In this document: positions 1 through 64,000 of the stretch, in pieces
How the letters are laid out: the number at the start of each line of letters is the position of its first letter
How positions within the stretch are numbered: the stretch's first letter is position 1
NCBI GenBank assembly: GCA_965637545.1
Contig: OZ281496.1
Coordinates: 26,970,001-27,034,000 of the forward strand
Origin: Phallusia mammillata
Lineage: Eukaryota
Direction: 5' to 3'
DNA: 64,000 nt
The notes under the pieces: generated by a model
Database searches by the model: none
Seen by the model: only the letters and a program-made list of their open reading frames with translations
Told to the model about the DNA's origin: nothing
Program-made: the position numbers and the translations under genes

Positions 1-108
1 AAAGCCAGAAAAAATATGAAAGTTTAACATTAAGTTTGTATGTGTTCAAATTGCTCAACAGTTTACATATGAAAGAGTGGTTTGAATACATGCTACATGA
101 AAAATTAC

Positions 109-1660
109 CACATTGCGTTCCACTTCCTGTGTAGTTTGCTTTGCAAGAACACTGGAAACTACCCGCTGTGTTGGTACAAGTTGCGTGTTGATGACAGTTA
201 TGTGTTCCACTAGTACATTCATTGATGTCTGTACAAATCCACTTCCAAGTTTGAGTGTTTAACCTACGTGGTAGGTACAAATTGAAATGCTTACCGATTT
301 GGCAGTCTTCGCCCGTGAAACCGACAGAACAGAAGCAAAATCGTTGGTTCATTCCGGACTGACAATTGCCTTCGTTTAAACAGCTTTTTGATGCGCAAAA
401 ATCTTCATCTAAAATTGATGTAACATTGCGGTTAGATTTGTTTTGTTTTGCAGCAGTTGCCAACAGCAATGTTTTAAGGACATAGCAGATGTTTTGGAAC
501 TTTCCACCTTTTTCTGTTTACTTGTTTCGTCTATGTTAGATATTTAAGTGCATTTTTTAACCTTTTGGGTTTTCACTGCGAATTGGGTATTCACTGCTGG
601 CCGAGAAGGTAGTTAATTTACTGCAAAATGTTCACCTAACAGGAATATGGCCTAAAACCGCTGGAAGTTTACTGTACTAAAAATGCTACATAAAATGTAA
701 GCATACTTTGGTGAATTATGCTACTATATAGAAAGCATTTAAGTAGCAATATAAAACTTACTGGTGAAACTAAACGCGTTTTTCGAAAATCCACAAGATT
801 TGCTGTGGACCCCATGATTTGTTGAACCTCGAAATGAAGATTGAGATTGTGTTGAGTAAAACCTCACGTGTCCACCCTCCGCTGAATTAACTACGATTGG
901 ACGATTTGTTTGTGGAAACAAGCAAAAACTGAATGACCACTTACCACTTAAAACCCCGGCGTGGATAGCAGCCGCACACACAGACGAATTGCTATTGTAC
1001 AAATTTATCCCACACACGTAGTTCGAACCACAACCAGAAGGACAATCAACATCAGTCACAGAAGACTCTGTGTTTCCCTTTGTGCTGCATTTCACTGAAT
1101 CAATGTTCTAAAATGTTACGTATCTGTTTACTGCAAATGCTTTGAAATGTTTTACTTTGAAACGAGTAGGTTTCGGTAGCAGTCCGGCATGATTTGCTTG
1201 CGACGCCAAATCTCTCAGATTTACTGTATTTGGGAAGAGGATCACTTTTAAACACTTCAAAATATCCACCCAAATCTGAAAAATTACACAAATAACAAGA
1301 CAAGAAAACCCGAACTCCGACAAAACTTGCATAACTGCATCCTATAATAAGAGCCAACTTACTGTCCACCAGTCCAGCATGCATCGCAGCAAGACACAGA
1401 GGACCTCTGGCGTAGTCGTCAGTCCCACATAAATCTGAATGTTGCATCCAACAGCCGCCGGGACAAATCACTTTTGTGACCGAGTGTTTTAAATCCGACA
1501 GTTTTGTATCACATGTGGCTAGATAAAACAAACAAGATTATGATTTAGCTAGTTTCGGTAAATCGTTTTCACACAAGAATTAGTTACCTTCCATTGCTTC
1601 ACAAGTTTGCAAGACAGCCATGACGGTGAAGTAGAGTCTCAAAGAATTTAATAACAACAT
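109..1660 (-). CDS. Secreted LCCL-LCCL-EGF-cbEGF protein; 3' part continues beyond the left edge of the window
   Basis: ATG at 1660 opens a hydrophobic signal-like exon (MLLLNSLRLYFTVMAVLQTCEAME, 1660-1588). Phase-1 GT-AG exons encode two LCCL repeats (CPGGC...CGTDDY...LCLAAMHAG at 1518-1363 and 1275-1132; CPSGC...CGINLYNSNSSVCAAAIHAG from 1094). An EGF exon (408-295, FCASKSCLNEGNCQSGMNQRFCFCSVGFTGEDCQ) and a Ca-binding EGF exon (228-109, DINECTSGTHNCHQHATCTNTAGSFQCSC) follow. Splicing between about 760 and 410 is unresolved. Confidence 0.85.
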
Positions 1661-3034
1661 TGTAGGTCTATAATTTTAACTTAGGAATGAAATATTGGTG
1701 GCCTAAAACTTTGCAACAATGAAATCCCAAGTTATAATTTACCTCTTTCTGTTTTGTTTATGCTGTCAGACTGCCTATGCATTCATCGCTAATGAATTTC
1801 AACCGAACTATTTGCTATACGTTTTGTTTAGCCTACAATATACACAAAGGATCCAACTGTACAAACTAAACCCTTGTACCGATACTCGAAAATGTTATTA
1901 AAAGCGTAATTTCACTTCGTGTCGTAAACTCATGCGCTGACTGGTCTAAACAGACAGGAAACTTGGATGACATCACAACATCAACTGTATGTTGAAATCT
2001 TGATAGCTATTAGTGGAAATGACGCCCAATCTGGATACGATACTATACGCCTTCACAACACCCTGTATTGTTGCAACGAATTCGCACCAGAAATAGAATG
2101 GGAAAGTGTGACCAACAAGTATTAGGTGGTTTCCGTATAGTACCATACGGTCACATGGTCTAATTAAAGTAGCCTGTAAACTTTACGTGTCTAGACAAAC
2201 ACACAAGCTTTTAGAGTTCACTGAGCATTACAGTAGGATGTATATATATAAAGAATGTTTAACATCGAAAAAGGAACCTGGGGATTTTGATAAGAATCTG
2301 ACACAAATTCGACATGGCCTGGCAAAAGTATGAGTGCTTTTAAGCTGGAATAACTACCTCGCATTTTGTTTTCCAAAACTATTTTTACGATATTTTTAAG
2401 GAGTTGTCATTATGGTCATTTTTTTAAATTTAACAATATACCCATACCAAGGAGTTCATTTTGCTCTTAGATGTTTGCTTGTTTATCACTTCCACAACAA
2501 CATATTTTGGCGGTCAAACACACAAATCTATCATTAACCTGCCAAGCTTGATTTGTTACCAGATTTGCAAATGGTTCCAAATGTTTGTATCATGCAAATA
2601 ACGCGCAGGTATATACATGGCTTCAAGCGTCTACTGTTTTTCTCTTGAGGTAAACGTATTTTAATTTGTCGCAAGTATACAATACGAGTACACTAACAGT
2701 AATCTGGAACGTTGTGGTTCAAAGACTGTCTGTTCGATGGAAGGTGCCCTAGCTCACACTAAAGGTGATACAATTTTGAATTTAGTGAAGTTTTATTTTG
2801 CGTCTTCGATTAAACAACATTTCAACATAAATTAGAAGCATTACCGTTTGTTTGTTTTTTACTTTTTGTCGTTATCTGCCAAACAATAAAAACTATAGTA
2901 TTGCAGTAGATGGCTAAACTTTTGACGTCGAGTTTAAAATTTGCGTTTTAGTTTCGGTAATAATTGTTTACTTTGAAAGCATCGAGCCAATGTATGATAA
3001 GCTGCAGACGGTGCACACTGTTTCGACCTACAAG

Positions 3035-3214
3035 CAGTGGTGGGATTAAAATCTTTTGTCAGTCGGTTCTATCACAAAACTCTTATTTTTCAGCCGGTTC
3101 TGTTACAAAAAGTCCATTGACAGTAAGCAGTAATGCTAACCGGTTCGCTGATCTCATAAAATTTCGTGAGACGGTTCTATAGAACTGGTGCAAATCAGCT
3201 GAATCCCACCACTG
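3035..3214. mobile_element. hAT-type MITE, family A copy 1 (180 bp)
   Basis: 13-bp perfect TIR CAGTGGTGGGATT/AATCCCACCACTG. Perfect 8-bp TSD CCTACAAG at 3027-3034 and 3215-3222. No ORF. Confidence 0.92.
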
Positions 3215-3404
3215 CCTACAAGGTCTCATTAGTGTAGCAGGTGACGAGATATTGGCTGTAGGGGCTAATATAGCATTGCCGTAAGGCTTAGCTCGTGCTG
3301 CCAATCTTTCGTCACCAGCGGCCATCAATTGCTTACTTATTTACATAAAATATTTTTTTTTCTAAATTATATGATTGATTTACTCGATACAAGGTTCATA
3401 GAAA

Positions 3405-6400
3405 TCATATCGAGCTTCGGTTTCCGATCTTTGTGGGAGTGACGTCATGACCAAGTTTCCGGCCCAGTACCATGTATTTGCTGCGGAAATCCTCAACGTT
3501 CACATAAGCCGACTGAAAACAATGCGAAATAATATGTTCACAACGGCAATAAGAGAAGATATAATTATATTTGATAGTTTCAATGCGTTTCCTTAACATT
3601 AATAGTTATCGCCTGCAAATTCAGTATATCAAAATGGTTGATTCCTACTCATTCTTAACTCGTATTGATCAGGTAAAAAAACAGGTATATTTGTCAAAAC
3701 GTTTGGTGCGAACTTAGCATACTTGATATGTGATCCAAAGCTTTTTGATATGCAACAAGCATTTTAAATCCGCAATAAAACAAAAACTGCTCGCAGCTTG
3801 CTGTAGCCTATAACCCAAAACACATAAAGCATCGCTTAAACTACGCGAAAACCGAAAAGGGAAATATTCATAGGCATCCTGCCTTCAAAACATCAACAAA
3901 TTGCACCGCAGGCATTGCATAATAAATTCTTGATGAAAAACTGAACAAAACAAGGCGAGTATGCTAAAAGAGACAAGCAGCTCGCGTAGTGGCTTGGACA
4001 AGCAACTCAGAGACGAATCTATTGCAGAAGTGCTGGCGATTGCCCATGCTGAAGGTAGAAAATTATTAGAAACGGCAACAGAACGAGAAAAAACTGTTTC
4101 CGCTGCGAGGCAAACAGCGGCAAGTAAGAAGAATGAAAGACAAGGACCTTCCATACCTTCCATGCAAAGCGTTGAATCGGCAAGGCATGACCCAAATACC
4201 GGTAAGATATTAAAATAACTTCTAAGTGACCTAGCTTGTGCCATTTACAAAGTTGTCTTAAATAATTAATTTGTACACCGCTAGCGGCATAGTATAATTT
4301 AATAAACGCAAAGCCATGTTTGTTTTGTTTCAGTCTATTTGAGTATGATATAGTGTAAGTTTGCTTACTGCCAGTTGATCATTAAAATTATAACAGACTA
4401 ACGCGTTATAATAAATGTCATGTTTTCAAACTATGCCCCAAACTATATAGCTTTTCATTTAAGTGCCTTTTACAAGTTGTCCTTAAGTACGCAAAATGGT
4501 GACGATGGCTATTATGAAATATTGCAACACAAATCATCCTGAAGTGTTGATCTCAATCCCCGGCGTCGGTAACGTGTTTTGTGAGGAGTTGTTTCGCAAA
4601 TATTTGATCATCGGACTGACAAACACGTAAACCTTGTCAAATGTACATCTCCGCCTACGCGACCCTGAAATAGGTGGTTGCGCGCGGCACAATCTTACAT
4701 GATTACCAAGAAAGTCCGACTAATACATTACGTTATGTCATTAAATAAGAAAACATTTATAATCTGTTAAAGTTAATTTTGACAAAAGTTCCAAAATTAA
4801 AAAGCTACATTTGATTTCAATTAAAAAACAGTTCCTTTTTTAAATTGCTGTAAGCGTGTTTGCAAATCATGCAAGGCCTTTAACAGACAATTTATACGCG
4901 GCTGCACACACGTTACTTGTGCGTGTACAACGACACTGTCTGTGTAGACCACGCATATCCGCCATAACATGCATTCAGTGTCATTTGACCACATTATTTG
5001 CCTGATAAAACCCTAAACAGCAGCCCCACTAACATCAAACGATCAACTTATTGAAGCTATAGCAAAGTCTAGCACCACGATGGACGGCAACGACGACGGA
5101 CAAGGCACAAGTGGACAACAGCAAGGAGACAAAAACATTTTGACTGTTGCTGTTGAAAAAGTTGGATCGTTCTTTTCGTCAGTGGGCAAAGGAGTCAAAA
5201 CTGCCGTTGATTCAGCAACTGGTGTTTTTCAAAACAAAGAAGAAAGTGGTGGTACAGAGGAAAGTGGTGGTAAAAAGGAAGCTAAAAAGACTGAAGAAGT
5301 CGTCGAAAACGCTTCTTAGTGACATGTAGATATGTTTATAGTGTTACGCTTTTCTGCTTTGTGTGTTTGTCAGTGATACGCAGTATAATAAACTAGGTAA
5401 ATTTGTGGTTACAAATAGCTGTTTCGAACAGTAAAAATACTTGTGTAGCGTTAGACGGGCAAATCGGCTTGGATGTAGATATAAAAAGAAATACTTTTAT
5501 TAATTTTCTGTTCTTCGGTGGACTAAGGATATGTTATAATTTTGTCTTGGCTACAAATTAGGGCCTTCACGTAGAAAACAAAACAAATAAACGAGTTCAA
5601 ACAAGCTTTGGATCAGACTTATAGACGAAATTGACGAAAAGCACAAAAGGCGTTATATCAACCTACATTGTTAATGTTACATTTAATTTGTGTGAAAATA
5701 CTTAGGCTTATACCTGTAGCAATCTCGTACCGCCGTGAGGCACAAATGCTTCCCGGCCATGCGCTACACGTCTGTTGTTGAAAACCAACATATCTCCTGG
5801 AACCATGCGGTGTGTGAACTGCGGAAGAAATAACACTGATAAGCAATATTATATGCACTCACGTGTACCGAAAAAAGCTTATCAATTAGATTTGTTTCCT
5901 GAGTTAGATTCTCATATTGCCATTAGGTTGGCATGAAACGTAGGCATTTTGTCAATATAAGTTACGCAGTCGAGTCAAATAGCGCGTTAAATTTACGATT
6001 TTACCCGTAATTCAGGCCTTGTAATAATCTTCCATAGCTTCTTATGTGCGTTGTAGAATGGCATTACACAATTTTCCCTGACACGCAGTGTAGCATCCAG
6101 TCCAGTGTTGAAATGTACAGCTACAATCTGTTTTTATGAAGAAAAAAAACGGCCTCAAATAAAAACAAATGCAAATTTAACAGATACAAGTGTCTTAAAA
6201 AGCTTCGGTTGGGCTTCAACGCCACTAAAAGGCATAGAGATATGATTTGGAGATAATTCACCAGAGGCATAAATACAATTCTTTCGAATAACGTGTGGTC
6301 GAATTGTCAGTAAGCAATTAAGCTTTTGTGTTTCTTAAACTCGTCAAGCAGTACCAAACAGAATTTTCGTTTCACCATACACTTTGCGGCCAACAACACT

Positions 6401-9400
6401 AAGGTGAAAGTTAATGTACGACTTCATTGGGTTAAGGTTATGGTTAACTTTTGTGACAAATAAAAAATATTTCAGCTTTCAAACGGTGTCATGCACGCCT
6501 GCAATTCGTCATCGAGTACTAGAACACTAGATATGTTTGCATTTTTAAAATAGGGAATATTTTGCGGCACATTTTGGAAATTTCTAGCGGCATTCTAGTG
6601 TACCCAGACACAGTTAAAGAATCACTGTTTCAAACAAATAGTCGGGGAAAACAGGCAGGTTACGAATGACCAGATAAAAAAAGTTTAACAGGTAAGGCTA
6701 TTATACATTGGAGTAGAGTAGATGATTGGACACTTTGCACAATGCACTGATCAGTGTTTTAATCAATTATTCTTACTACCAATTTTACTGACCTGACAAG
6801 GCAAAGTTTATCAGGCACAAACACAGAAAAGCCAAAGTTCGTACATATTGCTTCGCAGGCACACTACCAGTGCTAATAGGGATTCGTAACAATCATTAAC
6901 CTGGTCATCATAGTCGACTTCAATCACCGGCTTTCGAGTTTCGTAATATGCCGGATTTTGCCTTTTATAGTCGATTGTTGCGAAAGTGCAAGGAACCCTT
7001 GTAAGTACGCGAAAATCATCGGGAGATTCTTGTCGAAGAATTTCGGCTGCTTGGAACATGTCGGCCACAATTGATTCGCCTCCTTCTATACATTCATCAA
7101 ACCTGAATAAATCATACTGTACTAAAAGCTGTTGCTTACTGACCATACTGTTGTACGGTTGTTATATACTATAAATATGGTTACCAGTTTGAACCCGAAT
7201 GCCCAAACCAAAGCATTTAACACAAAGCCTGTTCACGACAGGAAAGTTGGTGAAATTACATGACAAACAAGCGTGAAGTTTGAATTAAAACCAATGTTTG
7301 CGCTCGAGCTGCTGCAGGCAAATAGCCGTCTTTTCCCGAAATTATAAATGAGCGTTTGCCATGCCCGGCCGTGGACACAATGCAGTTAAAAAACGACACG
7401 AAGAATGCGATAACCCAGCTGAACAGAGGGTTTACGCACACCCCAGTTCGCTGCATGGGCTAAGCGACATGTAACATTTGCTTTTATTTAAAAAAAAAAT
7501 TACTACGATAAGGTACATTCCCGTGTGCTATGGTTTTTCAATTAAAATGTAGCCATTTTAGTGCCAATGTTTTGTTTTCTCTCAAACTTCACACCAATCA
7601 CGTCATTTCGCCGCCAAGCAAAAACACCTGTTCTTTTTTTGTGTTTTTGCCTACAAATTCACTATCTGCTCGCCTATACGCTAATTGAATCGTAAGTGTG
7701 TAATATAGACCGGTTGGGGCGCCTTGCATATGTGCAGATGTAAGTCGCATCCGTCCATGAAAAGTCTTCAGCTGATACATATGGAATGCAAAGTCGCAAA
7801 AAAACTTATATTTTGGTGTTTATAAAACAAAGGGGAAACAGATTAAGTGAGTAAAGATTGCATCCTTGTTAAATATTGGCCAAGTATTAATAATTATCAC
7901 GAGTAAGGCTTGGCGTGACATATTATGAGCCTAGATAAATATACTTTGGCTTTCTTTCCACACAGTGGCGTCAAGTTATTTACATTTAATTCAGGTTTGT
8001 GAACTTTAGCCTATTAAAATAGATTTACTAGAATGCTACCGATTAAAAAAAATTTTGCCATTCATTTACAAATGTAGTTTTTGGGCGATTGTTTGCAATG
8101 TGTCCAGTAACACATTTTGTGCATTTGTATCATGAAAACATCAGTTTTCTGTACAAAAAAATAAAAGGTAAGTATACACAAACTAGCGAATACTTCAAAA
8201 AGCGAACAGTTGGCGGGGCTAAAGCGACATACTATCCCCCCAAAAAAACGTAATACGACGAAATAAACGAATTTTGCAAACACGTGACTGGGTTTAAAAC
8301 CGGGTAAGTGAATCGTTTGTGCGTTGGACGCCCAACATGTACTAAATATAAAGTCAAATATTACAAATGTACTTACTGCAAGCATTGAAAAAACTGCACA
8401 CCAAGCTCAGACTCGTAGTGCGCTTGATCTGTGTGAAATGTTAGGTATTCCCGTGTGTTCGTTACACTGTCTTTCACCCCTTTATCATGTATCATGAATT
8501 TCTGGTAATCGATAAAAATAGGATTCACTTAACATTGGCAAATACCACAAGTGGTAAAATATGTGGTAAGTACCACAAACACATTGGTTGGATTTTATAT
8601 GTTATTCAAATTCATCAACGACATTTACTGAGGATTGCCAAGCAGCTGTTATTCAACAGTATGCAAATAGACTTTTACATGTAAACAAGAACTGGACACT
8701 TACCCTTCCGTATGTGGAATCAACCAATGGTCCGATTGTAACAGCAAACTAAAAAAAAACATAACAGTTTGAATAATGAACATGATTTTGTTCTGCCTGT
8801 TCGTTGCATTGACGTTCACAAAATCCTCTTTAAAGAGTTGTATGCCGTGGTGAGTCTCACGAAATTTTATGATCAGCGAAACCGGTTAGCATTACTGGTT
8901 ACTGTCAATGGACATTTTGTAACAGAACCGGCTGAAAAATATGACTTTTGTGATAGAACCGGCTGACAAAAAATTGAAATACCGCCACTGGTTGTATGAC
9001 CAAATTGAATAAGTCAATTGAAAGAAACAATAAGGTCTCGAATTCATAACGTGAAAGTGAGTAACAAAATCTAATAACATTAATGTTGTCCATGCTCCAA
9101 CAAAACTATATAGAATGAAGAATGTTTAATTAACCGTTTGATGAACTGTAAAGCGTGCCTGAACGAATGTATTTGCTATAATGAATGTAAATTTTGTACC
9201 TCCTCAAGAAACTCCTCGTCTGTGGGTACACCACGCAGATAGCATATCCCAACCTCCATGACAGCTTTCAAAACCCTGCAAAAAAGATAAAGCAATCAAT
9301 TCAACGTACGTAGATTGGCAAGGCGTTTATGAAAATTGTGGTTTGAGAGCAAATACGTTAACGGAAAGGCATATTCATTTGGTTTTTTTAAACGTTCCTT

Positions 9401-10511
9401 TATAGCCATTGGTAAAACAAACTTAAATTAACGCACTATAAAGAAGAACACATATTATAATCACTGACGAAGTGAAAAGGGACACTCCTTTGTTTAATCT
9501 TTGGTGTCGATTACCAATTAAAGGTAGTCTACTTAAGTTTCCAAGCCGTTCAAAATCTGAGAAAACTCTTGCTCCTATATGCACAAACACATTACAATAG
9601 CCTACATTCTTCTCGGCGTGTATTCGGAAGGTATTTGAGTAAACACTTACTTAAATAGGCCTCCATCCGTACCCTTTACAGTACTGTAGTCGAGTGGTTG
9701 GAGTTTAAATTCTCCTGGTTTTATGAAATGCATTTTGCGATCGTCAATTAGTTTGTGAAGGCATCTATCGCAGTAGCAGTTTCGTCTCAGAAAAGCAAGA
9801 GGAAGAACTGTGTTGTGGTTAGCACACACTTCCCCATTAAATTCCACATAAAGCTGGTCTAATTGAAACAAGATATGTTATAAATGTACTAAAACTGAGC
9901 CAAGTCCCGTTTTACCGCAGTCGTTAAGTACAATTTTAGAAAAATTAGCTGTCAAAATGCAAACACCGTAAATTGACACCCTCAAATTCACGCTTGGCCA
10001 AAAGAAATGAATAGAAATTAAATTAAGCTTGAAACTAACCTTCATCTTTGTTGACTTTTGCATCAATTATTGGGAAGTCGTCAGGAAACAGACTGCAGTT
10101 AATTCGTTGTTGTCCCACGATAAAGCGATAGCAATTGTTGCAATGACAGTTGAACCGAAGCCACTTGTTGTGAAACCTAACACATACCAAACTACAACAG
10201 ACAAGCCATTCGACTTTACACAAAGGTTGAAAGTGTTTGCCTTACCTACTGCCATGACCATCTTTCCATAGGACCTCAATTTGGTCCTTTGCGTAGGATA
10301 TTCGAACGCTTTCTACCCTAGCTTTTTCGTCCATTGCAACTAGTAGTTTCACAAAACTGTCTGTGCTGCAGCTAATTGTACAAGGTTAGGTACGTTACAT
10401 ACTCTGTGCCGCCGATACGCCGCAAAGGCGTAACCGGCCGAACCTTTTTCTCTGGACTTTGCAAAAGCGCAATGCGGATGTGTGTGCTAACGCTCGGAGC
10501 CTCAAATGCAT
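3405..10511 (-). CDS. BBOX1-like: Gamma-butyrobetaine dioxygenase-like (BBOX1/TMLHE family) Fe(II)/2-oxoglutarate dioxygenase, 11 exons, probable mitochondrial presequence
   Basis: Hand-spliced in-frame exons: 10511-10399, ~10369-10254, ~10186-10039, ~9861-9651, ~9275-9200, ~8748-8704, 8501-8377, 7102-6901, 6127-6005, 5818-5714, 3512-3405. Motifs: EVLWKDGHGS, WLRFNCHCNNC (Zn site), FHTD (Fe H-x-D), GVQFFQCLQFDECIEGGES, NNRRVAHGR (third Fe ligand plus 2OG Arg), TRLLQSAYVNVEDFRSK. Confidence 0.9.
3961..4218 (+). CDS. Candidate small nested gene (85 aa, charged and helical) inside the last intron of the BBOX-like gene
   Basis: ORF with protein-like composition (MLKETSSSRSGLDKQLRDESIAEVLAIAHAEGRKLLETATEREK...) and AATAAA about 80 nt after the stop. 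No recognised domain; the 5' end is uncertain. Confidence 0.4.
   Translation: MLKETSSSRSGLDKQLRDESIAEVLAIAHAEGRKLLETATEREKTVSAARQTAASKKNERQGPSIPSMQSVESARHDPNTGKILK
5080..5319 (+). CDS. Candidate intronless nested gene (79 aa, hydrophilic with a central amphipathic segment) inside the last intron of the BBOX-like gene
   Basis: Good start context (CACCACG-ATG-G) and strongly biased G/E/K/S composition. AATAAA lies about 65 nt after the stop, and the flanks are much more AT-rich. Confidence 0.65.
   Translation: MDGNDDGQGTSGQQQGDKNILTVAVEKVGSFFSSVGKGVKTAVDSATGVFQNKEESGGTEESGGKKEAKKTEEVVENAS
8845..8990. mobile_element. hAT-type MITE, family A copy 2 (146 bp, inverted relative to copy 1, internally deleted)
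   Basis: The reverse complement aligns with about 3035-3172. Degenerate TIRs CCGTGGTGAG.../...AATACCGCCACTG. Perfect 8-bp TSD GTTGTATG at 8837-8844 and 8991-8998. Confidence 0.85.
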
Positions 10512-10894
10512 GTTGATATTGGCACATAGGCGAACGTTATCACGCACGAAGCCCGCCAGCGCGCGATATTCAGAATACGGGCATTATGTAATAGGAATAA
10601 TACAAAGCATTCTCAAGTCATATGTGCTTAATGTGTATGTCTTTTAACTGATAAACCCATGTGGAAACTTCACTTTGTCTGATATTTACCAAACACACCA
10701 CCAGCATACTTTAGATAACACATAGCATTAGCTAGCAATACTAGATGCACAATTCACAAATCAATAAGAAGCCCAAAGTTTGCCATTTTCACAGAAGACC
10801 AAAACAATTTTAGACAGAAGAACATAATAAGTTCTCCAAACAAACTTGGGTCAGGAAGTTGCATACTATCTAAGAGGTTTAATATAATTGATTA

Positions 10895-12605
10895 CTACTT
10901 TGTTTTGCCTTCATTTTCACTACTTGGTTTCCTATTTCCTTTGACATTGTCCACGACAGCTGTAGTATACGAACTTAGGATTGATATGGTATTGTTTAAA
11001 CTTGATTTTCCAATTTTTGTAGTAGTTTCAGGAAAACAAGCAACTGTGGCAATTGCTCCACATAACACAGGAACAAAAAATCTTCTCAATCTTCCCGCTT
11101 AAAGAGGTTAAAGGTTGTTAAGCTTCCATCACCATGAAAGATTTAACAAAGAAACTTTTATAATCAAAATGTCACATTATAGCCTATATAAGGTAGTTCA
11201 CTTTAATGATGTGCAAAAATATTTAGGGCTACTGCAACTCAGTTATGCAACGCCATTTACTGTTTGACAAAAGGGAAAGTTTGTGGGCTTCACAAAATTA
11301 TAAGGGTGCCTATATGCTGGGGTTTGGAGTTTAAACGACCCTGTATAAGACATATATATGTATGCAAGAATAGATTCTTATGTTATCTGTTGACATGACT
11401 ACTAAGATCAAACATAAAATAAACACATCTCAAATTGTACCAAAAACTTACATTTCGGAAATAAAAGGGAATGAAACACCCAACCTCCTGTAAATGACCC
11501 AAGCACAATAGAGGATTTGAAATAAAAATCAGTTGTTTTGGGAATCCTTTGCAGAGGGGTCTCCAAATAATCCAATCCAGCATTGTACTTTGCACTTGTA
11601 ACCTTCCATATTTTACATGCCGGAGCTTGAACAAAACTCCTCACTCTAGAACACATGGTCCAAATGTTCTTAGATATATCATAGGGTCTATGGTAAAGTT
11701 TTCTCACTTGTAAACACCATTTTCCAGGGCACTTTCTTCAATCGGCTTTGTTTTTACTTCTACTTCCTTTGGGGTTTCATACAAAGAAAGTTCCTTTGTT
11801 TTCATTGTTTTCCAATAGTGATCTATAGTTGTAAAATGCTATGTTTGTGTGCAACAAGTCTTGAATAAAAAGTTTTAAGAGTTCATTCTGACAACTTGTC
11901 TTTTGAACCTAAACTTTCGACATAACTAAGAATTGTGACAAAACATTAGATGGGATGATCAGTCATACATGTTTTTTACAGCTTAAGATTAAAATTTAAA
12001 TCCAATTGTAGATTTCCCAAGGCGAAAATGCGAAATACTTACTCAATGACTTAACTAAACCATAGAATACTAGAATTACTCAACTGCATAAACGGGAAAT
12101 CCCCACTTTCGTCTCTGCCTGAATCAGGGCTGCCACTCTAGATATTTTATAACTAGATCTAGATAGTTTTGGTTAAGCCTAGATGTAAAATATGGGATCT
12201 AGATGATGGCCATGAAATCTAGATATGTTTTTACCGTTTGTAAAGACTGTATGAACCGTGCTAATACAAATGTTCCACCCCAATAACCACAAAAGTCTCA
12301 ACGCTATAACTGTATCAGAAAATGTAGAGTGTAGACTGATAAAAAGGAAGAAATAAGCTTTTTTAACATCTAATATAGAGCAATTTATATCAAAAACCTT
12401 CATATGTGCTGTTGTTTGGCTAATACATTACAATAAATTGGATGTTTTATGCTTAGATACGTTGTTTGGGTGTTTTGTTTTTCAATCTAGATGTTTCTAG
12501 ATATTTTTTGAGGTAAAACTAGATGATTTCATTAAAACAAAAGTGACAGCCCTGGCCTGAATGCATTTTGCAAGTTTATTACTTACGTATTTTTCCAAGC
12601 TTCAT
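10895..12605 (-). CDS. APOO/APOOL-like: MICOS subunit MIC26/MIC27 (apolipoprotein O family)
   Basis: Spliced product ...MKTKELSLYETPKEVEV...SALENGVYKVRSFVQAP...GLDYLETP...SSIVLGSFTGGWVF...SGRLRRFFVPVLCGAIATVACFPE resembles the ApoO pattern (ELSLY, LEE-I--LR, two hydrophobic segments, YYP). The first two small exons (ATG 12605 and a 27-nt exon near 12040-12070) are less certain. Confidence 0.75.
12125..12554. mobile_element. hAT-type MITE, family B (430 bp), in an APOO-like intron
   Basis: TIR CAGGGCTGCCACT/AGTGACAGCCCTG (1 mismatch). Perfect TSD GCCTGAAT at 12117-12124 and 12555-12562. Subterminal TCTAGA(T) repeats at both ends. Confidence 0.92.
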
Positions 12606-12950
12606 CCCACTGTTTTCGTATTTCGCCTAGCTTAACTTTTCCACATCCATTCAAAGCAAATAAAGGTATTTTTTTTCTTCTTTTACCGCATCAAATCAAC
12701 ACGTTTGTTTGCAAATTAGCATCACAAGATTACTAAGCATTGATACAAAAAATATAGAAGGAAGAACATATAATATCATGCACAGTTTTATCCCATACAT
12801 TGCGTATAAAGTGGTACATCAATGCTAGCATTTTTAATATAAATATTTGAATGAGTATGCCTTCCTAAATAACAACATTTTAACTGCACCATTAAAAAAG
12901 GAATAATTAGTATCAGCAAAACTGAAATTTAATTGTGGCCCTTAACCCCA

Positions 12951-14718
12951 CTACATTGAGGGTGAAATATTATTTGCAGAGTTAGGAGTTAAACGGTCTG
13001 GTACAGATCGTCTTGCTTGGAAGTTTCCACTTGTAGGAACATCTGTTTCAATGTCTTCGTACCAACTTCGACCTGCTGAAAATGACTGTGACATCACTGG
13101 ATTGCTGGTACGGGTGACAGCACCTGTCATCTACCCCCCAAAAAAAATTATGATTTAGAAAGTATTCTTTAATATCTACAATGATAAAGTACACACAAAA
13201 AAACCTATACCAATAAAATTCAAATCATAACAGTTTCAACCAATTCACTTTAAGCAACTTATTACAAGATTTGATCTTCTTAGCTGAGCTTCCAGGTTAG
13301 AAATTTGTTGTCTTGCTCTAGAATGTTCCTCTTGCAATTTGGCAAAATCAAGTTCATACTGCCGTGCCTAAGAGACAAAATACAATATCCACTGAATTAT
13401 TTAAAACTAAATATATTGAAAGGCAGCAGTATTTATTATTCAATGTCGAATCAAACCTGTGTTGTCTTTTTGATTCATAAAAGAAGAAGTTGAGTGTCTT
13501 TGCAATTTGTTCGCAAACTAATGTATAGTTAACATAAAAAAATAGAAAACTTACTGCTTCCCGTAAGCTATTAATAGTGCTTTCTTGTTCAGCTTGTGAT
13601 GTGTAGTCATGCGATCTTGTTGCCACAACTAGGGCTGATTTTAACTCATCATTTTGCACATACAAGTCATTAATTTTAGCTTCTTGTTCTGTTACTTTTG
13701 TGCTTAATTCCTGTACTGTAGTTAAAGCTTCTTCCTTCAGTTTTCGTTCCGCAGCAAGATTTTTTTGACTCTCATTTTTTGTTATTTCCAGCAGTTCCTT
13801 TTGCTTGTCTACATCACTTCTTAGCTTTTGATATATCCTGTCCACATGCTCCTGTTGTGCAGGAGTAAACTCCAAAACACCAGCGTTCCTAGAACTTGTA
13901 CTGGCACTAAGCTGATCATTTTGTTCCGTTAGCTGCCTAACAATTTGTTTAAGTTGTTCATTTTCTTCACCCAACTGTTTGACAAAAACCTCACGTTGAT
14001 CATTGTAGTTTTGCCACTTCATATTCATATCTTTCAGTTTGTCAACAGTCAAATTAAGTTTTCGAACTGTTTCTCTCAACTGTCTATTTTCGTTATCATG
14101 GATCATAGGAAGGGAAGTATACTCTGATGGCGAACTTCCTGAAAAAGAAGCACTCATGTCTTGATTGTAACTTTGATTTGTAGTTGAGGTTCCTACTGTT
14201 CGCACATCATGATGAGAAAATTGTTTTACTCTTCCCAAATCAGCCTTAAGTCCAATACTTTCAATATCCTTTTCTTCAAGCCTTTTTGTTAGATCAGAAA
14301 TACTTGCCTCGGCATTTTTTAGAGATACTTGCAAGGTTGTAATTTCTTCATTTGTCTGAGAAAGACTTGTAAAATCTTGATCGCTTTTTCTGTTTTTTTC
14401 AACTTGCCTTTCTAAATCATCAATTCTCAAATCTTTCACCTGGAGCACTTTCGTTATTGTTTCTATTAAACTTTCAGTTTCTTTGTGGTGATTTGGATTT
14501 AGGTCCTTGTAATTATTTTCGTTGACAGGCTCCATTTTAGTAATAACTTTTGACAGGCTTTGTTCAGGTTGGGTCTTGGACATTTTTGTCTCAGTTGAAG
14601 ATGTGGATGATGCTGATGAATGCATTGAGCTAGAATTGCTTGCAACATCATAACTGAGGGGATAAACTTCTGGATTGTGCTGATGCGGCTTAGCTAGTGC
14701 ATCAATTTTTTCTTCCAT
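12951..14718 (-). CDS. TNIP2/CEP55-like: Coiled-coil protein of the CEP55/TNIP2 (ABIN-2) type with an EABR motif and a degenerate UBAN/NOA segment
   Basis: The large exon (about 14718-13560) contains MNMKWQNYNDQREVFVKQL, an EABR-like W--Y--QRE-FVK-L motif. The next exon is ARQYELDFAKLQEEHSRARQQISNLE. The last exon ends with TAG at 12953-12951. The start could instead be the ATG at 14793. Confidence 0.7.
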
Positions 14719-15603
14719 TGGCACTGCTTTCTTAATATGTTTATCTTTATTATTTAAACAAAACCTTGATAAAAGTACTAAAACACTAAGCATGAAGTTA
14801 TGTTTTGCAGTTGAGTCTAAAATTGAATATATACAAGTGTTTTGTTTGATACAAATTCTTTCTACTTTTAGAAATTTGCTTGCAATGAATGTTTAGACAA
14901 TATACAGCATTAAATTTTAACAAAACTTGCATTTACAATGTGTTTTCTTGTTCATACACATGAATATATTTACAAATACACACTTTTACACAAAACACAA
15001 CATATGCTCCCATATTAACCATATTTTAATATTAATTCAAGAAAGGTCATTGAATTATCCCTAACAATCCATAATTCCCGGTTTTAAAATCTATCTTGGT
15101 GAAATATACACGAACTGTTGAGGAAGGTATTTTATTTAAGTTCTGCTTGACATTAATAAATAGTTCTAACTTGGCTGTCTTAGCCTTATTATATTTTCTT
15201 AAATGACGGTTAAAAAGGTGCCAAACTTAAACAAAAACCTTTGTTTACCAGAAGCGTTCAGAACATTGCGATACGTCACGGTTTCACCATTACAGGCAAG
15301 ATAGGAAATTTTAGGGAATTCACCGTTTAGAAAAAGCCCGTGTGGTGCTAGTGCGGTGGCTTTATTTCGCGTCTGAGGTACATTTCCACATTAGGCTACA
15401 GCTACACCTTTGTGTTGGGCAAGACATTGAAGCGGGCTTAAAATCTGTGTTGAGTTATGATCGCAGAAGGCCAATGCAGCCAATTTTCATTATCTGTCAT
15501 GTACAGTGGTGGTGGAAGTGGAAGTCAAAAAAGTTAGGTCATATGCCATAATTTCTGTTTGAACACGGTAGTTTCTGTTTTACAGCAAATACTTCGTCTA
15601 CAT

Positions 15604-15799
15604 TAGGGGTGGCCAACTTGTCAGTCGTTAAAATCGACGAAAATTTTCTTAATTTTACACGATCGACTGACCAGTAGTAATTTAGGCTGCCACTAACACA
15701 AAGCAATAACGCACATTTCTGCATGCGATTTGAATTACCGCATATCGTCATTACTTTTCATGATCAAGCGTGTCGCGATCGACGTGTTGGCCACACCTG
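15604..15799. mobile_element. hAT (Charlie/Buster-type) MITE, family C (196 bp)
   Basis: TIR TAGGGGTGGCCAAC/GTTGGCCACACCTG. Perfect TSD GTCTACAT at 15596-15603 and 15800-15807. Confidence 0.9.
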
Positions 15800-15829
15800 G
15801 TCTACATTGTAGACGTCTACAGTCTACAC

Positions 15830-16430
15830 CAGGGGTTCTTAAACTTTTTCGGTCGCGCCCCACTTTACACTAATTATTTATTCTCACGCCCCCCCTAAAA
15901 AACGTTAGCACTAATGATGCTTGTCTTGTTTTTTGGAAACAACATACATGGTAGGTCCGCTTTAAGCTACTGTCAAGTTAGTTCCGAACGTTGGAAAAAG
16001 CAACACTGATACTTCAACACTGATAAGTTGCGAAAAAGTAGGCTTTTGCGAACACAGAGACACGTTGCCAGTATTCTTTTAAACTACGCATATGTTGCCC
16101 AGAAATTGTTGATTCACTCAAAGTCAGGGCAATCTCTAATGCGAAATTGCGAACAAATAAATAATGTACAGCCGACTATATAGTACAGGGGTCACCAAAC
16201 TACGGCCCGCAAGGTCATTTCATCCGGCTAATAGCTTACGGGAAGCAGTAAGTTTTCTATGTAAGCGGGCCCTAACTCGATTTTTTTCCAAAACTAAGCC
16301 CAAATCATACCCTTAAGTTAATGAAATTGTGTCAAAATCGATTCCGAATGTGCAGACAAGCCCGAATCAAGCCAGTTATATTGCAACTCCAGCCTGAGCC
16401 CGACCAAAAAGCTCAGCCCAACTTAAAACT
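15830..16430. mobile_element. Cluster of truncated hAT/Charlie-like termini
   Basis: Single Charlie-like ends CAGGGGTTCTTAAACTTTTT (15830) and CAGGGGTCACCAAACTACGGCCCGC (16186), with GCCCGA-type subterminal repeats at about 16350-16420. No partner ends found. Confidence 0.55.
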
Positions 16431-17618
16431 CCGTTTTAAATAGTAAATTTAAACCGACATATGAATAAACAAATAAACTTCCCTTTAATGCCTTAAACTC
16501 TCCATGTACTTGATTCAAAGGCTACTAAACATTAAGCGAACTCCATTTTACTGACCGATGCGCAAAAATCGAGCACTCAGATGGAAAATAAAGTTGCATA
16601 AACACAGGGAACCAAAAAAATGCCGCGACCGCCTTGAAAAAAGCAGCAATAAAACAGTTGCGTCTTTGTGAATTACCACAACAATTACCAGAAACACACG
16701 CGCACACTCAAAATCGAAAATCACAAATTGCGAAACACTCAAAGATACTCTAACGATGATAATTAAGCACATAACCTTTCGTTTCCGAATCTAGAAACCT
16801 GGAATTACCAAGCTACCCAACTAAAGGTAAACTATTATTAAAGTAAATTCATCCCTAAAAGACCTAAATTATATACCAATACACATTTTAAAATATTCCC
16901 GTTAATGACTAGAAGTACGGCTGAGTTTAAACCATGTACGTTAGCAGTTCTTTTTTGCTAGCTGGTATACCGTCGAAATGCAAAATGCTTTCAGTTGGTT
17001 TCAGTTTGTGTATAACCAGAAAGAGGAACCTATTAAGCGGTTCTCGTTCCAAGACTATTTGTTTCGGGAAGTTGGCGAAAAAGCACGTGACACATTCAAG
17101 TAGTTTCTCTTTAAAAACAACTACGAAATACAAAACTATAATTTTTAGGGAAATTTTTGTTTTCCAATCCACTGGGGCAAAATTTACAAAAAATCTTCTA
17201 ACTAGTTACTTTAATCTATTTCAAAATTTCTGCCAGTTTCATTTGCAAAGGTTTTTATATTATACTATGGAAATAGTTTGTAAGGCTCATTATGAAATGT
17301 ATTACAAACTACTGGCTTAAGCAACTATGGACAGTACAGCTACACTGGTAAAGTGACGAATGTGAAGGATTATCGGGTATTGCCAAAGTCATAGCATGGG
17401 TTATGTGATACCTTTCATACTTTACAAACACAAATATGAACAATTGTATGGCCGGGTACCATATAGAACACGCCTGGATACTGTGGAGTTAAACATTATC
17501 CTATTATTATATATACCATGCTGATATGAAGTTTAAATACTGGCTAGTTAGAAAGTATTAGTTATTGAGGTTGATGTAAGTCGTTCTGTTATGATTACAA
17601 AAATAACTAATTGATGTT

Positions 17619-17772
17619 CAGTAAAACCCGGTTAATTCGGACAAGTTTTGACAAAAACATATCGTCCAGATTAGGTGAAGATCCGGATTTACCGATGTCG
17701 ATTAGTTCAAGCCTTACCACATTACAAATCATTTGTACCATGCGTTTTATCCGATTTAACCGAGGTTTACTG
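17619..17772. mobile_element. Tc1/mariner (Tigger/pogo-like) MITE, family D copy 1
   Basis: Imperfect ~25-bp TIR CAGTAAAACCCGGTTAATTCGGA/TCCGATTTAACCGAGGTTTACTG. The internal sequence aligns with the reverse complement of 40360-40504. Confidence 0.75.
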
Positions 17773-18155
17773 CATCAGAAATTCAAATCAAATCCCACCA
17801 GAAGCAATAAAATGTGGATGTTTTGTATACTAGTATATTGGTAACTTCGTATTGTTACAGCTTCTTATTGGACAGGATTGTTAAAAGTTAACAACGTCTA
17901 TAAGTGGTACAGGATAAATACTAATGAAAGCCAGGCTGAAATTTTAAATCCTATGAGAGAGACCAATAAAGATCGGTTGTATACTTGCCCATTGAAATTG
18001 ACTTTGAAAGCATTTCATTTGCCAAATGAGAAAGTTAGTAGAATTGCCAACTACCTTCACTAAGTTCATTAACCAAAATTAGTATGAGACACAGTACGGG
18101 AACAGCGCAAAGGAACATTAAGGACTGGATAAAACAGGCGTTGCAACTTCCTCTA

Positions 18156-21100
18156 CTATTTGTCAGTCGGGTACTTGCTGCATGACGCTGCAGACGATGA
18201 CGTAGCGCTTTCGTGGTGAGTCAGCGATTCGTAGTATTCCCTTTGTGACTGTGCAAGGACTTGTGCCAATACAGCATTTTCATCTGTCTCGTCCACCCAA
18301 TCGCCCATACCTACGTACAGAGATGCCCACACACAATCTGGGTTACGTATTTGTTCGAAATTTTGGATCTTTGAAACGTATTTACCTGACAACATACATG
18401 CAATGACTGACCGATTTTTTGTCAAGAGTTGTGTTAAAACTTTTACATGTATAATTGGTGGAAAACAAAAACTTTGTGGATTTTTGTGAACAAAACCCAG
18501 TAGTTGGTTAGTTTTGTTTTTCTTAAAACTAGCAAAAGTTTAAAAAGTAAGTGTTAGGCAACTAAAGACCCTGTAGTCATCATGTACCCAATAATGTCAA
18601 AAAAATGCAATTGTGTTACTGTTTAAGTTTGGTGTGTGGTGCCCCAGTTAAAACAAGTTTATTTATCCAAGTTTTAATTTATACAAACAGTATTTTGATA
18701 CAAATGAATTCACAATGCATGTGTCTTGCATACAGCCAGAAATAACCATGAAAGTGGATGTAGTTTTTTGTAAACTAGTTAGATCAACAATCACTTACAA
18801 ACTCAGTGTTTTGTTCCATCTAAATGAAGCATTATATTTTCACATTAATGCCATGCAATACGCACTCTAGCTCCTGCACCATTCACCTTTTAAATGTATG
18901 TGCTTTGAATTTAATTTGAATTTAATACCTGGGTTTCCAAGGAAGTGATTTGAAGCTGATGTTGATGGCTGAGATTCACGGTAAGAACATGACTGCTCTT
19001 CAACCTAGAGCAAGTAAGCATAAAAAGGATACACCTTTTTCCTTAAAGCCACATTGGGATGTAGCAAATCATGGTTATATGCAAAACATAGTAAAATGCA
19101 AACTATGTATCTGGTTAAAAACAATACTACAGTTGTTTATTTGACAATAATTTAGGCCGGGGCGATGCAGACTATTTTTTTGAGCAAGTTGAGGGTATGA
19201 TTGCCAAAAGTTTGTCTTAAATTCAACATGAAGCAAATTGATGTTGATTTTATTGCAAAGTGTGTATTTTCTTCAGTTTCTATTGAAAAGTCACAAGAAA
19301 ATGTATTTAAATAAGTTTTCTATTTGCAACATGTCTTGTTTTGCCCTTGTTGTGTAGTGGGCATTGATTTTGTGACTTGCGCAAGAAAACAACAATACAT
19401 TTTCTCCATTAAAAACAACTGAAGCAATATAAACAAACTTGTGGGAGAAAAGTTTAATACAAAACTGCATTTGTCACCCACTTTGCTGTGATGAGGTGCT
19501 GCTTGTTGAAGTGTTTCTTGTTCTGATGTTAAAGAGGTTTGAGAACAAGAGGGTTCTTTGGATGCACACCCTGCTTGGTCTGTATCATCCAGCTGTAACA
19601 ATTTCAATGTGTTAACCAGTAGTACCATAAGTTGAGGATGCTAAGCACTTGCACAACAAGATACTTTGCTATGTAACTGACAGTATAATCTTGTTCGGCA
19701 CATAAACAATTTGCCACCCTTTTTATGCAATTAACTGGATAATGTAAATAAAAATTTTTCTCACAACCGGCTATGGTTGGGTATGGCGATTGCTAAACAG
19801 ATATGCATCTGTTTGTTTTATTATGAATTGATTTGAAGAATTGTTACTTCCAACTGTTTGATCATGCAAAGGAATGCTCCCCCAAATAGAAGCTGTGTGT
19901 TAGTGTAACACCCCACTCTTTCAAGTGTCTGTACTGTACATAGACCGGTAATCCTGTCACCAGTGTACATTTCTAAAGTTACTTACATAGATAAAGCTAA
20001 TCATCTTTGCATATACCTAGAAACCAAATTTTCAACAGGCATAAACATACCTTATCCAATTTCAAAATGAACCCGAATAACATGACAAACATATATATTA
20101 TTTTGGGCAATCTTTGTGTAACCTTTTGCCATGTAAACATGCTACCAACCTGTTTCTTTTGCCTTGCTAGCTCCTCTTGGTGTCTTAGATAATCAACAAA
20201 AGACTCATGAGCAACTTCTCGCACCAGTTCATCTTCTGTGTTTTCCCAATCAGCTGCTCTCAGTTTGTCCTCTAACATTTGCTGTTCAAGGAGCTCCTGC
20301 TCAGAGGAGCGCTGGGCAGTCTCAAGCAACATCTGGTCAGCCAGCTACATTTTACAACATAAATGTCATTGTATTAAGGAGTGATGTGCCGAAACTGCAA
20401 GTGTTCTGTTTGGTCGAGCACCGAGCATCTCACTTTAATGCTCGGTGCTTGGCCGAACATGCTCGGTGCATTATGACATCACAAAAAAATCCCCTTTCTA
20501 CGTTTTAGCTCTACAAGGCCTCTTACGTCACCTGCGGTGTTTTATTAAGCTGTACATGCCCATAAAGTACGCGTTTTTCCACTATCAGAGTGCATTTAAA
20601 AAATCTTTCGTTTTTGTTCATAGACACCCTTTGGAACACTAGTTACATATGTTAGCAGGGCAAGAGTATGCAAATTTAACGCTCGGGTCAGTTTGTACAA
20701 CTGCTCAGCCGAGCACCGAGCATTAAAAACAGCGATGCTCGGTACCGAGTACTCGGGTACTGGCTCGGCTCGGCCCATCTCTAGTATTAAGTATGTATTT
20801 CAAATGACTACAATTAATACCACAAATTTATAACCAAACAAATACAATGCAACTGGCATGAAAGTTTCAACAAATACAATACAATGGTCATTGGCCAGGC
20901 AAGTTTATCTATTTTGCTTCTGTAGGCAATATGGCATTTTGACATTGCACTTGGACATATATTTTGACATTGCGCATTTTCACATTTTGGCAGTTATAAA
21001 ACTGCACAAATAATTCTTAATTACAACTCCAATATAGAGTAACTGGCACATACACAGACCATTTTCACCAGTTTACAATGTTGGACTAAGTTTAAGATTT

Positions 21101-24100
21101 ATTAAGCAATGCAACATATTTGTGATTGACCAGATTTTCATTTCCTGAAATCTTCTGTATTATATACCACTTAATTGGCTCTTGTTAGCAGGCAATAAAG
21201 CAGTCACATATTCCACATGTTCGATTTTTAGGTTACATATAAAAGTTCTGATTATTAAAAACTTACCCCAGGTGTAAAAGATGGCAGTCCAAGTCCCACA
21301 CCAATACTGGCTTTGTAAGGGTTTATCACAGAGTTATAATGTGAGTTGCGATGATAACTCACTCTTATAGGGTCGTTTTCTGACTTGTTAGATGAATGGA
21401 ATATATTGATTGGTTCTGAAAACATGTTTATACAAAAACATAAAACAGATGTACAATAATGTTGTTGTGAAAGAATGCTGTCAAATAAAATTACACTCTA
21501 CTATAAACACTTGAAATATAAATGGAAAAATTCAAGGTTTGTTGTGTAGTTTGTGTAACCTATTGCCATGGATACAGCCTGTTGTGTTCTATGTTTTATG
21601 AATTTGCTTGTCTGTTGCTGGTGTCGGTTAATGTCTGTAATATCTGGAAATGCTGGGTTCTGAAATATATTACGCAATGATTTTATAGATAAGTTGCTTT
21701 GAAATATTTTTAACTAAAGTCTTAACATTTTTTAGTAATGTAGTTTAAAGACATTTGTAAATATTAAACAGACATTAGGTAAATTTGTCACACAATACAA
21801 CTGTTAGCTAAAAGATTATAAACAAGTAACAACTTTTTATGACACAACTGTAAAAGCAATCTTTTGTCTTTGATACATTGTAATTAAGTTTTGATACAAA
21901 CAACAAGTGGGACTGACCAGTACTGTACTGGTACACTTCAAAAAGCCGGTTGTACAATTCAGCCATTGCTTGCATTTCCAGGTGGTTCCCATAGGTATGT
22001 GGTAGTTTTTTCCTGGTAATGTATGTCCGAAAATCTTCCGTCACATAAGGTGAAAAGAAGTCTGCATTTTTCATCTAAGGAATAAACAAGTAATTTTATG
22101 AGTGTTTTGTAGAGAGCATTGCCGAGTTTGATGTGAAGCTTTGTATAATAATGAATCAAATTTACAGCACATGCTAAAAAATTACTGAACATCACATAGT
22201 GAAATGTAAAACATTTACGTAAACTCTTGTAAACAACCCAATAAATTTATGATAATTTTTCTGTGTTACTGAAAGGTAGTTAAGTTTGATTTACAAACAT
22301 AACCTTTCTGCAAAGGTCAAATCCAAGAACATTTTATTTTAAACATTTAAGTGACATCATCATATCGCTCAGTCCAACACTGATCAATACCATGATCTTG
22401 TGAAAAAAATTCCATGGCATTTTTTTATTTGGCATTTTCCAGTCTTAAATGATTTGTTAAATTGACATGTGAATGATTATAATGATGAATATAATGGCCC
22501 AAACAGACACAAAAAGTGTCACACAGTTTTGTTGACAGTCTTTTTTTTAATGTTTTTAGACTTTTCAGCAGATCCATATATAATGTGGCAATATGAATGA
22601 TTGCTTACCATATAGTCCATGCAGTTGGTCCGGACTTCATCATGCATAGTTTGATCTCCATACACTTGATCAGCTAAATGCAAAGCATAAGGTCTGATCA
22701 AAAATGTGGGTGTATGGACAGAAGTCTGATTGAAACACAATGCACAAAACAAATCTGTGAGTTGTTGCCAGTTAGCAACCAAACACTCCCTATTTTGCAC
22801 AGCAGTTTTTCACAGGTAAATGGTCATACAAATGTTGAGATATAGGGAATACAAAGCATTTAAATTCTTTAGGCAAGTAATATAACTTTGTAGATTGAAT
22901 GTGTATGTATAGATGTGTATGAACAAGCTGAAGTACATTATCCTTAAATGTTACAAGTAAAAACTACAAAGGAAATATTACCACAGACATTAGGTCTGTT
23001 GGGTTGCATTTTAAAGCCAAACACCTTGTAGTTCAAATACATTGCTTCTTCTGTTTACATTATCATGACCATCAAACATTTTGTGTATAAAGCATATAAG
23101 TTTGCAGCAAACTAACTGTGACAGCACAGCACACTCACAGGAAGAATGACAAAAGTAGGTCAAACTTCCTTCTTTAACTATATCATAACAATAGAGTTTA
23201 TTGACCAGTATTTACTCACCAACAGCTCTAAACAAGCATGCTCCATCCTCAACCATTTCCTTCACATAAAATCCTCGAACATTTTTAAGGGTTTCTGCAA
23301 ATGTCCGCTCCAACTATAACCAAACACAATCACACTTTTATTTTGTAATTAAATCTAATAGAGATAATTTTTGTTTAACTTCCCAACCTCTTCAAAATCT
23401 ACATCTTTGTTGAGTTGTCTTAATCTTGCAACATCATGTTCATCATCAGAATTTTGACCACTAGTTGACCGTTCTTCTTTAGGTTCAGGTCTCGACCTTT
23501 GTCGTCTTCGAGCACCACGCACAACACCACTGGGTGATATAGGCCTTCTGTCATCGACATAGTGTTGTCTTGAAGCATGAACATGTGAAGACATAGTACT
23601 AGAGCTGCTACTTGCACCACTAACTGAGGCACCTCTAGAAGGTTTACCTCTAGAATAGGGTTGGGCATGAGGTGAAATTCTACCATGTCTACGTTTTGAG
23701 GCACCAGTCCGTTCAGATGCTGTAGCGAGGTCACAAGCAACCGATGTTCCTGAAGGATCTGACAGTTCCTGATTGGTTTGTAAAGCTATAGCATGCACCA
23801 GTTGGGGTTCATCCAGATTTGATGCCTGGTTTATTACTGATGGAACAAATTCTGAACAATGAGAATCGCTCTGTACTGGTAGGTCGACAGACTGTGGTAT
23901 GTTGACTGCTGTGAGACTCCCTCGGCCCACCCTGTGCCTCTCTTCAGGTGGAGCGACAACATGAGGTGCTGTACGCAATGATGAAGTGTTCAAGCGAGAT
24001 CTAGATGAGTGACTCTCTCCAATCTTAAAAATAAAATCTGTAGCATCAAACTGCGAGTGCTAAAGATTTAAAGAAGAATATTTTATAGGAAGTTGCTGGT

Positions 24101-24252
24101 TTTACATCAGCAGTAGTTTTTTATTTAAAAATATACATGTTTTTATAAATATTGAAGCTTACAGCATGGTGGGGTGTGGTATGATGCTCATGACTTGTCC
24201 CTTCTGTGGTTGTTTTCTCTTTTGGAACTTTCTTCTTGGGTAATATGGTCAT
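18156..24252 (-). CDS. OTUD5: OTU deubiquitinase 5 (DUBA), about 10 exons
   Basis: N-terminus MTILPKKK; SGQNSDDE acidic phospho-site region; catalytic [16 protein letters not shown]; [15 protein letters not shown]; [13 protein letters not shown]; [15 protein letters not shown]; C-terminal UIM ([14 protein letters not shown]). All joined by GT-AG introns. Confidence 0.96.
20379..20783. mobile_element. hAT-type MITE, family E (405 bp), in an OTUD5 intron
   Basis: Imperfect TIR GAGTGATGTGCCGA/TCGGCCCATCTCTA. Perfect TSD GTATTAAG at 20371-20378 and 20784-20791. Subterminal GAGCACCGAGCAT/ATGCTCGG repeats. Confidence 0.88.
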
Positions 24253-26183
24253 GATATCTTCTGGGCAATACAAAACAAATAACACATTCAATTCATTTAT
24301 TAGTACACTGAAAGAAAGAACACTCAAGCATGAAGCGTACATTGAACATAATTATTTTCTATATCATACCATACTAAATCAAAACCTTCAAACTAGCTAA
24401 AATGCGATTTGCTTTGTCTTGCCAAACGTTACGAGTTTTACAGACAATTTTCGAAAAACATAACTGATTAACGCACAGTAATAGAACTATATAGCTATGA
24501 GAATATCATGTAACAAACGACCCTAACTAAATCTATAAAGCTATCTCATAATAACAAGGACACAATGCGTACTTATTTCTGACACTTTTTACGTTTGCTT
24601 GCTGTCAATCATAATTCGTCACGCTGCTTTCATCAGCTGCTGATCACTGATGCGTGTCTGACAAAAACAACCACATGACGTAATATCACCCAGGCGATTT
24701 TTTCTGTTTTGATTTTTAACAAACGTAATGAATAATGTAAAATAAAATACGATATGTCATTGAAGCGAAATAAATTTGTAATCTGGTTGAGTAATATATC
24801 TCTGCTAACTGATAAATATTTTTATGATGGACGAAAACAGCCCTTTCCTTCACAAATAGACCTTGTTAGCGCAAACGAGTTATTTGGTTTTATTATCCGA
24901 TGCAACGCACTGGTGAGTCAAGTCTTTACACAATTACAGTGCTTTTCGAAGGATGTTGATAAAACCAACATTGAAGGAAAACCGTGTACAAAAAATATAG
25001 GCACTGTGGGTAAAAATGACTTTAATTCAGAAAGCAGTCAAAAGAAACACCGCAAAAACGCTTGAGACGGCATTTTATTAATAATGTGCAAACACTACAT
25101 GTCAATTGTATTTTAAATAGATTAGATTTGTAAAACTAATGGGGCTAAAATAAAACGTATGTCATTGTTTGCGTTTTAAATGGCTGCAGCTTCTTACACA
25201 ATCAAGCACTTTAATCATAGGTCCCATTCACGGATCAAAGCCAATGAAAAGTGGGCGGCTGAATTATTACACATCCACGCTATAGTAGTATTGTCTTTCT
25301 TGGTGGTGTACGACCTCTGTTTCTTTAAAAAACGACCAGCTCCTTCATATCAGGTGTCCATACATAAGTCGGCTCGGTTGCCAAGCTATGCGCCGTAGAA
25401 TGAATGTCGCCCACACTGTTGTGTCAACAGATTTTGGGCAGTTTCGAAAACATAGGAATCCGTGTTTATGAGTTGTATACAGCGCTAGTATCATCACGGC
25501 GTGCCAAACAGTGGAATTGTAGTACTTACAATACATAGGTATAGAAGTAGCTCTTTTGAGGATTAACGTAATTGGATAATGTAATTTCTCAGTAAAAATG
25601 AATTCAAATCCATGCAGAAAGTTTAATTTATGAACCAAAAATCGCTTATAAATAAACGAGGCTTTCATCAAAGAGTAGAGGCTGAGAGATACGGCCTAAA
25701 AATTTAACGTTTTACAGCATGTATATATTTGCTTGTAACTGTATTGCTTTATTACTTGCGCAACGCGTTTGAAGGGACGAGAAAACTATAAAACAAAATA
25801 CCCTCTGTTTGAGCCAGATATCTTAATGTAGACCAACTTCTGATTCGGCATGTTCTGAGTGTGGCACTGTTGGTTCTTGAATAAGTTGAAAGTTTAAACG
25901 CACTTAGGTAAGCGTCAAGTGCATAAGGTCATGCCTTTCTTCTTCAGGATTCCGGTTCTATTGTCCGAACCTCTTCAACGCGGCGTCACGTGTAGTGCAG
26001 TTTAAACAAAACCTGTAGTGCCAGAGCAGAGCCAAACAAAACCTTTCAAACATACACTGATGTACATAACTATGTCAACAGTTGTTATAAGCGCATATAC
26101 CACTGTAAATCTGATACAGCAAAGCATTGTGTTGTGGTACCTTGAGTTTGAAGAGTCTTACAAAGCTGCAAGTGCTGTTAACC

Positions 26184-29100
26184 ATGTCTAAGCTTAAGAA
26201 AGAAGCAGTGGGCCAGTACAACTACCTTGCAGCAACGCCAGCGGTGGAACAAAATGGCAGGTAAGTGTTATAATGGGCTTATATGATACGGACTTATTGA
26301 CGTGTTAACTAATCGGCTTATATGATACTTACGGTTTTGACGTGTGGTGTTCTTGCAGGAAAAAGCCCAAGCATAGTTACCCGGATTTTTATCCGCATAC
26401 CGATGTTACAGTGGAGATTGTGGACCCCAAAACCTTCAAGCTCTTCAAGGTAAGTACTTGCATATACTTAACTTCAAACCTTAAGCAAAGGTCACTGGGA
26501 TTTGAACCTTAACCCTATGAACCAATTTACCCAAGCTGTGTGTTTTACTATACTAAATGTTTGGCAACGTGTCCTTAAACATAAATAATGTGTTTCAATG
26601 AATTTTGATCGTCGATTTGCTTACGTTCAAGAACTTACATATTTAAGTCACAGTAAGCTACGCCCATTGAAGGCGTCATGCCGAATTTATACATATGCCG
26701 TGATCGCTGGTCTGTAATGACGCTTTAGGGCTTATCTCAGTTTAAAAAAATTCATTATAACTCTATATTTAAAATTTACTCTTGCAAATAAGTTACTGCT
26801 GTAAAACACAAGGTCATTTTTAGATGAAACCACCCACTATGTTCGAGTCAAGTTACCATCAAGACTATAGACATCCACCAGCCGAAAATTTTGTGGGGCA
26901 GCGGCCACATTCGAGAGAAAAGTATACAGCTTATGTGCAAACTTCACCAGCTAAGTTACCTGCAGGTTAATATGGATATCCCTTCGCAGAAGCTTTGTAT
27001 AGCAAAATCCGATATTAGACTGTTAATTAACATAAGTATATGTTGTGATAAAAACAGTGTTTCAGTATATGCTGCAATATATGAAAAAAACGGTGCTGTA
27101 CTTAAAACGCACTTATTCCATTTAGCTAAGACGAAATTTAATCATTTGTTGTCTTTTCATGCAATAAGTATAAAAAACTACCCTATCGGCGAATAAAAAT
27201 ATGACTACAGGTTGCAAAAAAGCAAAACGAAATTGCTGTAATCGTACTTACAGAAGAGAAGCCCAACATTAAACCACCAGTTGTCCCAAAAGCTACGGAG
27301 GAGCAGCATGATGCAGTAAAACGAAACAACGTGAAAAGCGCGAGTGCCGCTGAACGACCAAAAGATCAGTCCGCAAGACCACCGATAGCAGTCGCCAGAG
27401 CGCAATCAGCTGAACCAAAGAAACGATCTGAAAAAGAAAGCAAAGTTAACACAGAGGTACACACTGCATGTTAACTGCTTTACTTTCAGTTCCGATAGTT
27501 GGAATTTCTGTTTGGGGTTTTAGTTTTATAGGGCGGTATTGAAGGCTCGAAAGGGGACTGAATGGAATAGGCCGCCTGACGTCAGTTATGACGTGTTAAA
27601 CCCGGAGAAACCGAACCCGGAACGTGCGACGAAGCCGTACGGAGCAAACATGGAAAATGTTCAAGTAGGTTTAAACACCTTTGATTCATATACTGACCGA
27701 AATATAAATTGTCCGTAGTATATACTACATAACATATGTTATACAATCACGAGTCATATATGAGGGATGGACACTACAGTCGCGTATTCAGACAGAGTGA
27801 AAACTTTGATAAGTCAGAAGTAATCCAATGTTCCACTGTAAGTAAGTAATGGACATCTTTAGTATTTTATACAACGATGGACGACTTCAGACTTACCAAA
27901 CTGACTAAAAATAGAATTATTGTGGATAAGATTAAGACACTATGAGCACAAATTAAATCTGACAAAGCGTAATAAAACCCATTACAAACGATTAATTCAG
28001 GAACAAATAGCAACTGGTGCAAAAAAATCTAAAGGAACGCGTCCATCGACAGTCGGGAGCAGTAGAGCTCCATCCCAAGCAAAAAGAAGATCATCAGCTG
28101 CAAGCATTGAAATAGAACCGGTCATCAAACTGGACATCAAATCACATACACCACAAGGTATAACTAACTTGTAGAAAATTACCGTTTGTATACAAATATC
28201 ACATATATGTGGGAATTAAAGTAGCGTGAACAAATGCATTTATATTGACTAAACCCGTTTTAAACTTGCCAAAGTGTAATGATACTTACGAGAATTGACG
28301 GTTGACGGTATGTCTGCAACGTGGAAGAGAGGCGTAACAACAGTTAGTGCAGGCTTTATGTTGTCTGCAGTCATGTCATAGCCTTAAGTGCCAAACGTTG
28401 CTACCTCTTCCACAATAAAACGAGAAACCTTTAACAGATGTACTGATATGTTCTCTTTTAGTCAGCAGAGCATCAACTGCTAGTGGTCGTAGCAGCGGTG
28501 CAGATTCACGTTACATAGTTACCCGAGTGAAGCAAAAGAGACCCACCACTTCGGATAGCAGCTTGTCCTCGATTGGGGACGATTACTTCTTGGAGACTGG
28601 ACGGCACTTGAACGAAACACTGGAAACCATACAAGAGGAAGAGTAAGTACAAGTCTACTGTAAAGATATATACCAAGCTCGTAATAAACATTGTATAATT
28701 TAAAACTCCTGATAGTGTATAGTTGTAGCTTGTGACAGACTGGAATACGTATGTTTATATAGAATCTTGGAGCAGCTTGAATCCAAAAGTCCACAGCCAG
28801 AAAAACGTTTGGAAATTCCAAAGGCTGTAAGAGGTCGCAAATCCAGACTAAAAAAGGTAGTGTTTTGAGTTGATATTAGTATGGTGTCGTATTTGGTGGC
28901 CAAATTTGTTATTTTTTGTAAAATCAAACAAGATTAAAGGATGAATTAGGCCATTTTTTACTAACCATTGAATAAAGTTAAATAAATCACCCCCACAAGC
29001 CGGGCTGGGCTTTTGAATTTCAATAAAATGACCTTGATGCGGTCCTGATTTGCCGCTCGGCATCCTTTTTGCTACGATATCATCACCTTTCAGGTCTGCA

Positions 29101-30459
29101 TTGGGCCATTTTTAAATCGAGTTTCGGGCTTGTACTTTCGGGTTTGGTTCCCTTTTCGCTTCCGGTTACAATTATGATCCCCCAGTTTTGTGGTGTTTAT
29201 TACAATTTTACGACTTTCCACAGCCTATTCCGCCTGTAGACTTATTCAAACGAAAAGGTCCCGATCCCAGGTTTTACGCGTCCAAGAAAAATCTTCGCAC
29301 TCCAAACGAGATGGAGAGGTTTAAAAAAGCCCGAAATCGTACTTACATGAGGAACGTAGAACAGGCGGTGCCCGAGCTTGACTTTAAAGACCATGAAGTA
29401 AAATACCAACCAGAACGACAACTCTTTCAGGTAAAGCTGCATGGTTTCGATAAAAGCCATCCAGCATCCGTTCCGTAATCCAGTTGCAAAAGAGGACAGG
29501 ATTATCATAAAATCTACAGTAATTGATGAAATAAACACAGTCTTTCATTTAAAAACCAATAAACCAGTAATCTTCAGAGGCCTAAACGTATCAGGAGAAA
29601 TTTCTTTTACTCAAAATCGGATGTAAACTCTCAGTTAGTTGGGCATCTCTTACAAAGCACCCTAAAAAAATTGCTAATCTTTGGTGCCAACTGGAAATTT
29701 AGGTAGTCATCATGTACTCGATATGTTTTCATGTGCGAATTAAGGGCATTTAACGTTGCAGGACGCCCGATGGAGAATTCGTCAAGACGTAAAAGACGTG
29801 CGCAACAAAAACACACACAGTCTTGTAGATCGTTTTGGAAAACGCCAAGAGGTTATCAAGGAAGAACAACGGACTAGGCTGGGAGACCCGACATACATAG
29901 GTACACAAAGTCTATGACTACATATCGTTTAAAACAGGGATACTCAAACTTTCTTGCTCTGCGACACCATTTTAAAACAGAAATTTCTATGCGACCCCAT
30001 GATGGGCAAAGCACAGGGGTGCACAACCTTTTCGCCATGCCGGTCGCATCACAGATCTTTATTTCACCAGCAGCCGCTTATTGCCTGCTTGCTTGTGTTT
30101 TAAAATTTGCCCTAATTGGGGTCGCGACCCACAGTTTGAGAAGCCCTGGTTTAAAAGACACATTTATTGAGTTATGTTCTAAATAACTGAGCTGTGTTTT
30201 GTTAGGTCGTGACCCAGTAAGTGTGTACAAGCTTCAGGATGCAGGCAAAGGACCTGAACAGCAACCTAAACTTGGTTTTCAAGTGACCTACCCATTACAC
30301 AACAGACGACGAATAACTCCGTCAATGGGCTCCGTACAGCGGGCACGAAACTTGGGATCACATGCTCAGATTTTCAACCAACCGTGCGCTCCTCCGCACT
30401 GGGGCCCACAAAAAGTCGACCATTCTCTGTTTCTGCCGCCAATGGCGCAAAAAATATAG
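26184..30459 (+). CDS. Uncharacterised basic, low-complexity multi-exon protein (about 10-11 exons)
   Basis: A chain of GT-AG-bounded open exons: MSKLKKEAVGQYNY..., RKKPKHSYPDFYP..., MKPPTMFESSYHQDYRHPP..., VAKKQNE..., FYRAVLKARK..., EQIATG..., VSRAST..., ILEQLE..., PIPPVDLFKRK..., DARWRIRQD..., GRDPVSVY...AQKI*. One junction near 26960-27210 does not resolve in phase. Confidence 0.7.
29935..30148. mobile_element. hAT (Charlie/Buster-type) MITE, family F (214 bp)
   Basis: TIR CAGGGATACTCAAACT/AGTTTGAGAAGCCCTG. Perfect TSD GTTTAAAA at 29927-29934 and 30149-30156. Confidence 0.9.
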
Positions 30460-31770
30460 CTGACAACATTTTTTTTCTTAATTGTCACTGTGTTTAACGA
30501 AAAGTTTACCTGTATTTTGTGATTCTTTTGTTGTATAACCAGTTGCTGTTTCATCGAAATTGATACGCGAGTACTTCTTGAACCTTATGTCAAGCCTAAA
30601 ACGTTGGCAAATTAGAATAATTCGCTATGTCTGGTAAAATGTGCAACTTACCATTGACTTTTCTGTTTTCGTTTTGTTTCAATAAAGTTGTTTCATGTTT
30701 TGGCACATAATTCACAACTTCTGCCTTTAGGTAGAGTTATGATGACTGACTATCGTCAAAGGAAATAATTTAAGTATTCATCTTGCAAGGTGCAGTTATT
30801 TCTGTCCCAGGAAAGACCGAACTGCAAATTTTGAAAACATAGTTTTACGTAGACCGCAGAGCCCGCAGTTTTTTTACATTCGTTTTTAAATTCTATTTTA
30901 TTTCAAGAAAAAGAACCGCAGGGTATTTTTTGCAATATTGAGGTGTTTCGAAATGTTTTTCGGGGACGTATTGAAATAGGTCAAAATGACAGCAGACAAA
31001 TTTTTAGAGAAAATTGTAAAATGATTATGCCAGTCGGTATACGTAAAAGTACAATTTTCTAAGTTAGGAAATGATAAAAACGGAAAAGCAGAATAGCAAA
31101 AACACCCTAACCGGCTTTTCTCGGCTAAATTGATATTTATTATTTACCTAATATTGCGATATGTTTGAAGCAAATAGCCTATCTAATATTATTTTGAATA
31201 CACATCTCAATAGTTAGACAGTTCTGTCTTCAATGTGTGCGGCTTGTTGTTCACAATCACATTCTTATAACTAAGCAATTGTTTCAATTAGTGTTTTTCA
31301 GAAAGTGAAATTTACGATGACACTGTAAGTTCCTGTAAGCATTTAACATTTTCAGTTACCAAATTTAATCAACTGAAACATTTCCTGAAAGCGGCAAAAA
31401 CATCAGGTAACATATTTTTTTAAATTGTATACAAAAGCTTTCAGGAACAGGCACTAAAAGTAAAGTCTCCCTACCATATTTATTGTTGATTATGGAGGTA
31501 CGTTTTAATTCATGATACATTTGCTTCAGTGAAAATTCAGCAGTGCACATGAGTTGCTTTACTAACTGCATGAACAACTCACAATCATCTAATACCAGTG
31601 TGAAAGTAAATAAACAACACGGTTCCATCTAAAACTACAGGTTGACTCAGAAACAGGTTAACGAAATAGGAACGGCTAGAAGGATTTATTGTGGTCCAAG
31701 GTTTTTGGAAAGTCTGTGTGGTGTTTCTGAGTGGGCCTTTAGTTTTAGACGGCACCTATAACAAGCAAAA

Positions 31771-36478
<4,708 letters not shown>

Positions 36479-38399
36479 CAAAAAAACATTTTTCCCACTA
36501 AAGTGAGTGTAATCTTGCTGAAAAACGGCAAACTGGTATTATAAACCCCTCAAAATGGAATATGCTGGGCATTTCTCTCTCTGGCTGACTTGTGTAATTG
36601 TTTTGATAAACAAGCACTAAATGTTAGCAAACTGAAGTATTTGTGCCTAGGGTTTCTTCTACCCCTTGTCAACATATTAGAAACCTTTCAGGCAGTTGTA
36701 CCAGTTGACCTGTAGTTTAAACAAAGTGATTACTGTATATTTAGATGTTAAACGAGCCTTTTTCAAGGTGTAACATAGAGTTATTGTTGAACAATGCTTT
36801 ACATAATAGTAAAATAACTGGAGCACAATATTTGCATAGTTAGGGTAATAGTACTTCTTCCACACAAAGAGTAAACCACCTATATCCAATAGGCCACTAT
36901 CACCAGCCAGTAATAAATATTGTTTTGTTGGATTTTCTTGAATTTTTTAACAGCTGGGCTGTTGTGCACAATCAATCTATAGTTCCTTGTGTTGTTTTAC
37001 AAATTGGCCTTATATCATGTCAGACCTAACCGTTATACATGTGTTCTTCTCTCATCATTGTGGTCCAGTATGTTCGTTTGTTTTTTTGTATCTTACTATT
37101 GATTACATATTAAAACTTAATATCGGGGTATTAATGTAAGATAATGTTATTAACATTGGCAAAATGCAAATTTAAAATTCTTTCTAATTTAAAATATAAT
37201 ATATAGTGTATTTTTAGGGTCCCAAGCAAATAGTTCATGCGTAACTTTCAAAATAGTTTTACTATTTCAAAATGATATTATCCAAGATTTTTTTAGGTTC
37301 TGGCCAATCTTGTAATAAAGTTTGGCAAGTAATTTCCTGATAGGGAATGTTAATGAAAATCCTCTGATTGTGGTGTTACATTGTAATGCGACATTTTTTC
37401 ATCACCATTGTTCCCAGCAATAAACTATGTATGTGTATAGGTCAAATTATATAACCCTCTTGTGCATCTCTGTCCTGTTTTTCATGTCATTTTGTTATTG
37501 TATGTAATACAAAGATACTAATGAAATGCATCACTTATAATACTAAGCAGACAATTTTTGAGATCACCTACCCCAAATGAATGCGCCTTTTAATTTCTTG
37601 GGAATATAAAATACTAAAACTAAGGCCTTTCTACTTTAAGACATTTAATACTTTATGGTCCCTTTTGCGTCCAATGTTACTTTGGCTTACAATGGTTGAA
37701 ACACTTATTATGTGTGGCACGTTGCAATGTTCGTAACAGTCTGGGGCATCTTTTCTTTACTGCATGCACTTTGTAGGACAAACATTGAGGTTTAAAATGC
37801 CTGCATAGGGATTTGGTGAATATTAAAGTATTTGCCATAATAACTGCATGAAAATGGGACTTACCTGTTGTATTATCAATAAAATAGTTTTGACCCCAAT
37901 TTTCCAAGTTAAAAAATGCTTTACTGACATACCACCATGTGATGTTACCTGGTATCAATTTACGAAACCTAGTACAATAACTTTACTTATATGTTGGTCA
38001 CTGGTCATTGCAACTTTGCACAATGGTTGAAATTGTGAGACTTGCACAAACCGTTTCGTCCCTAGTCCATGTATCCTCTTTGTTTAATTAGCCCAAATAT
38101 GTTTGCCAATAATTTACACATGCATGCAATCAGCAGCCCTATAACCCCCCAAACAAATTTTTTGTGGTTTGTAACAATGCAGTATCTACTGTAGCTTTGC
38201 CGTGTGGCATATAACTAACCAAGAGCTATTTGTTATCACCCATGTACAACCATTGCATCGTAGTATTCCCTATTAATTCCCAACCTGTTTGCATTTTTCC
38301 GATGCTTTTTCTTTCAATAATCAAATAAATTGCCGTCTATGGCAGGGTGTTGTTACTTCAGTTAGACATATAGATTTGTAGTAGTAGGAGTACATCCAA

Positions 38400-38476
38400 G
38401 TAGCATAGGAAAGATTATAACCTCATGACAGGAGCCTTTTCGGCAACTTACGCTTTACCAACTAAGCTACAAAGGC
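38400..38476 (-). pseudogene. tRNA-like relic (tRNA pseudogene or SINE head)
   Basis: On the minus strand there is an A-box/D-arm TAGCTTAGTTGGTAAAGCG and, about 47 nt later, a degenerate B-box GGTTATAATC. The anticodon and acceptor stems do not close. Confidence 0.35.
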
Positions 38477-39553
38477 TCGATTATGAGCCTGCCAAAGTCA
38501 CAAGCACCATTGCCTGTCTCGTATGCTGCACATTTAAACTTCATAGTAGTGGATTACCTGTTAGACACATACATACGTAACTAGGACAACAGTTGTAAAT
38601 GTATGTTCATTCAAGTAGATATGAGCAGATCTGCAATCGAAAAGATAGATTTTAGTCGAATTACTAACTTTGAAGCGTATTGCACTACATAGTGACACAT
38701 TACAATATTACAGGTGTATTTCTGAGTACAAATATGTACAGCGAAGTATTGCAACACTGAATCAATTCAAAACAACAGAAACTATAAAAAATCTCTTTAA
38801 CAATGCAGAAAATATACATATTGCACATTTCAGGAACCATTTGAACAGTACCGAACTATTTTAAGCAGCACAGTACCACATTGAAGGCAAACAGCAAAAA
38901 TAGCACTAAATTTCTATTGCAACTTCAAAAAAGGAGGCATAGAAGTTTCTTAAAAACACCTCTACCACTACACACAGTTCTAAGGTTACGTATTGCACAA
39001 TCAAGTCAAAATGCATAAAACCACTGACAATAGGACATCGTATTACGGGGTTAGACTATATACAAAAAGTGTGCAATACAAAAGGGTCTTTATCTGGGTG
39101 GAAAACAACAGAATAAGGCAAGAATATGCAACCTGATAAAAACAAAATGTGTAATATGCAAAGGTAATGACAACATCTTTTTAAATTGTGTAAACATTAT
39201 TCACATGCATATGTGCAATATTCAATACAACCAGAAAGGCTTAAACAAACATTTAGCTTCTTTTTATTATTCAGAACAAGCATCTTAGAATATGTGATGC
39301 ACATAGTGGGTTTATGGTACATTATGTGTCTTAAGATATGGTTGCTTAGTGACTTCTTGAAAATGAGCAGATATAAATATTTTTTGTTGAAAGTAGAATC
39401 CAATGACTTTCAGTTTATGAAGAACATTAGCCTGTAGGATTTTAAATAAATAAATATTACTTGTAAAGGTTGTATAAAACTCTTGCAAAATGCATTTAAA
39501 AAGCAGAGTAATTCATGCAGGAGGCTTAAGGAGAAAAAACAATATTTTCTCGA

Positions 39554-42500
39554 TTACAAGGCATAGATGTTGTCACTGGTGGTAACGTCAACAACAAGTG
39601 TTCCATTCATTCTCTTGTCCGACAGCTTGCCACGCCCAAACAGTGGCACCTCCATTGACTTGCCAGAGGCATCTATGGTACCTGACATGGTGCCTTGACC
39701 CATGAAACTGTCACATAACATTCCATCAGAGTAGACCTAAAGCATTAAATGCTGTTGGAGTTATCAAAGTACAGCAAAGTCATGTAGATAAACTGGGGTT
39801 GGTTATTGTTAAAAATTGGTCACAGAAGTATTTCAGGACAAAATTTACAAATTTTGGGACAGTTAAATATGTGGAAAAATAAGCTTAAAAAAAAACTTAA
39901 AATTTGTTTAAAGACATCACAGTTTTCAGAAAATGCACACCTACCTCACAATCATCTATCATTTTTGTTACCATTTACATCTAAAGCATACATACACCTT
40001 GTTTCGGAACCTTAATTGCATCTCATTTTAACAATAACAAATGTTCTCAAATTTTAAAAAAAGTTAGGAGAATATGAATGAAGGAATCAAGTTGGGGGGT
40101 ATATGAGGTTAAGAGTGTTCACAGGTGCTAAGAAGCACTGTGATTGAACACCACATATCTTACAGAATACATGATAACTGAGTTTGGTTTCTTCCTGTAA
40201 AACAATGCAGAACAGTTGAATTTGGGATCAGCATCCTTCTTGAAAGTCTTGGACTTCACAAACTCCCCTTCACAGCCGATCAGCACATAAATATCAGCCA
40301 CTGTATCACAAGATACAAAATTATATTGTTTTTGAATTACAAGACTGGATTTGGTTAATCTGAATCTTTGCTCAAATCGGACTAAACTTGAGGTACAAAT
40401 GATTTGTAAAGTGGTTTAACTAATCGACATCGGATAAAACAGATCATCACCTAACCAGGAGTTTTATTTAGTCCAAACTGGTCCGAATTAACCAAGGTTT
40501 ACTGTATATCCCAAGTGGTTTGTCTTGTTCATGACTTGATAGCAATGTAAAGTCATTTTCTACAAGACCAAAGTCTGTGTACAGCATACTGCACTCTAGA
40601 TGTTGTGCGTTATATTTAACTTAAGATATCATAAAGCTTTAATATTTTTAAGCTTTAAAGAAAGCTGATAATAATGCATTGTTTTTAGGGTGCAGTTAAC
40701 ACAGGTAGCAAGTATCAAGAGACTGTGATATCCTATCATATTTTTCATGTGGTTGCATTACTATATAGACCATGATAAGCAGCATTAGATATGTATGCTC
40801 AGTATAAACACGATATTATGTGAAGCAGGTATGGTAACAATGTGCAAGCAGCCCACAAGCAAGTTAAAATCGATAATCACATATTTACATTTTCTTATAA
40901 TTTGTTTGAGAAAAAAAGATAATGAGAGGAAAACTGAAAACTTCTAGACTTTAATTTCACACTGGTTGGATAACAGACTTACCGCTACCATCTGGTTTGC
41001 TGCAGTTTCTTCCCAAGACCACTTTGGTTGATGTGACCATTGTTGGGTAACCAGTGCAGAATGCAAAGCAGCCCTTGTCGGGGTATTTCGGCAAAAGAGC
41101 ACTACGTAAAGATATAAATGACAAACTGAAGTATCATGCCAAAAATATCCATACACATATCAATATTGGGTAATAAGTGCTCATGTATATTGCTTATTTA
41201 GGTAGAAAAAGAGGAACATACAGTCAAGTGTATATTAAATATTGCAAACCTGTTTGACATTGGTTGCAAAAGACCAATACAACTTGACACTAATTTAAGG
41301 TTTAATAGGGTAAATGGGGTTCCTCTGTTATGTCTCTGCAAATCTATAACCCTTAATGGATTTAATTGATTCTTAAGTGCTACCGGTGATTTTATTTACA
41401 TTTAATTATTACACAGTTGCCATTTTTAGTATTTTAGTGATTTGTACTGCATCATGAACCCATTTAACTGAGCAAATCTGAAGCACAAATAGGTCTTACC
41501 TTGCATTAAGCGATGTTTTGCAATAAAGTCGCAGAAGGAACTGGCCATCTACACCAGCTTCCTGAGTGGTGGGAATTACCACATATCTGCCCTGATAAAA
41601 TAAAATCGGAAAAACTTGTGAAAACTTACTTTGTCTAAAAATGCAGATTATAAATCTTATAAAGGTTCAGAATTTTTGTGACACCATACATTTTCACCTT
41701 TTTATGGCCTAAAGTAACCTAAGAATACTTTATGTCTAAATCATACACTTTAATTAAACAAATTCATATATTTTTTACACTTTACACTTCTGCATTGACC
41801 TTTTAACCTATGGTAACCTTGGAAGACCTCTTATCTAAATTGCACCAATCAAATTGTTGTTTAAACTGTTGTGTTAAGTTTTTGGGACATAGAATACAAA
41901 TGTACTTACAATGACATACAAAAGTCAGCTATACATTTAGCAGCGTCACAATCAACACATCAAAAAGTAAAATCAAAATACATAACACAAGGGTGTTATT
42001 ATCTGTAACACCATTAAGTATTGCACAACATTTACTACAGACCTTTTGTAGTTCAAGTTTTCCAAAGGTGCATCGCTGTTGCAGATAAGGATAATCTTTG
42101 CCCTTCTCTAAAAGTTTGTTGACCCTGTATATCCGATTCTCTTCGATCTAAACAAAGACAGATCCCTGCTTTGGCAACTCGACAGGTGGATTAATGACCA
42201 CACAAAAATTAAACAGGAAGTCTAATACATTTTTCATGTTTTTCGATAGGTGGGGTGTGGTGTGTTTTCCTGTGCTAATCGTGAAGCTGTGCTGAAGTGT
42301 ATATAACTTATACTTGGCAGTGAAAACAAAGCACGAAATGTCAACAGCATGTTTTGGTAATGCAGCAAATACAAAACTAGCGCAGTGTCAAAATCCAAAG
42401 AATGGGGCTACCTTAAGATTGGCTGCAGGTTTTTAATCGTTGATAATACAACTAAACAAATCAATTATAACATTAATAAAAAGACAACACAAAAGACTGG

Positions 42501-45500
42501 TGAATGTACACAATAGCAATTAAACCTTTAAAAATACAAATTATTGAGTTGTAAATGGATAATTTAACCAAAAGAAAGTAATTGTTTGTTTTTCTTTGTA
42601 CAAATATCCAACAACAAAAATTATCCTTAAACAGTAAAATAATGTTAGCTTAAAATCAATCACTAACTGTTTTCTTTATTTCAGCATGATAAAAATAATT
42701 AGAACAACAATTAAATCAGACATTATATATTCAGTAATAAGGACTTGGTGGTCATTAACTTGTTTACCTTGATTACATGAAACCCAATAGTGAGAACATT
42801 TGGTTCAGATATGTTGCAGTGCTGTGTTTCTTTTTGTTGCAACTGTACAAGAACACTTCCTTTGTTGTCGTCGGTGATATCGAAGCGAAATTGAGGATTT
42901 TGCACAAAAGTTTCCTGCAAAAACAAAACAAGTGAGCTTGTTTTGATGCGTAATTCTCCAGCTGAGGTGGGGTAAGCACTATTCAATCAGTTTTTAATTT
43001 TATTTTGGTCACACAGTTGATTTACCACACTGATTGAAATATATGATTGTTGAAAATAAGAAAAAATATGCAATTTTGCTTTTCTAAATAAAATGCTACA
43101 TTGTCGGAGTACGTTCACAATAAATGTGGTTACTTAAAACGCAAAGCTTAGTTAAACTCAAACTCAAAAGGCTTTCATTGTTAATAAGTCAAAATTTATA
43201 TTTGAAAAGATGTGCTTTAAAACAACATAACTGGCCACTACATGCATTGTTTGAAGAATTTTAGTATTTTTGCGCATTAAAGCTGCTATAAATTTATTGT
43301 TATTGACAAAAATTATAGGTATGACTTGTTTTGACAAAATAATGCACATTTTCAGCCTCTAAGCATGTTTGAATAGAAAAGCCGACGGCGTGAGCAGAGA
43401 AAATGAGAACAGGATATTACCCCGCCGCAATAAAATCATTTACAGAACATAACAATAGTTCACACAATGGGATGAGAACTTAGGAAATGATGAAAATTTG
43501 TTGTAGTCACGAACAAATTACATGACAGGCATGCTACAGCAGAATGAATGACAAAGTGATGACAGTTACCTTGTGGGACCCAGGGTATCTTTGAATCTTT
43601 GTACACAACATAACACTAAGTTACTGTTATACAGTGGTTATATTACCTGTTAAAATCATCAAAAGTTAACGAGTTAATTAAATTTTTGGTGCAATGTTTT
43701 ACCAAACGCCGGTGTACTTGAAAAGGGGCTTAAAAACAGATATAACAAATACACCGATATTTTGCAGTTACATGAACTTTTTCCATAATACTACACAACA
43801 TGTTCTAAACTTTGCAAAAAAGTACATTTATAATGCGCAATTTCATGGAAATTTTTTTGGTTAAATACTTTTTAGTCCTTTGCTCCAGCATTTTTGATTG
43901 TTTTACTAAGTACAGGGAACATTTATTTAAGACTTTAATGAGAAACCTATATAAAAGTTGGGATACTGGTTTTATGGTGAAGATAAAAAAAATACCATGT
44001 TCATTTCCAGGCATCCACCGGCAGTATTGACAGCAGGGTCAATGTCGGTTTTCCATGATTCAAAAAAGAAAGCTTCTCTCCATGCACCACCAAGCCATGT
44101 TGTGGACTGCATAATGCGGCAAATCGATAAATCAGTGAAGAATTTGCAAAAGTCGTCGAAAGACATCCTGATAAACAAAGATAAGAAGTTAATTGAAACC
44201 AGTAGTACCGAAAATCATTTGGAAAAAAATGTTTAGATTGATTGTTTTTGACAAACTGAAGTTGTTTAAAACCATTTAAACTGTTTACTAACCAGAATTC
44301 GCCATCAGAGTCAAAGGTCAAGCCCATTTTCTTCTGTTCGGACTTGCTAATTTCTTTCCACTCAGCAGAACTGTAAAATTGCACAAGCTTAATTTTTTCA
44401 ACAGAATTACCCAATTTGTAGTTAAAAGAACCTAAATAAACGTCTTTCAATTGTATGAATGTACAGGCAATAAATGTGTAGTACTGCATAAATAAGTGAC
44501 TCTTATTAACAATAAAATAGTTTGAGTCAAATTGTTGGTGGTTTTCTAATGCTGTACATATTTCAATATTCATAGGTCTCAGATTGTATAGGTTGTTTAA
44601 ATTTGAACAGCAAATGTTTGAACATAACAAACAAATTACTTGTCACTCCATTTTCCACTCCATTCTTTTGTCCCTTCTGGATTCCGAAGTCTAACCAGCC
44701 GGATGCGATCAGATCTAAATACAATGGGGTTTTGGACATTTAAAGGATGTTAATCTATGCGTTGGATTGACACAAGCATTTCACATTTTAACTAAACATT
44801 CTAGTTATAGAAACAATGTAAAATAGTTTAGTCGCTAAACAGGAAATGTTGTTCATTTAATTTTCATTGTTATCAGCAAAAAACCTGAACATTTTATGTT
44901 CACATTGTTTCTGATATATGTGATCAAAAACAGGTGCAATAAAAAATGTGTATGTTTACAATTATTTTTACAAAAAGCAGTCAACATAATGTATCTGCAA
45001 AAAACGAACTTGCATTTTGCCCTAGGCACTGGCTCTAAATCAGTGGTTCTCAAACTTTTTTATTGTCGGGGCCAAATGGTATTTTTTAAGTGTGTAGGGA
45101 GCCGCAAAAAAACGAAACTTTGAGAAAATCACTAAAGATTATGACTTTAAAAGCTAAAATAGCAATCTTTGGTGGTTTTCTGAGGTCTGGTGCGAGCCGC
45201 AAAATAAGTAGTTGGGAGCCGCATGCGGCCCTGAAAACCGAGTTTGAGAACCACTGCTCTAAATGGAATGCTGCCTTTGTCACTATAATTATCATCTTTG
45301 ACAAACTAGCAATAATATGTAACCTTTTTAGGCTGCAAATATAAATATTTTTGTCCAGGTTTGAACTTACTTGAAAAAGCTTAGTAGTCCTGTTCCCAGT
45401 TTAATCTCTTTGATAGCATTTACAGCATATGTGTGGCCCAATACCAATCCCTCTGGTGTTTCCGTGCCAAACTCTTCTGGAGTGGGTGGCTTGAAATAAA

Positions 45501-48500
45501 AATATTAATTCATTACAAATTTGTATCCAAAAACAAATTTTTAAAACTTAAATTTGGACAAAGTTTACAAAAAGCTCTAAAAGTAGTTTATGCTTTGAAG
45601 CAAAAGCGTACTACAATTTTTAATTCGAAACAGGAATAAAACAAAATTTCTACTTTAGTTAGTAATAAATTGAAAGGAAAAATACTAGTTTTAAAAGGAT
45701 ATACATTTATAACAGGTTAACAATGAAGCATATCAGTTTTTTTATCTGTTTGGGGTATTTTACTCCTTATTAGACCATAGTTTGGTTGTTAATTTCAACT
45801 GATTCAGGAGAATGAACTGATGTACATATAAAAAGCGGACCCTTAACAACTTACAGTGATCCAACAGGTTGCCATGGAAATGCCTCCAATGGATGTGTCA
45901 GTTAGCTCCATGAACAACTGGTTCTTTGTGTTAGCATCAGTGACTGTGTCACGTATATGTTGTGGCTGAACTATTCCACCAGTTAGATCTTGCAAGATTG
46001 AACCAGCATCCATTGAATTCAACGCTTCATAACACCCAACCAGTCTTCACAGTCATGGAAAACAAAAAAAATAGTGCAAATTCGTGTCCAGAAAATCCAG
46101 AAAAGAAATACAAAATAAAAGTTTTGCTTAACAAGCAAAAAGTTAGTGCAAATGTATACCCAATTAAATGAAACAGCTGAAACAGTTTTGTTATTAGACA
46201 ATAAAATGTAAAAAAAGAAAGATTCTTGCTTCTGATCAGTAGAATATTAGCTTTTTTCCACTTTTTATCGACAGTCCACCACATGTTTGCTTTTTGCAGA
46301 AACTGACGATGACTGTTTTTTAAAAGGCGAAATATATATTTCTGTTATTCAATGAAAGGATTTATGCTTTTTACCTGTTTTTTATACAACAGTCCAATAT
46401 TCCTGATTAAATGATTTGTTTCTAATGGCATGTCCACAATAAAATGTTGTTAATTTATGGCAAAATTTTGTTGCCATAAGGTTTTTGGGGCAAAGTAACT
46501 AAAATGAAGATTTTGAAATGAAGACAAAACCAAAACTAAAAGATTGAAAACAAAAGCACAGTAGCGTAGGTATAAACACAGTTTGACAATTTCTCAGAAA
46601 ATTGCTTTCAACAGTGGTGGCATTTTAACAGGAAGAGAGTGTTTAGGTGTTTCCTTAGCTGCATAGATATGGCCACAAACCTTTGCTTCTTTAAAATTAT
46701 AAACAAAAACACCCTATAGTATCCCATACCTACAGTTCTATACGATACAGTATATATAGTTTGTATTACATTGAACACTCAATATCAAAGTTGGTGTGAT
46801 AAAGATTTTTTATTGTTTATAGTCAGGGTTGCCATACCGTCCTTATTTCTAAGATTTGTCCTTTTTTTGAAGGGTTATGTCTTAGAAAAGTTTATTGTCC
46901 TTATTTCTAAGAAATGTCCTTATTTTTGACTGTAGTCCTTATTTTGTCTTATTTTCAACAGTTACTATAGTCAAACAAGTAAAAGTAACTGCTACATGTA
47001 AAAGTAAACCTAGACCCGGCCTATTGTGAGATGCACTTAGTATTTTCTACGAACAACGAGTTGCTGGAACGGATTGTTTCTGGCCATAAAAGTGCAAATA
47101 TTATGTCATGGCTCGTATAAATGCAAAGATTTGTTCAATAACGTTTGTTTCGTTTCACACAATAATTTAAAGTTTCGGTTGTCCTTATTTTGGGTTTCAA
47201 GTCGATGGCAACCCTGTTTATAGTGCACAAAATCTTGTTAAACCATGTCATTATGTAAAAGCAGTTGATTATCCTTTTTTTGCCAACCAAGTTTTAAATT
47301 AATGGCATATTTTAAATGCACTTTGACATAAAATTTACTGATGTATTTTGTTAGATTTTTGTCGTTCAACAGCCACAAAACATTGGGTTAAAAATCTTTA
47401 AACTTACTTCGCATAAGCCTTCTCCATTAGTGCACTCCAAAATTCATTGCTTTCAGTGGAGTTAACACCACACAGCTTTCCATCTTTACATGGAAGTCTG
47501 TCATCTACTACTACCTCAATCCATACACCAAACCTCCAAAAGCTAAAACATATGAAACATTTGTTGCAGTTGATAATTAGACTGATAGTAAAAGCAAAAA
47601 AAGAGTTCAGTAGCTCGTTTTAAGTGTCACTGGGTAAAATAGCAACCAGTACAGTTAATAAACACTTACCCTTTATTTTTATTTGTTGGTATGTATCCAT
47701 GCCCCCATATACGTTAAAGACAACCGCAAGAAACATTAAACAAGCCATGTTACATGGCCATGCTGCCAATAATTTGCATTTCACAATGTATAACATGATA
47801 TAACACAGTCTGGAACATGCCATGTACACATGACTTGTAGAATAACACTGCAGGTTTAAGGTAACAATATATGCATGCAAAACTTACTTTATAGAAAGTA
47901 TATACAAACACATATATATATATATATTACCGAAATCTAAAAACACCAGAGTAATCTCCTGGTCTTTCTGTGTTCCACTCTTGAGTAGAAATATCAGGAA
48001 CAACCTGAAAAGTTTGGATGTTAAAGTTTAGTCGAAGTACGGTTTCACAAATTCACTATGTAAGATTTCTTGTTCAAACCAGCTAGATGGTGCAAATTTG
48101 AGCTACTAACAGGGTGATAGAGCAAGCAAAAGAATGATGGTGTAAACATTTTAAAATTATCTATTGTCTTCCACCAACAACTAAAATCCCCCCCTCATTC
48201 CATTGGGTTGGAGCCATTTTTCTTAAGTTGCTTGCTCAGGAAAACACAAGTGGATGAGAGAGGATTAGAACCAACAAACTTATGAACACAAAGTCTTAGC
48301 CTAAGTTATTTGTTTACTTACTCTTTTCCACAAATCTTCATAGTTGGCCAGAACTGAACATGCTGCAATAAATGAGGAGCTACCAAACTCTCCACGAATC
48401 AAATCCATGGACGAGGTCCCTTCAATAACCAACCGTGGTGCATTACACAATTCCTACAAGAGATTGAACATTAGTATTAAAAGCTTCAACAAATTATTGG

Positions 48501-48683
48501 GCATCTTACGGAAGGTCTTTTCCACACAATTGAACCAGCATCAGTGTTCTTTAAAAACAAACTTGTAGCCAAAGGTTTGAATTCAGGATCCTCAAAAGGC
48601 TGAGAACTGTCAATGCATTGTTTGCGAATGACTTGGTAATGTTGGTTAGTGTAATACTCCAAGTTTTTCTGATAGTAATCCAT
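39554..48683 (-). CDS. CAPN5/6-like: Calpain-5/6-type protein (CysPc + C2L + C-terminal C2), predicted catalytically inactive
   Basis: Motifs [29 protein letters not shown] (canonical DL-QG-LGNCWF-AAC), [53 protein letters not shown]. The C-terminal C2 ends ...TSDNIYAL* (TAA at 39556-39554). No penta-EF-hand domain. Confidence 0.93.
40360..40504. mobile_element. Tc1/mariner (Tigger-like) MITE, family D copy 2
   Basis: The reverse complement aligns with 17619-17772. The right end GTCCGAATTAACCAAGGTTTACTG is followed by TA. Confidence 0.75.
45041..45256. mobile_element. hAT (Charlie/Buster-type) MITE, family G (216 bp)
   Basis: Perfect TIR CAGTGGTTCTCAAACT/AGTTTGAGAACCACTG. Perfect TSD CTCTAAAT at 45033-45040 and 45257-45264. 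Confidence 0.93.
46824..47216. mobile_element. hAT-type MITE, family H (393 bp)
   Basis: TIR CAGGGTTGCCAT/ATGGCAACCCTG. Perfect TSD TTTATAGT at 46816-46823 and 47217-47224. GTCCTTATTT subterminal repeats. Confidence 0.92.
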
Positions 48684-50860
48684 TTCACTGCAACCCAGCA
48701 ATAACAGTTGTTTTTTTAATATAAAACTTGCAACAATCTGCAAAGAAAAACAAAACAAAGAAAAAGTGTGGATCTTACAAATATAGTTTTTTTTGTCCCT
48801 CTAATGTGGAAATTGTAAATCACTAAAGTGGAAATCTTGTATGCTTTTTGGTTCAACATGCTATCGAATTAAACAGGATTTACAAAATTAAACAAAACAA
48901 AGCACAAGGTTTTACTATCACAGTGAAGGACAGTTCTTATTTGTAAACTTATCAACAAAACTTCATATTTTTAGCTCAAGAAGCCTTGTTTAAATTTAAA
49001 CATGCCTACAGAGAACTTGACATGTACTGTAAAGAAAACAGGTTCTTTCACCAGACGAAATAACTCAAGCCAAAATAAACAGTTAAAGTTCTCTATTAAT
49101 TCCTGAAATAAATTTTAAATCGACTCTTATAAGAATCAAAAACGTTTATCAAATTATACTTTGGTTCAGTTACAATCAGCATAGCCTGGTTATTTTTTGG
49201 TTGTTAGGGACAAATAAAAGTACGCCGAATTTAGTCTGTTATACCTTGTTAGCTTCAACTTCGCTACCACACGCTGCAGTGTGCACATTTGGTAGCCTTC
49301 TGACGTGATCATTAAACCGTGACGACGACAACACCGGATGCTTACTCACGCGTGTCTATAAAATAGAAATCATACAAAACAAAAACAATTTTTTAGTGCA
49401 GACATTTTTAACACTTTTGTAACTCAAAAATTTGTAATTTTAAGAAATTCTACTAATTGCATGTTGCAGATGAATTAAAAAACAACATTTTTGTTGAGTT
49501 ATTTACACTGTAGACCCAAAAATATTTTATTTTTAAAAAGTCGGAATTTTCATTTATTTTTCAGCGCATTTCTAATTCCATAAAAATGCAAAAACTAATC
49601 AATTTTTGGGTTGAGTAGGTTTTTATAGTTAAGCGTTAAGGGCGCTAATGTCAATATACGTGGCCTTGACGAATGCAGAACGCTCCTTAGTGCACGTAAC
49701 CAAAGAGGGGTTCACGGACGCCTGCCATACCGCATTTTTGTGGTCTCCTGCTTAACTGAAAAAGGTAAACGCTTCCGCAGTGATACAAGGTCAGTAAAAA
49801 GCCTAAACCTGAAATTACGTCAGTTAAGTTTTGAACTTACCGAAACGACTCTTGGCGAGACCCAAATGCAAACAGTAGACCCCGCAAAATTGGGGAACCA
49901 GAATTTGTCATTTATGTACCCTTGTTGTATTACAAAGCCAGTGCAATTTAGTTTTACGGCCTCAAAGGTACAATAGCACCGCCAGCACAAGCTTGTAAAA
50001 TGGTCGTCCGTTGGATGCTGTGTTTGCCGACCCCATCGCGTTTTGCGCCCATAAAAATCCCAATGAAACGACACTGGAATCTATTAATTATTTACCTGAG
50101 AAGCTAATTTAACAGACTATTGTTCAGTTTGGCGTGTACGCTTGTTTTATATCACTTTTCTTGGCATATATTTTTTCTATTAGTGTTTAGTCCGCTTGGC
50201 AACCGGCGTGGGGCTGTTGTTAAAAGTTTTGTTGCGAATTGTTCGTGCGTTTTCGGGACAGGTTGTTAGGCAGCAAAAACACACAAGCCTTTTTGTCACC
50301 GAAACAGTCACGTCGTTAGTTGGGTGAAAGCGTTCGCAAAGATTCTAGACAGATCATAGGAAGACGGCCTGCTCAGCATACGCATCTTCACAGTCTCAAC
50401 AAATGAAAAGGAAAAGATAAATAAAGTAGAAAATACGTTTAGGTGGACTTACTGACAAAATTGTAATAGAGATCAGAAGCATAGAGGAGACAAAAAGCTT
50501 TTTATTTGCGTAAATATTCTTCCAGTTTTGTTTCGTTTGGACGTTGGACATTAAAACATGAACGAAACAAATTACATTATGCAGTTATAGATGGCTAGTT
50601 GATTTGCTAAATGGAAGTAAGGTCGAAGTGTTTGCAACGCAAACTAACCATAAATTACAGTCACAGAAAAGTTGCACGATTTTGCTGAGTGTGAATTGAA
50701 AGTTAGGAATAGAAAAGGATGATACAAAACTAGTTCATTTTTGAGTCTTCAAATAGTAAAAAAAATAATAGTAGTTTACATAATGCACAAAAGTGTACAA
50801 AGGGAGGGTTTAGAAATCATTCAAGGAATAACAGGCCCCGGCTTATTCACACAATTATTG

Positions 50861-50936
50861 TGAAACGCTTTGTAGGTAGTTTCAAGTTGTGGAGAATTTA
50901 GATCTCCATGCCTTGCACTGCCTTCAAGGCATTTCA
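50861..50936 (+). ncRNA. mir-196: miR-196 precursor; mature 5p TAGGTAGTTTCAAGTTGTGG starting at 50873
   Basis: The mature arm matches vertebrate miR-196a (UAGGUAGUUUCAUGUUGUUGGG) at all of the first 12 nt and most of the rest. It folds back on TCTCCATGCCTTGCACTGCCTTCA, with a lower stem extending to 50861/50936. Basal UG sits at -14 (50859-50860) and CNNC (CGAC, 50943-50946) 17 nt after the predicted 3p end. Confidence 0.92.
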
Positions 50937-51013
50937 TATCCTCGACAACCAACAACTTAGAATTTATAGTTGTGGTATCCGGATACCAGCAGCACTAACG
51001 CTGCGAGGCAAAA

Positions 51014-51070
51014 ATACCCTGTTTTATGCTAAAACCTGATGACAGTCTAGGTAGCATAACGACAAGGTAT
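51014..51070 (+). ncRNA. Candidate second pre-miRNA; 5p arm TACCCTGTTTTATGCTAAAACC carries the miR-10 seed
   Basis: Manual pairing gives about 21 bp: 17 of the first 18 positions are paired, with one 1-nt and one 3-nt bulge and a small loop. It lies about 80 nt downstream of the miR-196 hairpin on the same strand. Processing motifs are weaker than for miR-196. Confidence 0.55.
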
Positions 51071-53184
51071 CAACGGCCCGTTGGCATAACCAGCGTTGGA
51101 GATTTACAAGACATTAAACATACTTTGTATTAGTCAACCTTAAAAGGGCAATTTATCCGAACTATTAACACGGTAAGTTAAATTTTCTACAGTACGTTTG
51201 GCTAATAAACTAGTGTTTTACTTGGAGTTATGACTTCTTTATTCATGTAAAAAGTAATTCAAATATTATATCATGGTTTGATCTGTTATTTTGTATTGGT
51301 CTTTTGTTCAGTAGTTTCTTACTAAAGCAATTTTGACTAAATATTAAGTATGCGGAGTTCGGTAAGCGACACCGTATTTGTAATACCTCGACACTGTTAA
51401 TTGTGAAAAATAAATAGCGAAAAATAATCGCATACAAAACCTCAGATACACTATTTTAACAATTTCAGTTTCGTTAGTTTCACACGATGTCGTTTTGTTT
51501 CTGGCAGATGTCGTCGATGAAACCATAACAAATCCACCACTACTGGCAAAAGAGAGCAACAAGACTCTTTCCTGATGTGAAGACATGACGAAAATGACCA
51601 AAGAACCAATTAAAGCACTGTAATTTATTCCAAAAGATACCATTGCGCTAACCAATTTGTAATAGCATGCGGCGGCCATTACCACAAATTGATATATATT
51701 GTGACGAATCGTAACAAAAAATGCTGCTTTTTTACTGTAGGCCTATTTGTATAAGATAAAAAAATACAGTTGCCTAATTTTAGCATAGTTTCATTTGCGG
51801 ATTTTATACAGTTACACCCACTCTAATACCGAAACTTTACAACTTATATATCGTCTATCGTTACAATGATGTTGGTTTTTATATTTTTATTTTTTATTTT
51901 AATGTGACTATTTTAAGTGTTTATATATTTTTTTTTTAAATATATATTTTAAAAACATATTTGCATCAATCCAACAACATAGATTATTCTCACATGGGTC
52001 AAGCATTTTAGCCATGTACGTTTTCAAACAATATTAAAGTTCGCCTAAATATAAATTTTAATACTGAATCCGCTTAGTGTACATTTGTTCTAACAAACGC
52101 TACGTTTATTATCATCAATTTAAACTGTAATTCGTTTTGATTAAGCCACTTTTCAAATTTGTGTGTAGCGTTATTAAAATTAAATTTCCCGTGCTTTTTT
52201 TACATCGAGCACCACGTGACCACAAACGCTGGAGGTTGATGAGCGCAGTTAGGTTTTAATCGTTTGCAAGCACATAAAATAAATGGGTTGCCGTCAGACA
52301 CGGCAAATTCCAGGAGTGAACTTTTGACCTTATGCTCGTGAGCTTGAAAGTCATGTCCTATGGTTTTGTTTCCAATTAAACTAAATTTTAATTGTACGAG
52401 TATGTTACGATCGTAGTTAACATTTGTGGCATATTTTAACACTCCTTCGGTCTGTTAGTAAATATAAAATTTGCTCTACTTGTTTTAATTTGTAACATAA
52501 ATTCATGTTAACAAACTTTCTAAAATTGTTCATGCAACAATTAACAAACCATTAGTTTTGGTGTACTTTACTTCAAAAAGTCACAAGCCTATAACTTAAA
52601 ATTTAGGCAAAATATGTAAACTAGGCCACAGTTTAACAAATTTATAAACCAGACTTACCTATACCCTCCAGGTCGCATAGCAAGGTCAAATCAAATCGAT
52701 TCTTAATAGGCATGCAGACAATAAACCATGTTAAGTAAACCACTGGCTGTAAATTAATGATGAGAAACATAGTGACAGTGTTTGTCGTTCCAGTATAGCT
52801 GGTAGCCCGATATGAAAATATGTTCATTACTTCGCGCGACAGTTTATGTAAACGCGTCGTACAAATGACAGACAGTTAATTTACGAGCAGGCATAGCCCG
52901 ATTATATGTACTCGCCATAAGCCGTGGTCCTGCTAATGCTCAGCTCACTGCGCACGTGTTTGCACAGTTCGACGACCCTATACAGGCAGAATGTGCATTC
53001 CAAAGACGCCATAAAACGCATTCTGAAACCAACATGCTCCTTTTTAAAACAGTGGGCTCGTTTTTGAGACGTTTTTTGCTGTAGGCATAATTTAGGACCA
53101 GCGCTGATAACTTAATAGAGAAATCTTGCGAAGTCCTAATTAGCTTAGTAATTCAGAGCTCTGGAAAACATTTTTTTCTCCATA

Positions 53185-53228
53185 GATTTTTACGGGCACG
53201 ATTAATAAACTGATTTTTACGGGCACGA
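53185..53228. repeat. Two 17-bp direct repeats GATTTTTACGGGCACGA (period 27)
   Basis: Exact copies at 53185-53201 and 53212-53228, separated by TTAATAAACT. Confidence 0.9.
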
Positions 53229-56200
53229 AATAAAACTTGTGTTTCTGCAACGAAATTTAAAATTTAGTAAAAAATTGATATTATTGCACTCGCCTTTTCA
53301 TTGTGTTGCATAATTGCTTTTAGAAGTAGAATAAACATCGAGTCACAAAATTCTTCGGCCGAAAAACGCTTGATCCCGTGTTCAGGATCACATGACAAGC
53401 TCAGACATATTCACGAGAGACAGAAGAATCACATGATCAGTTTCCTCATTTGCTGATCCAATGTTGGTTTAAATTTTCTGATTGTCACACAATTAAATAG
53501 ATTAAAGAGATTTTTTTTAAATGTAGCCATCAACAAAATTTTTAGCTCTTCCAGCAGTTTTTATTAAAGTATGCCAACGTTTCCATGTCCCATACGTTAT
53601 GTAGGCATTTTGCCCAAAATCCGAAACCGAAGTTAAAACGAAACTTATTCCGTGGATCGCTTATGCCAATATTGTGATCTGCTAGTACCAAGCCAGGGGG
53701 AGAATAAACAAAAGCGCAAGGCAAGTGACAATTGGGGCAATTTGGTCGGGTAGAGAGAACCGGACGCCCGCGAAACAGCATGTGCGTCCGGTGTACGTTT
53801 TACAGCCGGAGTAAACGAGCCTTAGGTCTGGCCCGTTTAGCATGTTGACCCAGTCGCAAATCTCAGCCAGTCGCGGCGAAAAAACGCCAGGCGGGTTTGT
53901 CCACGCAGTAAAATCAGCGACGCCCGCTAAGGCTCTTCCTAAAGTGTATGCGCACCTGCTGGTTTTCTCGAGAAACAACTTACCTATTGCTAAAGCGACC
54001 ACGACGCTGACCACATTAATAAGCAGTAAAATGGTAGACCTCGCTTGTTTATAGCGACAATATGATATACTCTACAACGAATCGTGAGTAATAAGGGAAA
54101 AGGGTCGTTTCTCAATGCTTTTGCCTTATTACGGTCTTCAGGTATTTATAAGTTATGGGTTTATGTGTGTGATGTCACTGTGTTGGCACGAAAAAGCAAA
54201 TGTAACTATAACGGGTTTCTGGACGCATTTGTAAAATTTAAAAAATGTACTTAGGTTTTAGGCGTTGCGTAACATTTTTTTGTAAAACAAAATTATCGTT
54301 CCTTTATGACGCATCTAATTAAATTGCAGACAAAAACGAATTACCTAAACTAATATATGACGTGAATTTATGCAAACAATACATTAAAAAAATTGCAAAA
54401 TTCAATTGCAAAAACATATATTAACAATTTTTCAGCAACCTTTGAAAATCAATTTTAAAGTTTACACTGTTAACACATTTTTAACAAGACTTGACCAATC
54501 ATTATAAGACTCTAAAATAGGAAAAAATGTCGCAACTCAATACAGGCAAACTTGTTAAAAAGGTTTTTCTCAGGGCGCGTGGTACAATACGACAACAAAA
54601 CACGGCATGGTACAGACTGTTTAATTGTTCGTATTGTTGTTGCATGCGTTGGTCGGCGGAGAATCTTTGAAGTCGTCGGCAACAGTGTTTAATTTATGTT
54701 CTCCCATTGACAAAACAACCAGTTGCATTGTCCAAGCGGCATCGACAGATCTTCGCCCGTTTGTGACATAATTGCCAGCAGTCGCGCTGCACCCGTCGAA
54801 AATACACCGAATCCCGCTGATACAACTTCCCCCCATACAACTTGCAGTTTTGTAGAGACTTGTGCCTTCGCTAATCGATGCTGAAACCGCGCATTTGAAA
54901 CTTAAAGCAATAGAGTTTGCCTCGAAAACGCTAGTCACAAATTAAAAGGGTAGATTATTTAAAACTTTATTGAAAAGAAAACTTGTATTCGGTTTTGCAC
55001 TGATAATAGTAACAGAAATTGTCAAAACGTTTACGAAAAGTGTTTCGGAAAAAAGTTTTTGGCGGTTGCATTTTATTTTGATAAACTTAAAAGTTTTAAG
55101 AGAATAAAAACCACATTTTTAAATGCTTAGTTCAGTCAAAAAATAAAATATATCCATATGTAGCAAAATTGATATTTTTGTTTCATTAAATCAAATTTGT
55201 TGAACTAGCAACATAACTTGTTGGAATCAGGCTTCTGGGATTTAAAGCCTAAAACCTTGCCCCAATGCCCTGCTTTTTTATTTTCCCAAAAAATATCGAT
55301 AATCGATAGCTTGTTGTGCCAACGTTTCACACAACATTCTTCCGATTTCATTTTGTGGGTCGTAAAAGTCGTTCGAAGACAAAACATCAAAAGCAATGTC
55401 CCGGTTGGCCTTGAGTATCAAAGAGGGTGCAAAAGGGACAATGAAGCTTTTTACGGGAAGCCGCAAGTTTACCTTCGTGCCAGACGCCTCGTAGTCAGGC
55501 AATGTATCGTTTGACGTCATAATATTGACTCGCTTAAGCTAACATTTTTTATTGCCGTCTTTGCATGCATTTCACCTGTTAACCTATGGTGGCGCAAGCA
55601 GCCAAAACCTTGGAATTTTTTGATGAATGTTATAACTGCACAGTTCTGGTTCATTATAACCGCTAGTATATTATAATGCATCAGGTCGTGCCATATGGCG
55701 TAGCGCTTAGGCGTTTTATTATCAAAATATAAGAAAAAATGACAAATAAAGCAAAACGAAACCGAATTACAGGCAGTGTGAGCCCAGAGAGATGAATAAG
55801 CCCAAAAAACATGGGCCACTAACTCCAATGAAAACTCGAACTATTATGCAATATATGTAACAGCGTTGAAAAGACTATAAATATATAAATGGACGATCAT
55901 CTGTTTTTAACTTAACGATGGTTTGATTCAACCGTGAAATGCCAGTATGCAATAATTGGATAAAAAACAGCAAAAAATAAGAAAAAAACGACGCTGTAAC
56001 GGAACAAAAGCTGTGTTGACAGATAGGAATATAAAACTAGTCCTAAACGGTGTCTGAAATACAAATAAAAGTAAAATGGCGACTGCTCCAAGGCTGTTTG
56101 ATGCACTTTTTAGCTTTAGACTTCAAGCATAACTGTATTTCCAGCCTTTGGCGTACAATTGTGGCTTTATAAAAGTCGGATAAAGAACAGAGAGGGCAAT

Positions 56201-56767
56201 AAATTAGAAGGAAACCTGGTTTTAGCGTTTCGACATATTGTGGTGTCCTGACAAAAATATTTTTAATGACAGAAGTATTTTAAACCGTTATGCTTTGTTA
56301 AAAATATTCACTTGTATTTTAATTACCAATTTTTCTAAATAATATCCCAATCTTTGTTGTAGTGTATGGGTAAATAACCTGGACCAAATGTTCAGTCTTT
56401 TAACGAGCCTTAACGACTTTTTTTACATAATACAAAGAGAACTTTTTCAAAATCAATACCTCTACTGTTCAGATTAACATACAGCATGTGTCTTGCCATA
56501 TGGGAATGCTTGAGCGACAGACTGATTTAGGATAACGCTTTGAATGGGCCTACTATGTCTGTACTGTTAAATGTTAGGTGTTTTAGGCGTGTACAGTCGC
56601 ACATGCAAAGAGCCTTTAGTCGCCGACCAGTAGCACTTGTAAAAAAAACTGTGCAAAACGCGAGGTTTTCACACAATACACGTTTTCCATCTCATCAACG
56701 TGTCCAGCATGCTTGTTCCCACACAATAGGGCTTGACAACCCGTCATGTCAGGAAGTAGTTAAAACG

Positions 56768-58854
56768 TCAGGGACTAATAAAAGTCAGTTCTCGGCGTTC
56801 GTCGGTCTCTTCGTCGTTCGCTAACTTGTCTTCGTCCTCATCTTCGCCGCCAAGTTCCCCGCGGTTCAACATCCTTTTCTTCTTCATGCGACGATTTTGA
56901 AACCAAATCTTGACTTGTCGGTCGCTTAAGTTAACCCTATGGGCTATTGCCTCTCGCATTTCCCTGCTGATGAACTCGTTCATAGCGAATTCCCTTTCCA
57001 ATTCAGCTAACTGGTACTTGGTGTACGGGCGGCGGCGGCGACGCTGGTGACCGGTGCGGCCGATCGTCGTCATATCAGGGGAGTAATGCTGAGACGGAAC
57101 GCCGGGGCCGTAAGGTGGATGGTGGTGGTGATATGGCTGGTTGACTAGGGCCACTGGGTCGTGAGGAGCGACTGAAGAAAATAATATTATGTCACTATTT
57201 GTACATTTATGGGCTTGTACACTATGCTTGAGATGTGTTTCCACGTGAATTATAATGCGTTCGTTTTTGACGGGGTTTAAACTTTTGCTGGGCCAAAGAG
57301 AGGAAATTAAAAGACATTTTTTGACATTTTTATGAAAAGCACCTACACTTGTGCTACTAGAAGTGTGTGTTCCACAAGTTAACTGAAATTATTATGCGTT
57401 TTGTGACAAAATTACCATAGTGTCATAGTGAAGGAAGAAGATAGTGATTTTTACATTTTGTGCTATACGTTAGGTGCAACACTCGTATGACATTTGAAAT
57501 ATATTTCCTTAAGTGTTTTCAAAACTGTCACACATCCCCTGGCAAACAACAACCCTTTTTGTAAAATATCTGGAGTATCAAAAAAGACATAATACAAAAT
57601 TACATTTTAAATATCGGACGTCCAAACACAATATTAAAGCATGGGTGCCCGCCCTTTTATTTATGACTATAGTTTTCGGTAAGGGCCGATTTTATGCGAA
57701 TTGAAGACATGTTGCTTTATATATGTTTACCAAAGCAATCAGGATTTATTACATGACACAATAAAAAAACTCTTCAAACCAACCTTGAGAAGAGAACGGC
57801 GTAAAATCAGCTGATGGAGCGTGAAGACCGGTTTGGTGGTGATAATGTGGGTAATAAAAATGGGGGTATTGGTGGATTGGCGCACCGTAGTGGTCCACTG
57901 CAAAAAAAACTTATTACTTTTCCGCCAAAATATTCGGCTTCCAGATGAGAAGTTTGACTTACCAGTTCCGAAGTACAAGCCGTCTGTGGAATGACTGGTA
58001 GCAACCGCTGTGGCTTGACTGATCGAGTCAAACTGATGGTATTCGTGGCTGGCTGGGGTATGTGAAACTGAATACCTTGAATGATCCGTGTTTCCAACAT
58101 TACCGTACAAACCCTGTGAAGTTATGCGGGATTTTAAATCGTTTGTGTAGTACCCAGCACCGTGATCTTGCGCCGGTTTGCCGACTGTCGAAAATGCGGG
58201 ATGGATCGGGCTCGACATGTCGGTCTTGACCGGGATCGGTTGCTGCAAAACCCGCCGCGTGATCTCATCGACGCCCGACGTCGGCTGATGTCGGCCATTT
58301 TCCTGGTCGCTTTGGCTCACTGAAGCGAGGGACTTGGGCGAGACGCGCAGCTCCCCTGTTGAATCGGCGCCATCTACAGACTGGGAGTTGCTTACTTTCC
58401 GGTGTATTTCCGGAATGTATGAAGGCACGTTCTCGCCAAAGGAAATAGGTACGGAAGTGTGGTTTTTCCAAGGCTGGTGGGCTTCTGGTTTAATATGCTT
58501 CACCTCCCTTTGCAAATGTTGCACCGAAATTTGATCCTTATGACGGGTGTCGGTTGTTGGCAGAGCCGTGGAATATTTCGGCTGTTCAGACCAGTGGTGA
58601 ATATCTTCCCTACGTTGGTACTGGTGACTTGCAATGTGTCCTAGCTCAGCGTCACTAGGAAGCCTTGATCGCCCCAAATACCCATCTGAAGGGGAATATA
58701 CCTTTGTGGAGTCCATCTGTAAGGGAGGAGGAGCCGAATGTTCAATTGAAATGATATTTGGGGGCAATGATGGGGCAGGATGAGGGTTCCCGTCGCTGAC
58801 AACAAAATTCATGTTTAAGTGGTAATTCCCCGTTGAATCGCTTTGCGCTGTCAT
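56768..58854 (-). CDS. Hox12: Posterior (AbdB-class) Hox gene, ascidian Hox12 (Hox11/12/13) type, 2 coding exons
   Basis: Exon 58854-57963 (donor G|GTAAGT) splices in phase 1 to exon 57171-56768. Homeodomain [60 protein letters not shown]. No YPWM hexapeptide. The Hox12 label relies on remembered similarity to the Ciona gene; posterior-class status is secure. Confidence 0.85.
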
Positions 58855-59682
58855 TGGTGGATACGAGCAACGTGATGAGACACCTTTTATCCGACAAGTT
58901 ATAATATATAATGTAAACACCTGTAAGTTAAATCATTGGTATATTATGATGATTTTAAAATTCTGTTACGCCCTTAAAGAGATATGCGTTTACAATCACT
59001 TAGAACGTGTTAAATTCGCACACGCGGCATAAATTCGCCAAAACGATCTTGTAAAACAGATTTAACACAGTCGTATATTTTAGTTTACGGTGAATCGAGC
59101 CCAATAAATCCGACAACAGCTATAGTGATGCGAGCTGTAAACTGCCAAATATAAGCAGTTTTTGGCAGAAATATCTTGCCGCGAATGCTGTAATCTGTTG
59201 CTACCTGAAAACTATCCGTCGTATATTTTTTATTATAACCGACTTTATTACGTCGTTTTGTCACCTGCCCACTCATGCTGCAGTTAATCTGTACAAGCAT
59301 TAGGACGTTTACTGCTCATAAATATCTCGCAAAGGAACCAATGTCCGATCTATTATCGTGGAGCCACTGTATCGACACCTCGTAAAGAGCTATTTAGCTG
59401 CATAATAAACTACACTGCTAAGCAAGTATATTCTCTATCTGCCTTCAGTACTGCTCCTTCAATGCAAAAAAACTGTTTTCGAATCCATTATTTACGGAGA
59501 CGCATAACTGACAAGAAATGAGCGACTCTTTGTCGGACCTGTTGCTTATGAGTGATGCTGCTTCTGCTGTGCTGCTCATCAGTCAACTGATCATCTCTTT
59601 GCCATAAAACGCAAACTACGACGGGTCTCGTATGCCTAGCAGTGCCGTCAATGATTAGCTTTCTCTCAGGGCGGCTCGCCTG

Positions 59683-59692
59683 TGATTTATGG
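59683..59692. promoter_or_regulatory. Candidate PBX-HOX composite site TGATTTATGG upstream of Hox12
   Basis: Exact match to the established Pbx/Exd-posterior Hox consensus, about 830 bp upstream of the predicted ATG. Nearby: GCCATAAAA (59601-59609), TTTACGG (59491-59497) and TGACAA (59509-59514). Confidence 0.45.
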
Positions 59693-62200
59693 CCCAGCAT
59701 ACAAAGGAAAGGACCCAGGAATTAAAGCATTCAAAACAGTTATGACACGAAACCGCTTGCCTATTGTTTTAGGTTCGATCAGGGTCTACCACCGCCACGG
59801 GTCCTCATTTGCCTTTGAATTTCCCACACTGTTACCACCTATTGTTTACACTTGAAAGGGGCGCCTACGCTTATAGTGCTTTAGTGATTTAGGAGCTGGC
59901 TGCAACCGATACTTTTCAATTGATGACATGAACTGCCAGACATGACATGTATTTATTATTATTTTACCAACACTATTACATTTCATATCGCTGGACGTGC
60001 AGTCAGATGGATATGTTCAACAAACAATATTTTTTTTGTAGTTTAATGGTTGGAATGGAAGCTTTGGTCGTTTGGAATTATATGGTCATGTAAGGGTAAA
60101 ATTAATTGCATTTGTCTCAAATTGAATTATAGTGTTTTTATAAATTGTAAATCAATACTGTTAATAGACAATTGATATATTCCTGATTTCCTATACTAGC
60201 ACATGTAATAAAATCTAGTATAGGAAGTCAATAAATAAACAAAACCCACTTGTCGCACTGAGTGATATACCGTTTTCGGCGTCTTGCATTTTTCCAACAC
60301 CACGTCAGTTTCCATTACAAAGTGCTGTGTCAAGTTGGAAACGACTTCAGTGGTCTTCGTGCACGTTCCAGTCCCGCTGAAGACGCGTGATTGAATCCAG
60401 TTGAAAAAACATTGGCCATTTTCCAGCTCTGCTTTTAGTTACGTATCAATACATTGCGGCATGTGTCGTCTTGTATCATCCACTTGCGCTAGTGTACGAT
60501 GGAACCCTTCGATACCGCGGCTATGCCCATAGCGGGTATATTTAAGCAACAAAATTCCAACTACCAAATTTGTTGGCACTTGTTTTGACAAAAAATGCGC
60601 TATAAGTTTTTCTAGCCTTAAAGTTTGAACACAGAAAATTTCAACTACTTTTCGAAGTTTAAAAATTATAATACTCAAACCTGTTTCGAACGGCTTGTTT
60701 TGAACGACGGACTGCAAAAAAGCGATTTGGGTAAGAGATTGTCAAAAAATGTTTTGGGTCAAAAATACGAATGTTGTGGCATAAATGCGGTGTCAAAATT
60801 CTTCACGATATCTAACAAATTTTTATTTACTGTAATTTGCCAAATTTGTAAATAGCAAAAAGTGTGACTAAATTGTTTTGTGTTCGGGTTTTTCGATTTA
60901 TTCTCTCGGCGCAGGGCGGCAAGTCAAAGCAATCCACAAGAATGATGTCTTGTCTGTGCCTACCACACTCCCTAAACGGAGAAGTTGAGTTTGAACGCGC
61001 CGGCCTAGCACTTCGGCATCGGCGGAGCACGAAAGAAAACAGACACGGCATAAATCAAAGCGCCATGACCACTAACCAGCAGAGCTACGGGCCCTGGTTC
61101 ACAAGCAAGCACCGTTGGATAGACACAGGTTACCCAGGTCGAGGCTTCAAAGTCGCAGAGTCAGATCAAAACGGAGCGTGTAATTCAAATGCAGGTTTAT
61201 TGCTTATGTCCAACTGGTTTGATACTCTAAGCGTGCGAGGCGTTAACACGCAGTTCCCAGGAGTAAGAAAGCACGGCGTCGCTCGCTTCAGTGAAAGTTG
61301 GTTTACCTGTTTCAGTTTCCGAATGACATAAACATGTGCAAACGACTTCAATAAGCAACGAGTCGCTTCCGAAGTCTCGCGCGTTTAACTCCTCGCAATT
61401 ATGTCGTAACAAAGCGGGTGCCACGTCATATTACGACAGGTGCCCCGTGCCGTTCCACTGACTGACAAGACGTTAGCGACGGAATGTTTGCGACAAGCAA
61501 CTCGCTTTTTTGGCCGCATTATGTGCATGTCTTCAGATGTTCAAACTTAAATTTAACTTGTCGGCCTTGGGGGTTAAGCAAATTGCGTGCTCTTAAACAT
61601 GCAAAAGAGTCCACCAATCGCTTTCAAATTATCTGAATCAGTAAATAAAGTCACAGCTTTTTCGAAGTTGGAATTAAGTCGCTTAAAACCCAAAAAAATG
61701 TTTAAAATGAATGCAAGGGGCAAATTTGCACATAAATTGGTTGGTTTATTACTACCAGCAAAAAAAACATGCAGCATTATATATTATGTAAGTATATGTA
61801 TAGAACATTTATTAACGAGGCATATGATGACAATATTGCTTTTTTGACACTTGTTGAATTTGTATTTTTGAAACATTTTGATACATCACATTCAAATGAT
61901 CTTGAAATACTACATCTTATTAAAAAAAGTAGAACATGGCACATTTCGGACTTTCTGGGTATTTGGACTTACGTGTAAACAGTTATCCGGGATTCTAGAA
62001 TTTATTTCCGTTTTTACGAGGCAACAATCGATTTGCCGTGCTTTTGTAGCCTTTCCGTGGTTCGTATTGCCAATGCACAAACCCAAACCCCTCATATTGT
62101 TGTTTTAACATTCAGCGAAAATTTTTAAGGCTTCATGTGCAAATTACGGGTTCGCTTATGAAACAGAATAGCCTGTGAATGTTTTGGATAAGTTTTACGT

Positions 62201-62313
62201 AAAACGGCCCATTTGGCTGTTGCATGCAAGAAAACGGCCCATTTGGCTGTTGCATGCAAGAAAACGGCCCATTTGGCTGTTGCATGCAAGAAAACGGTCC
62301 ATTTGGCTGTTGC
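62201..62313. repeat. 30-bp tandem repeat AAAACGGCCCATTTGGCTGTTGCATGCAAG x ~3.8
   Basis: Three identical units at 62201, 62231 and 62261, plus a partial fourth with one substitution. No spacers. Confidence 0.95.
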
Positions 62314-64000
62314 GTGTTAGACTCCCGTTAGTTGTCATGCAAGCAATACGGCCAACATGAAAGAACCAGGTTTCGTAACATGCTGCTTACAAAGGCATTG
62401 TGAATCAAAGGAACTTATATTTGGCACTAAACTCTATATCAACGGCTTTGTGTATGTATTGTTAAATAGCAAAAATGTTTAGGACCCAAGAAAAAACGTA
62501 AACGATGGCCAGTCGAGAAATGCTAGGTTGAAGGGTTACTGATATAAACGTTGGAGTTAACAACCGGTTCTAACGACGACGTCAAACCATAAAAATATGT
62601 TATGGTATAATTTTGAGGTGTGGGTATAGTGTTTGATCTAAAAAATATATGAAATTATTTACCAAGCAAAATAAAAATCAAAGTCATTTTTATTGCTGAA
62701 ACAGTTTTAAATACACTTAACTATAACTAAACCATTTTAGTGCCTAAACCAATATTTTTCATTTTGCCTTAATATCGCGTCACGCAATAAGTCACTTAGC
62801 TACTGTGTGACCACATGGCGATAAAAACGCGAGTAACAGGGTTGCCAAAGGTTATGGGGTACCGTATGAGTTTTATTGCCACAAAAGAGACAAATTAAAG
62901 AGGGGCGCTGTTTTTTCGGCAAATTGAACACAGCCTTAAGGCTGCTTGAAAGTCAGGTTACAAGAAGCAGCCGTCAATGCAAGGCAATAAAGACCCTTAA
63001 GTTTAACAGCAAGGTTAAGGATATGTAGTAGCATCTTATTTCAAGCCAAGGTCGCCATTACAAGTCTTATTGAGCAAAACATGAGGATCACTTACTGATG
63101 AAAACGTTAAGTTTAGGAAGTCAGCAATTTATTAAAGCAAGTCCTGTAGACAATGCTTTGTTAGCTGTTTGGAAATGTTTTCATGTTTAAATCACATTTC
63201 ATTTTGTGCAGTTTTGGAGTTACCTCGAAAATTCAGATTATAAGAATAAAACTGCTCAAAGGCGTAGTTAGATTCTTGCATTGCCTGTATGTTTGATATT
63301 TAGTTCCTGTTTGGTCCGGGGGTGCTTTGTGCATCGCTTGCGAACGTATAGAGGTTGATCACAGGAAACCGTAAAAATATCGTTAAAGCGTAGCCTCTCG
63401 CCCGAGTCGTAAAGTCGAAAGGGGGCCGCTAACAGCCAAAGCTTCATCGCACTTGTGCTGTTTACAAAGAAGCTACCTGTGCTACATCTAAACCGGCTAC
63501 TGTTCCAGTCCACGAAAAAGCTTAGTTATTAGGTTGTGCGTATGAGGCAGAGTTTCGAAAATCGTTTTTCAAGTTAGTTGGGCAGGTTTACTGTTTTTTC
63601 ACATCAGTATATAAGAAGACATACAGTGAACTTATTTCGATTGAAAACTTGATTAGCCTATCTTACATTAAAAAGCGATATTCTTTTGTTGTAAATTACT
63701 AAACGTTTCGCAGCAAACGCTTTATGTGAATAAAAGTATCATCAATTAAATAAACAAATATGTAAACAGTGTTCTTATGAGTAGACATATGTTGCACATT
63801 TAAGTTTACACGAAAAAAGGTTAAACTAAGCGCACAAGAAAAATAAATATAATTTCGAATTGACGGTGAGGTGTAGGTATGCACTGCAGTGTGATGTACA
63901 TAAGCAGCAAAATCGACAGTAAAAACTATAACGCCGTCAATAGGCCTGGCGTACTACTATTTCAATATAGAGCTTGGCATATAACACGATTAATTTAACA

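Follow-up and report, generated by a model that had tools for sequence, protein, structure and literature searches.

The calpain-5/6-type gene of Phallusia mammillata very probably encodes an old, selected pseudoprotease whose catalytic centre was lost in an ascidian ancestor, independently of the loss in eutherian CAPN6. The gene lies within the 64 kb window (the whole stretch of DNA analysed), from which a sequence-only reading had proposed replacement of the catalytic Cys by Ser, purifying selection on a non-proteolytic function and convergent inactivation in tunicates. Naturally inactive calpains are well known, and the non-proteolytic function of CAPN5/6 proteins is understood only via eutherian CAPN6, which represents a young loss. 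The automatic label "calpain-5-like" hides that the ascidian proteins cannot be cysteine proteases.

Gene structure and identity

The coding region was modelled from the sequence and comprises the following features.

39554 to 48683, minus strand: calpain-5/6-type coding region, 15 exons, 1932 nt, 643 amino acids plus stop
48683-48510, 48453-48322, 48004-47931, 47542-47408, 46044-45855, 45489-45371, 44714-44640, 44370-44293, 44167-43996, 42914-42768, 42147-42043, 41591-41500, 41101-40983, 40300-40164 and 39736-39554, minus strand: the exons, listed from high to low coordinates

Every intron is bounded by GT-AG and the number of internal stops is zero. The reading frame, previously described as intact through about 13 exons, is indeed intact, the count being corrected to 15 coding exons, all joined at GT-AG introns. 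The protein sequence is already in databases as A0A6F9D8U9 (P0061), a P. mammillata "calpain-5-like" entry which is identical to the model at 639 of 643 residues in an ungapped alignment. This deposit represents a different haplotype, and none of the four amino acid differences lies in the active-site loop.

Three Pfam domains are detected, Peptidase_C2 at residues 30-343, Calpain_III at 363-490 (1.5e-26) and C2 at 524-600, the last scoring 20.6 bits, just below the 22-bit cut-off, compared with 25.3 bits in Clavelina. The Peptidase_C2 match (PF00648; 1.5e-92) covers profile positions 1-297 of 297, which places the protein in the calpain superfamily (MEROPS C2). The best full-length matches are CAPN5 and CAPN6 proteins of equal length, and the arrangement, in which a C2-like domain III precedes a C-terminal C2 (T) domain and no penta-EF-hand is present, is that of TRA-3, CAPN5 and CAPN6. 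In a PDB search with the full protein, the best match in both structure and sequence is CAPN5 (6p3q; 7e-106, residues 10-351). Because the whole protein matches Peptidase_C2 and CAPN5 at these levels, the calpain identity of the active-site segment is not a chance resemblance. The gene is a co-orthologue of vertebrate CAPN5/CAPN6, of the TRA-3 type with a protease core, a C2-like domain and a C-terminal C2 domain.

The catalytic centre of the Phallusia protein is degenerate

The translation of exon 2 aligns without gaps to residues 60-101 of human calpain-5 (6p3q; phmmer against PDB, E 5.9e-8), Arg78 being aligned with Gln, Ser83 with Asn, Ser84 with the catalytic Cys and Ser85 with Trp. The positions of the catalytic centre are as follows.

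48322 to 48453, minus strand: exon 2, residues 59-102, degenerate active-site loop and helix
48394 to 48396, minus strand: codon CGT, Arg78, at the oxyanion-hole Gln position, a column which is Gln in 100% of 174 non-tunicate homologues
48373 to 48381, minus strand: codons AGC TCC TCA, Ser83-Ser84-Ser85 in place of Asn-Cys-Trp
48376 to 48378, minus strand: codon TCC, Ser84, at the catalytic Cys position (human CAPN5 Cys81), from the PDB and full-length alignments
46011 to 46016, minus strand: Ser182-Met183, in place of the Gly-Gly pair invariant in active CAPN5/6 (LDGGNTADALVDF)
45433 to 45435, minus strand: codon CAC, His254, the catalytic His (GHTY), kept
44675 to 44683, minus strand: Asn286-Pro287-Glu288, with the catalytic Asn (44681-44683) kept and the conserved Trp replaced by Glu (NPW to NPE)

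The initial description of this site was accurate: the TCC Ser codon at the catalytic Cys position (48378-48376) is borne out by translation, phmmer and codon read-out, the replacement of the oxyanion Gln by Arg and of the next Trp by Ser by the alignment to human CAPN5, and the retention of His (GHTY) and Asn, with NPE for NPW, by the residues found at 254, 286 and 288. Relative to the Cys-His-Asn triad and oxyanion Gln of an active protease, His254 and Asn286 are present while Ser84 and Arg78 occupy the other two positions.

Phylogeny and synteny of the tunicate orthologues

Orthologues were recovered from Clavelina (P0055, found in a protein search with exon 9, in which the other matches were mostly exon-sized fragments), Ciona (F6ZVH3) and a fourth tunicate represented by metagenome contigs (L056/L057 and L003/L004). 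A fifth tunicate-like contig (L002) carries exons 8-10 only. In a tree rooted on crustacean CAPN5-like proteins, with no classical calpain as outgroup, the tunicate genes form one clade (100/100 support) on a long stem of 0.95-0.99 changes per site, outside a clade of vertebrate CAPN5, CAPN6 and a third paralogue (100/99). Within the deuterostome part of the tree, the hemichordate CAPN5-like, tunicate and vertebrate branches, each well supported, meet at an unresolved fork. Since the tunicates fall outside the vertebrate duplication, their genes are co-orthologues of all three vertebrate paralogues (CAPN5, CAPN6 and the third one) rather than orthologues of CAPN6 specifically. This topology supports the proposed independence from the eutherian event, as do the CAPN6 sequences of birds, crocodiles and fish, which keep GNCW and confirm that many non-eutherian CAPN6 proteins retain the Cys (PMC3731218).

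The Clavelina gene also consists of 15 exons, with phases identical to those of Phallusia. In the Phallusia window the calpain gene has the following neighbour.

31771 to 36013 (end approximate), plus strand: group-I PAK kinase gene, tail-to-tail with the calpain gene; Pfam PBD 2e-25, Pkinase 1.4e-16

PAK is arranged tail-to-tail with the calpain gene in Clavelina too (contig L001), and the identical exon structure combined with the PAK neighbour argues for orthology of the Phallusia and Clavelina genes.

The gene could alternatively be a subfunctionalised duplicate, ascidians having kept a second, active CAPN5-type paralogue, an arrangement that is compatible with a pseudoprotease and would alter the evolutionary interpretation only. 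Other Ciona calpain-domain proteins do have strong peptidase-domain scores (PMC4631099, supplementary file 3). However, one orthologue per tunicate species, and no second CAPN5-type protein, was found among the best 120 matches of either of two full-length searches, which include only three named tunicate proteins, none of them from a stolidobranch, salp or larvacean, and the conserved PAK synteny marks the Phallusia copy as the ancestral locus. The pattern scan of metagenome contigs would miss the usual GIFHFRFW and does not exclude paralogues, and a protein search with residues 52-127 of P0061 returned the query only, among 4 candidates, and is uninformative on other tunicates. We consider an active paralogue somewhat unlikely, although it is the strongest of the alternatives.

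Loss of the catalytic site is shared among four tunicates

The catalytic Cys is absent from all four tunicate orthologues, being replaced by Ser in Phallusia and Clavelina and by Pro in Ciona and the metagenome-contig tunicate. The oxyanion Gln and the Trp are likewise absent in 4/4, and the catalytic His in three. The sites read R..SSS / H / NPE in Phallusia, I..SSS / C / NPV in Clavelina, T..SPA / N in Ciona, whose protein model is garbled at approximately residues 284-392, and A..SPS / Q / NPK in the metagenome-contig tunicate. Retention of His is a peculiarity of Phallusia among the four, the position being Cys in Clavelina, Asn in Ciona and Gln in the metagenome-contig tunicate. At the position of the Gly-Gly pair the residues are S-M, N-L, N-M and F-L in Phallusia, Clavelina, Ciona and the metagenome-contig tunicate, respectively. 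Outside tunicates, Q, N, C, W, GG, H and W are found at these columns in 174 of 174 CAPN5/6-type proteins examined, and the whole site is kept in the hemichordate, crustacean and vertebrate proteins among those examined. The comparison with CAPN5/6 orthologues suggested by the sequence-only reading has placed the loss in four tunicates against an intact site in every non-tunicate protein aligned. Loss of the Cys is common to Phallusia, Clavelina, Ciona and the fourth tunicate rather than specific to Phallusia. The sampled species are phlebobranch and aplousobranch ascidians, stolidobranchs, salps and larvaceans lying outside the sample, and the age of the loss is consequently a lower bound.

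The codon at the Cys position is TCA (Ser) in Clavelina and CCA (Pro) in the metagenome-contig tunicate. Across positions 83-85, the codon families AGY-TCN-TCN are common to Phallusia and Clavelina, and AGC-CCA-TCA is found in the metagenome-contig tunicate; these shared codon families fit a single ancestral change. Of the 155 columns conserved at ≥97% in the 174 proteins, Phallusia keeps 122 (79%) and changes 33. Clavelina is also changed at 26 of these 33, to the identical residue at 15 of the 26 (hand count).

The Ca2+ ligands of rat calpain-2 are Ile89, Gly91, Asp96 and Glu175, and Glu292, Asp299, Gln319 and Glu323 (PMC4631099), for which the Phallusia equivalents are I68, G70, D75, E160, E292, D299, D320 and E324. 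The metagenome-contig tunicate keeps G70, E160, E292 and D299 (4/4 checked), with D75 visible in exon 2, and Clavelina carries the changes D75N and E292Q. The core Ca2+-ligand residues are largely conserved in the tunicate orthologues.

These residues bear on whether the Phallusia protein might be an active protease that switched catalytic type from Cys to Ser, with Ser84 as nucleophile acting with His254 and Asn286. Formally, these three residues make up a nucleophile-base-Asn triad, and the core Ca2+-binding residues are intact in Phallusia. Such a switch is nevertheless highly improbable, as the nucleophile position is Pro in Ciona and the metagenome-contig tunicate, Cys, Asn or Gln replaces the His in the three remaining tunicates, and the oxyanion Gln, flanking Trp, cleft Gly-Gly and Trp of NPW are all lost and variable between species. 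Furthermore, calpains engineered from Cys to Ser are inactive and serve as the standard inactive form (PMC5650170; PDB mutants): the Aplysia Cys to Ser mutant undergoes no autolysis (PMC5650170), and PDB chains 1mdw and 6bdt carry GDSW at the active site.

Selection and expression

Four ascidians carry the gene with an undisrupted reading frame. Comparison of Phallusia with Clavelina gives pN 0.32 and pS 0.78, and with the metagenome-contig tunicate pN 0.23 and pS 0.89; pS is >0.75 in both pairs, indicating that synonymous sites are saturated and that dN/dS is bounded only, well below 1, and is not a point estimate. Amino acid identity between the tunicate orthologues is 50-64%, the protease core (53-56%) exceeding the C2-like domain (38%). 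Each of the nine 31-mers sampled from exon 2 occurs in 18 public runs, which come from several studies, and some of these runs hold 13-19% of the surrounding 4.9 kb, near the 23% exon share. Runs with such an exon-sized share of the locus look like transcript data, their RNA nature being our guess. The deposited protein of the other haplotype likewise points to expression.

The Phallusia gene persists as an intact ORF of 15 exons, apparently expressed and under purifying selection, the latter as had been suggested from the intact frame. Decay, signalled by a dN/dS near 1, is not what the divergence values indicate. A decaying or recently dead pseudogene without selected function could account for the lost catalytic residues and the long tunicate stem; this is very improbable indeed, given that introns are retained with GT-AG boundaries, that 15-exon ORFs remain intact across lineages whose synonymous sites are saturated while protein identity and pN stay within the ranges above, that exon words occur in transcript-like runs and that the protein retains 79% of the columns that are near-invariant in the family. 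There is a negligible prospect that the Cys codon was misassembled or miscalled, or that transcripts use another exon 2 in which GNCW is intact, because four catalytic-loop residues differ rather than one base, the same residues (GSSSF) occur in A0A6F9D8U9 from the other haplotype with its four differences elsewhere, the exon 2 31-mers recur in 18 runs, neither a second exon resembling the active-site segment nor a G.CW-type motif in a calpain context was found in the 64 kb window, and three further species share the loss.

Discussion

The results indicate that the catalytic centre was destroyed in a common ancestor of at least the sampled phlebobranch and aplousobranch ascidians. The changes comprised Cys to Ser, with Pro arising later in two lineages, and loss of the oxyanion Gln, the flanking Asn and Trp, the cleft Gly-Gly and NPW. 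The protein would now be non-proteolytic, and a non-proteolytic function is suggested because the gene has been kept intact, apparently expressed and under purifying selection after loss of the site. Positions of the former cleft vary freely between tunicate species, conservation is highest in the protease-core fold, and neither the C2-like nor the C2 domain has been lost. The protein may serve in binding or as a scaffold, responding to Ca2+, membranes or both, its partners being bound and not cut. By analogy, a CAPN6-like set of partners (microtubules, Rac1/GEF-H1) could be guessed for the ascidian protein.

The ascidian gene offers a much older independent loss, in the vertebrates' sister group and in an apparently single-copy gene with conserved PAK linkage (Clavelina). 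It constitutes a natural experiment on which parts matter without catalysis, pointing to the core fold, Ca2+ ligands and C2 domains and not the cleft. Conceivably, though we think it improbable, ascidians lack any active CAPN5/6-type calpain, the sole, PAK-adjacent member having lacked enzymatic activity for hundreds of millions of years. In that case, the binding or scaffold role, perhaps linked to Rac/PAK and the cytoskeleton, would be ancestral to CAPN5/6 and separable from catalysis; chordates would have uncoupled the two on two occasions, and embryos of Ciona or Phallusia would provide a simple system for defining this role. Ascidians are experimentally tractable, Ciona and Phallusia embryos being amenable to CRISPR and live imaging of microtubules, and the function is thus testable.

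Human CAPN5 (6p3q) and C. elegans TRA-3 are both catalytically active, with Ca2+-dependent protease function. They resemble the ascidian protein in domain order, length (∼640 amino acids) and core Ca2+-ligand positions, but have intact QG..GNCW, GHAY and NPW, whereas the ascidian protein is without the nucleophile, oxyanion Gln and cleft glycines. Among other calpains, folds with at least one triad residue replaced are widespread in eukaryotes (344 in the survey of PMC3315469, whose supplements include three calpain-like proteins of Oikopleura in which the triad is incomplete, and zero Ciona entries), and 29 of 267 calpains in the tree of PMC4631099 have incomplete triads. The only mention of F6ZVH3, the Ciona orthologue, in that study is one line of a match list, with no comment (supplementary file 3). 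The Oikopleura proteins and F6ZVH3 aside, these triad-deficient calpains differ in belonging to other subfamilies or lineages, none being a chordate CAPN5/6 co-orthologue.

The closest parallel is eutherian CAPN6 (calpamodulin), which shares the protease core, C2-like domain and C-terminal C2, a naturally replaced catalytic Cys and a retained, expressed gene. The loss of its Cys is confined to eutherians, the triad being kept in CAPN6 of marsupials and birds, and what is known of microtubule binding and stabilisation and of Rac1 regulation through GEF-H1 comes solely from the mouse and human proteins (PMC3731218). In contrast to the ascidian proteins, with Ser or Pro at the Cys position, eutherian CAPN6 has Lys, the inactivation being independent; the ascidian gene diverged ahead of the CAPN5/CAPN6 duplication, and its losses among cleft residues are far more numerous. 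The ascidian Cys loss represents a second independent "dead calpain" within the CAPN5/6 branch, besides CAPN6 of placental mammals.

Gene structure and active site

The calpain-5/6-type gene of Phallusia mammillata, assembled by joining open stretches at canonical splice sites, comprises 15 coding exons extending from 48683 to 39554 on the minus strand, with introns that are all GT...AG. The coding sequence of 1932 nt specifies 643 residues and contains no internal stops; the intact reading frame proposed from the sequence alone is thus upheld, but the exon number is 15 rather than about 13. Pfam Peptidase_C2 and Calpain_III are matched by individual exons alone. The model is identical, without gaps, to the deposited P. 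mammillata "calpain-5-like" protein (CAB3227597.1, UniProt A0A6F9D8U9; P0061) at 639 of 643 residues, which validates all of the splice junctions. As P0061 differs at four residues (N154Y, R278H, L379M and T413A), all outside the catalytic site, it represents an independent sequence with the same GSSSF. Its domain order is the TRA-3/CAPN5/CAPN6 architecture.

Pfam domains of P0061
Residues 30-343: Peptidase_C2 (1.5e-92)
Residues 363-490: Calpain_III
Residues 524-600: C-terminal C2 domain (20.6 bits, slightly below the cut-off)

Intron 1 (48454-48509) is 56 bp long in Phallusia versus 910 bp in Clavelina; the remaining Phallusia introns are 125-1363 bp.

Translation of 48453..48323 on the minus strand, in exon 2, yields a 43-residue piece carrying the active-site segment. 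In a phmmer search of all PDB chains, the top match was human calpain-5 (6p3q, E 5.9e-8), aligned without gaps, followed by engineered calpain-3 cores (GDSW or GDAW), inactive forms made in the laboratory. The alignment to 6p3q reveals replacement of the oxyanion Gln by Arg78, of the Asn before the catalytic Cys by Ser83, of that Cys by Ser84 and of the next Trp by Ser85; further on, the Trp of NPW is replaced by Glu288, and His254 and Asn286 are kept. The sequence-only reading had reported a TCC codon (48378-48376) at the position of the catalytic Cys, the Gln and Trp substitutions, retention of His and Asn, and NPE in place of NPW, all of which were reproduced.

These substitutions could be misleading if an alternative exon encoded an intact GNCW or if the assembly were in error. 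A second exon resembling the active-site segment was sought across the 64 kb window by six-frame motif scanning and by tblastn with four active CAPN5/6 proteins as queries; none was found, and the reading stands. Of the 31-mers sampled across 43900-48800 (exon share 23%), sixteen public runs contain 12–19% and two DNA-like runs 76–82%. All nine words sampled from exon 2 turn up in 18 runs belonging to several studies, three low-share runs among them, suggesting that exon 2 as assembled occurs in transcript-like data. With the same GSSSF carried by P0061, an assembly error is not borne out.

Loss of catalytic residues in four tunicates

A HMMER search with exon 9 as query identified a Clavelina lepadiformis "calpain-5-like" protein (P0055, XP_076823919.1), and Ciona intestinalis F6ZVH3 (P0062) was added through word searches. 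In F6ZVH3 no calpain similarity is seen at residues about 284-392, where the Asn/NPW region and the last part of the core would lie; this garbled stretch looks like a mis-prediction rather than real divergence and was masked in the trees. JGI metagenome contigs contain the same gene from a fourth tunicate, with exons 1-9 on L056/L057, exons 7-15 on L003/L004 and the overlapping exons identical. All 15 exons are open and the protein is 63.5% identical to that of Phallusia. These 12-32 kb "metagenome" contigs, carrying a complete, intron-containing, ascidian-type calpain gene, are tunicate host DNA, presumably from samples of tunicate-associated microbiomes. A 1279 bp contig (L002, Logan SRR25569784) contains exons 8-10, without exon 2, of a fifth tunicate-like orthologue, its core Ca2+ site reading NNNNEFW versus (D/E)DGEFW in other calpains.

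Residues at catalytic positions (Phallusia; Clavelina; Ciona; metagenome-contig tunicate)
Oxyanion Gln: R; I; T; A
Asn before Cys: S; S; S; S
Catalytic Cys: S; S; P; P
Trp after Cys: S; S; A; S
Catalytic His: H; C; N; Q
NPW motif: NPE; NPV; model garbled; NPK

Across 174 CAPN5/6-type proteins from outside the tunicates (vertebrates, hemichordate, crustaceans), the same positions are invariably (100%) Q, N, C, W, H and W. The catalytic Asn is present in every tunicate sequence where it is readable. Among the 155 columns conserved to 97% or more in the non-tunicate proteins, 122 are unchanged in Phallusia; 26 of its 33 changed columns also differ in Clavelina, and in 15 of these (counted by hand) both species have changed to an identical residue. 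All four tunicates have also replaced the Gly-Gly of LDGGNTADALVDF, a pair that lines the substrate cleft in calpain-inhibitor structures, with S-M, N-L, N-M or F-L. At codons 83-85, Phallusia and Clavelina share the families AGY-TCN-TCN, and the metagenome-contig tunicate has AGC-CCA-TCA. Each family lies one step from AAY-TGY-TGG; for Pro, a further step from Ser is needed. The parsimonious reading of these patterns is that the loss happened once, in an ancestor, and that the cleft positions, no longer of use, then drifted freely; His, for one, was replaced in three different ways.

Selection

Between Phallusia and Clavelina, pN is 0.32 (dN 0.42) and pS 0.78 (Nei-Gojobori, 642 codons); for Phallusia and the metagenome-contig tunicate the values are 0.23 (0.28) and 0.89 (625 codons). 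Synonymous sites are saturated, so that dN/dS is not estimable and is only bounded well below 1, and four-fold site identity (0.35) is close to the 0.28 expected from composition. Identity between Phallusia and Clavelina is highest in the two protease-core halves (53% and 56%), compared with 51% in the C2 domain and 38% in the C2-like domain. Decay, which would bring dN/dS near 1, is excluded by the intact reading frame, the conserved introns and a protein identity of 50–64% where neutral divergence is saturated.

Relationship to CAPN5 and CAPN6

In Clavelina the gene (on L001) is built from the same 15 exons; 11 are equal in length, the others differ by a multiple of three, and all phases agree. 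In both species a PAK kinase gene (PBD and Pkinase) lies downstream, tail-to-tail.

Window 31771-36013, plus strand: group-I PAK kinase gene (CRIB/PBD and kinase domain), Phallusia
L001 24084-31916, minus strand: group-I PAK kinase gene, Clavelina lepadiformis

The shared arrangement indicates that the PAK-CAPN5/6 linkage is older than the split of these ascidians. Upstream of the Phallusia calpain gene, an open stretch at 56771-57388 (minus strand) codes for a posterior-Hox-type homeodomain.

The four tunicate sequences group together with 100/100 support in maximum-likelihood trees, and the stem leading to them is long, at 0.95 changes per site. They fall outside a well-supported vertebrate clade (100/99) that unites CAPN5 and CAPN6 with a third paralogue, as do the CAPN5-like proteins of hemichordates and crustaceans. 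This placement indicates that the ascidian gene is a co-orthologue of CAPN5 and CAPN6, older than their duplication. The vertebrate proteins form three well-supported clades, the third of which includes "calpain-5-like" proteins of shark, coelacanth and caecilian. Neither of two protein searches listed a second, active ascidian CAPN5-type gene among its 120 best matches.

The Cys is lost, to Lys, in eutherian CAPN6 only, and the triad is kept in marsupial and avian CAPN6 and in three frog and fish TRA-3 homologues (PMC3731218). GNCWF is kept in bird, crocodile, gar and coelacanth members. Given this retention and the tree placement, the ascidian and eutherian inactivations are independent, as had been proposed.

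Discussion

The four tunicates have lost the nucleophile, the oxyanion residue and several residues of the cleft, with no conservation at these positions between species; fold and domain set have been conserved. The ascidian protein would thus appear to cut nothing any more and to act through binding. Ser84, His254 and Asn286 could together form a serine protease in Phallusia; however, this is very unlikely, since two relatives have Pro at the Ser position, three have lost the His, and Cys-to-Ser calpains are inactive (PMC5650170).

For the binding role, a Ca2+-driven conformational switch may have been kept, possibly with membrane attachment via the C2 domains. The core ligands of rat calpain-2 (Ile89, Gly91, Asp96, Glu175; Glu292, Asp299, Gln319, Glu323; PMC4631099) correspond to Phallusia I68, G70, D75, E160, E292, D299, D320 and E324. 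The metagenome-contig tunicate keeps G70, E160, E292 and D299, and its exon 2 also shows D75; in Clavelina two of the ligands differ (D75N and E292Q).

Inactive calpain homologues are common, with 344 in UniProt in one survey (PMC3315469) and 29 of 267 in the tree of another, which names calpamodulin, androglobin and CLP-3 and in which the Ciona orthologue is merely one line of a hit list (PMC4631099). The ascidian proteins are deposited under the automatic name "calpain-5-like", and a full-text search, covering the literature incompletely, found no paper describing an ascidian CAPN5/6 gene as non-proteolytic. Inactive calpains are therefore already known as a kind, to which this gene adds another member. 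The nearest precedent for a non-proteolytic role is CAPN6, a microtubule stabiliser that controls Rac1 via GEF-H1 (PMC3731218); by analogy the ascidian protein might share this role, which we consider a minority prospect.

What the first reader, a model, noticed from the sequence alone, without database searches (positions are those of the whole stretch)
50859..50946. miR-196 lies 3' of Hox12 and on the opposite strand, not in the vertebrate Hox9/10 position
Seen in sequence: a canonical miR-196 hairpin with basal UG and CNNC, on the + strand about 5.8 kb beyond the stop codon of the minus-strand Hox12. The two are convergent, and no other Hox gene is in the window. Established: vertebrate miR-196 genes lie between Hox9 and Hox10 and are co-oriented with the Hox genes. 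Inference: the miRNA stayed linked to a posterior Hox gene through cluster disintegration but was inverted, or it travelled with a shared tail-tip enhancer block. I saw no perfect seed site in the ~850 nt of Hox12 3' region I scanned.
Basis: partly seen in the sequence, partly recalled or inferred. Interest (0 to 1): 0.72.

Follow-up and report, generated by a model that had tools for sequence, protein, structure and literature searches.

The report
Sea squirt miR-196 beside Hox12
This is a real copy of the microRNA miR-196, 5.8 kb past the end of the Hox12 gene on the opposite strand, but this layout is the normal one for sea squirts and its Hox linkage was already reported for Ciona in 2012, so it is solid but largely ordinary.

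Summary
A stable hairpin lies at 50859-50946 (+). It has the miR-196 seed, a basal UG at -14 and a CNNC at +17. It sits 5,822 nt beyond the stop codon of a minus-strand Hox12, convergent with it, and the window holds no other homeobox.

The hairpin is the orthologue of the known ascidian mir-196. Its 5p arm matches 19 of 20 nt of the Ciona product (9,373 small-RNA reads) and 19 of 20 nt of the Halocynthia prediction.

The layout is not special to this genome. Six further distinct ascidian-like loci have the same hairpin 3.6-9.5 kb 3' of the Hox12 homeobox exon on the opposite strand. Published Halocynthia coordinates give the same relation at 7.2 kb. There the miRNA also lies 6.9 kb 3' of Hox10 and is co-oriented with it, which is the vertebrate relation. 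The likeliest history is therefore an old inversion of a Hox10+miR-196 block, followed by loss of Hox10 from this locus.

"Isolated Hox12" is unproven. Hox13 lies head-to-head with Hox12 in every ascidian mapped, and the window ends 5.1 kb upstream of Hox12.

No miR-196 seed site occurs in Hox12 in any of nine loci. A 2012 review already places Ciona miR-196 and miR-4069 next to posterior Hox genes.

The parts
50859..50946 (+). mir-196 precursor region, from the basal UG to the CNNC
   Evidence: Fold -37.5 kcal/mol, z -5.9. Rfam mir-196 32.3 bits over 50864-50933. UG at -14 and CNNC at +17. Conserved hairpin in six other distinct loci; the alignment of five of them with the window has 5 compensatory pairs.
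50873..50894 (+). predicted mature miR-196-5p (guide), seed AGGUAGU
   Evidence: Matches 19/20 of the sequenced Ciona 5p product and 19/20 of Halocynthia miR-196. The first 10 nt are invariant in all loci.
50905..50926 (+). predicted 3p (passenger) arm
   Evidence: Placed from the fold with a 2-nt overhang. This arm varies between species while pairing is kept.
51014..51070 (+). second hairpin with a miR-10-type seed (mir-4069-like), same strand; its seed begins 143 nt after the miR-196 5p start; probably on the same primary transcript
   Evidence: Fold and ACCCUGU seed. Also present after miR-196 in L007 and L013. The 2012 review names miR-4069 as the partner of miR-196 in Ciona.
55696..56767 (-). 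Hox12 3'UTR, about 1.0-1.07 kb
   Evidence: RNA-type contigs from three studies end at 55696, 55710 and 55772. No miR-196 seed sites.
56768..57171 (-). Hox12 last exon with the homeobox and stop codon
   Evidence: Open frame and WFQNRR motif. Best named hits are Hox-C12/D12. Near-identical to the Ci-Hox12 homeodomain.
57784..57897 (-). Hox12 small middle exon (predicted)
   Evidence: GT-AG sites read by eye. The joined frame gives 469 aa with no internal stop. The length of the 2,524-nt contig fits this model.
57963..58854 (-). Hox12 first coding exon, ATG at 58854
   Evidence: Sequence and frame. Only 16-25% identical to the matching ORFs of the other loci.
48486..48683 (-). first coding exon of the neighbouring calpain-5/6 gene (context only): its ATG is 2.2 kb from the hairpin and the two are divergent
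Evidence: ORF. This neighbour is not seen in the other loci.

Best explanation
The hairpin is this ascidian's orthologue of mir-196. It is a canonical Drosha/Dicer substrate, and its 5p arm UAGGUAGUUUCAAGUUGUGGAG is the guide strand. It is probably transcribed on the + strand together with the mir-4069-like hairpin about 140 nt downstream.

Its place, a few kb 3' of Hox12 and convergent with it, is the ancestral ascidian arrangement and not a peculiarity of this genome.

The likeliest history has three steps:
1. The olfactorean ancestor had Hox12 > Hox10 > miR-196 on one strand, as vertebrates still do.
2. In stem ascidians a block holding Hox10 and miR-196 was inverted. This put the miRNA tail-to-tail with Hox12 while leaving it 3' of and co-oriented with Hox10. 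Halocynthia still shows this state.
3. In the enterogonid lineage (Ciona, Corella, this genome) Hox10 moved away. The break fell between Hox10 and the miRNA, so miR-196 stayed with Hox12/Hox13.

Hox12 itself is not a seed-type target of the miRNA.

Shown here: the hairpin, its conservation, its position and strand, and the lack of seed sites. Inferred: processing in this species, co-transcription with the second hairpin, the order of rearrangements, and any selective reason for the linkage.
For: Fold and processing motifs:
-.

Family:
- Rfam's best local match is mir-196, with 19/22 identity to its consensus.
- The arm matches 19/20 of the Ciona mir-196 5p, which has 9,373 small-RNA reads and is identical in C. 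savignyi.
- It matches 19/20 of Halocynthia miR-196.

Conservation:
- The same 5p arm, with at most 3 changes, lies on the strand opposite Hox12 in L002 (7.6 kb from the homeobox exon), L003/L004/L005 (6.6-7.1 kb), L006 (9.5 kb), L007 (5.0 kb), L009 (4.1 kb) and L013 (3.6 kb).
- All of these fold as hairpins.
- In the six-sequence alignment (L013 was fetched later and is not in it), 27 pairs are predicted and 5 show changes on both sides. The 5p arm is nearly invariant while the loop and 3p arm drift.
- No protein-coding similarity between the window's other flanks and those loci was found. The miRNA-Hox12 pair therefore outlasted the surrounding gene order.

Halocynthia scaffold S54:
- Hox10 158584-158763 (+), miR-196 165680-165756 (+), Hox12 173794-172939 (-), Hox13 193787-193966 (+).
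- Strands of conserved miRNAs in that paper were set by miRBase hits.

Other points:
- Enterogonids have no Hox10 link to Hox12/13. No second homeobox lies within 9-14 kb beyond the miRNA in four loci.
- No seed sites occur in the Hox12 3'UTR or coding sequence here, or in 1.1 kb 3' of the stop in eight other loci.
- The 2012 review places Ciona miR-196 and miR-4069 next to posterior Hox genes.
Against: - There is no RNA evidence for the miRNA in this species. The four runs laid had no contig over 50800-55695. All were contig sets, which lose short and rapidly processed RNAs.
- The Rfam score is below the curated cut-off. Rfam found no mir-196 at E <= 0.01 in L007, L009 or L013.
- The species behind the six loci are unnamed (metagenome-type assemblies), so the phylogenetic breadth is inferred from sequence divergence only.
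- The Halocynthia layout joins coordinates from two papers. Both cite the ANISEED assembly, but I could not confirm they used the same version, and I could not read that sequence.
- Molgula oculata has Hox10 on the other side of Hox13. The Hox10-miR-196 adjacency is therefore not universal in stolidobranchs, and the order of rearrangements is not fixed by the data.
Confidence: 0.78

Rival explanations
1. The miRNA alone was flipped by a small local inversion next to Hox12 after the cluster broke up. Its present strand then says nothing about Hox10.
For: In the window and in six other loci only Hox12 is nearby, and the miRNA is antisense to it. In Molgula oculata Hox10 is not on the 3' side of Hox12.
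Against: In Halocynthia the miRNA lies 6.9 kb 3' of Hox10 on the same strand. That is exactly the vertebrate relation. A lone flip of the miRNA would have had to recreate this by chance. Botrylloides shares the Hox10(+) / Hox12(-) / Hox13(+) layout.
Confidence: 0.15
2. Hox12, not the miRNA, is the inverted element. Hox10, miR-196 and Hox13 keep the ancestral strand, and Hox12 was flipped in place between them.
For: On Halocynthia S54, Hox5, Hox10, miR-196 and Hox13 are all on + and only Hox12 is on -. Hox12 and Hox13 are in opposite orientation in every ascidian listed.
Against: With those strands the gene order Hox5 < Hox10 < Hox12 < Hox13 runs against colinearity. Treated as a signed permutation, three local inversions (Hox5, Hox10+miR-196, Hox13) with Hox12 unchanged explain the layout. 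A single Hox12 flip does not explain why the miRNA lies between Hox10 and Hox12. This is my own reasoning, not a computed result.
Confidence: 0.2
3. The hairpin is a chance or decaying stem-loop that happens to carry a miR-196-like or let-7-like seed. It is not a working microRNA gene.
For: The Rfam score is below the gathering threshold. No RNA contig covers it.
Against: z = -5.9. Microprocessor motifs sit at the canonical distances. The 5p arm is kept in six other distinct loci whose Hox12 first exons are only 16-25% identical. Compensatory pairs are present. The Ciona orthologue gives 9,373 5p reads.
Confidence: 0.03

Closest known systems
Ciona mir-196 (cin-mir-196) with its neighbour mir-4069
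   Same: The 5p arm is 19/20 identical. A second hairpin with a miR-10-type seed lies just downstream on the same strand. Both are reported next to the posterior Hox genes of Ciona.
   Different: There is one base change at position 11 (C here, A in Ciona). The 3p arm and loop differ. The review words the position only as 'upstream of posterior Hox orthologues' and gives no strand. I could not read the Ciona locus itself.
Halocynthia roretzi miR-196 on scaffold S54
   Same: The mature sequence is 19/20 identical. It lies 7.2 kb 3' of the Hox12 homeobox on the opposite strand, against 5.8 kb from the stop codon here.
   Different: Halocynthia still has Hox10 6.9 kb on the other side, co-oriented with the miRNA. 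Here the next gene on that side is a calpain-5/6 gene 2.2 kb away and divergent. The Halocynthia Hox12 homeobox is split by an intron. Here it is continuous.
Vertebrate mir-196a/b, embedded between Hox10 and Hox9
   Same: Same seed and 19/22 identity to the Rfam consensus. Linked to posterior Hox genes. In Halocynthia it has the same relation to Hox10.
   Different: It is on the strand opposite its nearest Hox gene. Ascidians have no Hox9, Hox8 or Hox7, so the classical vertebrate targets (Hox8 and Hox7 paralogues, from general knowledge) do not exist. No seed site occurs in the adjacent Hox gene. It scores below Rfam's cut-off.
Drosophila iab-4/iab-8 and other Hox-embedded miRNAs
   Same: A miRNA gene kept at a posterior position of a Hox complex.
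   Different: Unrelated sequence family. iab-4/8 is transcribed from both strands and targets neighbouring Hox genes. Neither is shown here.

Membership tests
mir-196 microRNA family (Rfam RF00256; miRBase cin-mir-196) | 5p arm with seed AGGUAGU and overall likeness to the miR-196 mature sequence | tested here: met
   TAGGTAGTTTCAAGTTGTGGAG at 50873-50894. It matches 19/22 of the Rfam consensus, 19/20 of the Ciona 5p and 19/20 of Halocynthia.
mir-196 microRNA family (Rfam RF00256; miRBase cin-mir-196) | Score at or above Rfam's curated gathering threshold | tested here: not met
   32.3 bits against 55.4, and nothing at gathering level. This is a database cut-off, not a biological trait. Membership rests on orthology to the sequenced Ciona gene.
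mir-196 microRNA family (Rfam RF00256; miRBase cin-mir-196) | Stable precursor hairpin with microprocessor motifs | tested here: met
   -37.5 kcal/mol, z -5.9. UG at -14 and CNNC at +17.
mir-196 microRNA family (Rfam RF00256; miRBase cin-mir-196) | miRNA-type conservation: guide arm fixed, loop free, pairing kept | tested here: met
   Six-sequence alignment with 27 pairs, 5 of them with compensatory changes and the 5p arm nearly invariant. A seventh locus, L013, agrees.
mir-196 microRNA family (Rfam RF00256; miRBase cin-mir-196) | Mature ~22-nt RNA detected in this species | not testable with these tools
   Only contig sets were served, and none lies over the hairpin. The Ciona orthologue has 9,373 reads.
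Ascidian Hox12 (posterior Hox, paralogue groups 11-13) | Homeodomain closest to Ci-Hox12 and Hr-Hox12 rather than to ascidian Hox10 or Hox13 | tested here: met
   I compared the window homeodomain by eye with the sequences printed in Sekigami 2017 Additional file 1 (machine-read text with errors). It is near-identical to Ci-Hox12 and clearly unlike Ci-Hox10 and Ci-Hox13.
Ascidian Hox12 (posterior Hox, paralogue groups 11-13) | Best vertebrate relatives are paralogue group 12 | tested here: met
   Nearly all named vertebrate hits are Hox-C12 or Hox-D12 (83-95 bits). The first named Hox10 and Hox11 hits score 76 and 73 bits. PDB Hox13 and Hox9 chains score 65-72 bits. The tree groups the ascidian clade with PG12 and apart from one Hox10 and one Hox11 reference, with support 82/90.
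Ascidian Hox12 (posterior Hox, paralogue groups 11-13) | Strict one-to-one orthology with vertebrate Hox12 | tested here: inconclusive
   The tree had no Hox9 or Hox13 rows and only 60 columns. The literature calls the orthology of ascidian posterior Hox genes ambiguous.
Ascidian Hox12 (posterior Hox, paralogue groups 11-13) | Head-to-head neighbour Hox13 | not testable with these tools
   The window ends 5.1 kb upstream of the Hox12 ATG. Published homeobox-to-homeobox distances are 7.7-20 kb.
Vertebrate-type embedded position of mir-196 (3' of Hox10, 5' of Hox9, same strand) | Same strand as the flanking Hox genes | tested here: not met
   Convergent with Hox12 here and in six other distinct loci.
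Vertebrate-type embedded position of mir-196 (3' of Hox10, 5' of Hox9, same strand) | Directly 3' of Hox10 | tested here: not met
   There is no Hox10 in the window or within 9-14 kb beyond the miRNA in four loci. The feature is met in Halocynthia by published coordinates only.

The most novel reading that the evidence does not exclude
miR-196 is a fixed landmark of the posterior Hox cluster of vertebrates and tunicates. Its place 3' of and co-oriented with Hox10 in Halocynthia would anchor ascidian 'Hox10' to vertebrate paralogue group 10. It would also date a Hox10+miR-196 block inversion to the ascidian stem. That the miRNA-Hox12 pair survived at 3.6-9.5 kb while all other local gene order was lost would mean the two share a posterior regulatory landscape under selection.
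Probability: 0.4. Interest if true: 0.5.

Novelty: new member of a known kind. Interest (0 to 1): 0.3.

Why it matters
The orthology of tunicate posterior Hox genes to vertebrate groups 9-13 cannot be settled from 60-residue homeodomains. A non-coding landmark with a conserved position gives an independent handle on that question. If miR-196 marks the 3' side of Hox10 in both vertebrates and stolidobranch ascidians, it supports the Hox10 assignment. It also gives a concrete series of rearrangements for how the ascidian cluster came apart.

Ascidians lack the Hox7 and Hox8 genes that miR-196 represses in vertebrates (general knowledge), and the miRNA does not target its neighbour Hox12. What a Hox-linked miR-196 regulates in ascidians is therefore open.

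For the scan itself, this finding is a correct annotation of a known gene in its usual place.

Tried and rejected
- Rfam at gathering level over the whole window found nothing. Only a local permissive scan shows mir-196.
- Rfam at E <= 0.01 on L007, L009 and L013 did not find mir-196. It found only a hammerhead pair.
- RNA support: 20 runs were listed, all as contigs and none on record as RNA. Four were laid on 50800-56799, and contigs cover only the Hox12 3'UTR and exon.
- I walked beyond the miRNA in four loci looking for a co-oriented Hox10. There is no second homeobox within 10.4 kb (L010), 9.4 kb (L011), 14.3 kb (L012) or 14.1 kb (L014). All these loci have an unsplit Hox12 homeobox, unlike Halocynthia and Botrylloides. 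They are probably not styelid or pyurid species, so this is not a test of the stolidobranch layout.
- I looked for the window's calpain and other flank proteins in the loci and found none.
- L001 and L008 show no hairpin, but their contigs end 5.7 and 5.3 kb after the Hox12 exon, so they are uninformative.
- I could not name the species of the loci. Hox12 exon 1 is only 16-25% identical between them. The length window of the word search shuts out full-length annotated tunicate proteins, so no named tunicate hit was obtained.
- I did not use the large representative search, because the protein was not left open.
- None of the loci carries the Ciona or Halocynthia 5p variant, so none is from those species.
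- Ikuta 2004 (PMC524048) is not held. A search for the old Ciona scaffold 81 together with Hox12 gave nothing, so the exact Ciona layout was not checked.
- Repeat sharing between L010 and L012 (72-78% identity) did not settle whether the two loci of one sample come from one genome.
Full report
**1. The observation**

The stretch 50859-50946 (+) folds into a single long hairpin: MFE -37.5 kcal/mol, shuffle mean -18.8, z = -5.9, and none of 200 shuffles folds as well.

The 5' arm reads TAGGTAGTTTCAAGTTGTGGAG (50873-50894). A permissive local Rfam scan gives mir-196 (RF00256) as by far the best family: 32.3 bits, E = 3e-5, full-length match to the model, and 19 of 22 guide positions equal to the consensus. 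The score is below the family's gathering score of 55.4, so the standard whole-window scan reports nothing.

Measured from the 5p start and the 3p end predicted from the fold, a UG sits at -14/-13 (50859-50860) and a CNNC at +17 (50943-50946).

The only homeobox in the window is on the minus strand. By eye and by frame, the gene has these parts:
- three coding exons at 58854-57963, 57897-57784 and 57171-56768
- a predicted protein of 469 aa with no internal stop

The stop codon is 5,822 nt from the end of the hairpin, and the two genes are convergent.

**2. The miRNA**

Supplementary tables of the miRTRAP paper list Ciona mir-196 with 9,373 reads for the 5p product UAGGUAGUUUAAAGUUGUGG. The product is identical in C. 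savignyi. The window differs at one position.

The Halocynthia survey lists miR-196 as UAGGUAGUUACAAGUUGUGG, which is again one difference.

The hairpin is therefore the orthologue of a sequenced ascidian miRNA. Expression in this species could not be shown. The runs on offer were contig sets, and none has a contig between 50800 and 55695. That is weak negative evidence for a short, quickly processed RNA.

**3. The Hox gene**

- Among named proteins, the homeobox exon hits vertebrate Hox-C12 and Hox-D12 almost exclusively, at 83-95 bits. The first named Hox10 and Hox11 hits score 76 and 73 bits.
- PDB Hox13 and Hox9 homeodomains score 65-72 bits.
- A small tree puts the twelve ascidian-like sequences in one clade (92/91). 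That clade groups with PG12 and apart from the single Hox10 and Hox11 rows (82/90). The tree has no Hox9 or Hox13 rows.
- The homeodomain printed for Ci-Hox12 in Sekigami 2017 Additional file 1 is nearly the same as the window's. Hr-Hox12 is close. Ci-Hox10 and Ci-Hox13 are clearly different.

The gene is Hox12 in ascidian nomenclature. Whether that equals vertebrate group 12 one-to-one is called ambiguous in the literature, and I could not settle it.

RNA-type contigs from three studies end at 55696, 55710 and 55772. One 2,524-nt contig has exactly the length expected from the three-exon model plus about 56 nt of 5'UTR. The 3'UTR is therefore about 1.0-1.07 kb.

**4. Whether the arrangement is special**

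I fetched the DNA around the closest unnamed homologues of the homeobox exon. I then searched for the 5p arm, allowing up to 4 or 5 mismatches depending on the search. In every locus with enough downstream sequence the arm is present, on the strand opposite the Hox gene.

| Locus | Distance from the homeobox exon |
|---|---|
| L002 | 7.6 kb |
| L003/L004/L005 (three contigs of one assembly that encode the same Hox12 exon protein and carry the same hairpin; probably haplotype copies) | 6.6-7.1 kb |
| L006 | 9.5 kb |
| L007 | 5.0 kb |
| L009 | 4.1 kb |
| L013 | 3.6 kb |

All fold as hairpins. In the six-sequence alignment the 5p arm is almost invariant, the loop is free, and 5 of 27 pairs change on both sides while staying paired.

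These genomes are far apart. The Hox12 first exons are only 16-25% identical. None of the window's other flank proteins, the calpain included, is found in the loci. The miRNA-Hox12 pair has thus outlived the surrounding gene order.

Two contigs (L001, L008) end 5.3-5.7 kb after the exon and say nothing. The species of the loci are unnamed metagenome-type assemblies. None carries the Ciona or the Halocynthia variant of the 5p arm.

**5. Published coordinates change the interpretation**

DeBiasse 2020 Table S3 gives homeobox coordinates for Halocynthia scaffold S54:
- Hox5 20844-21023 (+)
- Hox10 158584-158763 (+)
- Hox12 173794-172939 (-)
- Hox13 193787-193966 (+)

Wang 2017 Table 1 gives miR-196 at S54 165680-165756 (+). 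In that paper the strands of conserved miRNAs were set by miRBase hits. Both papers cite the ANISEED assembly, but I could not verify that they used the same version.

Taken together, the Halocynthia miRNA lies 7.2 kb 3' of Hox12 and is convergent with it, as in the window. It also lies 6.9 kb 3' of Hox10 on the same strand, which is the vertebrate relation. The 2012 review states that vertebrate miR-196 lies between Hox9 and Hox10; that it shares their strand is general knowledge.

I read the layout as a signed order. The ancestral order is 13, 12, 10, miR-196, 5 on one strand. The Halocynthia layout follows from three local inversions: Hox13, the Hox10+miR-196 block, and Hox5. Hox12 is unchanged. 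This is my own reasoning.

Enterogonid ascidians have Hox10 elsewhere, next to Hox5/6. That fits the window and the four loci in which no second homeobox lies within 9-14 kb beyond the miRNA. Those loci have an unsplit Hox12 homeobox, unlike Halocynthia and Botrylloides. They are probably not styelid or pyurid species, so they do not test the stolidobranch layout.

**6. "Isolated Hox12"**

In all seven ascidians of Table S3 (two Ciona species, Corella, Botrylloides, Molgula, Halocynthia), Hox12 and Hox13 are head-to-head. Their homeoboxes lie 7.7-20 kb apart.

The window ends 5.1 kb upstream of the Hox12 ATG and 7.1 kb from the homeobox. Hox13 is therefore expected just beyond the right end, on the + strand. 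Its absence from the window is not evidence of isolation.

**7. Function**

The second hairpin at 51014-51070 has a miR-10-type seed. It lies on the same strand, with its seed beginning 143 nt after the miR-196 5p start. The same pair occurs in L007 and L013. The 2012 review names miR-4069 as the partner of miR-196 in Ciona. A shared primary transcript is likely but not shown.

The calpain-5/6 ATG at 48683 (-) is 2.2 kb from the hairpin and divergent from it. A shared promoter region is possible in this genome, but that neighbour is not conserved.

No 8mer, 7mer or 6mer miR-196 site occurs in the Hox12 3'UTR or coding sequence here, nor in the 1.1 kb after the stop codon in eight other loci. 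About 0.25 six-mers per UTR are expected by chance, so the absence is not a significant depletion. Hox12 is not a seed-type target. Targets in ascidians remain unknown.

**8. Novelty**

[quoted passage not shown] An earlier follow-up of this scan, on the neighbouring hairpin in the same window, reached that paper too.

I found no paper that states the strand, the position 3' of Hox12, or the Hox10 relation in Halocynthia. The library lacks most subscription journals and miRNA databases.

The finding is therefore a correct annotation of a known gene in its standard ascidian place. It comes with a modest new synthesis about how that place arose.

**9. Scores**

| Item | Value |
|---|---|
| Observation | confirmed |
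| Interpretation | partly supported |
| Novelty | new member of a known kind |
| Interest | 0.3 |
| Confidence, main reading | 0.78 |
| Confidence, block-inversion step alone | about 0.5-0.6 |

Noticed in passing
L002/L010 and L009/L012 (both ENA ERZ21736675); L006/L011 and L013 (both ENA ERZ25067576): Two assemblies each contain two different Hox12-like homeobox exons, each with its own convergent miR-196 hairpin. The second type (L009, L013) has a long-branch homeodomain. This could be a duplicated Hox12-miR-196 locus in one genome or two ascidians in one sample. Shared old repeats (72-78% identity) did not settle it.
   Followed up: partly
window 51014-51070 (+); L007 about 181 nt after the miR-196 5p start; L013 13408-13488: A mir-4069-like hairpin with the miR-10 seed ACCCUGU follows miR-196 on the same strand in the window and in L007. 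L013 holds an 84%-identical copy of the L007/L014 hairpin. It was not found within 700 nt in L002, L003, L004, L006 or L009. It is therefore not unique to Ciona, as the 2012 review had it.
   Followed up: partly
L007 11755-11795 (+) and 11508-11548 (-): Two hammerhead type I ribozyme matches in opposite orientation, 34 bits (equal to the gathering score) and 30 bits, about 1.1-1.3 kb 3' of the Hox12 stop codon. They look like a repeat-borne hammerhead pair.
   Followed up: no
window 59640-59747 and L001 6315-6426: A non-coding match of 114 nt at 74.6% identity lies about 0.8-1.1 kb upstream of the Hox12 ATG in both loci. Apart from the homeobox it is the only nucleotide-level match between them, so it is a candidate Hox12 promoter-proximal element.
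   Followed up: no
window 48486-48683 (-) and 50859 (+): The calpain-5/6 start codon and the miR-196 hairpin are 2.2 kb apart and divergent, so a shared bidirectional promoter region is possible in this genome. The calpain is not next to miR-196 in the other loci.
   Followed up: partly
window 57898-57962 (-): Hox12 appears to have a very short (65 nt) first intron, followed by a 114-nt exon rich in His, Tyr and Pro. The model fits the length of a 2,524-nt RNA-type contig, but that stretch lay outside the 6 kb laid, so no splice joint was seen.
   Followed up: partly
L011 17820-20009 (+): LINE-like ORFs (endonuclease and reverse transcriptase domains) are inserted about 7-9 kb beyond the miR-196 hairpin of that locus.
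   Followed up: no

What the first reader, a model, noticed from the sequence alone, without database searches (positions are those of the whole stretch)
51014..51070. Unrecognised hairpin with a miR-10 seed clustered with miR-196 next to an isolated Hox12
Seen in sequence: a well-paired 57-nt hairpin about 80 nt downstream of miR-196 on the same strand. Its 5' arm begins UACCCUGU, identical to the first 8 nt of miR-10, but the rest of the arm is unlike miR-10. Its 3' side contains UAGGUAG, the miR-196 seed-bearing start. A basal UG is at -13, or exactly -14 if the 5' end is the A at 51016, as in some invertebrate miR-10s. Established: miR-10 and miR-196 are the two Hox-cluster miRNAs of chordates and normally sit far apart (near Hox4/5 and Hox9/10). 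To my recollection, miR-10 proper is usually regarded as lost in ascidians. Inference: this may be a highly diverged or re-evolved miR-10-seed miRNA co-transcribed with miR-196, a two-miRNA Hox-regulatory cassette that survived Hox cluster breakup. Caveats: only the seed matches, and CNNC is not at the canonical distance.
Basis: partly seen in the sequence, partly recalled or inferred. Interest (0 to 1): 0.88.

Follow-up and report, generated by a model that had tools for sequence, protein, structure and literature searches.

The report
Known ascidian miR-4069 beside miR-196
The hairpin is real and under selection, but it is another sea squirt's copy of mir-4069, a microRNA sequenced in Ciona in 2010 and discussed since 2012 as a Hox-linked, miR-10-like partner of miR-196.

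Summary
A stable hairpin lies at 51014-51070 (+), 81 nt downstream of a diverged mir-196 hairpin. Its 5' arm reads (A)UACCCUGU, an 8-mer found only once in the 64 kb.

It is not unrecognised. In Ciona intestinalis, 'mir-2278' gave 913 reads of CUACCCUGUCUUUAAGCUG and lies about 225 nt downstream of mir-196 on the same strand. The C. savignyi ortholog of that locus carries the same sequence that a later study lists as csa-miR-4069. A 2012 review already calls miR-4069 a seed-shifted miR-10-family member that sits with miR-196 near posterior Hox genes.

Two things are new. The window is not from C. intestinalis, C. savignyi or Halocynthia. A metagenome contig from yet another tunicate (L004) carries both hairpins in the same order. 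Those two hairpins are the only significant matches between L004 and the window: arms are conserved, while loop and flanks are not.

Descent from miR-10 remains unproven. Only nt 1-8 match and there is no Rfam mir-10 hit. Ciona reads start one nucleotide upstream, which shifts the seed. The gene lies beside a posterior Hox gene, not at Hox4/5.

No small-RNA reads could be obtained for this species.

Verdict: new member of a known kind, moderate interest.

The parts
50864..50933 (+). mir-196 hairpin. The predicted mature 5p is UAGGUAGUUUCAAGUUGUGGAG at 50873-50894.
   Evidence: Rfam RF00256 scores 32.3 bits, E 3.8e-5, over the full model length but below the gathering score. The fold gives -37.5 kcal/mol, z -6.66. 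The first 26 nt of the 5p arm are identical in L004. The mature sequence differs at one position from Ciona miR-196 and at one from Halocynthia miR-196.
51014..51070 (+). mir-4069-type hairpin, the finding itself
   Evidence: Fold z -4.33. It is orthologous to L004:4717-4781 (blastn E 6e-7) and to Ciona mir-2278/mir-4069. The consensus structure keeps 20 pairs, 4 of them through compensatory changes.
51014..51036 (+). 5p arm and predicted dominant mature miRNA. It starts at A51014 by the Ciona register, or at U51015 by the canonical miR-10 register.
   Evidence: 22 of 25 columns are identical to L004 and 16 of 25 to C. intestinalis. In Ciona the 5p arm gave 913 reads against 6 for 3p, starting one nucleotide before UACCCUGU. 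csa-miR-4069 is a 22-mer with the same start. The ends in this species are inferred, not observed.
51048..51073 (+). 3p (star) arm. It holds UAGGUAG at 51048-51054.
   Evidence: 24 of 26 columns are identical to L004 but only 11 of 26 to Ciona. The leading U of UAGGUAG is C in L004, and the motif is absent from the Ciona precursor.
51000..51009 (+). 5' strand of the basal (lower) stem of the presumed pri-miRNA
   Evidence: It pairs with 51076-51085. L004 also has a lower stem, built from unrelated sequence. Flank identity between window and L004 is only 3 of 14 and 4 of 14.
51076..51085 (+). 3' strand of the basal stem
56771..57202 (-). Homeobox exon of the neighbouring posterior (Hox12-like) Hox gene, given as context
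   Evidence: Pfam Homeodomain E 1.8e-21. Best solved relatives are Hox-B13, Hox-A13 and Hox-C9. It is the only homeobox motif in the window.

Best explanation
The hairpin at 51014-51070 is a canonical miRNA gene. It is this ascidian's ortholog of mir-4069, known as cin-mir-4069 and csa-miR-4069 and originally as Ciona 'mir-2278'.

It most likely lies on the same primary transcript as the mir-196 hairpin 81 nt upstream; this is inferred. Drosha would cut above a lower stem of about 13-14 nt, and Dicer would remove the loop. As in Ciona, the 5' arm would be loaded into Argonaute as a ~22-mer of the form (A)UACCCUGUUUUAUGCUAAAAC.

Its conserved core is the 8-mer shared with miR-10. If the Ciona start position holds, the seed is UACCCUG. 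That is one nucleotide out of register with miR-10, so its targets would overlap those of miR-10 without being identical.

What is shown: the hairpin, its conservation pattern, its linkage to mir-196 in four tunicates, and processing of the orthologs in two Ciona species.

What is inferred: processing, arm choice and exact ends in this species, co-transcription with mir-196, and any targets. Whether the gene descends from miR-10 stays open.
For: 1. Hairpin stability: z -4.33. The two hairpins are the two most stable 90-nt windows in 49500-52500.

2. Published small-RNA data for the ortholog. C. intestinalis mir-2278 lies at Scaffold_81:252341..252397 (-). It gave 913 5p reads of CUACCCUGUCUUUAAGCUG and 6 3p reads, and it lies ~225 nt downstream of mir-196 (252622..252674, -) on the same strand. 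Its C. savignyi ortholog has the same sequence as the entry csa-miR-4069, CUACCCUGUAUUUACGCUGUGU, in an independent small-RNA study.

3. A fourth lineage. Metagenome contig L004 has a tunicate-type mir-196 hairpin at 2333. On the same strand 2.4 kb downstream there is a hairpin at 4717-4781 with nearly the same arms (fold z -3.59).

4. A blastn comparison of the 10.6 kb of L004 with the whole 64-kb window finds only these two hairpins, in the same order (E 6e-7 and 2e-6). Everything else has E>=0.57.

5. Conservation follows the miRNA pattern. Between window and L004, identity is 22/25 in the 5p arm and 24/26 in the 3p arm, against 2/14 in the loop and 3/14 and 4/14 in the flanks. Both loci keep a lower stem built from different sequences.

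6. The consensus fold keeps 20 pairs, 4 of them through compensatory changes.

7. The locus is single-copy. There is one copy in the window. DNA contigs from two other samples run straight through it at flat depth with no variants inside it. No terminal inverted repeats flank it.
Against: There is no small-RNA evidence for this species. The one read search found only small runs kept as contigs, and the only RNA-type contig (50795-50949, depth 3.5) covers mir-196 but not the second hairpin.

The minus strand folds about as well (-22.2 against -21.0 kcal/mol). The strand is therefore assigned from Ciona reads and the orientation of mir-196, not from folding.

The basal UG and the downstream CNNC are not at canonical distances in the window.

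The Halocynthia roretzi miRNA survey reports miR-196 but no ACCCUGU miRNA, so the family may not be present or detectable in all ascidians.

The spacing from mir-196 varies (81 nt, ~225 nt, 2.4 kb), so a shared transcript is plausible but not shown.
Confidence: 0.85

Rival explanations
1. It is a true but highly diverged descendant of miR-10. A Hox-linked miR-10 paralogue would have kept only its 5' 8-mer in the fast-evolving tunicate lineage, so miR-10 was not really lost in tunicates. This claim is stronger than the best explanation but compatible with it.
For: The 8 nt at the base of the 5p arm are identical to miR-10 nt 1-8 in all four tunicate sequences.

The gene is linked to a posterior Hox gene and to mir-196.

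The review states that amphioxus has extra miR-10 copies between Hox5/6 and Hox9/10, which offers a posterior ancestor.

Tunicates offer a documented precedent: mir-1473 is a strongly derived miR-10-family member that was recognised as mir-100 by synteny.

Canonical miR-10 is otherwise reported as missing from tunicates.

Chance alone is unlikely. My own estimate is about 1.5e-5 per miRNA for a given 8-mer at a given position.
Against: Nothing beyond nt 8 is similar. Ungapped identity is 1-5 of 13-15 positions, and gapped scores are no better than shuffles (P 0.09-0.67).

The Rfam family that holds mir-10 gives no hit at E<=10 on either hairpin.

The mature RNA starts one nucleotide upstream in both Ciona species, so the seed register differs.

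The position is not Hox4/5.

A seed can also be reached by convergence, given a pre-existing set of target sites.
Confidence: 0.4
2. It is a tunicate innovation that arose next to mir-196, and its resemblance to miR-10 is convergent or accidental. It works as an ordinary miRNA but has no shared ancestry with miR-10.
For: The similarity is confined to the seed region. The seed is shifted in Ciona. There is no covariance-model hit. Tunicates have many lineage-specific miRNA families.
Against: An exact 8-mer in one of only two Hox-linked miRNAs is very unlikely by chance. The eighth matching base, the U after UACCCUG, is conserved in all four species even though in the Ciona register it lies outside the seed.
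Confidence: 0.45
3. It is a conserved structured element of the mir-196 primary transcript that is not itself made into a miRNA in this species, for example a processing enhancer or a protein-binding hairpin.
For: There are no small-RNA reads for this species. The UG and CNNC motifs are off their canonical distances.
Against: The orthologs yield abundant 5p reads with a defined start in two Ciona species. In L004 the hairpin lies 2.4 kb from mir-196, too far for a local helper element. The arm, loop and flank conservation pattern is the miRNA one.
Confidence: 0.07
4. The functional product is the 3p arm, or an antisense transcript. The 3p product would carry a miR-196-like seed (AGGUAG), making the locus a second source of miR-196-type regulation.
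For: AGGUAGC is conserved between the window and L004, and the 3' arm is slightly better conserved between them than the 5' arm (24/26 against 22/25). The minus strand folds equally well. The Ciona study reports that antisense miRNAs are common in Ciona.
Against: The motif is absent from the Ciona precursor. The Ciona 3p product had 6 reads against 913 for 5p. It starts at the position that aligns with about 51051, three nucleotides inside UAGGUAG. A 22-nt 3p product with a 2-nt overhang would start at 51050-51051. Beyond the 7-mer, similarity to miR-196 is at chance level (5 of 15, my count on the sequences).
Confidence: 0.05
5. It is a chance hairpin or the remnant of a repeat or MITE.
For: None was found.
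Against: It is single-copy, DNA depth across it is flat, no terminal repeats flank it, and it is conserved across species whose neighbouring DNA cannot be aligned.
Confidence: 0.01

Closest known systems
mir-4069 of Ciona (cin-mir-4069 and csa-miR-4069; called 'mir-2278' in Hendrix et al. 2010, PMC2884542)
   Same: Both have a 5p arm starting N-UACCCUGU, followed by a U-rich stretch and GCU. Both lie downstream of mir-196 on the same strand and near a posterior Hox gene. The hairpin pairs are kept, some through compensatory changes.
   Different: The first base is A where Ciona has C. The U-run has a 1-nt deletion. The loop and most of the 3' arm differ: 16/25 columns match in the 5p arm and 11/26 in the 3p arm against C. 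intestinalis. The spacing from mir-196 is 81 nt rather than ~225 nt. Expression has not been shown in this species.
miR-10 (Rfam RF00104; the miR-10a and miR-10b sequences given in PMC2148072)
   Same: The first 8 nt, UACCCUGU, are identical and sit on the 5p arm at the base of the hairpin. Both are linked to a Hox gene.
   Different: There is no similarity after nt 8 and no covariance-model hit. It lies beside a posterior Hox gene next to mir-196, not between Hox4 and Hox5. The Ciona orthologs start one nucleotide upstream, which gives a shifted seed.
mir-1473, the tunicate derivative of mir-100 in the let-7 cluster (PMC3384580)
   Same: It is a precedent for the same kind of event: a miR-10-family member that diverged so far in tunicates that it received its own family name, and was recognised through conserved cluster position.
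   Different: It sits in a different cluster (let-7/mir-125) and has a different seed. The authors judged its homology to mir-100 clear, whereas the link between mir-4069 and miR-10 rests on 8 nt.
Vertebrate mir-196 locus (between Hox9 and Hox10)
   Same: mir-196 is present next to a posterior Hox gene, and its mature sequence is largely conserved.
   Different: By my own knowledge, not tested here, vertebrates have no miR-10-like partner beside mir-196. In this window the miRNAs are on the strand opposite to the Hox gene.

Membership tests
mir-4069 (ascidian) | 5p arm with N-UACCCUGU followed by a U-rich stretch and GCU | tested here: met
   In alignment A1, the columns for window 51015-51022 (UACCCUGU), UUA and GCU are invariant in the window, L004 and C. 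intestinalis. csa-miR-4069 shares them.
mir-4069 (ascidian) | Located downstream of mir-196 on the same strand | tested here: met
   The distance is 81 nt in the window, ~225 nt in C. intestinalis and 2.4 kb in L004.
mir-4069 (ascidian) | Hairpin pairing kept across species | tested here: met
   There are 20 consensus pairs, 4 with compensatory changes. With only 3 sequences the statistical weight is small.
mir-4069 (ascidian) | A ~22-nt 5p product with a uniform 5' end in this species | not testable with these tools
   The runs offered were kept as contigs, and none covers 51014-51070 as RNA. It has been shown only for the Ciona orthologs.
miR-10 (RF00104 / MIR-10) | Mature 5' end UACCCUGU on the 5p arm | tested here: met
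   Present at 51015-51022 and unique in the window.
miR-10 (RF00104 / MIR-10) | Seed register ACCCUGU at nt 2-8 of the mature RNA | tested here: inconclusive
   No reads exist for this species. In both Ciona species the mature RNA begins one nucleotide upstream (C-UACCCUGU), which gives the seed UACCCUG.
miR-10 (RF00104 / MIR-10) | Similarity over nt 9-22 of the mature RNA and over the precursor | tested here: not met
   Ungapped identity after nt 8 is 1 of 14, and gapped scores are no better than shuffles.
miR-10 (RF00104 / MIR-10) | Match to the Rfam covariance model | tested here: not met
   There is no mir-10 hit at E<=10 on window 50995-51090 or on L004 4695-4800, nor in 50500-51500.
miR-10 (RF00104 / MIR-10) | Position between Hox4 and Hox5 | tested here: not met
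   The only homeobox in the window is of the posterior (AbdB/Hox9-13) type.
Canonical Drosha/Dicer pri-miRNA hairpin | A stem of about three helical turns with a lower stem, more stable than shuffles | tested here: met
Canonical Drosha/Dicer pri-miRNA hairpin | Arms conserved, with loop and flanks free to vary | tested here: met
   Arm identity is 22/25 and 24/26, against 2/14 in the loop and 3/14 and 4/14 in the flanks. The hairpins are the only significant blastn hits between L004 and the window.
Canonical Drosha/Dicer pri-miRNA hairpin | Basal UG at -14 and CNNC 16-18 nt after the 3' cut | tested here: not met
   In the window UG is at 51002-51003 (-13/-12 from U51015) and CNNC is at about +20. 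L004 has a CNNC at about +17. These motifs are helpers and are not required.
MITE or repeat remnant | Multi-copy, with terminal inverted repeats | tested here: not met

The most novel reading that the evidence does not exclude
mir-4069 is the surviving tunicate descendant of a posterior miR-10 paralogue of the chordate ancestor, like the copy that the review places between Hox9 and Hox10 in amphioxus. On this reading miR-10 was never lost in tunicates. It was stripped down to its 5' 8-mer and has stayed physically coupled to mir-196 and a posterior Hox gene, even though the Hox cluster broke up. That would make mir-196/mir-10 adjacency an ancestral feature of Olfactores and the oldest conserved piece of Hox-cluster microsynteny in tunicates.
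Probability: 0.35. Interest if true: 0.6.

Novelty: new member of a known kind. Interest (0 to 1): 0.35.

Why it matters
The literature still says that miR-10 was lost in tunicates (PMC2148072, PMC2884542). The one review that noticed miR-4069 called it unique to Ciona intestinalis (PMC3394115).

Here the same hairpin is found with the same partner, mir-196, in two further tunicate lineages whose surrounding DNA no longer aligns. That shows the pair is old and under purifying selection. It also turns 'was miR-10 lost or only disguised?' into a question that can be answered by surveying the many new tunicate genomes.

For annotation, it gives this species a confident second Hox-linked miRNA. 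It does not reveal a new kind of element.

Tried and rejected
- **Rfam at gathering thresholds over the whole window:** nothing found. At E<=10 only mir-196 appears, and nothing appears for the second hairpin.
- **Reads:** Laying them showed flat DNA depth and one 155-nt RNA-type contig over mir-196 only. Processing, 5' ends and co-transcription could therefore not be tested.
- **Exact-sequence search of paper texts for either arm:** no hits.
- **Other tunicate surveys:**
  - The Halocynthia roretzi survey lists miR-196 but no ACCCUGU miRNA in text or supplements.
  - The main text of the Salpa genome paper mentions neither miRNA.
  - The Didemnum paper offers only the mir-1473/mir-100 remark.
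- **MirGeneDB:** a search for a MirGeneDB name for the Ciona gene found nothing usable, so its MirGeneDB classification is unknown to me.
- **Metagenome loci L001-L003:** these match the miR-196 pattern but do not fold into hairpins. I treat them as chance matches.
- **Seed sites:** there are none for either miRNA on the Hox strand between 51100 and 56770. One window is far too little for an enrichment test.
- **Origin by duplication of mir-196:** rejected, because the 5p arms are unrelated and the 3' arm matches miR-196 only in the 7-mer.
- **Bacterial promoter/terminator scan:** not meaningful for an animal genome, so I ignored it.
- **Species:** the identity of the window's organism is coded and was not pursued. 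It is not C. intestinalis/robusta, C. savignyi or H. roretzi, judging by the mature miR-196 sequence.

Full report
**1. The observation.** With its flanks (50995-51090) it folds into a single hairpin of -31.9 kcal/mol. Shuffles average -18.6, z is -4.33, and none of 200 shuffles folds as well.

The upper stem runs from A51014:U51070 to a small apical loop. Below a short internal loop lies a 9-bp basal helix, 51000-51009 with 51076-51085. The total is about three helical turns, the shape expected of a Drosha substrate.

The 5' arm begins (A)UACCCUGU. That 8-mer occurs once on both strands of the 64 kb, and both arms are single-copy at up to 3 mismatches.

Upstream at 50864-50933 on the same strand is a diverged mir-196 hairpin. 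Rfam RF00256 scores 32.3 bits, E 3.8e-5, over the full model but below the gathering score, and the fold has z -6.66. The gap between the two hairpins is 81 nt. They are the two most stable 90-nt windows in 49500-52500.

The only homeobox in the window is on the minus strand, with the homeodomain at about 56873-57043. Its closest solved relatives are Hox-B13, Hox-A13 and Hox-C9. It is therefore a posterior Hox gene, converging on the miRNA pair from about 5.7 kb away.

**2. It is already known in Ciona.** A review of Hox-embedded miRNAs (PMC3394115) lists miR-4069 among them. [quoted passage not shown]

The primary data are in the supplements of Hendrix et al. 2010 (PMC2884542):
- 'mir-2278' lies at Scaffold_81:252341..252397 (-), with 913 5p reads of CUACCCUGUCUUUAAGCUG and 6 3p reads.
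- mir-196 lies at Scaffold_81:252622..252674 (-), about 225 nt upstream on the same strand, with 9373 reads.
- The C. savignyi ortholog listed there is CTACCCTGTATTTACGCTG.

An independent C. savignyi small-RNA study (PMC5831862, supplement 1) lists csa-miR-4069 as CUACCCUGUAUUUACGCUGUGU. This ties the old name mir-2278 to the miRBase name mir-4069.

**3. The window is from a different tunicate.** Its mature miR-196 differs at one position from that of both Ciona species, which agree with each other over 20 nt, and at one position from that of Halocynthia roretzi. Its mir-196 loop and 3' arm are unlike the Ciona ones. The window's hairpin is therefore an ortholog of mir-4069 and not the published locus itself.

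**4. A fourth lineage.** I scanned metagenome contigs with a tunicate-type miR-196 pattern and got four loci. Three do not fold and are chance matches.

L004 has a proper mir-196 hairpin at 2333, with MFE -31.3. On the same strand 2.4 kb downstream, at 4717-4781, it has a hairpin that starts AUACCCUGUUCUUAUGCUA and ends AGGUAGCAUAAUGACAAGGUAUCAA. That hairpin folds at -33.1 kcal/mol, z -3.59.

A blastn comparison of the 10.6 kb of L004 with the whole window gives exactly two significant hits, in the same order and on the same strand:

| L004 | Window | E-value |
|---|---|---|
| 4717-4781 | 51014-51073 | 6e-7 |
| 2333-2358 | 50873-50898 | 2e-6 |

Every other hit has E>=0.57.

Identity between the window and L004, segment by segment:

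| Segment | Identical columns |
|---|---|
| 5' flank | 3/14 |
| 5p arm | 22/25 |
| Loop | 2/14 |
| 3p arm | 24/26 |
| 3' flank | 4/14 |

Both loci keep a lower stem made from unrelated sequences.

A three-way alignment with the C. intestinalis precursor (A1) keeps UACCCUGU, UUA and GCU invariant in the 5p arm. Its consensus fold retains 20 pairs, 4 of them through compensatory changes. This is the standard signature of a functional miRNA gene, although three sequences carry little statistical weight.

**5. Not a repeat.** DNA contigs from two other samples run through the hairpin at flat depth and show no variant inside it. No terminal inverted repeats flank it.

**6. What could not be shown.** The one run search returned only runs kept as contigs. 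One RNA-type run has a single 155-nt contig at 50795-50949 with depth 3.5. It spans the mir-196 hairpin and stops 65 nt before the second hairpin.

Processing, exact ends, arm choice and co-transcription in this species are therefore inferences from the Ciona data and from the conserved order and orientation. Folding does not decide the strand either, since the minus strand folds at -22.2 against -21.0 kcal/mol for the plus strand.

**7. Is it miR-10?** In favour:
- There is an exact 8-nt match at the very base of the 5p arm in all four tunicates.
- The gene is linked to a Hox gene.
- Canonical miR-10 is reported as absent from tunicates.
- By the review's statement, amphioxus has extra miR-10 copies, one of them between Hox9 and Hox10.
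- mir-1473 is a tunicate precedent: a strongly derived mir-100 that was recognised through its position in the let-7 cluster.

Against:
- Identity to miR-10a after nt 8 is 1 of 14 for the window and 2-5 of 13-15 for the others.
- Gapped similarity of the 3' parts is no better than shuffles, with P 0.09-0.67.
- The Rfam family that holds mir-10 and mir-100 gives no hit at E<=10 on either hairpin.
- The locus is beside a posterior Hox gene, not at Hox4/5.
- In both Ciona species the mature RNA begins one nucleotide before the U. The seed in use is then UACCCUG, one step out of register with ACCCUGU.

The equivalent base in the window and in L004 is an A (51014). I therefore file the hairpin under mir-4069, not under miR-10. 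Descent from miR-10 is an open possibility at about 0.35-0.4.

**8. The miR-196-like 7-mer in the 3' arm.** UAGGUAG at 51048-51054 is real. Its first base is C in L004, and the motif is missing from the Ciona precursor. The Ciona 3p product starts at the position that aligns with about 51051. A 22-nt 3p product with a 2-nt overhang would start at 51050-51051. Outside the 7-mer, the match to miR-196 is at chance level. I read it as a by-product of pairing with the ACCU in the 5' arm and not as a second seed.

**9. Targets.** No 7-mer seed match for either miRNA lies on the Hox strand in the roughly 5.6 kb 3' of the Hox stop codon. One window cannot test enrichment, so the 'Hox-regulatory cassette' idea is untested here and has no support from the neighbouring gene.

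**10. Verdict.**
The hairpin is a real, conserved miRNA clustered with mir-196, but it is a known family and not shown to be miR-10.
- The new information is that the family, and its coupling to mir-196, extend beyond Ciona.
- Classification: new member of a known kind, moderate interest.

Noticed in passing
window 50912: One DNA-like run (X3) carries C>T inside the 3' arm of the mir-196 hairpin. The change turns a G-C pair into G-U, so the stem is kept. No variant was seen inside the second hairpin in either DNA run.
   Followed up: partly
window 50795-50949: An RNA-type run (X1) holds a single 155-nt contig at depth 3.5 that covers the unprocessed mir-196 hairpin with its flanks. This is weak evidence for a primary transcript. 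The tool warns that DNA can be present in such libraries.
   Followed up: partly
L004:2333-4781: In the metagenome tunicate the two hairpins are 2.4 kb apart, against 81 nt in the window and about 225 nt in Ciona. Whether the extra DNA is an insertion, and from which organism the contig comes, was not examined.
   Followed up: no
window 51867-51955: An AT-rich low-complexity stretch with a palindrome at 51927-51960. Contigs of both DNA runs break there and the reads tool skipped it as a repeat.
   Followed up: partly
window 51347-51742 (-): An open reading frame of 132 codons just downstream of the miRNA pair on the opposite strand. It has no Pfam match at E<=0.01.
   Followed up: partly
window 50930-51020 (-): The minus strand of the spacer between the two hairpins also folds well (about -30 kcal/mol per 90 nt) and gives a weak Rfam mir-981 match (E 1.7). 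It is probably the antisense image of the neighbouring stems plus a small palindrome at 50955-50975.
   Followed up: no
window 58117 (-): The only ACAGGGU site on the Hox strand near the gene lies upstream of the homeobox exon, in an intron or in exon 1. Its context was not resolved.
   Followed up: no
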